A DNA stretch of 64,000 bases from Candidatus Cloacimonadales bacterium (GTDB taxonomy: Bacteria > Cloacimonadota > Cloacimonadia > Cloacimonadales > DAONDQ01). Shown piece by piece: positions 1 to 64,000 of this stretch. The translations under genes were made by a program, and so were the position numbers. Within the stretch, counting starts at the first letter, position 1. Each line of letters begins with the position of its first letter. Below the pieces are notes generated by a model. The model was not told the DNA's origin. It worked only from the letters and a program-made list of their open reading frames with translations, and made no database searches. The stretch covers positions 1,376,001-1,440,000 of the forward strand of contig OY759316.1 in assembly GCA_963662275.1 (NCBI GenBank). Direction: 5' to 3'.

Positions 1-1943
1 TCTTTCAATCCGGTTTCTGCTCCGAGAGCGATAAAGACAGGCAGGTAATCCGCTTTCTCATTGAAGGTGAAATATTCCGGTATTTCCCTGACTACATGGG
101 GTATTGGATTAATCCGATTCCAGATAAAACTCGGAACTTCATTATAGCATTTGATGATTGCCATATCACCATAATTGAACTGTCTTTTTCCGCTGGAAAT
201 CATCCAGCCGTCTTTAGTTCTTGCCATAAACCAGGTTTGGGTTTGAATCGAATACACATTTGCCCAGATGGAAGCCAGGGCTTTTTCCGGAGACTGGGAT
301 TCCGGTAGAAAATATCCAACCCAGTTTTCAATGCGGCTGCCATACAGGTGAAGCGGTGTATCCGGTGAACATCTCGGTGCTGTGATCGAAAGCTCAGAAT
401 AATCTGCGGGTGTAGTAATCAGAGCTTTGTAGCCTTGGGGTGAAGTGAGTAAATGTGATGGATTTGTCCATTCATGAAAATCACATAAATAATATAAATG
501 TGAAAAACCACTCACCCATTCTTCATGATCCAGAACACCTGTGTTGGCAAGATGTTCCATAACATTCCCAATCTGAGGATTCGTGTCATAGACATCCAGG
601 ACGGGATAACAGAGCCAGGTCCAGCCATGATGGCTGGAATCAGTACCGTAGAACTTGTAGTTGCGTGTTTCCTGGGAAACAGGTAATGCTCCCATATCAC
701 TACGGGTATTATCAGCATCAGGAAGTTCAGGATCACCGGCATCAATACACGGGCTTTTACAGTTTGATTCCCAGGCTAGCGAGAAGTCATCAGACTCCAG
801 GTTCTTAAACCCGGGATCAAGATTAATAGTGCCTGTATTAACCGTCGGATATACGGTATTACCAATATCGCAATAGGTAATTGTCTGGGGATATTCATTG
901 CTGGAACCAAACGCGCCATTAGTTGCCAGTTGTATTGGCAGGTCATTATGCATCGCATCCTGGTTATGATAAATAATGCAATTGCTTAAAACTGCCTGAC
1001 CGCCCAGATTGCCGGAAGCTCTCTCAAAATAAACGCCGACAGCATTGGTAGATGATATGTGATTATGAGCAACTGTGCAATAATCCATGATAAATCTCAC
1101 CTTGTCCGGACCCAAAAAGTTGAATGCATCCGCTGCATAGATGGCACAGGAATGTGAGAAGTTATCGTATACCTGGCAACTGCCGAATAGGACATTGTAG
1201 GCATTTGACTGATTTTCTGCAGCATGATTTACTTCAAATGCTCCGGCATATCCCGTTGGAGCAGAATTCGTATAAATCCCGCATGCCTGGACTGTATGCG
1301 TACCTTCTTCAATATACAAGCCTCCTCCGGAACTTTCATACCCTCCGTCATCTGCGACTGAATTACTGTATATTTTACAATTTGTAATGCTGCTGCTTCC
1401 CCGCATGAGGGCAATGCCCCCGCCATGAAGAGCAGTATTGTTCCTGATATCGCAATGATCAATATTTACATTTATGGCATTTTTACAGAATACTCCGCCG
1501 CCTCTGCGCTCATTATGCCCATTTGCCGAAATTAATGTACCACCGCCATTTTTCAGTGTGAAACCTTTCAGATAAATGCTTACACCCGGAGTGACACAAT
1601 TAATGATCTCACAGGCGGAATCCGTTAATTGAGTTCCCGTGTTTCCGTGGATCATGGTGGAGCCGATAAAATTGGAATTATTCGCTTCACAGTAACGGCT
1701 CTCAATCGTCAGGTTAGACGTCCTTCCTGAAATGATAATCGGTCCATAGTCACCGGGATAAACAATGATCCTGACAGCTTCGTTAGGATTCATACACGAA
1801 ATTGCAGTGTAAATTTGCTGGAATGGAGAGGCAAGCGTACCTATCCCGCCGGTTGAAGATGTGATGTTGACATAAAGCGTTTGAAGTGAGAATAAGATAG
1901 AAGTGAGCGTGAGCAGCGTTCCCAAGAAAATGACTCGTTTCAT
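1..1943 (-). CDS. Secreted right-handed parallel beta-helix protein, partial (3' end runs off the left edge)
   Basis: Not in the ORF track. Hand-translated segments: ATG at 1943 with GGAGG upstream, MKRVIFLGTLLTLTSILFS signal peptide, SPFQQIYTAI, GFTLKNG, GGGVFC/GGGIAL motifs, SPCIDAGDP..SDMGA. The segment at the window edge (..EKADYLPVFIALGAETGLK) is open. Not every intervening codon was checked. Confidence 0.8.
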   Translation of the reverse strand, partial: MKRVIFLGTLLTLTSILFSLQTLYVNITSSTGGIGTLASPFQQIYTAISCMNPNEAVRIIVYPGDYGPIIISGRTSNLTIESRYCEANNSNFIGSTMIHGNTGTQLTDSACEIINCVTPGVSIYLKGFTLKNGGGTLISANGHNERRGGGVFCKNAINVNIDHCDIRNNTALHGGGIALMRGSSSITNCKIYSNSVADDGGYESSGGGLYIEEGTHTVQACGIYTNSAPTGYAGAFEVNHAAENQSNAYNVLFGSCQVYDNFSHSCAIYAADAFNFLGPDKVRFIMDYCTVAHNHISSTNAVGVYFERASGNLGGQAVLSNCIIYHNQDAMHNDLPIQLATNGAFGSSNEYPQTITYCDIGNTVYPTVNTGTINLDPGFKNLESDDFSLAWESNCKSPCIDAGDPELPDADNTRSDMGALPVSQETRNYKFYGTDSSHHGWTWLCYPVLDVYDTNPQIGNVMEHLANTGVLDHEEWVSGFSHLYYLCDFHEWTNPSHLLTSPQGYKALITTPADYSELSITAPRCSPDTPLHLYGSRIENWVGYFLPESQSPEKALASIWANVYSIQTQTWFMARTKDGWMISSGKRQFNYGDMAIIKCYNEVPSFIWNRINPIPHVVREIPEYFTFNEKADYLPVFIALGAETGLK

Positions 1944-2160
1944 TTTTTCCTCCGTGGGTTTTCCTAAAACGTGTATGCCTTAATAGTAATCATTATAATT
2001 ATATGTCAAGAAAAAGATGAAAATAAATTAATAATTAAAAACAAATTGAATATGATGATATTTCTAACTATATATGGGATCATTTGCAGTCGAGACATGG
2101 AACGCTGTTTTCAAACGGCTATGCTTCCGGATAAACTACTATCATTCCACTTAATTGATA

Positions 2161-2215
2161 CCAGTTTCATTCCTGTTTCAATCCTGTTTCATTCCTGTTT
2201 AATTCCTGTTTCGAG
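2161..2215. repeat. Five degenerate tandem 11-mers (CCTGTTTCAWT)
   Basis: ccagtttcatt cctgtttcaat cctgtttcatt cctgtttaatt cctgtttcgag. Confidence 0.8.
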
Positions 2216-2351
2216 AAATTGGTATGAGATAGGATTAATATTTGTTTGATCTTGCTATATATCAAGTATGCACTTTGAGGAAAGATGTCGGTGTATGGTG
2301 GAGATTAGGATGATTATATGGTTATATTATGGATGATCATATTATGGAATT

Positions 2352-2500
2352 GTCGAGGAACGAGTCCGAATGACGTTACTCTATTAGCTCAGGAAGTCCT
2401 TCCTGGGAAAAGTAGGGGTCCGCGTCAGCAGACCCATTCTGGTTCAGAGTCCGGTAGGACGGAACAAGACTGTAGCGCTTACTTAAGGAGGTTTTTTTTT
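2352..2500 (+). ncRNA. Candidate structured ncRNA of unrecognised family
   Basis: GC-rich island with several stems (GTCC/GGAC, CTCAGGAAG/CTTCCTGGG, GGGTC/GACCC, CTGG/CCGG), a possible TGACG/CGTCA pseudoknot, G-U pairs favouring the + strand, TATTAT just upstream and a T9 run at 2492-2500. Confidence 0.45.
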
Positions 2501-2565
2501 GTGGTCACTGCTTCAGCTTGTGAGTAATGATCTTTAGGTCATAGTCTTCCATCCTGTGAGCTACC

Positions 2566-2793
2566 GGAACGCCTGACCCCGTCAGGTGGCATAACGCACC
2601 CCGTGCGTTTCTATCTCCAAGCTGAAGCAGGATCGGCATCCTTCTCTACAAAGAAGGCAACCTGAAGGATGCCACTACCAAAGAAAGACAGCAAGATCGG
2701 CGTCTTGCTTTACAACCGCGTAAATGCGGAGCTACGAAGACCAACCGCGTGAATGCGGAGCTACGAAACAGCAGGATCGGAATCTTATGCCAT
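2566..2793. repeat. Mosaic of REP-like hairpins (GTGG/GTAG-linked)
   Basis: GTGGCATAACGCACCCCGTGCGTT, AGCAAGATCGGCGTCTTGCT, 2x CAACCGCGT[A/G]AATGCGGAGCTAC. The same units recur at 31755-32057, 32944 and 33081. Confidence 0.85.
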
Positions 2794-2888
2794 GTATTCC
2801 ATGAACTTCATTGACAATCATTTCCAACTTGCCAGAACTTGTCATGATGTTATATTAATTAATAAATACAAGACTCGTGGGCAGCCAT

Positions 2889-4598
2889 ATGAATATAATT
2901 ACAGAACATAATCTCCTTATTTTCCTGGTGCAATTTGCTTTGATCCTGGGTCTGAGCAAACTCCTCGGTCTTATTTTTATCAAATGGAAACAATCGACAC
3001 TCACCGCTGAAATTCTTGTAGGTTTAATTCTAAGTGTAACGATACTAGGCAGATTAGCCCCATCGTTACGTGCTGTAATATTTCCGGCTGATAAAATCCA
3101 GGATTCCATGCTGCAGACGATTGCCTGGTTGGGTAACTTGTATCTGCTTATGGAAACCGGTCTTGAGATAAATTTCTCCCAGGTATGGAAGCAGAGAGGA
3201 CAGGCATTGATCATTGCCTTGTCGGATATCGTTATTCCTGTGCTTCTATTAACAGTGCCCATGATGCTTATCACAAATCATTATATGCCTAATGCCGGAA
3301 ATCCATGGATTCTTTCAGCTTTTCTGGCTATGATTCTTTCCATCAGCGCTTTACCTGTCACAGCTCGTGTTTTGTATGATTTACATATCCTGAAATCGGA
3401 CTTCGGTTTCCTGATTGTGTCAACTCTTGCCATCAACGACGTTATCGGATGGGTTGCGATTAGTCTTGTCTTAAAACTCCTGGAGCAGTCTGTATTTGAT
3501 TTTATGCTGATCTTCAAATTCATCTCTCTAATAGTGCTTTTTATTGTAATCAGCATGACTGTGCTTAGAAAATCAATTGATAAAATAATGTCATTGATTC
3601 ATGATAAATATGGTTCTGATAGCGGAATTAAGACATCCCTGGTCTTTTTAATTGGAATGCTATTTGGTGCAATGACATTAGCCTTGGGAATTCATTCAAT
3701 GTTGGGATTCTTTATTGCCGGCATTACGGTGGGGGCTGCTAAGCACTTTTCCGATAATGACAGGCATGTGATGAATCGAATGGTACATTCCATTTTCATC
3801 CCTGTATTCTTTGCCAATATCGGATTACATCTGAATTTCATCTCCAGTTTTGACGTTCGGTTAGTTTTAGTTTTTACGATATTTGGGATGCTTATCCGAT
3901 ATTCAGGTGCCTATTGTGGAGCAATCTTTGCCAAGTTGGAAAAATTCAGTTGGAATCCAATTGCTATCTGCCATACAGCGGGTGGAGAAATGCATATCGT
4001 AGTGGCAGGTTTAGCCTATTCAGCCAATTTGATATCTGAACCAATATTCCTGGCGATCGTAATTTCATCTATCCTTTCTACAGTTTCTTTGGGTCCGCTT
4101 TTATCACGAGCAATCAAAAAACAACGCGAAAGCATACTTGATGTTGTATTTGCTCAAGATTCCATCAATACCGGATTGAATTTTCAAGATAAAGAGGAAG
4201 CCCTTGTATATCTGGCGAAATCTGTTTCTAATCGTACCGGTATAGCCTTTGAACCTGTATATAATGAAATTATGAAAAGAGAGGAAAGAATGACGACAGC
4301 TATCGGGCACGGCGTGGCTATTCCTCATGCCAGGCTGGAAGGTATCAATTATCCACTGATTCTATTGGTTAGAAATAATACGGGGCTGGAATGGGATAGC
4401 CCTGATGATAAACTGGTACGTTTGATATTTCTTTTAATCACACCTGCTCATAACGAAAAAATTCAATTACAGATATTGCAGGCTTTAGCAAAAGCTCTAT
4501 CCCAACCTGATTTGATGGATAAACTTAAAAATGCAGCGAATCCTAAGCAATTATGGGAAGATTTAAGAGACCAATTCAGTGAATTGAAATTGAGCTAG
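2889..4598 (+). CDS. Cation:proton antiporter (CPA2/KefB-like) fused to a C-terminal PTS EIIA domain
   Basis: Multi-TM protein with GLEINF, SISALPVTARVL and INDVIGW motifs; C-terminal REERMTTAIGHGVAIPHAR and WDSPD EIIA motifs. Confidence 0.9.
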   Translation: MNIITEHNLLIFLVQFALILGLSKLLGLIFIKWKQSTLTAEILVGLILSVTILGRLAPSLRAVIFPADKIQDSMLQTIAWLGNLYLLMETGLEINFSQVWKQRGQALIIALSDIVIPVLLLTVPMMLITNHYMPNAGNPWILSAFLAMILSISALPVTARVLYDLHILKSDFGFLIVSTLAINDVIGWVAISLVLKLLEQSVFDFMLIFKFISLIVLFIVISMTVLRKSIDKIMSLIHDKYGSDSGIKTSLVFLIGMLFGAMTLALGIHSMLGFFIAGITVGAAKHFSDNDRHVMNRMVHSIFIPVFFANIGLHLNFISSFDVRLVLVFTIFGMLIRYSGAYCGAIFAKLEKFSWNPIAICHTAGGEMHIVVAGLAYSANLISEPIFLAIVISSILSTVSLGPLLSRAIKKQRESILDVVFAQDSINTGLNFQDKEEALVYLAKSVSNRTGIAFEPVYNEIMKREERMTTAIGHGVAIPHARLEGINYPLILLVRNNTGLEWDSPDDKLVRLIFLLITPAHNEKIQLQILQALAKALSQPDLMDKLKNAANPKQLWEDLRDQFSELKLS

Positions 4599-4643
4599 TA
4601 TGACACTGAATGATAGTGTACTTTCGTCACCCCGATAATAACA

Positions 4644-4673
4644 GATGCATTTCGAGTTCGCTCAATAACCATC
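4644..4673. repeat. 30-bp dispersed repeat (TTCGA[G/C]TTCGCTCA type); second copy at 21200-21229
   Basis: gatgcatttcgagttcgctcaataaccatc vs gatgcattttgacttcgctcaataaccatc (28/30). Confidence 0.8.
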
Positions 4674-4747
4674 TATTTACTCGGAGAACTCAGCTTTCAG
4701 CCCCGGCAGCGAAAACCTGTTTTCTGGGAAGTTCAAAATCGAGTAGG

Positions 4748-6898
4748 TTATTCCCCCCGATACACATTGATTGCATCCAGTATTTCGTTACGGATCAGTG
4801 TTTCATCATTCATGGCTATGATCTCTGCTATCTTCTTTGGTTGCCTTGTGAGCCTGCTGATACTTGCCAGGATTCGAATATGGATATTGGCATCCTTTTC
4901 CGGAGTCAGGATTAGAAATACAAGATATGTTGGTTTTTTATCGATAGAACCAAAATCAAAGCCTTCTTTTTTTATGCCGAATGCCACTAAAGGCTCTGAA
5001 ACCTCATTAATGTGTGCATGTGGAATGGCTAATCCATATGCCAAGCCTGCACTAAGATATTTTTCACGTTCCATCACAGAATAATAGATAGATTTGGTTT
5101 GTTTAACCTTACCTGCAATTCGTAATTTTTCAATCAGTTCCCAGACAATACCTTCCTTACTCTCTGCTTTAAGTTCGGGAATAATGTGTGATATGGGTAA
5201 AAAGAAATCAATCTCCTTTTCATTTTCTTTTTCATTTTCCACAGTAAGAGCAAATACATCATCCATGCTAAGAATACTCGTTACTGACTGTTTTAAGAAA
5301 AAGGCTGCTTCATGTACCATTCTGCGCGTAAAGATAACATTATCAACATCTGTTTGCAGTATTATTCTTTTTGGCTCATGAATCAATGATATATTTGTGT
5401 TATGCCTTCGAAGATTGTAGTAGAGGGAATCCGGATTGACCTGGTTCACAAAGAAACCCATGGATTGGAACTGCAGGATAATTTTGTGTGTCATCAATTC
5501 CGTCAAATCCTCATCATCCAAGTTATACTCCAAGGTTTCTTTCTCAATCATTAAAAGATCATGTCGCATACCTTTCTTTGCGCTTTTGAGAGCATTGCTC
5601 AACAATGGAGGTGAAATCAATGTAGTCACCATAGTCATGAAGATGGCAATACCAAAAATATTGTATGTCGGATCTGAAAGAAAACCGTATGACAAGCCGA
5701 TACCGGCAATGATCAAAGCCACTTCACCTCGAGGAATCATACCCAATCCAATACGATTTGCACCTCGAAAGTTGAAATTCATTAATAGCGGTGGTAACCC
5801 GCATCCAATATACTTGGCTAGGATTGCTCCAACTGTGTAAACCATACCAAATATTAAAGTCGTAGGACTGAATAATTCCCGAATATTCACAAGCATTCCC
5901 ATGACGGTGAAAAATACTGGAATAAAGAATACCCGCAACGGATGCATTGCTTCCTGGATAGCAAAGCTGATATCTGTCTTAGATAATGTCAGACCCACGA
6001 CATAAGCACCGATTATCATCGCCAAACCAGCACGTTCGAACAAGCCAGCGATAATTAAAGCGATACTGAATGCCATTATGGAGAAGATAAAGCGGTCTTT
6101 GAATATCTTCAGGAAGTTTCCGATTTTACGGGCAAAATACAAACCAATAAGGGTCACACTCAGCCAGATACCAATTTCCTTGAAGGCAATTAAGCCGATC
6201 TTATCCCAACTCAATGTACTTCCATTTCCAGCTTTTATATGTAATGACATACCCAAAACAACTGCTAATAGGACAATACCTAGGACATCATCAATAACTG
6301 CACCTGAAATAATAGTTACTCCTTCCGGAGTATCCATTTTCTTTTGATCTGAGAGTATTCGAGCCGTTATTCCTACAGATGTTGCAGTACTCATGATACC
6401 CATAAACATACATTTTGGGTCTAATAAGGGTAGATGTAAAAACAATTGTGCTGTATATGCACCTATGAAAAACGAAAAAATGATACCGCTAATGCCAACG
6501 ATCGTCCCTGCTAGGGAAAAGCGGATAAAGAGAGTCAAGTCAGTTTCCAGGCCTGACATAAAGAGTAAGATAATGGAAGCGATAATCGCAATGCCATATA
6601 ATTCAGGTTGGATAGGGAAATCAGCATTAGTACTGGCAAAGAGTCCATGTTCGAAACCAGGAATAGGTATTGATCCTAATAAGTATGGACCTATAATCAC
6701 ACCTACCAGTAATTCACCGATTACGCCAGGAATGCCAATTTTCTCGACCAGCATAGCTCCAAATCTTGCGGCAATAATGATAATTCCAAGCTGCATGACC
6801 AGGTTTGGCATTCTTTCTATAATGTCTGTTTGAATTATTCCATTACCGAATAGTGCAGTAACTCCAAACGTGAATAGAATCATCCACCAGTATTTCAT
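4748..6898 (-). CDS. Cation:proton antiporter (CPA2) with a linker domain and C-terminal PTS EIIA domain
   Basis: GLETDL, ATSVGITARIL, AVIDDVLG, GMIPRGEVALI; EIIA motif GLAIPHAH. Start set to MKYWW (GGAG upstream). Confidence 0.9.
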   Translation of the reverse strand: MKYWWMILFTFGVTALFGNGIIQTDIIERMPNLVMQLGIIIIAARFGAMLVEKIGIPGVIGELLVGVIIGPYLLGSIPIPGFEHGLFASTNADFPIQPELYGIAIIASIILLFMSGLETDLTLFIRFSLAGTIVGISGIIFSFFIGAYTAQLFLHLPLLDPKCMFMGIMSTATSVGITARILSDQKKMDTPEGVTIISGAVIDDVLGIVLLAVVLGMSLHIKAGNGSTLSWDKIGLIAFKEIGIWLSVTLIGLYFARKIGNFLKIFKDRFIFSIMAFSIALIIAGLFERAGLAMIIGAYVVGLTLSKTDISFAIQEAMHPLRVFFIPVFFTVMGMLVNIRELFSPTTLIFGMVYTVGAILAKYIGCGLPPLLMNFNFRGANRIGLGMIPRGEVALIIAGIGLSYGFLSDPTYNIFGIAIFMTMVTTLISPPLLSNALKSAKKGMRHDLLMIEKETLEYNLDDEDLTELMTHKIILQFQSMGFFVNQVNPDSLYYNLRRHNTNISLIHEPKRIILQTDVDNVIFTRRMVHEAAFFLKQSVTSILSMDDVFALTVENEKENEKEIDFFLPISHIIPELKAESKEGIVWELIEKLRIAGKVKQTKSIYYSVMEREKYLSAGLAYGLAIPHAHINEVSEPLVAFGIKKEGFDFGSIDKKPTYLVFLILTPEKDANIHIRILASISRLTRQPKKIAEIIAMNDETLIRNEILDAINVYRGE

Positions 6899-7001
6899 AT
6901 GGACTCCAATGTAGTTGATTACAATTGAAAAGACAGTTATATCTTTTTTATGAGAACATTTCTGCTTCACTTCCAGGATATAACTGCCTTAAGAAAACTG
7001 A

Positions 7002-8330
7002 TTATTCTATTCCAGTATAAGCTAATTCCCCGTGTTGGGTTTCATCCAGTCCGATTGTCTCATCCACTTCGGTTACTTTGACGGGAACGATAAAGTTAAT
7101 AATATGCAGCATGATTAGAGTAAAGATAAAGGCATATAATGATGCAAATGCAACAGCAATTAACTGAACCAAAAAGAAGTGGGGATTACCAGTAAGTAAA
7201 CCACCACCCTTAGCAACAGGATTTACTGCTTCATATGCAAAGACACCAAGAAGAATGGTTCCTGTGACACCACCGACACCATGAACACCCCAGACATCAA
7301 GAGCATCATCCCATTTCATCTTATTTTTGAAATTAACAGCGATATAGCAGACAAGACCAGCAATCATACCAATGATCGGAGCAGCCCATAAAGGAACAAA
7401 ACCGGCACATGGAGTGATTGTTGCCAAGCCAGCAACAGCACCTGTCATTAATCCGACAAATTTGGGTTTTCCTTCTGCTAACCAAGAAACGAGTAACCAG
7501 GTTACACCTGCAAAGGATGCAGCTACGTCGGTATTCAAAAAAGCTGTAGCAGTGATGGAATCTACCTGTAACTCACTTCCTGCATTAAAACCATACCAAC
7601 CGAACCAAAGAAGTCCAGTTCCGATCGCTACTAAAGGAATGTTATGATTTCCCTTGTCTATGACTTTTCGTTTCCCAACATAAATCACAGAAGCTAATGC
7701 AGCAAAACCAGCGGTTGCATGAACAACAATACCACCGGCAAAATCAAGTACACCATAGGCTGACATGATTCCACCGCCCCAAATCATATGAGTGAAAGGG
7801 AAGTAGACTAAAAACAACCAGGCAACGAGGAATATCAGGTAGGATTTAAAAGATACTCGATTAGCAAAAGCACCTGTAATAAGGGCTGGTGTAATGATTG
7901 CAAACATCATTTGGTAAGCGATGAATACGATTTCAGGGATTTGACTGTTACCCATATAAATGCTATTCAAATTAACACCATGCAGGAACGCTTTATCCAA
8001 ATTACCCATAATTCCCATCCAGTCATTTCCTTGCGCCAAGGTGCCACTAAAACATAGTGAATATCCAGCGATATACCAGATAACAGTTGTTAAACATAAG
8101 GATACAAAACTCTGCATCATGATTGTGATGACATTTTTCCTGCCTACTAATCCTCCATAGAAAAATGCCAGTCCAGGTGTCATTAGCATTACAAGACTGC
8201 AGCATAGCAGCATAAACCCTGTACTACCAGTATCGAATAAGGGCTTTGTTCCAACTTGAGTTGCGAGTGCTTGAACAGTTGTTTTCAAACTATCCAAAGC
8301 GATTGTGGGATCAACATTGACCAATGGCAT
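7002..8330 (-). CDS. amt: Ammonium transporter, Amt family
   Basis: LMTPGLAFFYGG, DFAGGIVVH, WFGWYGFNAGS, DDALDVWGVHG (twin His), C-terminal GLD..QHGE.AY. Start at MPLVN with GGAG RBS. Confidence 0.95.
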   Translation of the reverse strand: MPLVNVDPTIALDSLKTTVQALATQVGTKPLFDTGSTGFMLLCCSLVMLMTPGLAFFYGGLVGRKNVITIMMQSFVSLCLTTVIWYIAGYSLCFSGTLAQGNDWMGIMGNLDKAFLHGVNLNSIYMGNSQIPEIVFIAYQMMFAIITPALITGAFANRVSFKSYLIFLVAWLFLVYFPFTHMIWGGGIMSAYGVLDFAGGIVVHATAGFAALASVIYVGKRKVIDKGNHNIPLVAIGTGLLWFGWYGFNAGSELQVDSITATAFLNTDVAASFAGVTWLLVSWLAEGKPKFVGLMTGAVAGLATITPCAGFVPLWAAPIIGMIAGLVCYIAVNFKNKMKWDDALDVWGVHGVGGVTGTILLGVFAYEAVNPVAKGGGLLTGNPHFFLVQLIAVAFASLYAFIFTLIMLHIINFIVPVKVTEVDETIGLDETQHGELAYTGIE

Positions 8331-8591
8331 AAGATACTCCTTTTTTGATATAATGATCTCATAGAGCACTACCCAGGACAATCATGTTGAGTTTATTAAT
8401 GGCATATCGAAGAACGTATATGTATCTACCATAACTGGCAATGACAAATAGCACTGATCGTTTCGTGATAGATACAGATAATATTTCGCTTATCGATTCA
8501 ACCATTCGATAAATACTGAATAGTGTTTATCTCCAATTCAAAGAATGTTTTTGGTAAATCGAGATTATTGTGTCAAGTAAAGATTCTGTCA

Positions 8592-9833
8592 TTACTTCAT
8601 TTTTGCTCTTGCTAAGATTCCTTCTGCAATGCCTCCTTTCTGTCCTTCTGCCCTTTCCTCCTTCGGAGCTTCCGGAATGTCTAACAGCAATTCATTTACA
8701 TCTGCATACACGAGCTTGGGCTTACCAGTAAGAAAGATGATCTTTCCTGTAATCAAACCTGCGATAAGAGCAATGACAATCGTGATAAAGATACCTTTTA
8801 ACTGATTGCCCCGATTAATTCCAGCTACGACAAACAGGGCTGCCAAACCGCCCATTAAACCAGGTAAACCATGTAGATTCATAACACCACAAGTATCAAT
8901 TTTCTTCAAAGAATTTTGCCATTTATTTTGTAAAACAGCAAACCCCAATGTAGATATCCCACCAGCCAATAGACCGATCGTAAAAGCTATTCCCGGTGTT
9001 GTGAGATTGCATGTACTCCCAATGGCTACCCCGCCAGCTAATGTGGCATTGGCAATATCAGCAGTTGCTACTTTTCCTCTTAAGAGCAGCGAAACAAAAT
9101 AGGTTATCAGGGTTGAACCACATAACGCTAAAATTACATTTACAATTGTGATTGGCACTTGGGCAGGTGGAACTAAAGCGGAACAGAAACTGGGCCAAAA
9201 TACCCATAATACCATACTGCCCAATAGGGAAAAGCGTTCACTTGTTGCATTTACTTCAATAGGCGTCTCGTAATCTTTAATAGTTGTCAGTGACATGATT
9301 GCACCTAAACCAAATAAAGCACCAAACGCATGTATAACGATTGATCCACCTGTATCCATAACCGTTCCTGCAGGAATCAAACCTAATCCACCACCAAGTA
9401 AGATCCATTCATTAAGTGCATATGTTGGTACGAAACATAATCCAAGTAATAGGTATTGCCAGAATTTGATTCTTCCTAGTACAGCTCCGGCACAGATGAG
9501 TAAACTGGCTGCTGCAAATTCTGAGAGAATGATCTTATCAACCATTCCATTTTCTTCACCCATAATACCATAAGAAGCTTTCAGGAAATATAATGGAATA
9601 GCAATACTCACTAACAAATAGGTCGCTGTGAGGGCAGATCTCCCATATTTTTTTACAAAGACCATCAGGAAACCAAAGCCAACGAGAAGCATAACCATGA
9701 TGTGAATGGCGCGGAAGTATTTTAAAACATTCACTACATCATTGATATTGTTATCAGCAGGTACTGCAATTGAATAACCTAGGGTGGTTAAGCCTAACAA
9801 GATGAATAAAACAGCTAATTTTAAACGATTCAT
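8592..9833 (-). CDS. Rhesus (Rh50)-type ammonium/gas channel
   Basis: IHIMVMLLVGFGFLMVFVKKYG, DTGGSIVIHAFG, FWPSF, NATLAGGVAIG and DTCGVMNLHGLPG are Rh-subfamily signatures. Confidence 0.9.
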   Translation of the reverse strand: MNRLKLAVLFILLGLTTLGYSIAVPADNNINDVVNVLKYFRAIHIMVMLLVGFGFLMVFVKKYGRSALTATYLLVSIAIPLYFLKASYGIMGEENGMVDKIILSEFAAASLLICAGAVLGRIKFWQYLLLGLCFVPTYALNEWILLGGGLGLIPAGTVMDTGGSIVIHAFGALFGLGAIMSLTTIKDYETPIEVNATSERFSLLGSMVLWVFWPSFCSALVPPAQVPITIVNVILALCGSTLITYFVSLLLRGKVATADIANATLAGGVAIGSTCNLTTPGIAFTIGLLAGGISTLGFAVLQNKWQNSLKKIDTCGVMNLHGLPGLMGGLAALFVVAGINRGNQLKGIFITIVIALIAGLITGKIIFLTGKPKLVYADVNELLLDIPEAPKEERAEGQKGGIAEGILARAKMK

Positions 9834-10149
9834 TTGTTTCTCCTATATATTTTGAATTTTGCAAATATTACTCGAATTTCGGAATCACAACTAAAATAAA
9901 ACATGTCTTTCCCCAAAGGAATGGACATACTAGGCGAGAACTAGGGCATTTGATATAAATAGTAATTAGCGTCAAGAAATTATCGGAGGAACAAGTGAAA
10001 GTGAATTTCGAGATATTTTAATTGCTTCAAGAAAAGTAGTTAAGCTCAAGGATTCATTCATTTCTCCTGGGCGATCGTATCTGTACGAGTCGAATTAGTG
10101 AGCTGCACTTTAGTCGATTCGTCATATTTACTCTCTTACTAATGTTCAT

Positions 10150-10926
10150 TCAGAATTTGTACTCTAAACTTACCCCACTTAAATCATCTGAGGGTGCAAT
10201 TGCCAGTTTTGGCGTAGTTCTGATAACAAGTTCTGCGATAAAAAACCCAAGTACAGTACCTGTAAATACATCAGAACTCCAATGCTTCTGATCATGAACC
10301 CGTGCAAAACAGGTTAAAGTCGCGCCTGAATAAGCCAGGGGAGGTGCCCACCAAGTGTTTTTATATTGTTCTGCCACGATGGTTGCCATTGAAAAAGCAA
10401 TGATTGCATGACCGGAAGGAAATGAGTCATGCTGGAGGGAAAAACCTGACTTAAACCAGAATTGCTTTCCTTTATCAGCTTGGGGTCTATTTCGTTGAGA
10501 GCTATATTTCAAGACAGAAACAGTGCCTCCTCCAATAAGCATTGTCTTAAACATCAAGGCACCTGTATCTTGTGTTTTAGCAGATCGGACAAGATAACCG
10601 CTCATCCAGACAACACTTACCCCGGGGAACATATATTTTCCATCGCCGAAGAAGTTCCCTACTTGAGCAGCATTGTGAGTAAAATTACTCCTGTGATCAT
10701 GTACCCAAGTATTTATATCTTCATCATATAGATATAATCCTGTGCCTAATGCAACAGCGCTTCCGGCGGTCAGCCAGTCAGTTGTTTTCCATCGTATGGG
10801 AGCAGTAATTTCCTTTTGAATAGTTATTGGGTATGAAAGAAGATACTGCTTTATATAGCTTCTATCTTCAGCATGAAGCATGAATATACATGATAAAATA
10901 GCCATAATGATAAACAGTCTAGGCAT
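10150..10926 (-). CDS. PAP2 family phosphatase
   Basis: K..SQRNRP, SFPSGH, ARV....HWSSDV motifs; signal peptide. Confidence 0.9.
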   Translation of the reverse strand: MPRLFIIMAILSCIFMLHAEDRSYIKQYLLSYPITIQKEITAPIRWKTTDWLTAGSAVALGTGLYLYDEDINTWVHDHRSNFTHNAAQVGNFFGDGKYMFPGVSVVWMSGYLVRSAKTQDTGALMFKTMLIGGGTVSVLKYSSQRNRPQADKGKQFWFKSGFSLQHDSFPSGHAIIAFSMATIVAEQYKNTWWAPPLAYSGATLTCFARVHDQKHWSSDVFTGTVLGFFIAELVIRTTPKLAIAPSDDLSGVSLEYKF

Positions 10927-11068
10927 AAATTAAAGTAAACCTCTTTAACGATGATAAAATGTAAACACTTCTATTTTCTCTATGAAGTCAACATTTAAGT
11001 AAAGACGATCAACTTATCTATATTGATTCATCATCATTTGAAAGATATCTTAGAAGTAATACCTACTT

Positions 11069-11575
11069 TTAAAAGGGTTCAAATCGATTAATTCTCCAAA
11101 AAATAACTTCTGCATCATGCTGAATCTTAAGTACATCATTATAGTGCATAGTTTCCCATTCTACGAGCATTCCGAAGAATTTCTGCAGGATAGCGTTACT
11201 TGATTCAATTTGGCATTTTTGATAAAAGTCAATAGCATTTTTTTCTAATAAAACGGCAGTTGAAATAGCTGAAAAAAGGATCTGGCTTTCTCCAATTCGG
11301 GAAATAAATTCTTCTGAAATCGAAGGACTGATCATTTCATGAGTTATTGGTTCTACAGACCATATCTCACTTGGTTCCTTGTCTGCATTAAATTGATGAA
11401 AGTATGTAAGAAGATAATTATAATGCATTTGCTCTTCTTTTACTCTATCTGTAAAGAAAGCTTGTACTTGGGGATCATTAGAGTTGCTAGCTGCAGACTG
11501 ATAAAGCGTGATGCTATTCATTTCAGCTTTCATACCATCTTTTAGAGAAGCTATAAGAGATTCTTTAACCAACAT
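11069..11575 (-). CDS. Ferritin-like/rubrerythrin family protein
   Basis: Two E..(E)xxH di-iron modules (EEQMH, WETMH); FEPF C-terminus. Confidence 0.85.
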   Translation of the reverse strand: MLVKESLIASLKDGMKAEMNSITLYQSAASNSNDPQVQAFFTDRVKEEQMHYNYLLTYFHQFNADKEPSEIWSVEPITHEMISPSISEEFISRIGESQILFSAISTAVLLEKNAIDFYQKCQIESSNAILQKFFGMLVEWETMHYNDVLKIQHDAEVIFWRINRFEPF

Positions 11576-11654
11576 TTTTCCTCCATTTATTAAATATAAT
11601 GCAGTGATATCCTGGAAAAAGCAAAGTAATTTTATTTACGGGTCAATTGATTGA

Positions 11655-12434
11655 TCAAGAATGTAGAATCAAATCATAGATAATTTTACTTAACAACAGG
11701 ATTAATGCAGCTATGAAGATAGGTCTGATGATCTTCGATCCTTTTCTGACTACCATTTTCGAACCTGCCAGATTACCCGCAATTCCACATAATCCAGCGG
11801 GAATAGCTAATAGAAAGATAACCTTATGTGCTATCAGAAATGCTAACGTTGCAGCAATATTGGATGCAAGGTTCACAACCTTTGTATTACCATTTGCTAC
11901 GACAAAATCATACTTTAAAAGCAAAGTGAAAAAAAGGATGAGGAAAGTCCCAGTCCCCGGTCCGAAGAACCCATCATAGAATCCAATCACTAATCCAGCC
12001 AAACCGCCAAGCCATAATTTCTTCTGCAGTGATAAAGATGCGGACGTATTATGAATTCCCATGTTCTTATTCAACAGTGTGAATATGGTGATGGCAGGTA
12101 TCAGAATTACTAATAGATAATGCAGGAAATGCGGATCAAGCAACAGTACTGTCCGTGTTCCAAGATATGAACCGATCAACGCTAAAACTGCACTTGTAAT
12201 TGCTACTGGAACATCAATCATGCCATGCCTGAAGTATCTGCCAGTGGCAAAGATTGTACCGGAACAAGAGGAGAATTTGTTATTTGCTAAGGCAAAATGA
12301 GGAGGTAATCCCGCAGCTAAATATGCTGGAACTGTGATTAATCCACCTCCTCCTGCGATGGCATCAATCAAGCCACCTAGGAATATAAACGGTAATATGA
12401 TAAGGTACATTTCCAATGTCAAATGAATCATCAA
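11655..12434 (-). CDS. TauE/SafE (TSUP) family membrane transporter
   Basis: GLIDAIAGGGGLITVP and GFYDGFFGPGTGTF. Confidence 0.92.
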   Translation of the reverse strand: MMIHLTLEMYLIILPFIFLGGLIDAIAGGGGLITVPAYLAAGLPPHFALANNKFSSCSGTIFATGRYFRHGMIDVPVAITSAVLALIGSYLGTRTVLLLDPHFLHYLLVILIPAITIFTLLNKNMGIHNTSASLSLQKKLWLGGLAGLVIGFYDGFFGPGTGTFLILFFTLLLKYDFVVANGNTKVVNLASNIAATLAFLIAHKVIFLLAIPAGLCGIAGNLAGSKMVVRKGSKIIRPIFIAALILLLSKIIYDLILHS

Positions 12435-12686
12435 TTTCTCCTCTCGTTTGTACTTTGATTTGTACTAAACTTCGGTCAAGAGTTTTGTAGCATGAATAGG
12501 GAATAATAACGCAAACCCTGATAAGAAGATTTGACAAAGTCAAATACAAATAATATAATACATTTGATAAGAAGAATATTCTTGACGATTATCAAATACC
12601 TATATATATGAATGTCGTTCATTGATAATAAGTATAAAATTAGGGAGATTGTCGCCTGATTTTTATAATTTGTACAGGAGATATAT

Positions 12687-15600
12687 ATGAAATTAGCAGT
12701 TTTTGTTTTTATGATTTCCATAATCATTAGCGGATTAAGTGCACAGGTTCTTTCCAACTATACATATTCTAATACGAACAGTCCGTATATAGAAATTGTT
12801 GGTGGTACGGTATTGGGAAGTGATACAACAACGAATCAGTATTTCACGGATCCTGCAGTACCTCTGGGTAATACAGGAACAACCACCGGAACCGGCTTTC
12901 CCATCGGGTTTAATTTTGTCTTCAATGGGCATACATTCGATCGGGTGGGTGTATGCGCAGATGGCTGGATTAGTCTCGGCTCTTCCAGCTATGCACCTTC
13001 TGTCAATTTGAATAGCACCAACCGTATTCTTCCCTTAAGCAGCCTCTATAGTATCAACCCTGCTCACTTAGTAACAAGAGTTTCTGCCATGGGTATCGAT
13101 CTATCTGCACAGACAGGGGCATCGATACTGATTTCCACAATCGGTGTAGCTCCCAATCGTGAATTCGTTGTTCAGTGGAAAGGATATAAAAAGACTGCAG
13201 GAACGGGTGATAATTTCAACTTCCAGATACGTCTTACTGAAACTTCGAATATCATCAGCATCACTTATGGCAGCATTACAAACAATGCCACAGCAGCCTC
13301 GCCTCAGGTCGGGATTCGCGTAGAGCCCGCTGCAACAGCTACGAATTATCGCAATCGCAGCACTACCACGAGCTGGATGAGTACTATCGAAGGAGCTGCT
13401 GCAACAGCAACCTGCACGCTTTCCAACGCTGTCTATCCTGCCAGTGGAACTATGTTCACTTGGACACCACCTGCTTCGATCTCCGGTAATTTCGTCATCG
13501 GTGCCGGAGGTGATTTTGCCAGTTTTACAACAGCTATTAATTATCTGAATGGAATTGTAACGAATAGTGGTATTGGACCAGGAGGTATCACCTTTTATGT
13601 ACCTGCCGGTTCTGTATTTATAGAAAATCCTCCGGCTATAACACTGAGCGCGCTCTCAGATCGCCCCATCCGTTTCCTGAAAAGCGGGAGTGGTCTGAAT
13701 CCTGTCATAAAAGCAACAGGTACAGCAGTTGCAACGGATGCCATCATTACGTTGAGTGGTGCAGACTGGTATACCTTCGATGGTATTGATTTGGCAAATG
13801 CAGATGGAACCACTGCCATGGAATATGGCTATTTTCTGAATGCCCTCAGCTATAACGGTTGTGAAAATAACACGATCAGCAACGGTAAAGTAACTCTTTC
13901 CTATGCAACTACCGCTTCAAAAGGAATCTATTCCTACGGTTTTGCATACTCGCCCAATAAAGCGAATCGATTTGAAAACATGACTTTAGAGAATATGATC
14001 AATGGCGTTTATTTGCTCGGAAGTGCCGGTTCTCCTATGGAAACCAATTATAACCAATCAGAGGTTGTGACTGGGTGTACATTCAGTGAGATTACTGCCT
14101 ACGGCATTTATGTTTACTATGAAACAGCTTGTGAACTATCCAATAATACGATCAGCATGCATACTGGAAACGCGCTTGCCTTTTATGGAATCTGTTTTTA
14201 TTCAAACAATGGCAGTGCCCAGATCAACGGCAATATCATTACCGGTGGAAGTAATACGAATGCTTCTTATGGTATTTACTATTTAGGTGCTAATGGTTCG
14301 ATCTATGACAATTCAGTCAGCGGTTTTACTTCCCCAAACACATCTGTAACAGGTATCTTTGTTGGTGATGGGATCGCCAACGTGTATCAAAACACGGTTC
14401 ATTCTATCAGTTGCTATGGCAATGCTACTGGAATCCAGGTAGTTGCAGCTGTTGACCAGGCAAATGTATATCGGAATGAAATCTACAATTTGACATGTAA
14501 TTATACGTCATCCGGGTATATAGCAACCGGGCTCAGTGTTGGCGGAACTTTATCCACGGTCTCTAATAATCTGATCTATAAAATATCCTGTCCAGGCAGT
14601 GCTCTACCAAAAGTAATTGGTATCACAGTAATCAGCGGAACCACTATCCGTCTTCTGAATAATACGGTATTACTGAAGTCTGATGCTGTATCCAACGGTG
14701 GTTCAGCTGCCTTGTTCATCAATAGTGAAATTCCAGCGCTTGAGCTTCAGAATAACATATTCGTCAACCTATATATGCCGGGAACAAGAGCTGTAGCAAT
14801 GTGGAAGTATTCTGCCGGATTTTCGAGGATAACCGCCAACAGCGACCGTAATATCTATTATGCAGGAACTCCAAGCGCAACGCACTTGATCTGCTATGCC
14901 GGAACAAATTCTTATCAGACTTTGACAGATTATAAAACAGCTAACACTGATAAAGACCAGGGTTCATTCACTGAAAACGTACCATTCATTAGTAGTGTCG
15001 ACCCAATGAATGTGCATATCAGCAGCAGTACACCTACGCGGGTGGAGGGAAATGCCATTCCCATCGTGGATGTGACAAACGATTTTGACGAAGATGTGAG
15101 GAATGCAACTACTCCTGATATCGGAGCTGATGAAGGAGCATTTACATCCCTGGGACAAGTGCCTAATATAGTCAACATGCCCCTACCCGCTAATGGCTCC
15201 ATCGCCCAATCACCTGCTTCTTCCTTATCCTGGACAGCAGGCTTGGAAGGTGGTGTTCCTACTGGTTACAAAATATTTCTTGGTACTGACGGCGGTGGTG
15301 CTGTTACTCCAACCAATGTTTGTAATGGATTAGATTTGGGCGATGTACTGAGCTATACACCCAGTCCTGTACTGCAATACTTGACCACCTACTATTGGAA
15401 AGTGGTTCCATACAATGAGATCGGAGATGCTGAAAACTGCCCTATTTGGGGTTTTGGTACTCATGATTTGCCACTGACAGGTATCAAGACAATCGGCAGT
15501 ACAGGCTACTACCATAGCTTTGATGAAGCGATCCGTCATTTGAATGCAGCAGGTGTGGGAGTTGGTGGGGTCACGTTTTCAGTAGCAGCGGGCGAAACAT

Positions 15601-18600
15601 TTCTTGAAAACCCCGTACCTATCACTGCTACAGGAACAGCAGTTGATTCTATACTTTTCACGACGGATGGCAGTTCCATTACTCACCCCATCCTGAGAGC
15701 AAATGGAACAACAGGCAATTATGGAATCAAAATCGAAGGCGGAGATCACATTACATTTGACGGTATCGATATTGCAAACCGAGTCGGATCTACAAATCTT
15801 GTTAATGGTTATTGGATACTTGGATTAACAGGCAATGGAGCTTCCAATATTGAGATCAGGAACTGCAACATCACTTTATCCCGTTCTGTCACTTCTTATG
15901 GTATCAGTGCTACAACAGTGACAGGGGCAACGAATAATGATCTCAATATTCATTCCAATACGATTGATAATGCCACATATTCTGTTAATCTTGTTGGTGT
16001 TACAGGCACTCAAAACATCATGGTCACTAATAATACGATCACGAATACCAGCACCGGCGTTTACGTGAATTACGGTTCTGCCACATCTATTTCACTGAAC
16101 CACATTTCCTTCCCAAGCAACTCTACAGTGCCCTTAACAGGTATAAATGCCTCCTATCTCACCAATGGTCTGATTTTTAGCAATGTCATCAGCAGCGGTC
16201 ATACTACAAGTACCATTACTGCCTTGTACGCCTATTACGGCACAACTTCCTGGTTCGGGAATAGCGTTAATAACTTAAGCTGCAGTTCATCTCTGTATGG
16301 CTGGGCTTGCTTCACAGGTACTCATTCTGTTTATAATAACGAGATATCAGGCTTAAGCACCGTCTCTTCCGTGTATGGAATCAATCTATCTCCAGGTTCA
16401 TCCTATACTGCTAATGTAAGAGCTTACGGTAACAAAATTCACGATCTCACAAGCACGACTGCCGGTAATTACATGTGTTGTGGCATCTACAGTTACGGTT
16501 TAGGAACAAATGTCATATACAACAACTACATCTTTGATTTGAAAAATAACAGTGGTTCAACAGCTCCGCAAGTGCGGGGAGTTTGCTTTGAATCTTCAAG
16601 TACAGCCGAAGAATTATATTTCAATACGATATACCTGAATGCAACCGGAACAAACGCTAACTACTCCACTGCTGCTCTTTACTCCTCAATAACAGGCTCT
16701 CTGCGTATGAATAATAATATCTTCGTAAATCAAAGTACGCATGGCACAACAGGTAAAACAGTGTCTTTCTGGAAGAATAATACCGGTTTTGATAATCTGC
16801 ATGCAGATACAGACAAGAACATCTATTACGCAGGAACTCCAGATGCAACACGTTTGATCTGCTACAATGGCACAACGTCCTACCAGTTGTTGGATGATTA
16901 CAAAGCGGCAAACCCCGGTAAAGACCAAGGTTCTTTCTCAGAAAATACGCCTTTCGTGAGTAGTAGTGCTCCCTTCGATATGCACATCAATCCTGCTCTT
17001 CCCACGAGAGTGGAAAGCAACGGCATTTCGATTTCCGGTATCACTACAGACTATGATAATGATCTGCGAAACGTAACCACTCCCGATATCGGGGCAGATG
17101 AAGGTAACTTTTCACCTGTTGTTGAATTACCTGTGCCTGCGATTGCCTATTATCCTACGAATACAGAGATCGTTGTTCCCTTAAGAGCTACCCTGAGCTG
17201 GTTTCCCGGTTCAGGTGGCGGTAATGTAGCTGGTTACAGGATATATTTGGGAACTGATAATCCTCCAACCAATGTCCTTAATGGAACTGACATTGGAGAT
17301 GTATTCACTTATACTCTCGGTGCGGATTTGAATTATCTAACCCTCTACAATTGGCAGATCGTTCCCTACAATAGCCAGGGATCTGCACTGAACTGTCCTG
17401 TGTGGACTTTTGAAACACTCGATGTTCCAATGACTGGTGCAAAGACAATCGGACAGTTCGGTACTTATCCCAACTTTACAATTGCTATCAGACATTTGAA
17501 TGCAGATGGAGTTGGTACGAATGGCGTTACTTTCAACGTTGCAGCAGGGGAAATATTTACTGAAAATCCACCTGCCATTATCACTAGCGGTACTTCCACT
17601 AAACCCATTCTTTTCCAAAGTTCCGATTCCCTTCTTACCAATCCGGTGTTGAAAGCCACTGGTGGAACGAATACCTTCGGAATCAAGATCAGTGGGGGAG
17701 ACTACTTTACTTTTGACCGGATCGATATAACCAATGTTGGCGTTGCAACTAACCTTACATATGGATTTTGGTTGGATGGACTCAACAGTAACGGTGCTCT
17801 ATATAATACGATCAAAAACTGCCATATTACACTATCCAAAACCAATACTTCTTCCTGTAGTATATACTCCAATGGTATTTCGAATGGGACAAATAACAAT
17901 CTCAATCTGAGCGGTAACACGATAGATAATGTCTATACCGGCATTTACCTGGGTAATAACGGAATAACGAATAACATAATGATTCAGGATAACCATCTTA
18001 CAAATGTCAGTTCATATGGTATCAGGCAAATGAATAGTACAAATACAACGATCCAGGGAAATCAAATTGAAATGGCAGCCGGTAATACTACAGCATTCTA
18101 TGGACTAAGGTCAGAATCCGGGAATAACACCGGTACCTATAGTTCAAATGTAATAATAGGTGCTACTACGAATTCATCCTTTGGTGGAATCTATACCTGG
18201 TATGGTACTATGCTAATCACTGGAAATGAAGTTAAGTCTTTTATCAGTACCGGTACGGCACAGTCCTATGGTATTTACACACAATATGGTACTCCAACAG
18301 TGACGAATAATCATGTTCATTCACTCAGCGGTAATTGTTCAATCATAGGGATTGACCGTTATGGAACTGGCAGTAGCAAGACAACCGGTAATCACATCCA
18401 TGATATTTCCTATACAGGAAGCTCAAGCTACTTTGTGACAGGTATGCTATTGAGTGGTTCTACCGGAGCAGCTTCCAATAATATGATCTACGATCTTCGG
18501 AATGCAGGTGGAAATACCGCTCCCCAGGTTCGCGGAATGCATATCAGCACTTGTAATTCAAATCCAATATCTTACAATAGCATCCTATTGAATACTTCGG

Positions 18601-20918
18601 GAACGAATGCCAACTTCTCTACGGCAGCGCTGTACCTGGAAAGCGGAACAACAATCAAATTTAAAAACAATATCTTTATGAATCTAAGTTCACCAGGGTC
18701 AGCCGGATTAGCCGTCGCTATCTGGAATACACTTTCAGGCTTTTCGAATATATCTACAGATTCGAACAATAACATCTATTATGCAGGCTCACCTTGGACA
18801 AAGAACCTGATCAGCTATAATGCAACGATTCCTCATGTTACGATGAGCGATTATCTCACAGCTATAGCAGATCGAGACCAGGGCTCTTTTACGGAATCGG
18901 TTCCTTTCATAAGTATCATTGACCCTGTTGATTTACATATTCGTAGCGATCTACCAACTCGAGTGGAAGGGAATGCTATACCTGTAACAGGTATGACAGA
19001 TGATTACGATGGCAATATTCGAAATGCCTATACTCCTGATATCGGTGCTGATGAAGGGGATTTCGAACCGATTCCCGGTCCACCATTATCCCCAATTGTC
19101 ATTTCTCCAGCTCACTTGGCGGAGAATATTGCTCTGAATGCCCAATTATCCTGGGTTCCAGGAGCTGGCGGTTTACCCACAAGTTATGATGTATACCTGG
19201 GTACGGTGAATCCGCCACCTTATGTTGCAACTGTGGAAGCAGCCTCCTACATGCCGACTCTCTTGCCTCAAACAACATACTACTGGAAAATAAAAGCCGT
19301 CAATAGTTACGGTGAAGCAATGAGTTTAGTGTGGAACTTTGTTACAAGAGATGACTTCACGATTTATGACATTACTTTTGCTGAAGGTTTTGAAGCCGGC
19401 AATACCAATGGAAGTACTTCAATAAACCGTTGGACTCAACAACTGCAATCCAATTCTTCATACTGGACTGCGAATAGCGTGAACACTACTTATAATCGGA
19501 CTCCACGAACAGGTGCCTTCAACGTCACTCTCGCTAATACTGGGAATTGCTGGCTGTTCCGTCCTATGGTTATGGATAGCACGATCACTTATGAAATGAG
19601 TGTATGGGTAAGACAGAATACGAATACTTTATCACAAGCTTCTCTCAAAATAGCCTACGGTACTTCACCTTCTTCTGTTTACATGACACATAATATCCTA
19701 ACAACTACGAACTTTACCTATGGCGATTATCAGAATCTGGTTGGTACTTTTAAACCCGATACACCTGGTCTGTATTATATCGGAATCCAGGGCATTGTTT
19801 CAGGAGCTTACAACTACATCAGTATGGACGATATATCCATCTATGAACACGTGCCTATTCCCATTTTTTCAGTCACGCCTGAATTGTGGTATTTCGGTAG
19901 AGTGGATGTCGGTTCTTCCAGTGTGGCAAAGGACTTCATCATCACCAATACAGGGGATGCTGACCTGATTATAAATCGAGAAAATGTGAATATCATTGGT
20001 TTGGGTGCTGCAAGTTATCAACTGACACCTATCCCGGATATCATAACACTACATGCTGGTCAGACGTATACGATGTATGTCACATTTGCGCCGATAGCCA
20101 TCGATATCCAGGAAGCTGAACTTCAAATCATTGATAACACTTCCCAAAGAGGAACTCATTCTATACCGCTTACCGGAAGAGGTATCGGACCACTGCCCGT
20201 TCCGATGATGATGGATTTCGAAACCGGTTGGGATGACTGGGTCGTTGTGAATGGAACCCAGGCAAACAAATGGCAGACGAGTGCCCTGGACTTCTACGGT
20301 GGTTTAAGGGCAGCTTACATCAGTAATGATGATGGAAGCACAATCGGTTATGATACAGGTACTGCATCAGTTACCCATTTCTATCATGATATCCAGTTCC
20401 CTGCGGATATGAGTAATATACACCTGATCTTCAACTGGAAAGACAGGGGCGAAGCGGATTGCGATTACCTGTCAGTTCATCTGGTGGATCTCTCCGTAGT
20501 GCCCGTGGCTGGAGAAGAACTCAACACCGGTTTGCTGGGTACAAACTACCAGGATGAAATTGATTGGCAGAGTACGAGAATTAACCTGAATCCCACCCTT
20601 GCCGGACAAGCAAAACGCTTGGTCTTTACTTGGACAAATAATGGCAGTGGAGGAGTACAACTTCCTGCCTGTGTCGATAAAATACGCATCCTCGGCAATG
20701 TCCCACCCCTTGATATGCCACTGAATCTGCAAATGAGTGCCGATGGCTCGAATATCACCATCATCTTTGATCCTGTGACGAACGCCAATGAATATGAACT
20801 CGAAGATGCCGATATGTACGACAGTACCTTCAATTTTATTCTACGCAGCGGAAATCCCCAGTTCACCATGCCTGGTGTATATTCCCGTAGATTCTTCAGG
20901 ATAAGGGCAGGAGAATAG
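12687..20918 (+). CDS. Very large secreted/surface protein with three beta-helix + FN3-like modules, then adhesin-like and Ig-like domains
   Basis: Signal peptide; three modules each with NIYYAG..DQGSF..PTRVE..TPDIGADEG followed by YYWK-type FN3; C-terminal RRFFRIRA. Confidence 0.85.
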   Translation: MKLAVFVFMISIIISGLSAQVLSNYTYSNTNSPYIEIVGGTVLGSDTTTNQYFTDPAVPLGNTGTTTGTGFPIGFNFVFNGHTFDRVGVCADGWISLGSSSYAPSVNLNSTNRILPLSSLYSINPAHLVTRVSAMGIDLSAQTGASILISTIGVAPNREFVVQWKGYKKTAGTGDNFNFQIRLTETSNIISITYGSITNNATAASPQVGIRVEPAATATNYRNRSTTTSWMSTIEGAAATATCTLSNAVYPASGTMFTWTPPASISGNFVIGAGGDFASFTTAINYLNGIVTNSGIGPGGITFYVPAGSVFIENPPAITLSALSDRPIRFLKSGSGLNPVIKATGTAVATDAIITLSGADWYTFDGIDLANADGTTAMEYGYFLNALSYNGCENNTISNGKVTLSYATTASKGIYSYGFAYSPNKANRFENMTLENMINGVYLLGSAGSPMETNYNQSEVVTGCTFSEITAYGIYVYYETACELSNNTISMHTGNALAFYGICFYSNNGSAQINGNIITGGSNTNASYGIYYLGANGSIYDNSVSGFTSPNTSVTGIFVGDGIANVYQNTVHSISCYGNATGIQVVAAVDQANVYRNEIYNLTCNYTSSGYIATGLSVGGTLSTVSNNLIYKISCPGSALPKVIGITVISGTTIRLLNNTVLLKSDAVSNGGSAALFINSEIPALELQNNIFVNLYMPGTRAVAMWKYSAGFSRITANSDRNIYYAGTPSATHLICYAGTNSYQTLTDYKTANTDKDQGSFTENVPFISSVDPMNVHISSSTPTRVEGNAIPIVDVTNDFDEDVRNATTPDIGADEGAFTSLGQVPNIVNMPLPANGSIAQSPASSLSWTAGLEGGVPTGYKIFLGTDGGGAVTPTNVCNGLDLGDVLSYTPSPVLQYLTTYYWKVVPYNEIGDAENCPIWGFGTHDLPLTGIKTIGSTGYYHSFDEAIRHLNAAGVGVGGVTFSVAAGETFLENPVPITATGTAVDSILFTTDGSSITHPILRANGTTGNYGIKIEGGDHITFDGIDIANRVGSTNLVNGYWILGLTGNGASNIEIRNCNITLSRSVTSYGISATTVTGATNNDLNIHSNTIDNATYSVNLVGVTGTQNIMVTNNTITNTSTGVYVNYGSATSISLNHISFPSNSTVPLTGINASYLTNGLIFSNVISSGHTTSTITALYAYYGTTSWFGNSVNNLSCSSSLYGWACFTGTHSVYNNEISGLSTVSSVYGINLSPGSSYTANVRAYGNKIHDLTSTTAGNYMCCGIYSYGLGTNVIYNNYIFDLKNNSGSTAPQVRGVCFESSSTAEELYFNTIYLNATGTNANYSTAALYSSITGSLRMNNNIFVNQSTHGTTGKTVSFWKNNTGFDNLHADTDKNIYYAGTPDATRLICYNGTTSYQLLDDYKAANPGKDQGSFSENTPFVSSSAPFDMHINPALPTRVESNGISISGITTDYDNDLRNVTTPDIGADEGNFSPVVELPVPAIAYYPTNTEIVVPLRATLSWFPGSGGGNVAGYRIYLGTDNPPTNVLNGTDIGDVFTYTLGADLNYLTLYNWQIVPYNSQGSALNCPVWTFETLDVPMTGAKTIGQFGTYPNFTIAIRHLNADGVGTNGVTFNVAAGEIFTENPPAIITSGTSTKPILFQSSDSLLTNPVLKATGGTNTFGIKISGGDYFTFDRIDITNVGVATNLTYGFWLDGLNSNGALYNTIKNCHITLSKTNTSSCSIYSNGISNGTNNNLNLSGNTIDNVYTGIYLGNNGITNNIMIQDNHLTNVSSYGIRQMNSTNTTIQGNQIEMAAGNTTAFYGLRSESGNNTGTYSSNVIIGATTNSSFGGIYTWYGTMLITGNEVKSFISTGTAQSYGIYTQYGTPTVTNNHVHSLSGNCSIIGIDRYGTGSSKTTGNHIHDISYTGSSSYFVTGMLLSGSTGAASNNMIYDLRNAGGNTAPQVRGMHISTCNSNPISYNSILLNTSGTNANFSTAALYLESGTTIKFKNNIFMNLSSPGSAGLAVAIWNTLSGFSNISTDSNNNIYYAGSPWTKNLISYNATIPHVTMSDYLTAIADRDQGSFTESVPFISIIDPVDLHIRSDLPTRVEGNAIPVTGMTDDYDGNIRNAYTPDIGADEGDFEPIPGPPLSPIVISPAHLAENIALNAQLSWVPGAGGLPTSYDVYLGTVNPPPYVATVEAASYMPTLLPQTTYYWKIKAVNSYGEAMSLVWNFVTRDDFTIYDITFAEGFEAGNTNGSTSINRWTQQLQSNSSYWTANSVNTTYNRTPRTGAFNVTLANTGNCWLFRPMVMDSTITYEMSVWVRQNTNTLSQASLKIAYGTSPSSVYMTHNILTTTNFTYGDYQNLVGTFKPDTPGLYYIGIQGIVSGAYNYISMDDISIYEHVPIPIFSVTPELWYFGRVDVGSSSVAKDFIITNTGDADLIINRENVNIIGLGAASYQLTPIPDIITLHAGQTYTMYVTFAPIAIDIQEAELQIIDNTSQRGTHSIPLTGRGIGPLPVPMMMDFETGWDDWVVVNGTQANKWQTSALDFYGGLRAAYISNDDGSTIGYDTGTASVTHFYHDIQFPADMSNIHLIFNWKDRGEADCDYLSVHLVDLSVVPVAGEELNTGLLGTNYQDEIDWQSTRINLNPTLAGQAKRLVFTWTNNGSGGVQLPACVDKIRILGNVPPLDMPLNLQMSADGSNITIIFDPVTNANEYELEDADMYDSTFNFILRSGNPQFTMPGVYSRRFFRIRAGE

Positions 20919-21035
20919 AATTAAAAATTAAAAATTAAAAATTGCAGAGCAGACCAATCTGGTTCCCCTCCCATTTACACCCCTAACCGAGGGGGGATGA
21001 AGGAGTGTTGTTTCATTTAGGGGAGAGCTAGTTCT
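20919..21035 (+). repeat. (AATTAAA)3-AATTGCAGAG array followed by an interrupted copy of the DUF559-flanking hairpin repeat
   Basis: ggttcccctcccattt (20961-20976) and ttaggggagagctagttct (21017-21035) match the two ends of the reverse complement of 61405-61452. Confidence 0.85.
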
Positions 21036-21310
21036 TCTCTTCTCACTTTTATTTTTAACTTTTGAGAGCGTTCATTATATTGGGTCTTAAAAGAGGCTCA
21101 AAGGTGCTTGACAAAAAGGTTTGGACGAAATTAAGCTCGTGTCATGATTTAATGAAATAAAAAGATGTCCCCAATGTGGTAGTCTTCACACAAAGATCTG
21201 ATGCATTTTGACTTCGCTCAATAACCATCAAATCAACCAACGACTTAAGTAGTTGCTACCATTCTACAAATAATCCTTGACCAAAGTTCAAACTTGGATA
21301 TGATATATTT

Positions 21311-21706
21311 ATGAATAAAGATGAATTAACCCGATATTGGCTAGAATCAGCTAAAATGGATTATAGTACGATGGATAAACTTCTCCAAATGAAAGAATAT
21401 CCATGGTCTTTATTTATTGGGCAATTAGTCATCGAAAAGGTATTGAAAGCAATATATACTAAAAAATTTGGAAAGGATGTTCCTCGATTACATGATTTAT
21501 CACGCTTGGCTGTGTTGTCTAAGATAGAAATATCCCAATCACAATTAGATATTTTGGATGTTATTTCTTCTTTTAATATGAATGCTCGTTATCCAGATGT
21601 GAAAATGACATTTTACAAAACATGTACAGAAGAATACACAACAAAACAATTAGCTATCATAAAGGACGTGTACCAATGGCTGCTTTCATTGATCAAAATG
21701 AATTAA
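21311..21706 (+). CDS. HEPN domain protein (HEPN/MNT pair)
   Basis: EKVLKA, PRLHDL and ARYPD motifs; overlaps the downstream MNT gene. Confidence 0.9.
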   Translation: MNKDELTRYWLESAKMDYSTMDKLLQMKEYPWSLFIGQLVIEKVLKAIYTKKFGKDVPRLHDLSRLAVLSKIEISQSQLDILDVISSFNMNARYPDVKMTFYKTCTEEYTTKQLAIIKDVYQWLLSLIKMN

Positions 21707-21993
21707 TATTACTTATTAATAAATATGCCGAAGTTCTGAAGAAAGAAATAAGGATAGATGCTATTTATCTTTTTGGCTCATATTCTACCGGGAAAGCAGA
21801 TAAAGATAGCGATATAGACCTTTTAATTGTTTCACCGGACTTTACAGATGACATCGATTCTAATCACTTAACCCTTATGAGAGCACGAAGAGAAATTGAT
21901 TACAGAATTGAACCGCATCCTGTTAAATCAGATGAAATTAATTCTAATTACCTCTATGAAGTTTGTAAACAAACCTTGAAAAAGGTAATTTAG
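21676..21993 (+). CDS. Minimal nucleotidyltransferase (MNT)
   Basis: LFGSYSTGKADKDSDIDL (GSx10DxD); start set to ATG 21676. Confidence 0.9.
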   Translation: MAAFIDQNELILLINKYAEVLKKEIRIDAIYLFGSYSTGKADKDSDIDLLIVSPDFTDDIDSNHLTLMRARREIDYRIEPHPVKSDEINSNYLYEVCKQTLKKVI

Positions 21994-22316
21994 CATAGGT
22001 CTGATCTATACATTTTCAATCTTCTATTCTGTTTCCTGTTCTCTATAAGCTGTCACCTTCTACATCATTCTTAATTTTTAATTCTTAATTTGCCCCTAAG
22101 TACCCCTCGAATTACCAACATACTTGAAACTAAAAATCAGCTAGTCAGAAGATAACCAGGAACTAAAATACTTTAGGAGCTGGTTAGTACCTGGCTAGTA
22201 TCTGTTTATTATCTCATTTGAGTGCCACTTGTGTGCCATAAGTATTTCTCTTTTGATACAAAAAAAGATGAAAAATGATATGAACAAAGCATCTTCCTAA
22301 GAAAAACTAAGAAAGT

Positions 22317-22360
22317 CTAGATGATCCCTAGATAAAGCCTAGATGATTCCTAGATGAAAC
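22317..22360. repeat. Four degenerate tandem 11-mers (CTAGATRAnnC)
   Basis: ctagatgatcc ctagataaagc ctagatgattc ctagatgaaac. Confidence 0.75.
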
Positions 22361-22402
22361 TTACTTCATTGTATAACTGACTTCTTTATTGATTTATTGT
22401 CT

Positions 22403-22460
22403 CTTCTGCACCTAACACCTAGAACCTAGCACCTAACACCTAACACCTAGCACCTTCTGC
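22403..22460 (-). repeat. Heptamer array (GTGYTAG)x6 bounded on both sides by GCAGAAG
   Basis: Minus strand: GCAGAAG GTGCTAG GTGTTAG GTGTTAG GTGCTAG GTTCTAG GTGTTAG GT GCAGAAG; contains the stop codon of the C26 gene. Confidence 0.9.
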
Positions 22461-23138
22461 CAATTGCATCAAGTACTGAAAGATCGGTCTGCTGACATAC
22501 GGGTCTAAGATCCTCTCAGGATGCCATTGAATGCCTAGAACCATTTGTTCTGATTCGTACTCGATCGCCTCGATGGTTCCGTCTTCTGATTTCGCAACGA
22601 CCTGTAAGCCTTTGCCGATGTGCAGCGGATCGATCGCCTGGTGATGATTGGAATTTACTGTAATGGTTTCCTTATTGAAGATTTCAGGTAGCCAGCGTTC
22701 GCCTAGAATATGAATCGGGTGATACGTTTCACCTTCATGCACATCACGATTATCGATGTATTGTATCAGTTTCCCTCCGAAGTAGATGTTCATCAACTGC
22801 ATACCGGCGCAGATACCGAGGACGGGTATCTTCTTTTCTAAAGCGATTGTAAGCAGGAGATAGTCAGCATCCACACGTCGGGAATGAGCCAATTCAATAG
22901 CAGGATGCGGTTCCTGTCCATACAGGTGCGGAGGATAATCATTCCCGCCGATGATGATCAGCGCTCCGGCCATATCGAGGTATTGTTCCAGGTAGGAACG
23001 GTCAGCCAGGCAGGGGATCAGGATGGGCAGCGCTCCATTACTATAAAGCGCATCGACGTATTTTCCCCGGATATGATTCTGGTGATGCTTCCCTAATTTC
23101 ATATAATTCATACTGATACCAATGACGGGTAGTTTCAT
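22440..23138 (-). CDS. Gamma-glutamyl-GABA hydrolase-like protein (peptidase C26, class I glutamine amidotransferase)
   Basis: PVIGIS, LGICAGMQ (nucleophile), VNSNHHQ, GIQWHPE; start at MKLPV. Confidence 0.92.
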   Translation of the reverse strand: MKLPVIGISMNYMKLGKHHQNHIRGKYVDALYSNGALPILIPCLADRSYLEQYLDMAGALIIIGGNDYPPHLYGQEPHPAIELAHSRRVDADYLLLTIALEKKIPVLGICAGMQLMNIYFGGKLIQYIDNRDVHEGETYHPIHILGERWLPEIFNKETITVNSNHHQAIDPLHIGKGLQVVAKSEDGTIEAIEYESEQMVLGIQWHPERILDPYVSRPIFQYLMQLAEGARC

Positions 23139-23232
23139 GATCGCCTCTTTTATGCTATTGATGCAGGCATACAGCCCATGAGAGGGGTGGGATGTCAAGG
23201 ATTTGCTGTACCATAGCTTTGTAAGCTGTTAT

Positions 23233-23505
23233 GTTGTCGGGTTTGAAACCCGATAACGATGGAAGAAGCAGACTCCGAGGTTACAAACCATCGGGGAAAA
23301 CAAGATACAATCTTATGTTACAATTGACATAGCACCCACTTCAGCGGGTATCTGAATCATGCAACGCTGTAACATACATTGGCAATGTGTTGTAACTGAC
23401 AATGGTATTGTCAGATTCTTATTCGTGGATTACCAATCCACACATCACAAAGTGCGTTGGATGAAGTTCGAAAGAAGAAAGGAATCGGGGATTACCAATC
23501 CCCTC
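23233..23505. repeat. Cluster of short palindromic (REP-like) units
   Basis: gttgtcgggtttgaaacccgataac, ctgacaatggtattgtcag, gtggattaccaatccac, ggggattaccaatcccc. Confidence 0.65.
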
Positions 23506-23725
23506 ATAAAACAGAATACCATTCTATGTTACGAAACAAACCAATCCGGTAGGATGAAAGATGATAGACCATGGTGTGAACCACTGGAATGTATTGATTA
23601 GCATGAAGATAGGTAAATAACTACGTATTTTGAAAATTCTCTTGACGTAAACCAAGAATAATTATTTTCTTAAAAAGGATTGACTAATACTAGTGGGAAC
23701 ATAATAAGTTAAGTCGGAGGTTCAG

Positions 23726-25306
23726 ATGGAACTTTTATCATTAAAAGAAGCAAGTGAATGGGCTTCTTCATATCTACATAAGAATGTAACTACTTCCAAT
23801 ATTGGCTATCTGATTCAATATGGCAAAATAAAGCGCATCAATGAAAATGGCTCCACTTTAGTTAATAAAGATGAACTTCTTAGTTATTATACATCATATT
23901 ATGGCAAAAGAGAATTGAACTGGAAAGACAAGCTTGGAGATGATCTTGATTGGCATCTTTCCTTTGACTATTTGAAAGAAGCTGATACTACAAAGCATGT
24001 TCATCGGTTACATCCATATAAAGGGAAATATATCCCACAATTAGTTGAGTATTTCTTAGATGATCATACTGATGAATTTAAAAAGGACGTCTATTTCCAT
24101 AGTGGTGATATCATTCTTGATCCGTTTTGCGGAAGTGGCACTACTCTTGTACAAGCAAGTGAATTAGGAATGCATGCAATTGGAATTGATATTTCAGCAT
24201 TTAATACTTACATATCCAATGTTAAAATAGGAACTTATGACCCAAAGCTCTTGTATCAAACTCTAAGAAGCATAACCGAAAAACTACAATTATTTGTGTT
24301 GAATTCGAAAACTGTAGAATTTGAGAATCGACTTTTAGCGGAACTTTCTTCATTTAATAAGATATACTTCCCATCTCCTGAATATAAACATCAGTTGCGA
24401 AATAAGGAGATTATTGAAGATGAATATGGAACAGAAAAGGAAAAAGAATTTTTACCAATTTATCAAGATTTGATTGATGAATATCACATAGAATTAAATT
24501 TAGAGAATCCATCTAACTTTTTAGAGAAATGGTATTCGAAACATGTGCTTTCCGAAATCAATTTTGTATTTGATTTGATTAAAAAGATTGAAGATAAGCA
24601 AGTAAAATACATTGCTGGCTTAATATTGAGTCGGACAATAAGATCATGTAGAGCCACTACTCATTCTGATCTTGCTACTTTAGTAGAACCTGTGACATCA
24701 ACATATTATTGCTCCAAGCATGGGAAGATATGTAAACCGCTATTTTCTATTGTAAGTTGGTGGGATAGATATAGTAAGGACACTTTTTATCGTCTTGAGC
24801 AATTTTCGCATTTACGTACTCATACATTCCAAAAGTGTCTCTGTGATGATTCTCGAACTGTTGATATTCAATCTTTATTGTTAACTAAATATCCTGCTTT
24901 TGGTGAATTGGTAAAAACACAGAAGATTGCAGGTATCTTTTCAAGTCCCCCGTACGTTGGGTTGATTGATTATCATGAACAACATGCTTATGCTTATGAC
25001 CTTTTTAGATTTGAGCGTAAGGATAATCTTGAGATTGGTCCGCAATTCAGAGGGCAAGGTAAAGATGCCAAAGAGGCTTATCTCAATGGTATTTCGGAAG
25101 TATTGCTGAATTGCCGTAAATTCATGAAAGATAACTTCGATGTATTCCTGGTTGCTAATGATAAATACAATCTATATCCAAGAATCGCTGAAAACGCTAA
25201 TATGAAAATTGTGAATCAATTTAAACGACCTGTATTAAATCGGACTGAAAGAGATAAAAATGCATATTCAGAAGTGATATTCCATATGAAGGATTTATTA
25301 TTTTAA
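23726..25306 (+). CDS. Type II amino-methyltransferase (probably m4C) with an N-terminal HTH
   Basis: HPYKGK, ILDPFCGSGTT (motif I), SSPPY (motif IV); N-terminal LSLKEAS..YLIQYGKI HTH-like segment. Confidence 0.9.
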   Translation: MELLSLKEASEWASSYLHKNVTTSNIGYLIQYGKIKRINENGSTLVNKDELLSYYTSYYGKRELNWKDKLGDDLDWHLSFDYLKEADTTKHVHRLHPYKGKYIPQLVEYFLDDHTDEFKKDVYFHSGDIILDPFCGSGTTLVQASELGMHAIGIDISAFNTYISNVKIGTYDPKLLYQTLRSITEKLQLFVLNSKTVEFENRLLAELSSFNKIYFPSPEYKHQLRNKEIIEDEYGTEKEKEFLPIYQDLIDEYHIELNLENPSNFLEKWYSKHVLSEINFVFDLIKKIEDKQVKYIAGLILSRTIRSCRATTHSDLATLVEPVTSTYYCSKHGKICKPLFSIVSWWDRYSKDTFYRLEQFSHLRTHTFQKCLCDDSRTVDIQSLLLTKYPAFGELVKTQKIAGIFSSPPYVGLIDYHEQHAYAYDLFRFERKDNLEIGPQFRGQGKDAKEAYLNGISEVLLNCRKFMKDNFDVFLVANDKYNLYPRIAENANMKIVNQFKRPVLNRTERDKNAYSEVIFHMKDLLF

Positions 25307-25348
25307 TAAGTAGTATTTGAAAAAACAAAATTTGAAAGGGAAGGAAAG

Positions 25349-26131
25349 ATGTTAACAACTATTCAGGTCATGAATATTGAAGATGTTTTAAGAAGAAGCT
25401 TGAGAAACAAATTTCAAAACTACAATCCTGAACCAGCAGTAATGCCTTTCCATACAAGATTACTTGGTAAGGATAGGCTTGCATTGTATTCCTTTATTCA
25501 TTCTTTGAATACTAATTTTGGAACAAGTATTTTCGAACCTGTCGCTAAGGCATTGGCTCTAAATAATTTCGTATCAGCTACTTCACAGCAGATCTCAGGG
25601 AATCAGATTTCATCTGAAGCTCATAATATAATTCAAGATATAATGGATGGGTTAGATATTTCAAAAAAAATCTTACCCAATAAGATAAATGAAATAGATG
25701 CTATTCGACAAGTTTGTACAAAAGGAGTTATGAAAGCTGTAAAGCCAACGAGAGTTGATTTGAAGTTAGTCTCCGAAGATGGTACAATCTATCTCATAGA
25801 TATTAAAACCGCTAAACCTAACGCTGGTGGCTTTAAAGAGTTCAAAAGGACACTTCTAGAATGGGTTGCAACAACTCTGGCTTCAAATCCTGAAGCAGAT
25901 ATTCATTCTTTTATTGCGATACCATACAATCCATATGAACCAAAACCATACAGTAGATGGACAATGAAAGGAATGCTTGATCTTGATTATGAACTAAAAG
26001 TAGCAGATGAATTCTGGGATTTTCTTGGTGGTGAAGGTTCTTATAATGAATTACTGAATATATTTGAAAGAGTTGGTATTGAATTAAGACCAGAAATTGA
26101 TGCTTATTTTAGTAGGTTTCAATTAAGATAG
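25349..26131 (+). CDS. Type II restriction endonuclease, TdeIII/MjaII-like family
   Basis: PFHTRLLG, SLNTNFGTSIFEP, VDL..IDIKTAKPN, AIPYNPY, EFWDFLGG; directly downstream of the MTase. Confidence 0.85.
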   Translation: MLTTIQVMNIEDVLRRSLRNKFQNYNPEPAVMPFHTRLLGKDRLALYSFIHSLNTNFGTSIFEPVAKALALNNFVSATSQQISGNQISSEAHNIIQDIMDGLDISKKILPNKINEIDAIRQVCTKGVMKAVKPTRVDLKLVSEDGTIYLIDIKTAKPNAGGFKEFKRTLLEWVATTLASNPEADIHSFIAIPYNPYEPKPYSRWTMKGMLDLDYELKVADEFWDFLGGEGSYNELLNIFERVGIELRPEIDAYFSRFQLR

Positions 26132-26878
26132 TTAACTTTGGGGTTGTTTTCCAGAGTTAAATTCAACAATTTTGTTCCAATTAATTGAGTAATCAGAATT
26201 GCAGAATGATTTAACAAATTCTACGGTTAGTTTATTTTGCATTTTCGCAAAGTCTTGCAGGTAGAAATCATCCTTATTGTTAAACAGATTATGAATTGGT
26301 CCTAAAATATCTGTATATAGTGATGGACTTCCAGAAATAAACTCCCAAAATTCTTTACCACAATACTTATTATAAGCATCTTTACTCATTCGGTCATTCT
26401 TTCCGTAGAAACAACCAATGATTGCAACTACATCAAGTGCTGGATTGTTTGTTTTCCATGTTAGAATTGCTGTTTTAAAATCATCACTTTGCTTTTTTTG
26501 ACTTTGAATGCTACTTTCCCGATCCAATCCAGCAACTATTGAAACAAGATAGTGAATGCCATTTGTATCAAATTCAAAATCGATATTCGGGATATTTGAT
26601 TTTTTACCATCATAAACCATTTCACTAATTAAGATAGCTAGTCCTTTTAACCAATTATCCAAGTATGTTTCTTCAATTATTGACATGTGAGAATCAAGCA
26701 TAAATGTAATCACATCATAAACCATGTTTATATTTTTGGCTGTAAACCAATAAGGATTCTGTTCTTGTAAAATATCAAACAATGTTATTGTATTAAGCTC
26801 TGATATGCGTCTGTCGTTGAAGGTAGTTATGTTCTCTTCAGCACATTGATAAATCATTTTCAAATCAATTGTTTTCAT
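26132..26878 (-). CDS. PmeII/EcoO109I-like restriction endonuclease homologue, apparently degenerate
   Basis: NPY, EET, IDFEF..YLVSI, GCFYG, KYCGKEFWEFISG, INWNKIVEFNSG. The family SIKSG motif (recalled) reads SIVAG here. Confidence 0.75.
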   Translation of the reverse strand: MKTIDLKMIYQCAEENITTFNDRRISELNTITLFDILQEQNPYWFTAKNINMVYDVITFMLDSHMSIIEETYLDNWLKGLAILISEMVYDGKKSNIPNIDFEFDTNGIHYLVSIVAGLDRESSIQSQKKQSDDFKTAILTWKTNNPALDVVAIIGCFYGKNDRMSKDAYNKYCGKEFWEFISGSPSLYTDILGPIHNLFNNKDDFYLQDFAKMQNKLTVEFVKSFCNSDYSINWNKIVEFNSGKQPQS

Positions 26879-27051
26879 GTTTACTATCTCCAAGATATAA
26901 GTATATTTTACGTCCGGTATCATAACCATCTTTGTAATAAAGCATATTGAATCCCCTTAATTAGGTATAGTGAAATTATATGAATCAAACGTGTCAAACA
27001 TAATTTTAGTATATCTCAAACGATTCAATATGAAATAAATAAAACAAGAAA

Positions 27052-27758
27052 CTAATTAATTATCCCTTTCATCTCCTCCATCCTCAACCAAGGTCTTCTT
27101 CTATGCAGCATACGATGGCAATTGGAGCAAACGAGAGCAATGTCTTTGATAGCAGTTGTTGTTATTGATTTGTAATCGGAGAGTGGTAGAGTATGGTGGC
27201 ATTCAATATATCCTTTGCCTAATTCTCCATAGGTTTTGGGAAACTGAAGCCACAGATCTCACAGTAGAATTTATCAGAGAGCAGGGCTTTGTTTTTAGCT
27301 TGGGTGATGAGCTTGCTGTTTCTTTCCCAGTAACGATGGATGCGATAGAGCACATTGCCTTCTGGGAAGTCATCTTCTTCAGGGTCTGCTACTCGTATTT
27401 TGTCATCTTTGATCTGTTGTGAGATGGTTGCGATGATACTCTCTGAAATATCCTTCAAGTATTGAACGTCTCCTGCAAACTGATTCCATATTTCTTCTTC
27501 CATTTGATTGCCAGCTTTTAAGCCAATACCTTCATAAGTAGGGTCCAAGCGTTTCAGGTTTTGGAGCTTCAAATAAATGGAATTGATACTCCTGAATGTA
27601 TCATCGTGGGGAAGAGCCAGGAATTCAGCTCTTTTCCTGAGAAGTTGGCTTAATTCAGCGATTGCAGGTTCTGTTTTGATATTCCGTGCTCTTTCATTCT
27701 GCATATACAGGTACAACGCGAGGATCAGTTCATCACGTTGCCAGGGTATTTGACGCAT
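27052..27758 (-). pseudogene. McrA-like HNH endonuclease split by a -1 frameshift near 27235
   Basis: Frame 1: WQRDELILAL...FPEG...ERN...CEICGFSF. The -1 frame continues KTYGELGKGYIECHH...LVCSNCHRMLH to a stop at 27052. Confidence 0.85.
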
Positions 27759-27900
27759 ATTCATCTCCAATGTAAGGATTCATAAATGGGGTCATACCGG
27801 TATGGAAGTCAAGATTTTTTGGGTAGAAGCTCAATATTGAAGATCAGCGGAAGGTTTGTGGCAATTAACCTTTCTTTCATCCCATAGGGGTGGTCTTTCC

Positions 27901-28000
27901 ATAACGCTCGGGTGTAAACCCTGCGAAGTAGTCAAGATGTGTCGCCCCAACGGGCTTTTCTTGTCTGGCTCATAACGCCGGGTTTACACCCGAGCGTTAT
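27901..28000. repeat. Inverted pair of palindromic REP-like units
   Basis: ataacgctcgggtgtaaaccc (27901-27921) and its exact reverse complement gggtttacacccgagcgttat (27980-28000). Confidence 0.85.
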
Positions 28001-28008
28001 AGACAGAA

Positions 28009-29903
28009 TGGAGATGTCCCGAAACTAGCATGATTTTATTTTCTTCTGTTGTAAAATATGTGATTGTTTTTACAGGCAAACTAAATTACTCAATAGTTTC
28101 CGAAAAGCGATGCAAAGACAAGGAAAAACGGAGTAATATTTACCTAATTCATGTTTGAATTCTGGTAGGAAGAGTCTTCATCAGGCTTTTCCTTCAGTAT
28201 TTTGTAAGTGCAGAAACATTTTCCCTATATTATGTCCTAAAAAGAGGAGGGATAACTGTTCCTTGCATTTTCTCAATGAACGGACAGTAAATCTCTCAAA
28301 CTTCCTGTTCCACTTCATGAAAGCAAATACAGCCTCCGGTTCGATGCCTCTTTGCTTTCTCAGCTTGTCGCCTTTTTCAGAAAGCAGATTATTGACTGTC
28401 TGACGTTTTAGTGGAGCTATATGAGGATCGTAGGTCAGTGATTTATGAGTTTTATCCTTGTAGGGAATACACTTTTTATTGTGAGGACATTCTCTGCAGT
28501 CATTACATATATAGGTTTTCACGATTCGTTTCGGACCGTTCTTCTCTGTCTCTTCTTCCTTGATTTTGACCAGTCTCCGATTAAATTGACAGACCCACTC
28601 ATCATGCTCCTCATCATAGCTGAAGCCTGTCAGAAGAGAGTCCCGATAATCTCTCTTATAATCCTGGGTCTTGAGATAGCTTGTTATCTCTTTTTCAGCA
28701 GCATAATTCAAATTCAGCGCAGTGCCATAGGCAGCATCTCCAACAACGTCGGTAGGATATTGTCCCAATTCATCATGCATTTGCTCCATGAGATTGGGAA
28801 ATTCAACGGTTTCTTTAGGGATATTGAATAAGTGAATGCCTGTGACAAATTGCTCTGAAGTTCCGATACTGGCAACATAACCCGGTGCCAGCTGTCCATT
28901 TTTCAATCGCATAAATGTGGCATCATTATCAGTCTTGGATGTGCTGCTGCGTCCTTCTCCAATTATCTCAAGCTGTTGCTCATATTTCTCCAGCTTAGTT
29001 ATATCATTGCTCTTTGATTTGGAGATTTCGCGCAAAAGAGATTTGATTTTCTTGATAGCCCGAGTATCTGACGGATGATTTTTCTGTAGTCGGGACATTG
29101 CTTCTTTCAGCTTGTTTTCTGCTGAGACCAGTCTATCTCTGATCTGTTCAGATGCGACTGTAGCAGTTTTCTCTGATTCAACCGCATGCAATTGCTCACC
29201 AAGCTCAAGAAGATCAGCGGTTCCATATTGCTGTTGCTCTTCCTGATTATATTCCTCGATCTTTTTAAACAATCCCTCAACTCGTGTCTTGACCAGTTCC
29301 TGATAACGAAGCGCATTGCTTTTCCAGATGTAGGAATTCTTGCCGGCATTTGCGTGAATCGTCGTCCCGTCAACAAAACAGGTGTCGAGATCAAGATATC
29401 CTAATGATGATGCTTTCAGTACTACCTGATAAAATACATCAATAAGAATATCAGAACACTTAGTCCAGGCAAAGGTGTTGATCGTTCTGAAATCAGGTTC
29501 CTGTTCTCCTGCCAGCCAGATAAAATTGATGTTCTCCCGAACAGCCTTAGCTATCTTCCGACAGGTATAAATACCATTGATATAGGCATACACAATGATC
29601 TTCAACATCATCTTGGGATGATAAGCAGGTGTACCTTCATCAGAGTATCTTGTGTATAGCTCAGATAAGTCCAGTTGCTCAACGACATCGTTAACATAAC
29701 GAACCATGTGCTGGGGAGGTATTCTCTCTTCAATATTAAGTCCATAGAGTGTCCCCTGATTCGGATTGTGCTCTCTGAAATTCATAATTCTCTCTATGCT
29801 TAGTTTTTAAAGGCAACAATACACCCTATAACAATATGTCAAGTAATATGATTAATATTTAATAGTTGCTATTTTTCTATCATTTAGTTTCGGGACATCT
29901 CCA
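28009..29903 (-). mobile_element. IS1182 family insertion sequence
   Basis: Perfect 19-bp terminal inverted repeats TGGAGATGTCCCGAAACTA (28009-28027 / 29885-29903) around the transposase; no clear target duplication. Confidence 0.9.
28181..29785 (-). CDS. IS1182 family transposase
   Basis: AYHPKMMLK, PDFRTI, VDGTTIHANA, TDNDATFM, GDAAYG, C-terminal Cys cluster, RGIEPEAVF. Confidence 0.95.
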   Translation of the reverse strand: MNFREHNPNQGTLYGLNIEERIPPQHMVRYVNDVVEQLDLSELYTRYSDEGTPAYHPKMMLKIIVYAYINGIYTCRKIAKAVRENINFIWLAGEQEPDFRTINTFAWTKCSDILIDVFYQVVLKASSLGYLDLDTCFVDGTTIHANAGKNSYIWKSNALRYQELVKTRVEGLFKKIEEYNQEEQQQYGTADLLELGEQLHAVESEKTATVASEQIRDRLVSAENKLKEAMSRLQKNHPSDTRAIKKIKSLLREISKSKSNDITKLEKYEQQLEIIGEGRSSTSKTDNDATFMRLKNGQLAPGYVASIGTSEQFVTGIHLFNIPKETVEFPNLMEQMHDELGQYPTDVVGDAAYGTALNLNYAAEKEITSYLKTQDYKRDYRDSLLTGFSYDEEHDEWVCQFNRRLVKIKEEETEKNGPKRIVKTYICNDCRECPHNKKCIPYKDKTHKSLTYDPHIAPLKRQTVNNLLSEKGDKLRKQRGIEPEAVFAFMKWNRKFERFTVRSLRKCKEQLSLLFLGHNIGKMFLHLQNTEGKA

Positions 29904-29904
29904 G

Positions 29905-30077
29905 TGGACGTGCGAAGAATGAGCAGATTGGTCTGCGGGTGCGTACCTACATATTATTCCAGGAAGGACTTCATGGGCTAAAGGGGTAGCGTCCTGCGGA
30001 CTGCTAGTACAATTACGAATTAGAATTATGATCCCCGATCAGGTCGAGGATGACATGATTACGAATTGCAGAGCAGA
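29905..30077. repeat. REP-like hairpins plus AATTAnn heptamer-like units ending in GCAGAG
   Basis: atccccgatcaggtcgaggatgac hairpin embedded in aattacg aattag aattatg ... attacg aattgcagag. Confidence 0.6.
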
Positions 30078-30170
30078 GGTTCATTATTGAGAGTTAAGAT
30101 AGGCATTGACAAAATCATTTGTTACTTAAAACATTAGTCATAAATTAGAGTACGGGAAATAGGAGTGGCG

Positions 30171-30638
30171 ATGAAAAAAACAGTGTATTTGGATTCTACA
30201 ATTCCAAGTTTCTATTTTGAAGAAAGAACAGAATTCCAATATCAGAGAGAAATAACAAAGAAATGGTTTATGGAAGAATCACAGTTCTTTGATATCTATA
30301 TTTCTGAGGAAACGATTGCTGAGCTTTCACAAGGGAATTATCCTAACAAGAGAATGATACTCGACTTTATTCAAGAATTCACTGTTTTGGAACATGTTTC
30401 TGATATAGATAATGTCGCAAGCATATATATACAGAATTTTTTAATGCCAAATGATGTTTTTGGTGATGCTATCCACCTTGCATATGCTTCTTTCTATCAA
30501 ATAGATTTTTTATTGACATGGAATTGTAATCACTTAGCTAATGCAAATAAGAAAAAACACATTAATATTATTAATACAAGAATGGAATTAAGTATTCCTG
30601 AATTGATAACACCATTAGAATTATTTACCGAGAAGTGA
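30171..30638 (+). CDS. PIN domain (VapC-like) protein
   Basis: VYLDSTIPS, ETIAEL, DAIHLA, LLTWNCNHLAN. Confidence 0.9.
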   Translation: MKKTVYLDSTIPSFYFEERTEFQYQREITKKWFMEESQFFDIYISEETIAELSQGNYPNKRMILDFIQEFTVLEHVSDIDNVASIYIQNFLMPNDVFGDAIHLAYASFYQIDFLLTWNCNHLANANKKKHINIINTRMELSIPELITPLELFTEK

Positions 30639-30647
30639 GACGGAAAT

Positions 30648-30836
30648 ATGAGTAAGAGATTAGATCCAGTATCAGAGAAAACCAAGATACAAAAAAAGAT
30701 ATCTCAAAAAGCAAATTCAGATGTTAAAAAATTCTCTGAGATTATACATGATGAAGTAAAGGATGTTCAAGCAAAGTATCATATTGTCTTCAAATACGGT
30801 AAACCAGGATCATCGGGGAAAGAGAAGAAGAACTAA
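30648..30836 (+). CDS. Small basic protein, probable partner/antitoxin of the PIN protein
   Basis: 62 aa, starts 9 nt after the PIN stop; role inferred from context only. Confidence 0.6.
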   Translation: MSKRLDPVSEKTKIQKKISQKANSDVKKFSEIIHDEVKDVQAKYHIVFKYGKPGSSGKEKKN

Positions 30837-31259
30837 GAACGAAGAGTGAAGAACTTACATAAATTAAGATTTAAAAATTACAGAAACTGACTTTTACAAC
30901 CTGAAAGAAATTATGCATCTGCCCTGGCGTAGAAGCCAGTTCCATTGCCAACTTAAAGCCTCCTTTGACAATTTGCAACTATAATTTGCAATCTGTCAGG
31001 AATTGAAAGTATCGTGCTGACGAAACGGATTTCCGGTCATAAATCCCTACAACAGAACAGAGCATCAAACTCTCTCGAAAAGATGGGCGTACTTCCGCAC
31101 GCCCCTACTGCCACCCTCTCTTCATCTGAAGCGAGGGATAGAGCAGACAAATAGGTATTTATCATTTAAATGCATTTTTGGAAGCTTTTTTGCAGTATAC
31201 TTATTCGTCCTTTGAGCATCAATAGATTTATGAATACTTTATAAAAGGGGTAATGTAAT

Positions 31260-31718
31260 ATGAAAGATACGATTACTCTCCAATCCCAATGGCTTATCAA
31301 AGCTCCCCTAGCTGATGTGTTTAGCATCATGACTGACTTTGAAAAATGGCCTGAGTATTTTCCGAAAGTTGCAGAATCTATACAAGTCATAAGGCGTGAA
31401 GAGAATAATTTAGAGTTAAGCGCAACCGTCAGATCGTTCGGGCAAGAGTTTCCAGTGAAAATGAAAATCCGTATCCTCCCTGGCATAGGGTTTATTTCGG
31501 ATAATGAAAGTCCGAAATTTGGAACTTCTGGTCACGAAGAACTTCTACTCTCTGCATGTCCGGAAGGAACCAATATCGATTACACTTATCAGGTTACTAT
31601 CCATAAACGCTGGCTCCGTATCGTTGCACAACCACTGATTGGCTGGTTTTCCATGAAATATTGGAATAAGGCTGTCATATGTGAGCTAAGAAAAAGGGTG
31701 GAAACAAGTCCAAATTAA
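31260..31718 (+). CDS. SRPBCC (START-like) family protein
   Basis: IKAPLADVFSIMTDFEKWPEYFP N-terminal motif. Confidence 0.85.
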   Translation: MKDTITLQSQWLIKAPLADVFSIMTDFEKWPEYFPKVAESIQVIRREENNLELSATVRSFGQEFPVKMKIRILPGIGFISDNESPKFGTSGHEELLLSACPEGTNIDYTYQVTIHKRWLRIVAQPLIGWFSMKYWNKAVICELRKRVETSPN

Positions 31719-32057
31719 AAATTAAAAATAAAAGATTAAAAAATTGGCAGGAATGGAACACTTCACCCCGTGAGGTGGCATAACGCACCCCGTGCGTTTT
31801 GGAATCAAGACAGATGAAACAAATGGAGTATTAAACCACAAAACATTCGAACAACACGAAAGCAGAAGGTGCCAGGTACCAGTTTCAGAGAAGAGCAGAC
31901 AGCAGGAACGGAATCCTACTCCACAACCGCGTGAATGCAGAGCCACGATTCAGCAGGAACAGCGTCCTACTTTACATATCATAAGATCGGAATCTTATGC
32001 CATATGAATCTTATGCCACGACATTTCTGAGGATAGACCAATGGGTCAATCCCTACA
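31712..32057. repeat. AATTAAA heptamer array followed by a REP-like mosaic
   Basis: The heptamers supply the SRPBCC TAA; followed by copies of units seen at 2566-2793 and 34964-35096. Confidence 0.85.
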
Positions 32058-32135
32058 ATTGAATTCTTACTTGACATGTGTACAAATGCAATAACAATAA
32101 TAGATATGAGTTAATTCAATTTATGGGGAGGTTTC

Positions 32136-32915
32136 ATGAATATCAGGGATTTAACGGAAGCAGATTTGTCGAAGTATTTTTGTTGTTTGGAGGATTACGC
32201 TGACATCCTGGAGAAGGGAAAGGCGTATAAGCAGCGGTGGTATGATCAGATGAAAGACAAAGGGCTGAGAGTTAAGCTGGCGATCGATGATGATGGTACA
32301 ACTGCCGGAATGATCCAATATATGCCGGTTGAACATACACATATCACTGGCAAGGACATGTATTTCATTTACTGTATCTGGGTACATGGACATAAAATGG
32401 GTATAGGGAATCGGCAGAAAAGAGGATTGGGAAAAGCCCTGCTGACGGCTGCGGAAGAAGATGCCAAAGCACTGGGATCAAAAGGCATCATCGCCTGGGG
32501 TATGAAGATTCCTGTGTGGATGAAGGTTGCCTGGTTTCGCAAGCAAGGCTTCAAAACTACTGATTCACAAGGCATTATGGCACTTGTTTATAAATCCTTT
32601 GCACCTGGTACACAGAAGCCTTCCTTTCCAAAACCGAAGAAGAAGCCAGTTTCCTCCAATGAGAAGGTCATCCTCACAGATTTCGTCAACGGGTGGTGTC
32701 CGTTTACCAATGTCACTCACTTCAATGCCGAGAAGATTACTTCAGAACTCAAGGATAAAGTGGAACTCATTACCTTGGATACCACGGATAAAGCCGTCCT
32801 TGATGAATGGGGAATAGGTGAAGGGCTGTTCATCAATGGTAAAGAAGTTAGGAGCGCTCCTCCGCTGTCATATGAAAAGTTGAAGAAGAAAGTGGAGAAG
32901 AGAATTAAAAATTAA
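32136..32915 (+). CDS. GNAT family N-acetyltransferase with a thioredoxin-like C-terminal domain
   Basis: IYCIWV, QKRGLGKALL (acetyl-CoA loop), WFRKQGF; C-terminal GWCP..GLFINGKE. Confidence 0.85.
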   Translation: MNIRDLTEADLSKYFCCLEDYADILEKGKAYKQRWYDQMKDKGLRVKLAIDDDGTTAGMIQYMPVEHTHITGKDMYFIYCIWVHGHKMGIGNRQKRGLGKALLTAAEEDAKALGSKGIIAWGMKIPVWMKVAWFRKQGFKTTDSQGIMALVYKSFAPGTQKPSFPKPKKKPVSSNEKVILTDFVNGWCPFTNVTHFNAEKITSELKDKVELITLDTTDKAVLDEWGIGEGLFINGKEVRSAPPLSYEKLKKKVEKRIKN

Positions 32916-32990
32916 AAGATAAAAATTAAAAATTGGCAGGATCGGAACGCCTCACCCCGTGAGGTGGCATAACGCACCCCGTGCGTTTTT
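32903..32990 (+). repeat. AATTAAA heptamer array plus a double-hairpin REP-like unit
   Basis: The heptamers encode the last codons and TAA of the GNAT; the unit matches 2566-2610 and 31755-31800. Confidence 0.85.
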
Positions 32991-33080
32991 TTACTAATAC
33001 AATATTCAGTGGTATTCGTGTGATCATTTCCAATGGTTTGCACCTTGGCTTTTTGTTAGATGAAAAGCGAGATTCATGTT

Positions 33081-33324
33081 CAGCAGGAACGGCATCCTAC
33101 TCTACGAAAAAGACAGTAGGATCGGCATCCTACTCTACGAAAAAGACAGTAGGATCGGCATCCTACTCCACAAAGTAAGACAGCAGGAACGGCATCCTAC
33201 TCTACGAAAAAGACAGTAGGATCGGCATCCTACTCCACAAAGTAAGACAGCAGGAACGGCATCCTACTCTACGAAAAAGACAGTAGGATCGGCATCCTAC
33301 TCCACAAAGTAAGACAGCAGGAAT
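33081..33324. repeat. Tandem array of seven 33-34-bp REP-like units plus a partial eighth
   Basis: cag[c/t]agga[a/t]cggcatcctact[ct/cc]ac + gaaaaaga or aaagtaaga; on the minus strand GT[A/G]G followed by the hairpin AGTAGGAT-GCCG-ATCCTACT. Confidence 0.95.
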
Positions 33325-33401
33325 AGCGAATATAGAACCTGATCAACTACTTATCAGCTCCTTCCAAAACAACTGGTCTGTCCATGTAGTTTACAAAATA
33401 C

Positions 33402-33429
33402 TTGACGGACTTACGGTGTAAGGTAGCGT
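33402..33429 (+). promoter_or_regulatory. Sigma70-like promoter overlapped by the palindrome CTTAC-GGT-GTAAG (probable TetR operator)
   Basis: TTGACG...TAGCGT with the palindrome at 33410-33422; a TetR gene lies two ORFs downstream. Confidence 0.55.
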
Positions 33430-33450
33430 GTCTCCAAGAAGGAGGAAAAC

Positions 33451-34101
33451 ATGAAAAAGCTACTATTAATACTTATCTTTAGTGTTATGGTGATTGCAAA
33501 TGCATTCAGCCAAATTCAAAATCAAACCAATAAAACTTCTGCAGAAGATTCTGTACAAAAGTACAAATATTCAATCAGCACTACATATTTAGCATTCTTC
33601 AATTTTGGAGAGGAAAAAACAAATACGCATCACTACGAGCTGCACGTTGGATACAGACTTACTCCTAAGGATAAGATCGGTATCAAAGTAGCAACGTGGA
33701 AAATGTTCGCCCCAATGGGCATGCCTATGCAAGAGCAACTTAAATACGACGAAAGTAATTTCTATCCTGGAAGGCTTAGAGAAAGTGGTATAGGAGTTAC
33801 GTATCAGCGCATGCTTTGGAAGGGTTTATTTGTATCAACAGAAATACTGCCACAATTAAAGACCTACCTGGACGAGAATAATAATAAACTTAATAATGGC
33901 TTTAAGTTATATACTTCGTATCATCTCGGGTATCATCTTTCATTTTTCAAAGACAGAGCTTATATCGAACCTCAAATTCATTGCCAATATTGGCCTATCA
34001 ACACAAATGTACATCAAGCCTTCAAGGAGAAAGACGATCAATGGAATAACTACTTCCTCTTTGAACCTAATTTATATCTCGGGGTTAATTTTGAGTATTG
34101 A
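33451..34101 (+). CDS. Secreted hypothetical protein, probable outer-membrane beta-barrel
   Basis: AGGAGG RBS, signal peptide, amphipathic strands, C-terminal LYLGVNF. Confidence 0.7.
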   Translation: MKKLLLILIFSVMVIANAFSQIQNQTNKTSAEDSVQKYKYSISTTYLAFFNFGEEKTNTHHYELHVGYRLTPKDKIGIKVATWKMFAPMGMPMQEQLKYDESNFYPGRLRESGIGVTYQRMLWKGLFVSTEILPQLKTYLDENNNKLNNGFKLYTSYHLGYHLSFFKDRAYIEPQIHCQYWPINTNVHQAFKEKDDQWNNYFLFEPNLYLGVNFEY

Positions 34102-34227
34102 TCTATCAACGATGATCGGCAAGGTAACATGGAATAACTTGTTATAGTTGAACGTTCAGTTCTTCTTTTTCCGAATCATCAATCATGAGGCATGCAACTT
34201 CAACACGATGAAAAGGAGTTTTTTGAT

Positions 34228-34896
34228 ATGGAAAAACGACCAGCACTCACAAAAGATCAAATCATTTCAAAAGCAATTGAAATGGCTGACAAAGGCGGCA
34301 TTAATGCTTTGTCAATGAGGAAATTAGCTGGCGAACTGAATATTCAGGCGATGTCTCTTTATTATTATTTCAAAACAAAAGATGAACTCATTGCTCATAT
34401 GGCTGACAAATTGGTTACTAATATTGACTTTGGAGAATATAGTGATAATATCACGAATGATTGGCGTACAATTATGAAAACCAGGGCAACCTCGGCAAAG
34501 GCTTTGTTCCTGGAGCATTCATGGTTGCCTTTTGTGTTGGATTCACAGATTCAAAGTGGTATTAAGCGACTAGAATACTTAAATAATTATATTGGAATTC
34601 TTCGTAATGCGGGATTTCCAATCGATCTTTCTTTAAGAGTAACTTCACTTATTGACAGTTACATTTATGGGTATTGTCGGCAATTAACTCATGTTTCTGA
34701 CAGTGAAAAATCGCCGGAAGAATTGGCAGAGGATTTTTCAAACAACTTTGTTTCTTCCGAGTTTCCCTTTCTACATGAAGCCACATCATTAGTAATGGAA
34801 CATGGATTCGATGAGAATACTGATTTCCTATTCGGTTTAAATGTAATTTTAAATGGTATAAGTTTGGAATTAGAGAATTTAGCGTCTTGCCAATAA
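34228..34896 (+). CDS. TetR family regulator (TetR C-terminal domain class)
   Basis: LSMRKLAGELNIQAMSLYYYFKTKDEL HTH; FLFGLNVILNG C-terminus; start after AAGGAG. Confidence 0.92.
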   Translation: MEKRPALTKDQIISKAIEMADKGGINALSMRKLAGELNIQAMSLYYYFKTKDELIAHMADKLVTNIDFGEYSDNITNDWRTIMKTRATSAKALFLEHSWLPFVLDSQIQSGIKRLEYLNNYIGILRNAGFPIDLSLRVTSLIDSYIYGYCRQLTHVSDSEKSPEELAEDFSNNFVSSEFPFLHEATSLVMEHGFDENTDFLFGLNVILNGISLELENLASCQ

Positions 34897-34963
34897 TAAT
34901 CGGGATAGCAAATTCCGATTTGCCACCTCATGCTGACTTGGAAGAATTAGCTGATAGGAGCGG

Positions 34964-35096
34964 ACAGTAGGATCGGCATCCTACTCCACATACCATAAGA
35001 TCGGAATCTTATGCCACGACAACTCCACAGATCATAAGATCGGAATCTTATGCCACGACAACTCCACAAATCATAAGATTGGAATCTTATGTCACG
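34964..35096. repeat. REP-like mosaic: one AGTAGGAT unit and three CATAAGATCGGAATCTTATG hairpins
   Basis: Direct inspection; the minus strand reads GTGG + hairpin for most units. Confidence 0.85.
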
Positions 35097-35209
35097 CAGA
35101 GAATCAAGAATCACATTTATTTCCTCTATAAGCAATAATATGTATATCACATTTAAAGCAGAAACAATCTACATTTTAGTGTATGACTATAAAACTATAA
35201 AATAACTTC

Positions 35210-35241
35210 TTGACAATATAGTGACCATTAGTCAGTATGTT
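35210..35241 (+). promoter_or_regulatory. Promoter with a TGAC-N5-GTCA palindrome (probable TetR operator)
   Basis: TTGACA at 35210; TGACCATTAGTCA at 35222-35234, upstream of the tetR-efflux operon. Confidence 0.55.
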
Positions 35242-35294
35242 CACGAAAGTAAACTGACAATACTTATCTTATTAATAAATATGGAGGTTACTAA

Positions 35295-36008
35295 ATGGGA
35301 ACAGCCGAGAGAAAGCAAAGAGAAAGAGAACTTCGCAAGAAGCAGATACTGAAAGCTGCTGAAAAAATCATCACAAGAAAGGGTATGCAGAATACCACTA
35401 TGGACGAGATCGCGGAGAGCTGCGAGTTGAGTAAAGGAACTCTATATTTGTATTTTCGAAATAGGGAAGAATTGATATTTTCTTTACTGATCATGACATT
35501 AGATAATTTCATTAAAATCATGGAAAGCAACCTCAAAAAGCAGGATTCCTTCCAGTCCAGGTTTGTCTGTATCGGTGAATCCTACCTGGAGTTCTATCAT
35601 AAATATCCCTATCAGTTCAAGATTATGAATCATTCACCTGAACAGCATCCTGAGATTGAACATCCCTCACGTGAATTGGAATCCGAGCTTATGGCAAGCA
35701 GTGCCAAGTTATGGAGCATGGTGGAAGGAGTTATCCAGGAAGGTATTGATATCGGTTTGATCCGCAAGGATGTGAATCCGCTTGAAGTCGGGATATCCCT
35801 GTGGGCAAGCAGTAACGGTATGATTCAACTGATGGAACATATTAAAGCCGATGCGAAGAATTGCATGGATGCTGAGGGGAATTTCCCGGAAGGCAATCCT
35901 TATTCCGCTATATTCATGGCAATGGACTTCGAACAGATGTTGCGTAACCTGTGGAATGCAGTTAATCAATCAATTTTAGTAAATCCGAACTACAATCGGG
36001 AGGGGTAA
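35295..36008 (+). CDS. TetR/AcrR family regulator
   Basis: TMDEIAESCELSKGTLYLYFRNREEL HTH. Confidence 0.95.
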   Translation: MGTAERKQRERELRKKQILKAAEKIITRKGMQNTTMDEIAESCELSKGTLYLYFRNREELIFSLLIMTLDNFIKIMESNLKKQDSFQSRFVCIGESYLEFYHKYPYQFKIMNHSPEQHPEIEHPSRELESELMASSAKLWSMVEGVIQEGIDIGLIRKDVNPLEVGISLWASSNGMIQLMEHIKADAKNCMDAEGNFPEGNPYSAIFMAMDFEQMLRNLWNAVNQSILVNPNYNREG

Positions 36009-36010
36009 GA

Positions 36011-37369
36011 ATGACAATGAAAGAAAAGATTTGCCGAATCGGAGTTCGGCAACCCAGTTATCTTTTAATGATACTAGTCATTTTAATAAGTATCAGTCCT
36101 ATTTTTGCTGAGTTGAATGACACACATTTGAAAGCTTACCTGGAACTAGGGATTCAGAACAATCTCGATCTGAAGAATATGCGGGATAACCTGAGCAATT
36201 CTCATGCAAAGAAGACCGAAGCTTTTTCCGTTTTCTTGCCCAGTGTTGATTTTTCCTCCCGCTATACGGAAATGAATGAAGGTGTATCCATTCCCATTGG
36301 AACTTACTCCATTCCGATCCAGGCAAAGAAAAGTACAGCCACTAAATTTGAAGCTACGCAAGTATTATTCAATCCTGCTGTGTATTTGGGTTACAAGATG
36401 CAGTCACATTCCACCAAGGGTGATGATTACAGCTACAAATCCAAACTGCATAATACTCAATACAATATCCTGGAAGCTTATTACAACTGCCTGAAGTCTT
36501 CTTCCCTTGTGGAAATCAAGAAATCAGCGCTCGAACTAGCAAAAGAGAACTACAACGTAACTTCCAAGCTCTACCAGGTGGAAAAAGTTCCGCAAACCGA
36601 CGTTCTGCGTGCACAGTTGGGCATGATGACAAGTGAGCAAGATATACGTGATGCAGAGAACATGTACCGGTTGGCAGGCAATTACTTTAATAATCTGTTA
36701 AATAGAGAGATGAACACAGCGATCGAGATGGAAGTGCTTTCACCGGAATACTTATACACGCTGTCACTTTCTTCCGTACTACCTCCAATCGATTCATTGG
36801 ATGTTGCTGTTGGTATGGCTATGCAGCAAAGACCTGAAATCAAACAGGTTGATGAAGGCTTACAGACAGTGAAACTGGCAAAGACGATGACGCTTTCCGG
36901 ATATCTGCCTTCGCTGGTGGGTATCGGTGATTATGGGTGGCAAAGCGATAGTTTCGATTACAACAAGGATTCAGACTATTGGTCGATCACCGGTATGCTC
37001 TCCTGGAATCTCTTTTCAGGTTTCGGAAAGGAATCAAGGGTTCGCCAGGCACATTCTTCCGTAAGGCAGATGCAAAGAACTGTGGAGATCACCAAGCATA
37101 TGATAGAATTGGATGTCCGCAATTCCTACGACAATTATATTCATGATCGTAACCAGTTTGAAGTATCGAAGCAGACCTATAGCATGGCTCTTTCTAATTA
37201 TTCGATGGTTCAGAAGCAGTATCAGAATGACCTGGCACCGATGATCAATCTCCTGGATGCAAAGAATCTTCTGGATGCTTCGAAAATGAGCCTGATTGTT
37301 GGCTACATCAATATTCTAACCTCCAAGGCTAAATACGATATCAGCCTGGGGAATCCAATCATTAAATAA
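36011..37369 (+). CDS. TolC family outer-membrane efflux protein
   Basis: Two OEP repeats (FLPSV / YLPSL, DVLRAQ, LLDA); operon context. Confidence 0.92.
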   Translation: MTMKEKICRIGVRQPSYLLMILVILISISPIFAELNDTHLKAYLELGIQNNLDLKNMRDNLSNSHAKKTEAFSVFLPSVDFSSRYTEMNEGVSIPIGTYSIPIQAKKSTATKFEATQVLFNPAVYLGYKMQSHSTKGDDYSYKSKLHNTQYNILEAYYNCLKSSSLVEIKKSALELAKENYNVTSKLYQVEKVPQTDVLRAQLGMMTSEQDIRDAENMYRLAGNYFNNLLNREMNTAIEMEVLSPEYLYTLSLSSVLPPIDSLDVAVGMAMQQRPEIKQVDEGLQTVKLAKTMTLSGYLPSLVGIGDYGWQSDSFDYNKDSDYWSITGMLSWNLFSGFGKESRVRQAHSSVRQMQRTVEITKHMIELDVRNSYDNYIHDRNQFEVSKQTYSMALSNYSMVQKQYQNDLAPMINLLDAKNLLDASKMSLIVGYINILTSKAKYDISLGNPIIK

Positions 37370-37389
37370 AAGAAGATAGAGGAGAAAAC

Positions 37390-38496
37390 ATGGGACGTAA
37401 GAAAGCTTTAATGTACGTAGTCTTGTTGATTGTGATAGCACTTTTTGTGTTTATCATCGTGTCAGGCAATAAAGCCAAAAAGAGTGAGAAAAAGGATGTT
37501 CTGATTCCGGTCAGTGTGATTACTGCACCAGTCGTGAAAGGTTCCATCCAGGAGTATTTAACATACACAGGAACCTTGGAAGGTAGGGAACAGGCAACTG
37601 TGATGTCTCAGACTTCAGGCGTGGTAGAGAGAGTATCAATGAATCCGGGGCAAGTATGCAAAATAGGACAGGTTCTGGGTACTGTAGAGAACAGCCAGCA
37701 GGAAGCTGGTGTGGAACAGGCAAAGGCGCAGGTCATGGCTGCTGAAACGAATTATGAGAAGGCACAGAAGGACTTAACTCGCATTCAGCAGTTGTATGAT
37801 GATAAGGTGGCTACGAAGGACAATTTAGAAATGACACAGTTGGGAGTGAAATCCTCCTTTGCCCAGTTAAAGGGAGCACAGGCTGGTCTGAAGGTAGCTC
37901 AGAAGCAATTGGATAATACCTATTTGAAAGCAACAATAAACGGCAGGATCGCTACTAAGCTTATCAATGTGGGTCAGACTCTTGGACCTGGTTCACCTAT
38001 TGCCACGCTCGTTGATGACTCAGCGTTCAAACTGAAAGTATTTGTACCTGAGAATAATATCACCAAAGTCAAACTCAAAGACCAGGTGGAAGTCACTGTT
38101 GATGCTATCACAGGAAAGTCATTCAAGGGAACCATTCAATCCGTTAGTATCGCTTTTGAAGGTGAGGGTAATTCTTATCCTGTAGAAATTATAATCCAGA
38201 AGAGTGGCAACCAGGATATCAAGGCTGGTATGTTCGCTCGCAGTACTATCTCGACTTTGAAAAAGGACAATACAATGCTGATTCCTTCTGCTGCTGTAAT
38301 CACAAATGACAATCAAACTTATGTCTATGTTGTGTCTGGAAACAAGGCAGTTAAGAAGCAGATAGAGATAGGTTTGAAGAATAACGAGAATTCCGAAGTA
38401 CTTTCAGGTCTAAAATCTGAAGATAAAGTCATTACCACAGGAAAGGATGCTGTTTCTGATGGTACATTAATTCAGCTTGGAGATAAAAAGTCATGA
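37390..38496 (+). CDS. RND efflux periplasmic adaptor (MFP)
   Basis: N-terminal TM, lipoyl halves, IKAGMF, IPSAAV, EVLSGL. Confidence 0.93.
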   Translation: MGRKKALMYVVLLIVIALFVFIIVSGNKAKKSEKKDVLIPVSVITAPVVKGSIQEYLTYTGTLEGREQATVMSQTSGVVERVSMNPGQVCKIGQVLGTVENSQQEAGVEQAKAQVMAAETNYEKAQKDLTRIQQLYDDKVATKDNLEMTQLGVKSSFAQLKGAQAGLKVAQKQLDNTYLKATINGRIATKLINVGQTLGPGSPIATLVDDSAFKLKVFVPENNITKVKLKDQVEVTVDAITGKSFKGTIQSVSIAFEGEGNSYPVEIIIQKSGNQDIKAGMFARSTISTLKKDNTMLIPSAAVITNDNQTYVYVVSGNKAVKKQIEIGLKNNENSEVLSGLKSEDKVITTGKDAVSDGTLIQLGDKKS

Positions 38497-41400
38497 AATT
38501 AACCGAATTATCAATCAAACGACCGGCGTTCATGACGATGATCTTCGTCGCGCTGGCTGTTTTCGGTATCTACTCATTCTCCAACATGGGAGAAGACCTG
38601 CTGCCCAAGATGGATTTCCCGATGGTATTCGTGGCGACACCATACCCTGGAGCAGGACCTGAGGAGATTGAGACCCAAGTCGGCAAGCCGATTGAAGAGG
38701 CATTATCCTCTATCAACGGCATTAAATCGATAAGAACCTATTGTGCAGAGAACTTCAATTTCTGTATGGTCGAATTCAATATGACAGAGAATGTTGATGT
38801 TGCCCTCAATAATGTGGAACGCCAGGTGAATGCTGTGCAAAATCAATTGCCTGATGGCGTGAAGCCTTCCACCGTGAGCAAGGCGGATGTCGGCTCTTTT
38901 GCCATATTACGTATTGCAACTCAGTCCAACATGCAATCTGAGGCGTTCTACCAATTCATGAAGGATCATGTAAAGCCTCAACTTGAACAGGTGGAAGGTG
39001 TCTCCGGTGTGGAGATTGTCGGTGGAAAGCAGCGAGAGATTCGCGTTGAAGTGGATAATGATAAACTACGTCACTACAACCTAACTTTAGGACAGATCAA
39101 CAACTCCTTGACCCTGGAGAATCTTGATTTTCCAACAGGCTCCATTGAACAAAGAGATCGCAAATTCATCGTGAGAGTAGCAGGTAAATTCAAGATACTG
39201 GAAGAGATCGGGAATCTGATCGTTTCTTCCGGTCCCAATGGTAATGTGTATCTGAAAGATGTGGCTACAATCCTGGATACGGATAAAGAAGAATTCACCT
39301 TTGGCAGACTGAACAATGTGAATAGCATCGGTTTGCTCATCACCAAAGCATCAGATGCGAATGCTGTGAAAACCAGTGATGGTGTGCAGAAAGCCATGAA
39401 GAAAATGGAAGTGCTTTATAAACAGCATAACCTGAAGTTCATCATTGCCCAGGATATCACTGATTTCACAAGAAGAGCTGTGAAGAGCGTCGGAATCGAT
39501 ATGCTGTTTGCCATTCTCATGGTAGCACTGGTACTATTTGTATTTCTTCACAATGCGAAGAATATGTTCATCGTTCTCCTCACCATTCCCATATCACTGG
39601 TGACAACCTTCATCATGATGAAATTAATGGGCTTCACGATCAACCTGATTACGATGATGGCAATGACGCTGGTCATTGGTATCCTGGTGGATGATTCCAT
39701 TGTGGTGTTGGAGAATATTCATCGTAAATTGCAGTTGGGAAGGGATAAAGTGACAGCAGCCATCGAAGGTCGTTCAGAAATCGGCTTGGCTGCCATCGCC
39801 ATTACCCTCGTGGATGTCGTAGTCTTCCTGCCTATTGCCATGCTTTCAGGTATGGTCGGTATGATCTTCCGTGAATTCGGATTGACGATCGTGACAGCAA
39901 CACTGGTATCCCTGTTCGTTTCTTTCACGTTGACGCCTCTGTTGGCTTCCCGCTGGTCAGAAGTGATCACTTGTTCCAAGAATGATTGGTGGTCACGCTT
40001 CACATGTGCTTTCGAAAATTTCGAAGAGAAGATGAAAAACGGATATAGAAGCTTACTGGAATCTTCTTTGAAACATAGGGGACGTGTGGTTTTGGTGGCT
40101 GTTTTTGCTCTTGTTTTGAGCTTTGTACTAGTCGGTATGGGATTCGTCGGTGGTGAGTTCATGCCTGCTATGGATCGTGGTGAATTTGCTGTGAACCTGG
40201 AATTGCCGAAAGGTACAGGTATCATGGATAATGATATGGTCACTAAAAGAGTTGAAAGGATCATTGCAGCTTCCAAAGAAGTGGATACTTACTATACTGT
40301 TGTAGGTAGGAAGGAACAACCTTGGGGTGGATCTAACAGCGCAGATATCAGCCAAATACAGGTGAAGTTGAAACCATTGAAGGATAGAAGACCGACCAAT
40401 GATGTGATCAGTAGTCTGCTTAAGGATATCGGAAAGATACCCGGTGTGAAAGCCAGTGCTGCCTTGATTGGACTGTTCGGTGCTGCAGAAGAATCTTCTT
40501 TAATGCTCGAGTTGAAGGGTGATAACCTGGAACCATTGATCAAAGCATCAGATATGGTTTTAAATGTTGTGAAACAGGTACCCGGTACACGTGATGTAAA
40601 AACAAGCTGGGAAAACGGTCAGCCTGAAGTAAAGGTGCATATTGATAGAGAGAAATGTGCATTCTATCAGACTTCAGTCGGGGAAGTAGGACAAACAGTC
40701 CGTAATGCCTTGCAAGGGGATATTCCTTCCAAGTTCAAAGACGGTCCAACAGAATATGATATCAATGTCATATTGAATAAAAAATACCGGCAGGATGCTG
40801 AGAACGTGAAAAATATCATGATCATGAATCACAAAAATCAACCCATACTGCTTTCCCAAGTTGCCGAAGTTGGTTATGGTATAGGACCCACGGTCATCAG
40901 CAGGAAGGATAGAACACGTGTCATCTCCATCTCCATGAGTGCCACTATTCCTTCAAATGCCATACGCCAGGGGATCGAAAAAGGACTGGCTAAGATAACA
41001 CTGCCCCCAGGCGTCAGTGTGTTCTATGGCGGTGATTTTGAAAGCCAGACAGATATGATGGGAGATATGATGGTTGCCATCGGCTTCGCCTTCCTGTTCG
41101 TTTACATGATCATGGTGAGTTTGTTTGAATCATTCACCTATCCATTCATTATCATGTTTTCCATTCCAGTCGCTCTTGTGGGAGCATTATTTGCCCTTGC
41201 ATTAACTCACCAGACCCTGAATGTTTTCTCAATGATAGGAATCATCATGTCGATGGGCTTGGTAACAAAGAACGCCATATTACTTGTAGATTATACGAAT
41301 ACTCTACGACGTAGGGGAAAGGATATGGTTTCTGCACTATTAGAAGCAGGTCCAATCAGATTGAGACCGATCATTATGACCACCCTAACGATGGTCTTCG

Positions 41401-41618
41401 GTATGATGCCTATTGCTATGTCAGGTGGAGCAGGTGCCGACATGAGAAAGGGTATGGCAATCGTGGTGATAGGTGCTCTGATCTCATCTACATTATTGAC
41501 CCTTGTTCTTGTGCCGACGGTTTATTCCATCGTAGAGAGCATACGCAGACGTTTAGGCATGATCAAGGAAAATGAATTCATGCCGACGGAAGAAGATTTG
41601 AAACAGATGGCGGAGTAG
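38493..41618 (+). CDS. RND efflux permease (AcrB/HAE1 family)
   Basis: SIKRP, GILVDDSIVVLENI, GLVTKNAILLVD, RLRPIIMT. Confidence 0.96.
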   Translation: MKLTELSIKRPAFMTMIFVALAVFGIYSFSNMGEDLLPKMDFPMVFVATPYPGAGPEEIETQVGKPIEEALSSINGIKSIRTYCAENFNFCMVEFNMTENVDVALNNVERQVNAVQNQLPDGVKPSTVSKADVGSFAILRIATQSNMQSEAFYQFMKDHVKPQLEQVEGVSGVEIVGGKQREIRVEVDNDKLRHYNLTLGQINNSLTLENLDFPTGSIEQRDRKFIVRVAGKFKILEEIGNLIVSSGPNGNVYLKDVATILDTDKEEFTFGRLNNVNSIGLLITKASDANAVKTSDGVQKAMKKMEVLYKQHNLKFIIAQDITDFTRRAVKSVGIDMLFAILMVALVLFVFLHNAKNMFIVLLTIPISLVTTFIMMKLMGFTINLITMMAMTLVIGILVDDSIVVLENIHRKLQLGRDKVTAAIEGRSEIGLAAIAITLVDVVVFLPIAMLSGMVGMIFREFGLTIVTATLVSLFVSFTLTPLLASRWSEVITCSKNDWWSRFTCAFENFEEKMKNGYRSLLESSLKHRGRVVLVAVFALVLSFVLVGMGFVGGEFMPAMDRGEFAVNLELPKGTGIMDNDMVTKRVERIIAASKEVDTYYTVVGRKEQPWGGSNSADISQIQVKLKPLKDRRPTNDVISSLLKDIGKIPGVKASAALIGLFGAAEESSLMLELKGDNLEPLIKASDMVLNVVKQVPGTRDVKTSWENGQPEVKVHIDREKCAFYQTSVGEVGQTVRNALQGDIPSKFKDGPTEYDINVILNKKYRQDAENVKNIMIMNHKNQPILLSQVAEVGYGIGPTVISRKDRTRVISISMSATIPSNAIRQGIEKGLAKITLPPGVSVFYGGDFESQTDMMGDMMVAIGFAFLFVYMIMVSLFESFTYPFIIMFSIPVALVGALFALALTHQTLNVFSMIGIIMSMGLVTKNAILLVDYTNTLRRRGKDMVSALLEAGPIRLRPIIMTTLTMVFGMMPIAMSGGAGADMRKGMAIVVIGALISSTLLTLVLVPTVYSIVESIRRRLGMIKENEFMPTEEDLKQMAE

Positions 41619-41756
41619 GCAGAAGCGTACAGCGTACAGGGAACAGCGTACAGGGAACAGCGTACAGGGAACAGCGTACAGGGAACAGCGTACAGGGAAC
41701 AGCGTACAGGGAACAGCGTACAGGGAACAGCGTACAGGTATAGGTATAGGTATAGA
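41619..41756 (+). repeat. GCAGAAG-initiated heptamer array: CGTACAG, (CGTACAG GGAACAG)x7, CGTACAG, then (GTATAG)x3
   Basis: Starts at the first base after the RND stop codon. Confidence 0.95.
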
Positions 41757-41775
41757 TACCTAAGACTCATATAAA

Positions 41776-41811
41776 AAAAGGACTGATTTTCTTATGAGAA
41801 TCAGTCCTTTT
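41776..41811 (+). terminator. Probable bidirectional intrinsic terminator
   Basis: aaaaggactgattttc-ttat-gagaatcagtcctttt. Confidence 0.8.
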
Positions 41812-41998
41812 CTCTTTTGCAGCAGCTTTTAGTTATTAGTCTTTAGTTTTTAGTTTGTTATTCTTTCACTTGATCTTACTTATGAATAGAACTCATTATT
41901 TTTAGCGATTTGGAGAAGATAGTACACTTATTCCTTGACATACAAGTATTACTCTAACTATATTATCCTAAATTTTTGTCTGTATCAATGGAGGTAAT

Positions 41999-43435
41999 AT
42001 GAAAATATTTTATGTATTATCATTTCTGGTCTTGGCTTCAATTTTATCAGCAGGAACAGTCACTTTTCACACCGATAACGCTCTTGCTACCGGCTGGAGA
42101 ACATGGATGTTCGACTACACAGTTGATAATCCCTATACACCCCATTTAACCCCTGCTACAGTTCAACCTATTTTTGCTTTTGAAACGATGAGTTATGCGC
42201 ATCGCGGTTATCCTTTTATTCAAAATGGTATTCCTGTCACTAGTGCTGTGTCAAGTTCGCGACTAATCGCAAAGACAGCCTACCCCATCATCACAAGCAC
42301 TCTTCCTGATACAACCTTGCATTTGGAATATGGTGATTATTGTTCAGCTACTGATTTCCAGTTGGCAGCTCTTTGTAAGATCAATACGGTTAATCCCAAT
42401 TCTCCCTGGAGTACAACTGCCCAGGCTGGTGATACTCGTATTTATGGTGGAGCTACCATGAAGATTGTTCAAAGCCATGGTTCTGCTTCTACATATTATA
42501 CTACAACCAAAGTGACACTGACAGATTGCTGGTTCACTTCAACGGCTCCCTATCCATATAATATAGGTTCCGGAGCTGCCATTACAGGTTATGGCTGGGG
42601 CAAAATAGATCCTGCAAACAGTGATACAGATTGGATGACTCCTCTCAATTCAAATGATGGGTTTGTAGAATTTCAATATAGCTCCTTTTCTTCTGTTGTA
42701 CAAACTGCTTTTGGAGAATATGGAAATGATTGCATGTTGTATCCTGCAACAGTTAAAAGATATGCTCGTTTTGGTAGTGCAGGATCTTTACCTTCGCAAG
42801 TGAATTCATCAAGTTATAATGACATGATCCTGGATTTGACCGCGGGAAGTTACTACTATTATCCGTTTGATAGTTCACATCGTATGATGACAAATAGAAT
42901 CGCCGGGAATCCCATTGGCACTTTTCCCGGTTCTGTTGTAAAAGTGTATAATGGATGTTATTGGGAAGCAGGAACCACTTTTAATACATTTACAGGGAGT
43001 CTTACTTTTGATCTAAGTAATATTCCCGGTATCCAAACCCCTGCAAATTTAAGGATCATGCAAAGACAGACTGGATATGGGACATTTTTTAATGTCGTTC
43101 CATCCACTATTATCAGCACTAATCCATTGCGTTTGAGAGTGGATAATCTGAATGTCCTGGGTCAATTTGCTCTTGGTTCAACAGGTGGGAATAACCTGGA
43201 GATCAACACACCTTTACAGGTTACTGTAACTCATATCAGTGCTCCATCTGAGAGCGTACGCATTGACTGGGATCCAGTTTCTAGTGCAACACAATATCAC
43301 ATTTATTACTCTGATGAACCTTATGATATTCCTGCTCATTGGGGCCATCTGGCAACAGTTCCTGTATCTTCTACACATTATTCGCTGAATCCATCATATA
43401 GTAAGAAATTTTTCTATGTAACAGCAGAAAAATAA
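41999..43435 (+). CDS. Secreted hypothetical protein with a C-terminal FN3-like domain ending KKFFYVTAEK
   Basis: GGAGG RBS, signal peptide; the C-terminus resembles that of the 2743-aa protein. Confidence 0.8.
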   Translation: MKIFYVLSFLVLASILSAGTVTFHTDNALATGWRTWMFDYTVDNPYTPHLTPATVQPIFAFETMSYAHRGYPFIQNGIPVTSAVSSSRLIAKTAYPIITSTLPDTTLHLEYGDYCSATDFQLAALCKINTVNPNSPWSTTAQAGDTRIYGGATMKIVQSHGSASTYYTTTKVTLTDCWFTSTAPYPYNIGSGAAITGYGWGKIDPANSDTDWMTPLNSNDGFVEFQYSSFSSVVQTAFGEYGNDCMLYPATVKRYARFGSAGSLPSQVNSSSYNDMILDLTAGSYYYYPFDSSHRMMTNRIAGNPIGTFPGSVVKVYNGCYWEAGTTFNTFTGSLTFDLSNIPGIQTPANLRIMQRQTGYGTFFNVVPSTIISTNPLRLRVDNLNVLGQFALGSTGGNNLEINTPLQVTVTHISAPSESVRIDWDPVSSATQYHIYYSDEPYDIPAHWGHLATVPVSSTHYSLNPSYSKKFFYVTAEK

Positions 43436-43475
43436 TGAGATAATTAAGCGAATCAATATGCTTCACTATGCCATC

Positions 43476-43547
43476 GTAGAGACGCCCAACTGGGGCGTCT
43501 CTACGTTTTGCCTATTTTCATGAGACGCCCCAGTTGGGCGTCTCTAC
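43476..43547. repeat. Inverted pair of GTAG-type REP sequences
   Basis: GTAGAGACGCCCAACTGGGGCGTCTCTAC (43476-43504) and the reverse complement of its first 26 nt at 43522-43547. Confidence 0.9.
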
Positions 43548-43728
43548 CAAATTTTCTGATATATCATATCTACTTCTTTCAATTTGCACTTTCAATATTC
43601 AGTAACCAAACAGTATCCGAATAACATCCATACAGCATCCATTGGAAGTAAATGGACGATGTATTAATTCTCTAGTGAAAATGCATGTATTTTGAAATTT
43701 CAAAGAGGTATTTCTTTATTAGTTAATC

Positions 43729-44100
43729 TGTGAAAAAAAGTAGTCAAGAAATCTTGGAGTCCAAATCGTCAGGTCAGGATTTACCTATTTACTCTATATA
43801 ATAGGAGATTCGGACTTCAAGATTTCGTACACGTAAGTATTTAGAATTAAATAAGTATTATGCAAAATTGACGCTTTCTTGAAATTCCTAGAAAACGATT
43901 TTCGCTGCCGAGGATGAGAGGTCGATTTTGAAGTCCGAATTTCCTATTACTTGAGAAATCGCAGTAGATTCGATGGAAATTTGAACTCCAAACTCTTAGC
44001 TTTCATATAAATTCCGAAATTCCCTGTTTGATTAATTGAGTTTTGATAATTTTCGAAGGGGATTTGGGACTCCAGGTCGCTCATAAGACTTTTTTCCACA
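43729..44100. repeat. 372-bp non-coding element with TGT...ACA imperfect inverted ends and internal repeated sites
   Basis: Ends match 12/13 at positions 1-13 and 9/10 at positions 25-34; about five copies of TG[AG]AGTCC[AG]AAT-like sites in both orientations. Confidence 0.6.
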
Positions 44101-44238
44101 GAGTCTTAATAAATAATCTTAAATTCTTCAGAATTTCTTATTCTGTAAGCTATAACCCGGATGCAAATTCTCCTTGACTAATAAGTTATCAATACAATAG
44201 GCATTTAAACAGAAAAATATTAATAATTTGGAGGAAAA

Positions 44239-45957
44239 ATGAAAAACAAATGGATTTTCATCGTAATTATTATCCTGCTAGGTTTATGGGGAATGACATA
44301 TTGGGCTGCACACAGTTTTCTCAAGACAATGAAAGCATCGCAATCAGTAAATATTCCACAAGGTTCTTATCTGGTTTTAAAGCTGAACGGTCAGATCCCA
44401 GAATTCTCGCAAATCTCCATGGGTATTTTCGGGCAAGAACAGACGAGTGCTTTTGAAATCAAACAAAAAATACTCAAGGCAGCATTTGATAATCGCATCA
44501 AAGGGATCATACTTGAACCGAGTGGGGTTATCATGGGATATTCCACGGCTCATGAGATAAGGTCAGCCTTGGATAAATTTAGGACGAAAGGTAAGAAAGT
44601 ATATGCTTATCTGCAAATGGGAGCAACTAAGGATTATTACCTTTGTGCAGGTTCAGATAAGATTTTCATGAATCCATCTGAATCAGGAGGAATTCTATTT
44701 ACTGGAGTTGGAGCAAATCTTACTTTGATGAAGGATTTCCTGGATAAGATAGGGGTCACTTTGTATGTAGCCCAGGCAGGTAAATTTAAAGGTTATACAG
44801 ATTTATACACAAAAAGTACACTTTCTACTGACTTACGAAATGATCTAACAATTCTTTTTGGAGATGTGTACGAGAGATTGACTTCGGACTTGGCAAAAAA
44901 GAGAAATCTCTCCGAAGAGAAGATGAAATGGATCTTTGAAAAGAGAGAGGATATCTTCATGACAGGAAAGATAGCTAAGTCATATGGGCTTGTAGATTCT
45001 CTGATCTATGAAGATGATTTGTTCTCCTCTTTGAACATCTCAAAAGAAAAGCGTATTTCGATCAATAATTACCAGATTTACCTGAAACCGCAATTGGGTG
45101 AGAAAATTGCCATTATCTATTTAAACGGATCAATTATGCCCAGTAATGGAAATTGGACATCACAAACGATCAATGCCAAGGATTTTAGGGAAACACTAAA
45201 ACAAGTGACAGATGATTCGAATGTGAAGGCGATAGTATTGAGAATCAACAGCCCTGGTGGTTCTTCACTGGAATCAGATATTATTCTGAATCAACTCAGG
45301 AAAGTTAGGAGTATTCCTATTGTGATCTCCATGGGTGATGTGGATGCTTCAGGAGGATATTATATCAGCACAATAGGCAAATATATTTTTGCTGATCCCT
45401 ATACGATTACAGGTTCAATCGGTGTTGTGGCTATGATACCCAAATTTGATAGACTTGGGAAGAAGATAGGAGTTCATTCAGAATCAATCTCCTTCGGTAA
45501 ATTTACCGATATCTATGATCCATGGAGTCCATTGAATCCTGAATCTATGGGTGCTTTACAGAGAAGCACAGAAAGCATATATTCAGAATTCAAAAACTAT
45601 GTGGGAAATAGCAGAAAATTAACACCGGATGAAGTTGAAGCTGTTGCCCAGGGACAGGCTTGGTCTGCGGAAAGAGCAAAAAAAATTAAGCTTGTGGATG
45701 AGGTTGGAACATTGGAAGATGCGATCAAGAAAGCTGCTGACTTAGCAAAGATGAAAGAAATCAATGTCGTATATTATCCAAAACAGAAGTCAATCCTTGA
45801 TGTCATTTTAAACGAGAAACTGAATCAAGGTGCATTCAGTTCATTATTGCAACATGCTATGGCAAAAGAACTTGGAACAGAGCACGCTCTTCAGTATAAA
45901 GACATGTTCCTGTCTCAACCACTCCAAATGATCTTGCCTTTTATCCCAGAATATTAA
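44239..45957 (+). CDS. sppA: Signal peptide peptidase, long form
   Basis: Two S49 domains; LRINSPGGS, SMGDVDASGGYY, TITGSIGV. Confidence 0.95.
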   Translation: MKNKWIFIVIIILLGLWGMTYWAAHSFLKTMKASQSVNIPQGSYLVLKLNGQIPEFSQISMGIFGQEQTSAFEIKQKILKAAFDNRIKGIILEPSGVIMGYSTAHEIRSALDKFRTKGKKVYAYLQMGATKDYYLCAGSDKIFMNPSESGGILFTGVGANLTLMKDFLDKIGVTLYVAQAGKFKGYTDLYTKSTLSTDLRNDLTILFGDVYERLTSDLAKKRNLSEEKMKWIFEKREDIFMTGKIAKSYGLVDSLIYEDDLFSSLNISKEKRISINNYQIYLKPQLGEKIAIIYLNGSIMPSNGNWTSQTINAKDFRETLKQVTDDSNVKAIVLRINSPGGSSLESDIILNQLRKVRSIPIVISMGDVDASGGYYISTIGKYIFADPYTITGSIGVVAMIPKFDRLGKKIGVHSESISFGKFTDIYDPWSPLNPESMGALQRSTESIYSEFKNYVGNSRKLTPDEVEAVAQGQAWSAERAKKIKLVDEVGTLEDAIKKAADLAKMKEINVVYYPKQKSILDVILNEKLNQGAFSSLLQHAMAKELGTEHALQYKDMFLSQPLQMILPFIPEY

Positions 45958-46127
45958 CCAATTCATATTGTATAAAAAAGAAAGTTGAAATTAACCTGAG
46001 ATAAGGTTATATTGTTATAAAGCAGTTAAGTATGAAACCTGGTATTTGGAAGAAATAGGGGAATTTACTTGACCCTTGCTTTGAATATTTGAAAATGACA
46101 TTATCGTATGTATAAGGAAAATTAACC

Positions 46128-47630
46128 ATGTTGAATGAGATAATCATAAATATTCATCCTTTTGAGAAGAGGGTGGCAATTCTAGAAGATGGCAAACTAG
46201 TTGAGCTATTTGTAGAAAAAAAGAACAAACAGAATGTTGTAGGAAACATCTATAAAGGTATCGTAAAAGATGTACTTCCAGGGATGGGAGCAGCTTTTAT
46301 CGATGTCGGACTGGAAAGAACTGCATTTCTGCATTATTCAGATATCGTCGTTGACTTTCTGGATTATTTTGATGCAGAACAACCTCGTCATCATCGCTTT
46401 GGTGATTCATCCAAAATCGGTGAATTATTAAAACCGGGACAGGAAATTATCGTCCAGGTTCATAAAGGTCCTATTGGCAATAAAGGGGCGCGGCTCACGG
46501 GTCAGATTTCAATACCGGGTAAGTACCTAGTTTTCTTTCCTAATAAGAATAAGATTGCCATTTCCCGTAAAATAGCATCTTCAAATGAAAAAGCAAGGAT
46601 TAAGGGAATCTTAAGTGCCATTAAGGATGAAAATGTAGGTTTGATCGTGAGAACTGAATCAGAGGGAAGCTCAGAAGAAGATTTTACCAACGAATACCAT
46701 GCCCTGGCTAAGACTTGGAGATTGGTGGAAAAGCAACTTAAATTTGTGAAACCACCTGAATGCGTATTCGACGAAAATGACTTAGCGAATACATTAATAC
46801 GCGATCTATTTTCGAGTCATGTGGATCGTCTGGTTGTTGATAGTAAACAATTTGTGAAAACACTCAACTCACAATTAGAAGATGCAGCCCCGGAATTGAT
46901 GGAAAGAGTGGAACTCTACCAGGAAGATTCTCCAATTTTTGATGCTTTTGGCATAGAGAAGAAAATAGAAACTATCTTTCAATCACGATTATATTTACCT
47001 AGCGGTGGAAATATCCGTATTGAGCAGACAGAAGCTCTGGTTGCCGTGGATGTGAATACCGGAAGTTTTACCGGTCATTCTAATTATGAAGAAACTGTAA
47101 AGAAGACGAATATAGAAGCTGCAGTTGAAATAGCCAGGCAGATCAGGCTTCGTGATTTAAGTGGAATCATGGTCTTGGATTTTATTGACATGGCTCACGA
47201 TACCAGTAGGGAAGAAGTGATCAATATTCTCCGTAGAGAATTAAGACGCGATCGTGCTAAGAATAAAGTATATCCTTTCGGACCATTAGGACTTGTGGAA
47301 GTGACAAGAAAACGGATGCGTCCATCGCTTGTCCTGAGCTATTCTGAACCTTGTCCTCATTGTAATGGAACTGGGAAAAATCTATCACGGGATGCAGTTG
47401 TAATGAGGATACACAGGTGGCTTAGCCGTTCGGAGTATTTTATTGGCAATATGAATGTACGGGTAATTGTACATCCGAATGTGCGAAAATTCTTACTAGA
47501 TCATCCTGATTATATGAGCAGCTTTAAGAATCGTGTAGAATTTGTGACAGATGAAAACTTAAAGTCAGATCAGTTCAAGGTCTATCCCCAGGGGGATGAA
47601 AAAGAAATTACGAATAAATATAATCCTTGA
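46128..47630 (+). CDS. Rne/Rng family ribonuclease (RNase G-sized)
   Basis: GNIYKG..VLPGMGAAFID, KGARLT, VDVNTG, RQIRLRDLSG..DFIDM, CPHCNGTG. Confidence 0.95.
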   Translation: MLNEIIINIHPFEKRVAILEDGKLVELFVEKKNKQNVVGNIYKGIVKDVLPGMGAAFIDVGLERTAFLHYSDIVVDFLDYFDAEQPRHHRFGDSSKIGELLKPGQEIIVQVHKGPIGNKGARLTGQISIPGKYLVFFPNKNKIAISRKIASSNEKARIKGILSAIKDENVGLIVRTESEGSSEEDFTNEYHALAKTWRLVEKQLKFVKPPECVFDENDLANTLIRDLFSSHVDRLVVDSKQFVKTLNSQLEDAAPELMERVELYQEDSPIFDAFGIEKKIETIFQSRLYLPSGGNIRIEQTEALVAVDVNTGSFTGHSNYEETVKKTNIEAAVEIARQIRLRDLSGIMVLDFIDMAHDTSREEVINILRRELRRDRAKNKVYPFGPLGLVEVTRKRMRPSLVLSYSEPCPHCNGTGKNLSRDAVVMRIHRWLSRSEYFIGNMNVRVIVHPNVRKFLLDHPDYMSSFKNRVEFVTDENLKSDQFKVYPQGDEKEITNKYNP

Positions 47631-47695
47631 CACGGAAGACCTCCTAAAATGCAGTGTCTAAACCTTGAAGTGAGTTTTAGAGAAGGAGTATAGAA

Positions 47696-48010
47696 ATGTA
47701 CGCGATTGTTGATTTTAAAGGCGTTCAATTAAAAGTTGAAAAAGATACCTTAATTAAAGTTCCATACTTAGGTGAATTGGAAGTAGGGACACGAATTGAG
47801 ATGGACAAAGTATTGATGATTCGTAATGATAGTGATATCGAAATTGGTCAGCCATTAGTTCTTGAAGCGAAAGTAATCGCTGAATTTGTGATGAATGGAA
47901 AAGACGATAAGATCATTATTTTCCATAAGAAGAGACGTAAAGGCTATGCCAAAAAGAATGGTCATCGCCAGCGTTTTTCACAGATCAAGATCTCTGAAAT
48001 TAAGAATTAA
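47696..48010 (+). CDS. rplU: 50S ribosomal protein L21
   Basis: MYAIV..G.Q.KV, KKRRKGY..GHRQ. Confidence 0.97.
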
Positions 48011-48027
48011 ATAGAGGGGATAGCAGC

Positions 48028-48291
48028 ATGGCACATAAAAAAGGTGTAGGAAGCAGTCGTAATGGAAGAGATAGTAATCCCCAGTATCTGGGTGTAAAAA
48101 AATACGGCAGCGAAGTAGTGAGAGCTGGAAATATTATTATTCGCCAAAAAGGCACAAAGTTCAAAGTTGGAAACAACGTTGGTCTTGGCAGAGATTATAC
48201 GATTTTTGCCTTAATTGATGGCTTTGTAAAATTTGAAACAAAAAAGGCAGGAAGAAAGTACGTCAGTGTATATCCAACATTGGAAGCCTAA
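48028..48291 (+). CDS. rpmA: 50S ribosomal protein L27
   Basis: [16 protein letters not shown]. Confidence 0.98.
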
Positions 48292-48310
48292 GCCTGCCGA
48301 GAGTTATATG

Positions 48311-48337
48311 AGCGCCCTCTAACGAGGGCGTTTTTTT
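48311..48337 (+). terminator. Intrinsic terminator after rpmA
   Basis: gcgccctc-taac-gagggcgt followed by a T run. Confidence 0.85.
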
Positions 48338-48399
48338 ATTGACGAATATAATTGTATTTAGGAACGATGTAATATTAGATTTGAATCATAGGAGGAAGT

Positions 48400-48795
48400 A
48401 TGAAAGTCGTTCATTCCACGGATGTGAAACTTGAAGATGTCAATGTTGAAGGTTCTTCTTATACAAAGATCAGGTGGTTAATTGCCCAGAATGATAGTGC
48501 TCCAAATTTTGCTATGCGTTTATTTGAGATTGCACCCGGAGGTCATACTCCATTTCATAAACATGATTGGGAACATGAAGTGTATGTAGTGGAAGGAACC
48601 GGTAAGCTGGTTTTTGAAGATGGAGAACAGGCTTTTGTGGCTCACGATGCCATATATGTCGATCCCAATCAAATGCACCAGTTTCAGAATACAGGTGAAA
48701 CAACGATGAAGTTTCTATGTATGATTCCTCATGAAAAACCTGTGGTAAAAAAAACGGTGAACCCGTTTGCTGGCGGTAAAGCAAATAACTGCTAA
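48400..48795 (+). CDS. Cupin domain protein
   Basis: PGGHTPFHKHDWEHEVYVVEG ... HQFQNTG. Confidence 0.92.
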   Translation: MKVVHSTDVKLEDVNVEGSSYTKIRWLIAQNDSAPNFAMRLFEIAPGGHTPFHKHDWEHEVYVVEGTGKLVFEDGEQAFVAHDAIYVDPNQMHQFQNTGETTMKFLCMIPHEKPVVKKTVNPFAGGKANNC

Positions 48796-48918
48796 CAATC
48801 GATACTTGGTATATAGACAGATGTTATGGACAAATCAATAAGTCATCATCTGTACAAAAGCAAATTATGCTGATTATATTGATATCAAAAGAATAAGTAT
48901 ATTTTTCAGGGAGATTTC

Positions 48919-49995
48919 ATGGAAACGAAAAACATCGAATTTTTCAAACAGCTAACATCTACTCCCAGTCCTTCAGGGAACGAAGAAAAAGCACAAAGGA
49001 TTTTCCTCAATTTTACGAAGACATATGCTGATGAAGTGAAGACTGATATCAATGGAAATGCTGCCGCTGTTCATTACGGTACTTCTCATAAAACGACTCC
49101 ATACAATGTCATGTTGAGCGGACATGCTGATGAAATTGGCCTTATGGTTTCACATATAGATGAAAATGGATATCTTTATGCACGTATTATCGGAGGAATA
49201 GATATCACACTTTTACCTGGACTTCGACTCGATATTCATCATGATGATATGGTTGTGAGAGCGATTGTAGGTAGGAAACCCATACATATGCTTCGTGACT
49301 CAGAAGAATCTAAACCGAAGATAGAAGACCTTTGGCTCGATATTGGCGCTAAAGATAAGGAAGATGCTCTTCAGAAGGTGGCAATTGGTGATGTCATCAC
49401 TTATGTTCCTAACTTTGAGCATTTAACCGATGATCTGATTGTAAGTAAAGGAACTGATAATAAGGCAGGTGTTTTTGTTGCTGCGATGGTAATGTCTCTT
49501 TTGCACAAAAACAGGAAGATCTATCCTGATGTATATGCTGTCTCAACAGTTGGAGAAGAGGTAGGCGCTAAAGGTGCCAAAACAAGCTCTTTCGACATCA
49601 AACCAATTATCGCACTAGCTCTCGATGTAACATTTGTATCTGATCACCCCGGTGTAGATAAGCGTACTTTTGGAGAAGTTGGATTGGGCAAAGGTCCTGT
49701 ACTGACCATTGGTTCTATGATCAATAAAAAAGTACTAGCGCTTTTAAAGAAAACGGCAGAAGAAGAAGCAATTCCTATACAGTTTGAGATATCTCCCACT
49801 CGTTCAGGAACAGATGGAGATGTGATTCATAATAATCTAGCCGGTATTGCTTTAGCAATTATCAGTATTCCTAATCGTTATATGCATACCCCCAATGAAA
49901 TAGTATCATTGAGTGATCTGGAAAATGCAGCTAAATTGATAGCAGGATTCTTGAAACGTCTTGGACCTGGCTTCAATCCTGATCCCATACAATAG
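48919..49995 (+). CDS. M42 family metallo-aminopeptidase
   Basis: PSPSGNE, GHADEIG, DNKAG, EEVG, DVT, GTD, RYMHTPNE. Confidence 0.93.
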   Translation: METKNIEFFKQLTSTPSPSGNEEKAQRIFLNFTKTYADEVKTDINGNAAAVHYGTSHKTTPYNVMLSGHADEIGLMVSHIDENGYLYARIIGGIDITLLPGLRLDIHHDDMVVRAIVGRKPIHMLRDSEESKPKIEDLWLDIGAKDKEDALQKVAIGDVITYVPNFEHLTDDLIVSKGTDNKAGVFVAAMVMSLLHKNRKIYPDVYAVSTVGEEVGAKGAKTSSFDIKPIIALALDVTFVSDHPGVDKRTFGEVGLGKGPVLTIGSMINKKVLALLKKTAEEEAIPIQFEISPTRSGTDGDVIHNNLAGIALAIISIPNRYMHTPNEIVSLSDLENAAKLIAGFLKRLGPGFNPDPIQ

Positions 49996-50006
49996 GTGAA
50001 ATACAG

Positions 50007-50771
50007 ATGATTGTTGTTGATCACCTGGTGAAGGAATTCCAGCAAAAAAATGGAGAGATGATGCGTGCCGTTGATGATCTCTCTTTTACCGCAAAACACA
50101 ATGAAGTCGTCTGCCTACTCGGGGTTAATGGTGCAGGTAAAACTACAACGATGCGTATCCTGTCCACGGTTTTCATGCCTTCTAGTGGCACAGCAACAAT
50201 AGAAGGTTATGATGTGAAAACTCAAGCGCAAAGAGTACGTGAGAACCTGGGATTCCTATCTGGGGATACCGGTTTATATGCCAAATTATCTGTGAAGGAG
50301 ATACTTAGTTATTTTGGTGATCTGTATGATGTTCCACGCAATACTTCAGATCAGCGTATTCACGATATGGCTAATCTCCTGGATATGAATGAATTTTTAG
50401 ACAAGAAGATCGAGTTCCTTTCAACAGGGATGAAACAAAAAGTCTCAATTGTTCGTTCCGTCATTCATAATCCACCCACAATGATACTTGATGAACCCAC
50501 AGCAGGACTAGATATTCTTACTGCTCGTAATATCGTTACTTTTATGCGCAGATGTCGGGAAGATGGGAAATGTGTGTTATTTTCCACACATATTATGAGA
50601 GAAGCAGAACGACTTGCTGATAAAATCATAATGGTTCACAAGGGAAAACTGCTAGCTGAAGGACCTCTTGAGCAATTACGTGATATGGCATCTCTACGTG
50701 ATTTGGATGATATCTTTATTTTCTTTGTCAATCAATCGAATGAGGATGAGGTTCACCAGCATGAATTTTAG
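50007..50771 (+). CDS. ABC ATP-binding protein (NatA-like)
   Basis: GVNGAGKTT, LSTGMKQK, LDEPTAGLD. Confidence 0.9.
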   Translation: MIVVDHLVKEFQQKNGEMMRAVDDLSFTAKHNEVVCLLGVNGAGKTTTMRILSTVFMPSSGTATIEGYDVKTQAQRVRENLGFLSGDTGLYAKLSVKEILSYFGDLYDVPRNTSDQRIHDMANLLDMNEFLDKKIEFLSTGMKQKVSIVRSVIHNPPTMILDEPTAGLDILTARNIVTFMRRCREDGKCVLFSTHIMREAERLADKIIMVHKGKLLAEGPLEQLRDMASLRDLDDIFIFFVNQSNEDEVHQHEF

Positions 50772-52800
50772 AAAAGTACTCAGAATATACAGAAAAGAAC
50801 TCTTGGAATTGTTCCGTGACCGTCGTACTCTTTTTACGACCATCCTATTACCTGTTATACTATATCCTGTTATATTCATCGGTCTTTCCTCCCTCATGAG
50901 CCGGCAGGAAACTAAAATGTCAGAAGCAGGGGCAACAGTGATTGTCCAAGATCATATCAAAGACAGTAATTCAAGATTGTTAATTTCTGAATTGAAACAA
51001 ATACCGAACTTTCAGATTCGGGAATCAGCAACATTTATTGATAAACTTTATAAAGAAAAAGCCATCCAAGCTGTCATCGACATTAGTGACTCCACTACGA
51101 CTGACGGTGTGGTTATTTACAAAATATTGATCAAATATGATAAAACAAATGATCGCAGCGATATGGCTTACATCAAACTGACAAATCAATTGAGTATCGC
51201 AGAGAAAAAGATCGTGGGACTTCGCTTAAAGACACGTGGTATCCCTGAAAGCTATGTGAATGCAGTTAAGGTGGTGGAAAACAATACTGCTTCTTCCCAG
51301 CAGATGATGGGTCTATTCTTTGGACGTTTCCTTCCTTATATGCTGGTTATGATGATCATTACCGGTGGAGCATATGTTGCAACTGATCTGGTAGCAGGAG
51401 AAAAGGAAAGAAAAACACTTGAAACACTACTTGTCAGTTCTGCTCATCGCAATGAGCTAGTATTAGGGAAATATCTTACTATCATCACAGTATCTTTCAT
51501 TAATGTGCTGGTCAACCTACTAAGTATATATTTTTCAATGTCCAAAGTGCTGAATTTAACTGGAGAAGTGGGTAACCAATTTTCTTTCCCTATGGGTAGC
51601 TTCGCCCTCATACTAGTTGCCTTACTGCCATTAATCACACTCTTTGCAGCAATTCTTTTATCAATTTCCACATTTTCTAGAAATATGAAAGAAGCCAAAG
51701 CTTATGAGGGTCCTTTGGTTATAGTGGCTATGATGCTGGGTATGATCAGCTTTCTTCCGTCTTTTGAGTTGAATAATGGCTTGGCTTTAATTCCAGTTAT
51801 CAATATCTCCTTATTATTCAAGGAAATTATGCTACAGCAGATGCAGCTTAGTCATTTCCTGATTACAATAGGCTCAACTATTTTACTGGATATTATTGCT
51901 ATTTATTTTACAATACGTTTGTTCAGTACAGAATCCGTGTTATTCCGTACGGAAGAAGAATCTATCAGTTTCAAATCCCTTCTTAAGAATAAACGGGCTT
52001 TCTTCACTCCCTATTTTGGTATGATCTATTATATTGCAGCCATGGCTGCGTTTTACTATCTTGGATTCAGTTGGCAGAAGGAAAATCTGGTAAATGGCTT
52101 ACTGCAAACACAAATAATTCTCATTTTCCTACCAGTCATCCTGATATTAAAAACTCTGAAATTGAATCAGAAAGAAGTACTGCGGTTGAAACCAACGAAA
52201 GGAATCAATTATCTTTTAGTCTTCCTAATGGCATTCCCAATGTTTGTGTTATCAACAGCGATAGCCCAGTTGATTAACCTGATTTATCCATTTCCACCTG
52301 AATATTTAAAGACGATGAATGGACTTATGGATATAGGAAATTTACCACTCTATAAAGTTGTTATGCTCATTGCCTTGCTTCCTGCTATATGTGAGGAAGT
52401 CATGTTTCGCGGTTTCATCTCACGTTTCTTTGAAAACTACGGAAGATGGACAGCTATTATTATTACAGCTTTACTATTCGGATTATTCCATCTTGACATG
52501 TATCGTATGCTTCCTGTAACAATACTCGGGATTTGGCTAGGATATCTTGTGATGCAAACTGGTAGTATCCAAATGTCAATGCTAGCTCATTTCCTAAATA
52601 ATGGAACTGCAGTATTAGTTTCATATTTAATAGAAAAGAAATTGTTTCCGAATTTGTTATTATCCGGTGATGATCTTTCCTGGTGGTTGTTACCTCCAGC
52701 GATAGTGATATTGGCATGCCTTGTATATCTCTTTCATCATCAGAATCGTACGATAATTGAAGTTGATATCGAAAATAAGGAGATTGTATGTGCGGAATAG
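50761..52800 (+). CDS. NatB-like ABC permease fused to a CPBP (CAAX/Abi) intramembrane metalloprotease
   Basis: KEL..LFRDRRT, AGEKERKTLETLL; C-terminal EEVMFRG, FGLFH, HFLNN; start at MNFRK overlapping the ATPase stop. Confidence 0.88.
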   Translation: MNFRKVLRIYRKELLELFRDRRTLFTTILLPVILYPVIFIGLSSLMSRQETKMSEAGATVIVQDHIKDSNSRLLISELKQIPNFQIRESATFIDKLYKEKAIQAVIDISDSTTTDGVVIYKILIKYDKTNDRSDMAYIKLTNQLSIAEKKIVGLRLKTRGIPESYVNAVKVVENNTASSQQMMGLFFGRFLPYMLVMMIITGGAYVATDLVAGEKERKTLETLLVSSAHRNELVLGKYLTIITVSFINVLVNLLSIYFSMSKVLNLTGEVGNQFSFPMGSFALILVALLPLITLFAAILLSISTFSRNMKEAKAYEGPLVIVAMMLGMISFLPSFELNNGLALIPVINISLLFKEIMLQQMQLSHFLITIGSTILLDIIAIYFTIRLFSTESVLFRTEEESISFKSLLKNKRAFFTPYFGMIYYIAAMAAFYYLGFSWQKENLVNGLLQTQIILIFLPVILILKTLKLNQKEVLRLKPTKGINYLLVFLMAFPMFVLSTAIAQLINLIYPFPPEYLKTMNGLMDIGNLPLYKVVMLIALLPAICEEVMFRGFISRFFENYGRWTAIIITALLFGLFHLDMYRMLPVTILGIWLGYLVMQTGSIQMSMLAHFLNNGTAVLVSYLIEKKLFPNLLLSGDDLSWWLLPPAIVILACLVYLFHHQNRTIIEVDIENKEIVCAE

Positions 52801-54623
52801 TGGCTTATATTGGAAAACGCAATGCCTTACCAATCGTCATTGAAGGTCTCAAACGTCTTGAATATAGAGGATACGATAGTGCTGGAATAGCTATTCTTCA
52901 TGATGATCAACTTGCGCTTTTTAAACGTAAAGGGAAGATCACAGAACTTGAACGTTCTCTTCCTGAACCTTCAAAACTAACTGGCTTAATTGCGATAGGA
53001 CATACCCGATGGGCTACTCATGGAGAGCCCACCGAAATCAATGCTCATCCGCACTTGGATTGTATGCATCGTTTGGCTATTGTGCATAATGGAATCATCG
53101 AAAATTATAAACCAATTAAAGAAAAGCTACTTACACTAGGACATATATTCAGTAGTGATACAGATACAGAAGTTCTTGCTCATTTGATCGAAGAGTTTCT
53201 GAAAACCATCCCATCCTTAGAAGAAGCAATTCGAGAAGCAATGAAAGTTGTGGAAGGTACTTACGGTATTGCCGTAATTAGTTTGGATTATCCTGATCGA
53301 ATTGTTGCTGCCAGAAAAGGCAGTCCTCTTATAGTGGGCGTAGGCAATGACGAATATTTTATCTGTTCTGATGTGAGTGCTGTTATTATTCATACGAAGA
53401 AAGTAATCTATCTCCAGGATGGTGAAATCGTTACTCTAACCCATGATGGTTTTGAAATTACAACGATGGATAATATTGCAGTAACCCCGAATATCTCAGT
53501 TGTGGATTGGGACGTTTCTGCCCTTGAAAAAGGGGAGTTCAAGCATTTCATGTTAAAGGAAATTTATGAACAGCCTTATTCCGTAGAAAATGCTTTTAGG
53601 GGAAGACTTGTGGATAGCCTTGCCGTAACGAAATTAGGCGGATTGCAGATGCGTGCTGATGAATTACGACGAATTAAAAGGATACAGTTGATTGCCTGTG
53701 GCACTTCCTGGCATGCCTGTTTGATTGGAAAATACATCATTGAATCTTTAGCGCGATTACCTGTGGAAGTAGAATATGCCAGTGAATACAGATATCGTAA
53801 TCCAATCATACCTGAAGATACACTCGTTATTGTGATTAGCCAATCTGGAGAAACGGCTGATACCCTTGCTGCAATGCGTGAAGCCCAGGCAAAGGGAGTC
53901 CGTGTTCTTGGTATCACTAATGTGGTAGGAAGTTCCATTGCGCGTGAATCGGATGGTGGTGTATATATTCATGCCGGCGCAGAAATTGGAGTCGCTTCCA
54001 CAAAGGCATTTACTTCTCAAGTAACAATTCTCTACTTATTGGCTGTGATGTTAGGCAGAATGAAGCACGTTTCACCAACTGACGGTTTAAGGTATCTTGA
54101 CGAAGTCAGAAAGATTCCCCATAAAATCGAACAAATCCTGGCTCTTAGTGAAGACATACGTAAAATTGCGAGTTCCATAATGTCCTCCACCAATGCCCTT
54201 TATCTGGGGCGTGGTGTCAATTATCCAGTTGCTTTGGAAGGGGCTTTGAAGCTTAAGGAAATATCCTACATTCACGCTGAAGGTTATCCGGCTGCTGAAA
54301 TGAAGCATGGACCTATTGCGCTCATCGACAAGAATATGCCTGTAGTTTGTATCGCACCTCAAGATATCCTATACGAAAAAATATACTCAAATATGCAAGA
54401 AGTGAAAGCTAGAAATGGAAGGTTGATATCTATTGCCACAGAAGGAGATACACAATTGCGTCAGATTTCTGAACATATTGTCTGTATTCCTGATACAATT
54501 ACTCCCCTTCAACCCTTGCTATTTGTCATACCGCTTCAATTATTAGCTTATCATGTTGCAGATTTACGTGGTTTGGACGTAGATCAACCCCGTAATCTGG
54601 CAAAAAGTGTAACCGTAGAATAG
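52788..54623 (+). CDS. glmS: Glutamine--fructose-6-phosphate transaminase
   Basis: MCGIV, LEYRGYDSAG, HTRWATHG, SQSGETADT, PRNLAKSVTVE. Confidence 0.99.
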   Translation: MCGIVAYIGKRNALPIVIEGLKRLEYRGYDSAGIAILHDDQLALFKRKGKITELERSLPEPSKLTGLIAIGHTRWATHGEPTEINAHPHLDCMHRLAIVHNGIIENYKPIKEKLLTLGHIFSSDTDTEVLAHLIEEFLKTIPSLEEAIREAMKVVEGTYGIAVISLDYPDRIVAARKGSPLIVGVGNDEYFICSDVSAVIIHTKKVIYLQDGEIVTLTHDGFEITTMDNIAVTPNISVVDWDVSALEKGEFKHFMLKEIYEQPYSVENAFRGRLVDSLAVTKLGGLQMRADELRRIKRIQLIACGTSWHACLIGKYIIESLARLPVEVEYASEYRYRNPIIPEDTLVIVISQSGETADTLAAMREAQAKGVRVLGITNVVGSSIARESDGGVYIHAGAEIGVASTKAFTSQVTILYLLAVMLGRMKHVSPTDGLRYLDEVRKIPHKIEQILALSEDIRKIASSIMSSTNALYLGRGVNYPVALEGALKLKEISYIHAEGYPAAEMKHGPIALIDKNMPVVCIAPQDILYEKIYSNMQEVKARNGRLISIATEGDTQLRQISEHIVCIPDTITPLQPLLFVIPLQLLAYHVADLRGLDVDQPRNLAKSVTVE

Positions 54624-54640
54624 TAGAATAGGAAGGCTGA

Positions 54641-56686
54641 ATGCCAAAACAACCGAATGATCTCAAACCTGGTGAAGTAATCAACAAGAAGGTGATTGAT
54701 CAACCGTGTAATGATACCGTTCCTGATACTCTATATCATTCTATCTTGGAAAATAGTCTGGTAGGAATTCTTCGCTTTGAACCTATCATCATGACAGATT
54801 CAAATGGAAAAATTAAATTCTGGAATCCAGGTTCAGAAAAATTATTCGGTTATTCTTATGATAAAATGCTGGGTACGAATATCCAAAACTTGTTTTGTGA
54901 TCAACAATTCAATCAGATTTATCCATTGTCTATTAACTTTTCGGATAGTGAGAAAGGGTTAGAGCAAGACCAGATAGGAAAAGTTTACGAACTTACCGCA
55001 AGAGGAAGGTTCATTAGTAGCATTCCTTTGGAAGTATCTGTCTCTTATCATTGTTATCAGGGGCAAACCTATGCAGTGCTAATTGCACGCAATATTACTG
55101 AAAGAATATTACAAATCGAAGAATTGCAGAAAGCAAAGGATGAAGCAGTAAAGGCAAATCGTCTGAAAAGTGAATTTCTTTCCAATATGTCTCATGAGAT
55201 CAGGACTCCTATGAATGCCATTCTCGGATTTGCAGCAATTACATTGAATTGTATTGAAAATGAAGAACATAAAGAGTACTTGCGAATCATACAGAAATCA
55301 GGAGAGAACCTGCTGCGTCTGCTGAATGATATTCTTGATCTTTCAAAAATAGAAGCTGAAAGAATGATACTTCAGCAGAAAGAATTCTCCATGCGAAAGT
55401 TGATGAATGAAGTCTATGAGATATTTTCGCTCCAAGCATCCCAAAAAAACATAAAATTTCTTAGTGAAATCAGTGATGATACACCAGATAAGTATATCGG
55501 TGATGAGCATCGCTTAAGACAGATATTGATTAATTTTCTATCCAATGCATTCAAATTTACAAGTGAAAATGGCACTGTTAGGGTATGTTTTTTTCACCGG
55601 AAAGATAAAGGATATTTTGAGATATCGGATACCGGTATTGGTATTCCTCAAGATAAAATAAATACAATACTGAATGCCTTTGTGCAGGTTGATGGTACTT
55701 TCACACGTCAATATAGCGGTACAGGATTGGGTCTCGCAATCACCCGTAGACTGGTCGAGTTGATGGAAGGTAAAATCGAAGTGACTAGTGAAGAAAAGAA
55801 AGGCTCTACTTTTAAATTTCATGTGAAGATGTTGGTGTCACAAGAAACAGATGCAGATCTGGAAAGCGAATACAGCGCTGATCGGAAATTTAGACACATA
55901 CTTAAGAGTACTGAGAATTACCGTAAAGGTGTATCCATGGTTCGGAAATGGATTCAATTTGCCGAAGGTGATGTGGAAATTGAGGATATTATTTGTGAGG
56001 CGATTACACTTCTTCCTGGAAAATTAGAGGAATTAATGGTTGTGATTAATAACAAAGATGAGAAGAAGCTAGATTTTCTTTCCCATTCCTTGAAAGGTGA
56101 AACTCTCAATCTACATATGAATGATATTGCGAAACATGCGAAAAAGATGAATGATGTGATCAGGCAGAAACCACCGGATTGGGTTGTTATTCAAGAAGAA
56201 CTGGAAGGATTAAAGGAGCTGATTTCTCTGATACCACCAGGTTATCTGGAGAGGCATCCAGTAAAATATTCAACGGAAAAAATATCCAGGCAAGATACAA
56301 TTCTAGTTGCAGAAGATAATGCGATGAATCAAAAACTCATGAAAACGATTATCGAAAAGCTTGGATTTGCCTGTGAAGTAGCAAACAATGGTCTGATAGC
56401 CTTAAATATGCTGATGGAAAATGAATACTTCATGTTGCTCCTGGATATGCAAATGCCTGTAATGGATGGTATGGAATTAATCAAGATAATTAGGGATGAT
56501 GTTCATATCAAAGATCTGTATGTGGTTGCTGTCACTGCTCATGCGATGAAAGGAGATAAGGAACTTTTCATGGAAGCTGGTTGTAATGACTATTTAGCAA
56601 AGCCAATAGAATTTGACAAACTGTCCAAAGTGATTGAAAACACACTCAAGAATAATCAAAAAGCAAATGAAAACACTGATAGCTAA
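54641..56686 (+). CDS. Cytoplasmic hybrid histidine kinase: PAS-HisKA-HATPase-HPt-REC
   Basis: MSHEIRTPMN, NAFKFT, GTGLGL, SHSLKG (HPt-like), LLDMQMPVMDG. Confidence 0.92.
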   Translation: MPKQPNDLKPGEVINKKVIDQPCNDTVPDTLYHSILENSLVGILRFEPIIMTDSNGKIKFWNPGSEKLFGYSYDKMLGTNIQNLFCDQQFNQIYPLSINFSDSEKGLEQDQIGKVYELTARGRFISSIPLEVSVSYHCYQGQTYAVLIARNITERILQIEELQKAKDEAVKANRLKSEFLSNMSHEIRTPMNAILGFAAITLNCIENEEHKEYLRIIQKSGENLLRLLNDILDLSKIEAERMILQQKEFSMRKLMNEVYEIFSLQASQKNIKFLSEISDDTPDKYIGDEHRLRQILINFLSNAFKFTSENGTVRVCFFHRKDKGYFEISDTGIGIPQDKINTILNAFVQVDGTFTRQYSGTGLGLAITRRLVELMEGKIEVTSEEKKGSTFKFHVKMLVSQETDADLESEYSADRKFRHILKSTENYRKGVSMVRKWIQFAEGDVEIEDIICEAITLLPGKLEELMVVINNKDEKKLDFLSHSLKGETLNLHMNDIAKHAKKMNDVIRQKPPDWVVIQEELEGLKELISLIPPGYLERHPVKYSTEKISRQDTILVAEDNAMNQKLMKTIIEKLGFACEVANNGLIALNMLMENEYFMLLLDMQMPVMDGMELIKIIRDDVHIKDLYVVAVTAHAMKGDKELFMEAGCNDYLAKPIEFDKLSKVIENTLKNNQKANENTDS

Positions 56687-56730
56687 AATCATAGTTCTTT
56701 TACGAAATTGATATTGGATATGAAGTTCAG

Positions 56731-57519
56731 ATGAGATACCATATTAGATGGAATAGATTTTGGCATTATATCCTACCTTCTCTATTTCTCATTTGCATTA
56801 TTATCATATGGGATTTGATAACAAGTAATGGCAGGATTGATCAGTGGATTTTACCTGCACCTGGTGAGATTGTGAAAGCACTGATTTCTTCAGGTCCATT
56901 ACTATTAGATCATGCCTCAGTTACAATTCGGGAAACTTTACTGGGGATGACTCTCGCCGTCTGCTTAGGTATTTTCATTGCATCATTACTGGAGCAGGTT
57001 AATCCTCTGAAACATACACTATATCCTTTTCTAATTGTCAGTCAAACCATTCCCATCATCTCTGTTGCACCTTTATTGATTTTATGGTTTGGATTTGGAA
57101 TTAAAGCAAAAGTTTTTATTGTAGCTCTTGTGTGCTTTTTCCCAATTACAATTAATTTATTGGATGGATTCAGAACTGTTAATCCGGAACAGATTAAATT
57201 ACTGAGAACCATGGGTGCAAGTCATTGGCAGTTATTCAGCAAAGTAAAAATGCCTTCTGCTTTACCTTTTCTCTTTTCCGGTTTGAAGATTGCAGCAACG
57301 TATAGTGTGATGAGTGCCATCATTGGTGAATGGCTGGGAGCATCTAGTGGCTTAGGTATATATATGACCAGGGCTTCCCATTCTTATCTTACTGCAAATG
57401 TCTTTGCTGCTATTGTAATGATCATTATCATAAGCTTCGCATTTTATATGATTATTGAATTATTGGAGCGCATTGTTATTCCCTGGCATTATTACAAAAA
57501 CGATGAATCATATGAGTAA
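56731..57519 (+). CDS. ABC permease, SsuC/TauC/ThiX-like
   Basis: ILPAP, QTIPII, MGAS..Q....KMPSALP, IIGEW..GLG. Confidence 0.9.
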   Translation: MRYHIRWNRFWHYILPSLFLICIIIIWDLITSNGRIDQWILPAPGEIVKALISSGPLLLDHASVTIRETLLGMTLAVCLGIFIASLLEQVNPLKHTLYPFLIVSQTIPIISVAPLLILWFGFGIKAKVFIVALVCFFPITINLLDGFRTVNPEQIKLLRTMGASHWQLFSKVKMPSALPFLFSGLKIAATYSVMSAIIGEWLGASSGLGIYMTRASHSYLTANVFAAIVMIIIISFAFYMIIELLERIVIPWHYYKNDESYE

Positions 57520-57530
57520 AGGAGAATTAG

Positions 57531-58517
57531 ATGAAAAACACTAGTAAGTTAATTCTGATTTTTATCATCATTTTACTAGGATTATTAAGTTGTACGAAAC
57601 AGAAAACAGATACTTCTCTACAGAAAGTAACTGTCATGCTTGACTGGACTCCGAACACCAATCATACAGGTCTTTATGTAGCGCTGGATAAAGGATATTA
57701 TAAGAATGAGGGATTGGATGTCCAAATTGTTCAACCCGGTGAAGGTATTACATTGCAATTGGTTGGTTCTGGGAAGTCCGAATTTGGAATTAGTTACCAG
57801 GAAGATGTAACTACTGCCCGAGCCAAAAATATCCCTGTTGTGTCTATTGGTGCAGTGATTCAACATAATACATCCGGATTTGCCTCGTTGAAAAAAGATA
57901 ATATCAAATCTCCGAGGGATTTTATGGGAAAATGTTATGGTGATTGGGGTTCACCAACTGCTACTGAGATCATCAGAGCCTTGATGGATAAGGATAAAGC
58001 GAATTTTAAGAGTGTAACAATCATCAGTGGCATCACAGAATTCTTTCATTCAATAGGGAAAGATGCTGATTTTGAATGGATATTCTATGGGTGGGATGGT
58101 ATCGAAGCGAAAAGAAGAGGAATGGATATTAATATCATTATGTTAAAAGACCTTGATCCTATCTTCGATTATTATACACCTGTCATAGTAACGAATGAAA
58201 CTCTAATTACCAGTAATGCTATTTTAGTTAAGAAATTCATGAATGCAACTGCCAAGGGATATGATTTTGCTATCCAGAATCCTGATGCTGCCTCTGATAT
58301 TCTAATTAAAAATGCTCCTGAACTTGACCCGCAGTTAGTAAAACTTAGCCAGGAATACCTCAGTAAAGAGTACCAGGCAGATGCTAAACAGTGGGGTTTC
58401 CAGAAGTTAAATGTTTGGAAGGATTATGCGCAATGGATGTACAATCACCGGCTTATCAGCGAGATGATCGATGTGAAAAAAGCATATACAAATGAATTCC
58501 TGCCAATTAAGAAATGA
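57531..58517 (+). CDS. ABC substrate-binding lipoprotein, NMT1/THI5 (ThiY-like)
   Basis: Lipobox LLSC; LDWTPNTNHTGLYVA..KGYY; DYYTPV. Confidence 0.9.
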   Translation: MKNTSKLILIFIIILLGLLSCTKQKTDTSLQKVTVMLDWTPNTNHTGLYVALDKGYYKNEGLDVQIVQPGEGITLQLVGSGKSEFGISYQEDVTTARAKNIPVVSIGAVIQHNTSGFASLKKDNIKSPRDFMGKCYGDWGSPTATEIIRALMDKDKANFKSVTIISGITEFFHSIGKDADFEWIFYGWDGIEAKRRGMDINIIMLKDLDPIFDYYTPVIVTNETLITSNAILVKKFMNATAKGYDFAIQNPDAASDILIKNAPELDPQLVKLSQEYLSKEYQADAKQWGFQKLNVWKDYAQWMYNHRLISEMIDVKKAYTNEFLPIKK

Positions 58518-59275
58518 TGCCTGAACTCGAAATATACCATATCAGCAAGAGTTACTTCTATAAAAAGGAAGAAACTCCTGCGTTAGTGGATATTTCTATC
58601 TCCATTCAAAAGGGGGAATTTGTTAGTCTCATTGGACCGAGTGGCTGTGGAAAAAGCACACTCCTGGAAATCATCTCAGGTCTGATAAAACCGGATGTGG
58701 GGGAGATACTTCTGCATGATTTTGATATTAAAGGGAAACCCGGTCATGTTAGCTTCATGCCACAAGACGATACTCTCTTCCCCTGGCGTACTATAATGGA
58801 TAATGTAATACTTCCACTTGAGATAGATAACGTAAAGAAAAATATAGCTATTAAAGAAGCTGAGTCATATTTTGAACTCTTTGGTCTAGCCAATTATGAA
58901 AACAAAAGACCTTTCATGCTTTCAGGTGGAATGCGACAACGAGCTGCCTTTCTACGTACATTTCTTGGCAAGAAGGAAATGCTTCTTCTAGACGAACCCT
59001 TTGCCAAACTCGATGCCCTCACTCGTATGAAAATGCAGAAATGGCTGTTAGATATCTGGAGTCATTTTGGTTATTCTGTCCTCATGGTCACACATGATAT
59101 CGAAGAGGCAGTCTGGATGTCAGATCGTATCTATGTCATGTCCGGCGCTCCCGGTAGAATCATAGCAGAGGAAAAGATACCATTCGCCCGACCACGTATT
59201 CCACATATCCGCTTTCAACCGGAATTTCTGGCTTTGAAGACGGAACTGACGGTGCTTTTAGGCGAGGAAGCCTAA
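58514..59275 (+). CDS. ABC ATP-binding protein, SsuB/TauB/ThiZ-like
   Basis: GPSGCGKST, LSGGMRQR, LLDEPF, VTHD. Confidence 0.93.
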   Translation: MMPELEIYHISKSYFYKKEETPALVDISISIQKGEFVSLIGPSGCGKSTLLEIISGLIKPDVGEILLHDFDIKGKPGHVSFMPQDDTLFPWRTIMDNVILPLEIDNVKKNIAIKEAESYFELFGLANYENKRPFMLSGGMRQRAAFLRTFLGKKEMLLLDEPFAKLDALTRMKMQKWLLDIWSHFGYSVLMVTHDIEEAVWMSDRIYVMSGAPGRIIAEEKIPFARPRIPHIRFQPEFLALKTELTVLLGEEA

Positions 59276-59278
59276 AAG

Positions 59279-59757
59279 CAATTAAAAATTAAAAGTTAAA
59301 AATTTAAAATTGCAGACATGAGTGCAGTGTTTGCCACCCTTCCCGGAGGTGGTATCATGAAGTGATGGGGTTAATCCAGTGTATTTTCTTTTCGCAGATA
59401 TGTTATAAAGTATAAGATTTACTTGTATACGCCAACTTATAATAATTTATATGGTTAGTAGTAGCTGTTTAGAACTGCCAAGATTGGAGAATGATTACTC
59501 ATTTATGGTACAGCTAATTCTTATTACCTCTTCCTTTTTTTCATAAACTGTGTAATTTTCTTTATGCATCTTTTAGATTTTAGTTTGATGTAAACAGATG
59601 GCTTGTGATCATTAAGTGAGCGAATACGTTAGTAGAAATTATGTAAAATAAGGAGCAGATAATTAAACTCTCCGCAAATCCCAACAATCCAGAGGATAAA
59701 CACATTGGTTTATCCCTACTCTGCAATTTTTAATTTTTAACTTTTAATTTTTAATTG
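59279..59757. repeat. 38-bp inverted pair of AATTAAA-heptamer/GCAGA arrays (59279-59316 and 59720-59757)
   Basis: 37/38 identical in inverted orientation; each follows the stop of one of two convergent genes. Confidence 0.9.
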
Positions 59758-59766
59758 AAAAGCTAA

Positions 59767-60933
59767 TTACAATTTTTCCTGAAAAATTGTGATTAGCTTT
59801 TCCACCGCCATGCTTGCAGTAATATCCCCATTCAGAAGCTGCTTCTGAACATCCGGCAAGGATGTCTTTATCCCCGGATTCTGGTAAAAGCTAGCTTCTA
59901 AATATTCCTGGATCATCGATTTTACCCAATCTAATACTTGTGAATTTCGACGTTTTAAGAAGAAGCCATTTTTTTTCGTCACTTCCTTGAAATTCTCAAT
60001 CAGTGCCCAGATTTCAGGAATGCCTTCTTCCGTGAGAGCAGAGCAGGTATAGGCATCAGTTTTCCAGCCTATTGTGGCAGGAGTTAGGTAATGAAGGGCA
60101 TGAGCATATTCAGAACAAGCCCTTTTTGCGCTTTGTATATTATCACCATCCGCTTTATTCACGACGATAGCATCGGCAAGCTCAATCACACCTTTCTTGA
60201 TACCTTGCAGTTCATCTCCTGCACCGGGGATCTGTAAAAGGAGAAAGAAATCAACCATGGAACGCACGGTGATTTCACTCTGACCCACACCGACCGTCTC
60301 CACGAGGATTACATCATATCCTGCTGCTTCGCATAAAAGCATCGTTTCACGCGTTTTCTTCGTCACACCACCAAGGGTACCACCCGAAGGAGAAGGACGT
60401 ATAAAACAGTGCGGATCACGCGCTAAACGCTCCATACGGGTCTTATCACCAAGAATACTTCCATGCGTGATACTGCTGCTCGGATCAACGGCAAGAACTG
60501 CCACATTATGCCCTTGCGAAGTAAGATAAGAACCGAAAGTCTCTATAAATGTACTTTTACCAGCGCCGGGTACACCTGTAATGGCAATGCGAATAGAATT
60601 ACCTGCTTTGGGTAAGATGTTGCGAATCAGCTCCTGTGCCAGTACCTGGTGAGTATGGGAATTGCTTTCCACCAAGGTAATAGCCCTGGCAAGGATCATA
60701 GTATCCCTGTTCAAAATACCAGCGATATAATCATTTATCGTCAGTTTCTTTGGATGTTTTACTGGTCGTAGCGCTCGATCTCCGAGCGGGTTGGATTGTA
60801 GGTCTCGATCTCCGAGCGAGTTGGATTTAGAAGGTAACCCATCGTGGACAGATTCCACACCAGGCATGACAGTGGTTGTGAATTCACTACCTGCATTAGC
60901 AGGAGTCCATTCCGGCTTCTTACTCTTTGGCAT
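59767..60933 (-). CDS. meaB: Methylmalonyl-CoA mutase-associated GTPase
   Basis: ITGVPGAGKST, AVDPSS, GSILGDKTRM, ETVGVGQSE, GDELQGIKKG, NKAD. Confidence 0.96.
   Translation of the reverse strand: MPKSKKPEWTPANAGSEFTTTVMPGVESVHDGLPSKSNSLGDRDLQSNPLGDRALRPVKHPKKLTINDYIAGILNRDTMILARAITLVESNSHTHQVLAQELIRNILPKAGNSIRIAITGVPGAGKSTFIETFGSYLTSQGHNVAVLAVDPSSSITHGSILGDKTRMERLARDPHCFIRPSPSGGTLGGVTKKTRETMLLCEAAGYDVILVETVGVGQSEITVRSMVDFFLLLQIPGAGDELQGIKKGVIELADAIVVNKADGDNIQSAKRACSEYAHALHYLTPATIGWKTDAYTCSALTEEGIPEIWALIENFKEVTKKNGFFLKRRNSQVLDWVKSMIQEYLEASFYQNPGIKTSLPDVQKQLLNGDITASMAVEKLITIFQEKL
60768..60827. repeat. Two tandem 30-bp GTAG + hairpin units inside meaB
   Basis: gtagcgctcgatctccgagcgggttggatt / gtaggtctcgatctccgagcgagttggatt (27/30). 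Confidence 0.85.
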
Positions 60934-60953
60934 ATACCTTCCTTAGCTTTGAC

Positions 60954-61449
60954 TCCCCTCCCATTTGTAAAGGGAGGGGTCGGGGGAGAGCTAGTTCTTT
61001 ATATTTCCATCACATCATCAGGCTTTTCAATTAAACAATACAGATGTTCTAAAACCACATCCATATTTATCATTACATCAAAATTAGTAAATCTGATCAC
61101 CCTGATTCCGAGATTTTCAAAATACTCGGTTCTCTTGTGGTCATATTCCCTATTAGTTTCCTCAAAATGTTGACTTCCATCAAGTTCAATCACTATTTTC
61201 TTTTCCGGGCAACAGAAATCAGCAATATAATTTCCAATACCTTGTTGTCGATAGAATTTCAAATTCTGGAAGCGTTTATTCCGCAATCGCCCCCATAATT
61301 TCTTTTCTGCATCTGTCTTTTCTTTTCGTAGATGAATCCGGTTATCTTTTGTTGATTTTCGGTTTATTGTTTTCATTATGTCCTCCGAAAATATGCATCA
61401 GAGCAGAACTAGCTCTCCCCTAACCCCTCCCTTTACAAATGGGAGGGGA
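60954..61449. mobile_element. Candidate mobile unit: DUF559 gene between 45-bp hairpin-containing inverted repeats
   Basis: 60954-60998 vs reverse complement of 61405-61449: 43/45 identical. Mobility is inferred. Confidence 0.55.
60999..61376 (-). CDS. DUF559 (Vsr-like PD-(D/E)XK) endonuclease domain protein
   Basis: LRK..TDAEKKLW..LR, KFYRQ, YIADF, IELDGSQH, YD..RT, VIRFTN; GGAGGA RBS. Confidence 0.93.
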   Translation of the reverse strand: MKTINRKSTKDNRIHLRKEKTDAEKKLWGRLRNKRFQNLKFYRQQGIGNYIADFCCPEKKIVIELDGSQHFEETNREYDHKRTEYFENLGIRVIRFTNFDVMINMDVVLEHLYCLIEKPDDVMEI

Positions 61450-61462
61450 ACCGGAAGAGAAT

Positions 61463-61528
61463 CTCTGCAATTTTTAATTTTTAATTTCTGCCCCTGTTAC
61501 CTGTTACCTGTTACCTGTAACCTTCTGC
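61463..61528 (-). repeat. Stacked heptamer arrays separated by GCAGA
   Basis: Minus strand: GCAGAAG GTTACAG (GTAACAG)x3 GG GCAGA (AATTAAA)x2 AATT GCAGAG; includes the mutase stop codon. Confidence 0.9.
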
Positions 61529-64000
61529 AAAGCTCGGTCATCATCACTTTAGCTGAATATGGCAGCACTGTTCCCGGTCCAAAGATGGCAGCAGCGCCGT
61601 GTTCTCTCAGGAATTCATAATCCTGGGCAGGAATCACTCCACCGACAACGACCATGATATCTTCTCTTCCCAACTTTTGAAGTTCTTCCATCAAAGCGGG
61701 GAGGAGGGTCTTATGTCCGGCTGCAAGGGAGCTCATACCTATAATATGCACATCATTCTCCACCGCTTGTTTGGCAGTTTCTTCCGGTGTCTGGAATAGC
61801 GGTCCGATATCCACATCGAATCCCATATCGGCGTAAGCAGTGGCAACGACCTTTGCCCCGCGGTCATGTCCGTCCTGACCCATCTTGGCGATGAGAATAC
61901 GCGGACGTCTTCCTTCCTCTTCAGCAAAAGCATCTGTCAAGGCACGGATTTCATCGAATTCAGACTTATTGGCATATTCGCTGCCATACACATTATTGAT
62001 GGTGCGAATTGTGGCTTTATGACGACCAAATATCTTTTCCATAGCGAACGATATCTCCCCTAATGTTGCCCTGGCTCGTGCTGCTTCAATGGAAAGCGCC
62101 AGGAGATTACCTTCACCTGTATCCGCAGCTTTGGTTATAGCTTCCAGACAGGCATCCACTTTAGATTGATCACGATTACTCTTTAATTCATGAAGCCGAC
62201 GTAATTGCGCTTCACGTACAGATGTATTATCAACTTCCAGGATTTCCATGGGTTGCTCTTTCTCTAAACGGTATTTATTCACACCGACGATCGTCTCGGC
62301 ACCGCTGTCTATATGTGCCTGGCGACGTGCAGCCGCTTCTTCAATTCTCATCTTGGGAAGTCCGGTTTCAATGGCTTTCGACATTCCGCCCAGTTCTTCC
62401 ACTTCCATAATATGATGCCAGCCACGTTTCATAATGGCATCGGTCAGGGCTTCCACATAATAAGAACCACCCCATGGATCCACGACTTTGCAGATACCCG
62501 TTTCATATTGAAGATACAACTGGGTGTTACGGGCAATACGAGCTGAGAAGTCTGTGGGAAGTGCGATGGCTTCATCCAGTGAATTGGTATGAAGTGACTG
62601 TGTATGTCCCAGCGTGGCAGCCAAAGCTTCCATGCAGGTACGGGTGATATTGTTGTAAGGATCCTGTTCTGTGAGGCTCCATCCTGAAGTTTGGGAATGA
62701 GTACGCAGAGCCATGGATTTCGGATCTTTCGGATTGAAATCTTTGATGAGCTTCGCCCAGATCACACGGGCAGCACGCAGCTTGGCGATTTCCATGAAGT
62801 AATTCATGCCTTCACCCCAGAAGAAGGAAAGACGAGGTGCGAAAGCATCGATGTCAATTCCTGCCTTGATTCCGGTACGAACGTATTCCAGTCCGTCAGC
62901 AAGCGTGTACGCCATTTCCAAATCAGCAGTTGCACCGGCTTCCTGCATATGATAACCGGAAATGCTGATGCTGTTGAACTTGGGCATATTCTTCGTCGTG
63001 AAACTGAATATATCCGCTATGATCTTCATGGAAGGTTCAGGCGGATAGATGTAGGTATTGCGCACCATGTATTCTTTTAAAATGTCATTTTGTATAGTTC
63101 CGATTAGTTTTTCCATGGAAACGCCCTGCTCTTCGGCAGCGACGATATAGAAGGCTAGTATTGGCAGCACTGCTCCGTTCATCGTCATGGAAACTGACAT
63201 CTGGTCTAAGGGAATGCCATCGAACAAGATCTTCATATCGAGGATGGAATCAATGGCTACACCCGCTTTACCCACGTCACCAATCACACGCGGATTGTCT
63301 GAATCATAGCCGCGATGTGTGGCAAGGTCGAAGGCAACGGACAAGCCTTTCTGTCCCATTGCAAGATTACGACGGTAGAAGGCATTCGATTCTTCTGCTG
63401 TGGAGAAGCCGGCATATTGTCGAATCGTCCAGGGCTTCTGGATGAACATGGAAGCATATGGTCCTCTCAGGAATGGCGGGATACCGGACATAAACTGCAA
63501 GTGCTGCAATACTTCCATATCCGCCTTCGTATAGAGCGGTTTCACATCTATCTGTTCATTCGTATGCCAGATAAGCTGATCGAATTTTTCCATCCTGTAC
63601 TTGAGCTGGGCAGCATCCTGCATACTCCAATGCATCAGTGTTTCATCAACTCCAGCATTAGCAAGATCTTCATCGAATTCAACTTCAAGTAGGGGAGACC
63701 CATGAGGCAATTCCTGCAATGCTGCTTTCTTCCATTCATTCAATGATTCATCTAATCCCCCCTTGGGGAGTGAATTGTCTAATCCCCCCTTGGGGAGTGA
63801 ATTGTCTAATCCCCCCTTGGGAAGTGAATTGTCTGCTCCCCCCTTGGGAAGTGAATTGTCTGCTCCCCCCTTGGGAAGTGAATTGTCTAATCCCCCCTTG
63901 GGAAGTGAATTGTCTAATCCCCCCTTGGGAAGGGGGGTAGGGGGGTCTATCCTCTCTGTCCTGTACGCTGTACGCTGTACGCTGTTCCCTTTTACCAACT
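61497..64000 (-). CDS. scpA: Methylmalonyl-CoA mutase, B12-binding large subunit (start probably beyond the right edge)
   Basis: [42 protein letters not shown] (B12 ligand), SSLAAGH; frame open to the window edge. Confidence 0.96.
63751..63948. repeat. In-frame 27-bp tandem repeat (six full units plus a seventh ending in a C/G hairpin)
   Basis: TCT[AA/GC]TCCCCCCTTGGG[G/A]AGTGAATTG; encodes (LPKGG[L/A]DNS)n. Confidence 0.95.
63955..63989 (-). repeat. Heptamer array GGAACAG (CGTACAG)x3, the same units as at 41619
   Basis: Direct inspection. Confidence 0.85.

Follow-up and report, generated by a model that had tools for sequence, protein, structure and literature searches.

A DUF559 nuclease gene bracketed by BoxC/TM-type inverted repeats in a Candidatus Cloacimonadales bacterium: a probable REP/RAYT-like gene-repeat pair

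Introduction

The DUF559 gene described here and the inverted repeats that enclose it probably form a REP/RAYT-like pair, in which the nuclease would nick the folded repeat and host recombination would move both. DUF559 genes of this genome are bracketed exactly, each lineage by one repeat variant of its own; the repeats also occur as solo copies and doublets, cognate sites without the gene exist, cassettes form arrays, and purifying selection acts on the protein. Since exact bracketing and lineage-specific versions of the repeat are found both here and elsewhere, the enzyme likely acts on the repeats and aids their spread. The locus lies in a window of 64,000 nt (contig OY759316.1) from a genome of 4.38 Mb, here called G000; G001 is a relative of the same genus, and G021 and G039 belong to another genus.

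The widespread DUF559 domain has no known function; one structure, 3hrl, has been solved and is uncharacterised. Knowledge of BoxC/PIT/TM repeats in E. coli goes back to the 1990s, and hundreds of genomes contain them; the main text of PMC4666352 gives neither a function nor a way in which they spread, has 0 occurrences of the words 'endonuclease' and 'DUF559', and names no partner protein. No paper linking DUF559 with BoxC/TM-type repeats was found in the open-access literature (supplements lay outside the search, and the flanking-gene tables of Holder may list ycjD), and the text of PMC3184786 gave 0 matches for DUF559. Neither the class of repeat nor the protein family is new, but their pairing is undescribed in the open-access literature; the observation is real, and the mechanism a proposed one. 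New here are four protein-repeat lineages in one complete genome and sites that, reciprocally, carry the gene in one sister genome and only repeats in another, together with direct-repeat doublets that suggest a route of movement. The pairing makes the function of DUF559 and that of the BoxC/PIT/TM repeats testable together, and G000, with four lineages that each have their own repeat variant, is a good test bed for cross-specificity.

Organization of the locus

The DUF559 gene of the window, D1, is located at 60999..61376 on the minus strand and encodes a protein of 125 aa that matches PF04480 (DUF559) with an E-value of 1.9e-35 (Pfam profile) and has a predicted nuclease fold of the Vsr/EDxHD-like kind. 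It is the one DUF559 copy at this locus and lies between two host genes of the minus strand, meaB downstream (59767..60933) and the gene of the methylmalonyl-CoA mutase large subunit upstream (61497..63998), the ATG of which is 25 nt past the window end. The downstream end repeat (60954..60998, plus strand) and its inverted partner, the upstream end repeat (61405..61449, minus strand), both point into the gene; the arms measure 45 nt each, are complementary at 43/45 positions (96%) and lie 406 nt apart, and the TAA of D1 directly touches the left arm. The spacer between gene and upstream repeat comprises 28 nt (61377..61404, minus strand) and contains a Shine-Dalgarno-like GGAGGA at 61381-61386, 4 nt ahead of the ATG. 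The original prediction of a lone DUF559 gene between the mutase gene and meaB, flanked by 45-bp inverted repeats of which one abuts the stop codon, was confirmed as to neighbours, coordinates and complementarity. Its statement that no target duplication is seen likewise holds, as a comparison of the outer flanks of the repeat pair found them unlike.

The downstream end repeat is made up of a C-rich arm, a 9-nt loop, a G-rich arm, a 3-nt linker, a mirror third strand (GGGGAGAG) and a tail. It had been described as a hairpin with a G-rich tail; the hairpin is real, with 8 bp and -9.2 kcal/mol as DNA (ViennaRNA, hairpin part only), but the repeat is not a plain hairpin, for the purine tract behind it mirrors the G-rich arm in 7/8 triads. 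Judged by its sequence, it is a putative intrastrand-triplex element of the BoxC/PIT/TMECO architecture, that is, a hairpin with a mirror third strand. With z-scores of about -2, the predicted folding of the repeat stands out only modestly, because shuffled sequences retain their runs of C and G and the model omits the third strand. On reading by hand, the D1 variant lies outside both the TMECO consensus and the strict ITxF rule (stems of 6-15, loops of 1-6, at most one mismatch), the latter because of its 9-nt loop or two bad triads, while the variants of two further loci, D2 and D4, satisfy the ITxF rule, not the TMECO string. Over 90 distinct cassette ends, parsed automatically and crudely, the third strand follows the mirrored purine arm of the same end more closely than that of a shuffled partner (0.56 vs 0.44, reached in 0/2000 shuffles).

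A gene-less D1-type repeat is located at 20961..21035 (plus strand), where a second, nested hairpin repeat stands in place of the G-rich arm; three such composites occur genome-wide in G000. This interrupted copy and the (AATTAAA)n-GCAGAG leader in front of it are present as predicted, but the leader is a separate entity: of its 9 copies in G000 only 2 precede a D1-type repeat, and it was rejected as a part of the DUF559 unit. The leader at 61463..61487 (minus strand) accordingly belongs to a separate repeat family and lies outside the cassette. Tandem arrays of 3 or more heptamers number 132 in G000, with sites in the window at 61463-61520, 59719-59757 and 63960-63990. They adjoin all four full-length genes of the TIGR02436 four-helix-bundle family, on both sides in at least 3, and look like the repeat partner in a second gene-plus-repeat system; the association of heptamer arrays with TIGR02436 is familiar from family descriptions. 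Short CAGAG/CTCTG runs join many repeats of different families in G000, as at 20941-20960 of the window, and CAGA follows within 30 nt after 44/134 purine-rich heptamer arrays vs a background of 13%.

The C/G hairpin predicted at 63913-63948 is real as well, although it represents a different variant, the one that flanks the D4 locus. It is a D4-type triplex repeat (63919-63946) that follows six truncated 27-nt units of the D4 type, the whole feature (63751..63946, plus strand) lying in frame in the mutase N-terminus, which in G000 also contains heptamers. At the same place the G001 mutase (L173, about 4100-4290) contains in-frame heptamers and a different triplex variant, so that the mutase N-terminus looks like a tolerant hot spot, struck independently in both species. 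The N-terminus of meaB also harbors two 30-nt direct repeats in frame (60768-60827), which are missing from the G001 protein, as judged by length, and resemble another palindromic repeat family.

Repeat families and DUF559 loci of the genome

Triplex-type motifs are abundant in G000, with 191 found by a motif finder and 238 by the union of two patterns; one such pattern gave 206 matches vs 0 in a block-shuffled copy of the genome. Full copies comprise 16 of the D1 type, 86 of the D4 type and 41 of a GGAT type, for which no cognate gene was found in G000. Adjacent repeats form 35 back-to-back doublets (<150 nt), and strand bias is absent, 115/238 repeats being on the leading strand. The D3-type repeat has no solo copies in G000 outside its own locus, though the D3 gene is intact. 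Target-site duplication was rejected for three repeat families, in which direct matches between a copy's own flanks are no longer than between cross-paired flanks (4.31 vs 4.38, 3.98 vs 3.99 and 3.45 vs 3.34). The TCTG beside many solo copies was also rejected as a target duplication, as it is not copy-specific. Elsewhere, nested triplex repeats and non-coding DNA make up a 697-nt block that also carries runs of truncated GGAT-type hairpins and is tandemly duplicated after a host gene (G000:C1:803938-805240).

A search of G000 with PF04480 gave 11 matches, the eleventh of which is weak and lies within an ORF of 1586 aa. In addition to D1 there are D2, a DUF559 gene with an in-frame stop, D3, an intact gene at a single locus, and D4 (G000:C1:3580955-3588100), a tandem array of 7 near-identical cassettes separated by repeat doublets. 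Five of the D4 copies are intact, one has a stop, and the remaining one, which also has a stop, is interrupted by an IS21-like istA/istB element with what appears to be a duplication of 7 bp. Beside the array (G000:C1:3577676-3579057) are three tandem, near-identical ORFs of 147 aa with a hydrophobic N-terminus, which from their appearance we take to be pilin-like.

At all four DUF559 loci of G000 (4/4), repeats pointing inward stand on both sides, and every locus has a variant of its own. Inward pairs less than 700 nt apart number 19, of which 7 enclose DUF559; among the 12 without it, the 7 pairs that were read contain no intact gene, and 3 further pairs are gaps of 55 nt.

The DUF559 protein

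In an alignment of 55 sequences (window D1, 52 of 80 loci from GTDB and 2 from relatives), T21, E24, W28, Q44, D53, E64, D66, G67, H70, D79, R82 and R95 are invariant, among which E24, D53, E64, D66, H70 and D79 are putative catalytic residues. The structure model of D1 (pLDDT 87.7) matches 3hrl (Z 15.6), the homing endonuclease I-Bth0305I (3r3p, Z 11.6) and Vsr (1cw0, Z 10.4; 25% identity over 105 residues); I-Bth0305I is also matched by profile (E 5e-5), and weak PDB profile matches to unrelated proteins (E 0.006 and above) were treated as chance. These fold matches agree with the grouping in the accessible part of PMC3424549, and Vsr-type enzymes work by hydrolysis with metal-binding acids and a histidine, as stated in the part of PMC3239194 available to us. 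Pfam gives DUF559 only, and neither an HUH motif nor an invariant Tyr was found among the invariant columns; strand transfer by the DUF559 protein itself is therefore unlikely, judged by the chemistry of the family.

Strong purifying selection acts on the D3 protein: compared with its orthologue in G001, dN is 0.079 and dS is 1.22, the latter close to that of neighbouring housekeeping genes.

Comparison with related genomes

Among the 29 meaB loci of relatives, the mutase gene is adjacent to meaB in 14, and none of these (0/14) has DUF559 between the two genes; the expectation that relatives would show this site without the gene was thereby borne out wherever the two genes adjoin (14/14). At the site that holds the gene in G000, G001 has a solo D1-type repeat among other repeats. 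The reverse is seen at the 3' end of valS, where G001 has a doublet-DUF559-doublet and G000 only an array of the same doublets. Furthermore, a D4-like gene of G001 follows a host gene; after the orthologue of that host gene in G000 there is only a repeat of a different subtype. At queC, the cassette is upstream in G021, downstream in G039 and on neither side in G027; G039 retains a gene-less doublet upstream, and an apparent decayed hairpin is found downstream in G021. In both genomes the flanks of the DUF559 gene are direct repeats, identical at 206/213 nt in G039 and at 88/96 in G021.

G000 and G001 share the site of D3, which has stayed in place since the species diverged; mobility is therefore slow or lineage-specific. 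A DNA search of G001 for the neighbourhood of D2 returned only repeats and the D3 orthologue. In four sequencing runs, contigs end at repeats and no joint skips the cassette; one run contains a related DUF559 that shows 25 differences over some 250 nt and lies on a contig of 375 nt unbridged to neighbours. Neither a circle nor an excision joint nor a precise empty allele turned up in the genomes and run contigs examined.

Distribution in other genomes

From GTDB, the best 80 of 358 D1 homologue loci (42-56% identical) were used, 62 of which had enough flank for a control by window pairs 700 nt further out. An inverted-flank score of at least 30 was reached at 47/62 homologue loci vs 0/62 distal controls, which bears out the predicted enrichment of such flanks. 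The upstream end of a locus found its best match in its own downstream end in 37/80 loci, and among the top three in 50/80.

Protein identity and flank similarity are correlated over 108 loci (rho 0.32; three weak family matches lacked an alignment and one was omitted). Cross-phylum pairs alone gave rho 0.32, or 0.31 after GC correction, and strictly non-coding flanks gave 0.29 across phyla (92 loci with a phylum label), each with 0/1000 permutations. The expected co-variation of protein and repeat is thus seen at rho 0.29-0.32 across phyla; it shows that the gene and its ends travel together, and physical linkage alone also predicts such co-variation.

A strong DUF559 match (E <1e-20) was found in 16/40 relatives. 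At least 5 raw pattern matches occurred in 8/16 genomes with vs 1/24 without DUF559 with the first pattern, and in 11/16 vs 2/24 with two patterns (Fisher 1e-4), the second pattern having been designed after the flanks of the relatives were viewed and the related genomes not being independent. The prediction that repeats go with DUF559 holds to this extent, but 5/16 genomes with a strong match have fewer than 5 repeat matches, D3 lacks solo repeats, and G027 (21 pattern matches) and G035 (46) are repeat-rich and gave no DUF559 when searched at E<=0.1.

On plasmids, DUF559 homologues are rare (40 of 72,556 records). In E. coli K-12, the published TMECO no. 9 sits 168 nt downstream of ycjD, a DUF559 gene, and a degenerate TMECO half overlaps the ycjD stop codon; upstream of ycjD no TMECO was found on inspection. 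In the accessible part of PMC12817139, ycjD appears only as a gene that is conserved in several phylogroups and has no known function. Several loci (L044, L046, L073, L125, L128 and others) contain hairpin-flanked DUF559 domains within open frames of 668-1030 aa, which suggests in-frame insertion into host genes. A quick DUF559 tree serves for orientation only, 52/104 of its forks being open.

Proposed mechanism and alternative explanations

From the arrangement of genes and repeats we infer what the nuclease acts on, that it nicks, and how the gene-repeat pair moves. The predicted Vsr-fold nuclease would nick its own repeat when this is folded as a hairpin or triplex, after which the repair and recombination machinery of the host would copy repeats and gene, excise them or insert them anew. 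Recombination through the repeats is the most economical route: since doublet-gene-doublet amounts to direct repeats, it can loop out a circle of gene plus doublet and leave a solo doublet behind. Re-entry of such a circle at another repeat would give tandem arrays or local hops, and a circle that opens between its two hairpins would give a minimal inward pair as in the window, without target duplication. A broader proposal, put forward tentatively and somewhat doubtful as a whole, is that DUF559 might be a structure-specific, triplex-reading nuclease, the missing partner of BoxC/TM repeats, driving mobile DNA that needs no transposase; its nick would seed repeats, and doublet-gene circles would excise and re-integrate to leave solo doublets, arrays and in-frame insertions across many phyla. 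If the pairing works as proposed, a hydrolytic nuclease would underlie a second system of the REP/RAYT kind, one that evolved independently, and DUF559 might be the first protein found to recognise an intrastrand DNA triplex in nature.

Homing, in which the nuclease cuts gene-less repeats or doublets, the gene is copied in, and the repeats spread by other means (slippage or another enzyme), is a rather unlikely alternative. It would fit the nearest characterised structural relative, the homing endonuclease I-Bth0305I, as well as the cognate gene-less repeats at sites filled in sister genomes and the repeat-rich genomes devoid of DUF559. However, the 125-aa protein is without the N-terminal DNA-binding repeats described for EDxHD homing enzymes in the accessible part of PMC3239194, occupancy is low, with only 1-7 genes per hundreds of repeats, and homing leaves unexplained why 22/24 genomes without DUF559 are also without repeats. 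Also improbable is a domesticated enzyme, kept by the host to resolve hairpin or triplex obstacles, the flanking copies being historical or autoregulatory. The strong purifying selection on D3 and its long residence at one site would agree with this, as would the rarity on plasmids and the retention of ycjD across several E. coli phylogroups, as far as the available text of PMC12817139 goes, whereas the patchy occurrence among relatives, the four paralogous loci, the pseudogenes, the 7-copy array and the shifted sister sites are traits of mobile DNA.

Terminal inverted repeats around a single gene, in a genome that contains IS21-like elements, would also be expected of a MITE-like cassette mobilised in trans by an IS200/605, RAYT or DDE transposase, with DUF559 as a passenger. 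This is very unlikely, as copy-specific target duplication is absent in three repeat families, no other gene was seen inside the inward repeat pairs read, and the passenger is of the same family, with active-site residues that are invariant across many phyla. Many types of repeat gather in the intergenic spaces of G000, so that flanking by chance, or repeats acting as RNA-level terminators or stabilisers, may be considered; we give this scarcely any credence. Chance is refuted by the matched pairs at all four loci of G000 and by the flank scores elsewhere. A role in RNA is countered by the absence of strand bias; according to the main text of PMC4666352, moreover, RNA does not form purine triplexes, and PIT elements showed neither promoter nor terminator activity. 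The pairing of DUF559 with its own repeats, moved by host recombination, is thus preferred.

Relation to known systems

The protein shares its fold with Vsr (1cw0), a nicking enzyme of similar size. Unlike the setting of Vsr, no cytosine methyltransferase lies beside D1, the neighbours in the window being the mutase gene and meaB; to our knowledge, Vsr is not repeat-flanked. An insertion sequence or MITE is not indicated by the contents of the cassette, as no DDE, Tyr or Ser transposase was found inside the D1 ends by Pfam or structure.

With the EDxHD homing endonucleases (I-Bth0305I), DUF559 has in common the Vsr-like core with conserved acids and a histidine, as given in the accessible part of PMC3239194. 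In contrast to them, it is free-standing: it has no N-terminal NUMOD/HTH region, is not associated with an intron or intein, and lies between copies of its own repeat instead of within a conserved gene.

The repeats share with BoxC/PIT/TMECO elements, as described in the main text of PMC4666352, the order of pyrimidine arm, purine arm, short linker and mirror third strand, the intergenic position, the absence of strand bias and the frequent inverted pairs; moreover, one element published there adjoins E. coli ycjD. The window variant differs in its 9-nt loop and imperfect third strand.

The closest parallel in organization is REP/REPIN-RAYT, here compared on the basis of the accessible parts of PMC2817692 (Nunvar 2010) and bioRxiv 10.1101/2021.07.10.451892 (Bertels and Rainey). 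Common to both are a small nuclease gene enclosed by an inverted pair of repeats, one of which often abuts the stop codon, and repeats that are abundant genome-wide, with doublets, BIME-like arrays and co-variation with the protein. Rarity on plasmids and vertical persistence, as of D3, recall RAYT too, although the tandem array and the shifted sites do not fit a gene fixed in place. The analogy with RAYT drawn in the original prediction therefore stands for layout, abundance and co-variation, but not for chemistry or for the repeat head: RAYT is a Y1 HUH transposase, whereas DUF559 is a Vsr-fold PD-(D/E)XK hydrolase with no HUH/Tyr chemistry, and the DUF559 repeat opens with a C-run and has a mirror third strand where REP has a GT(A/G)G head. 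Unlike RAYT, which is described as non-transposing, the DUF559 gene occurs in tandem arrays, at differing sites in sister genomes and, judged by ORF length, apparently in frame in host ORFs. The system described here works like REP/RAYT, yet fails membership on the enzyme and on the head of the repeat.
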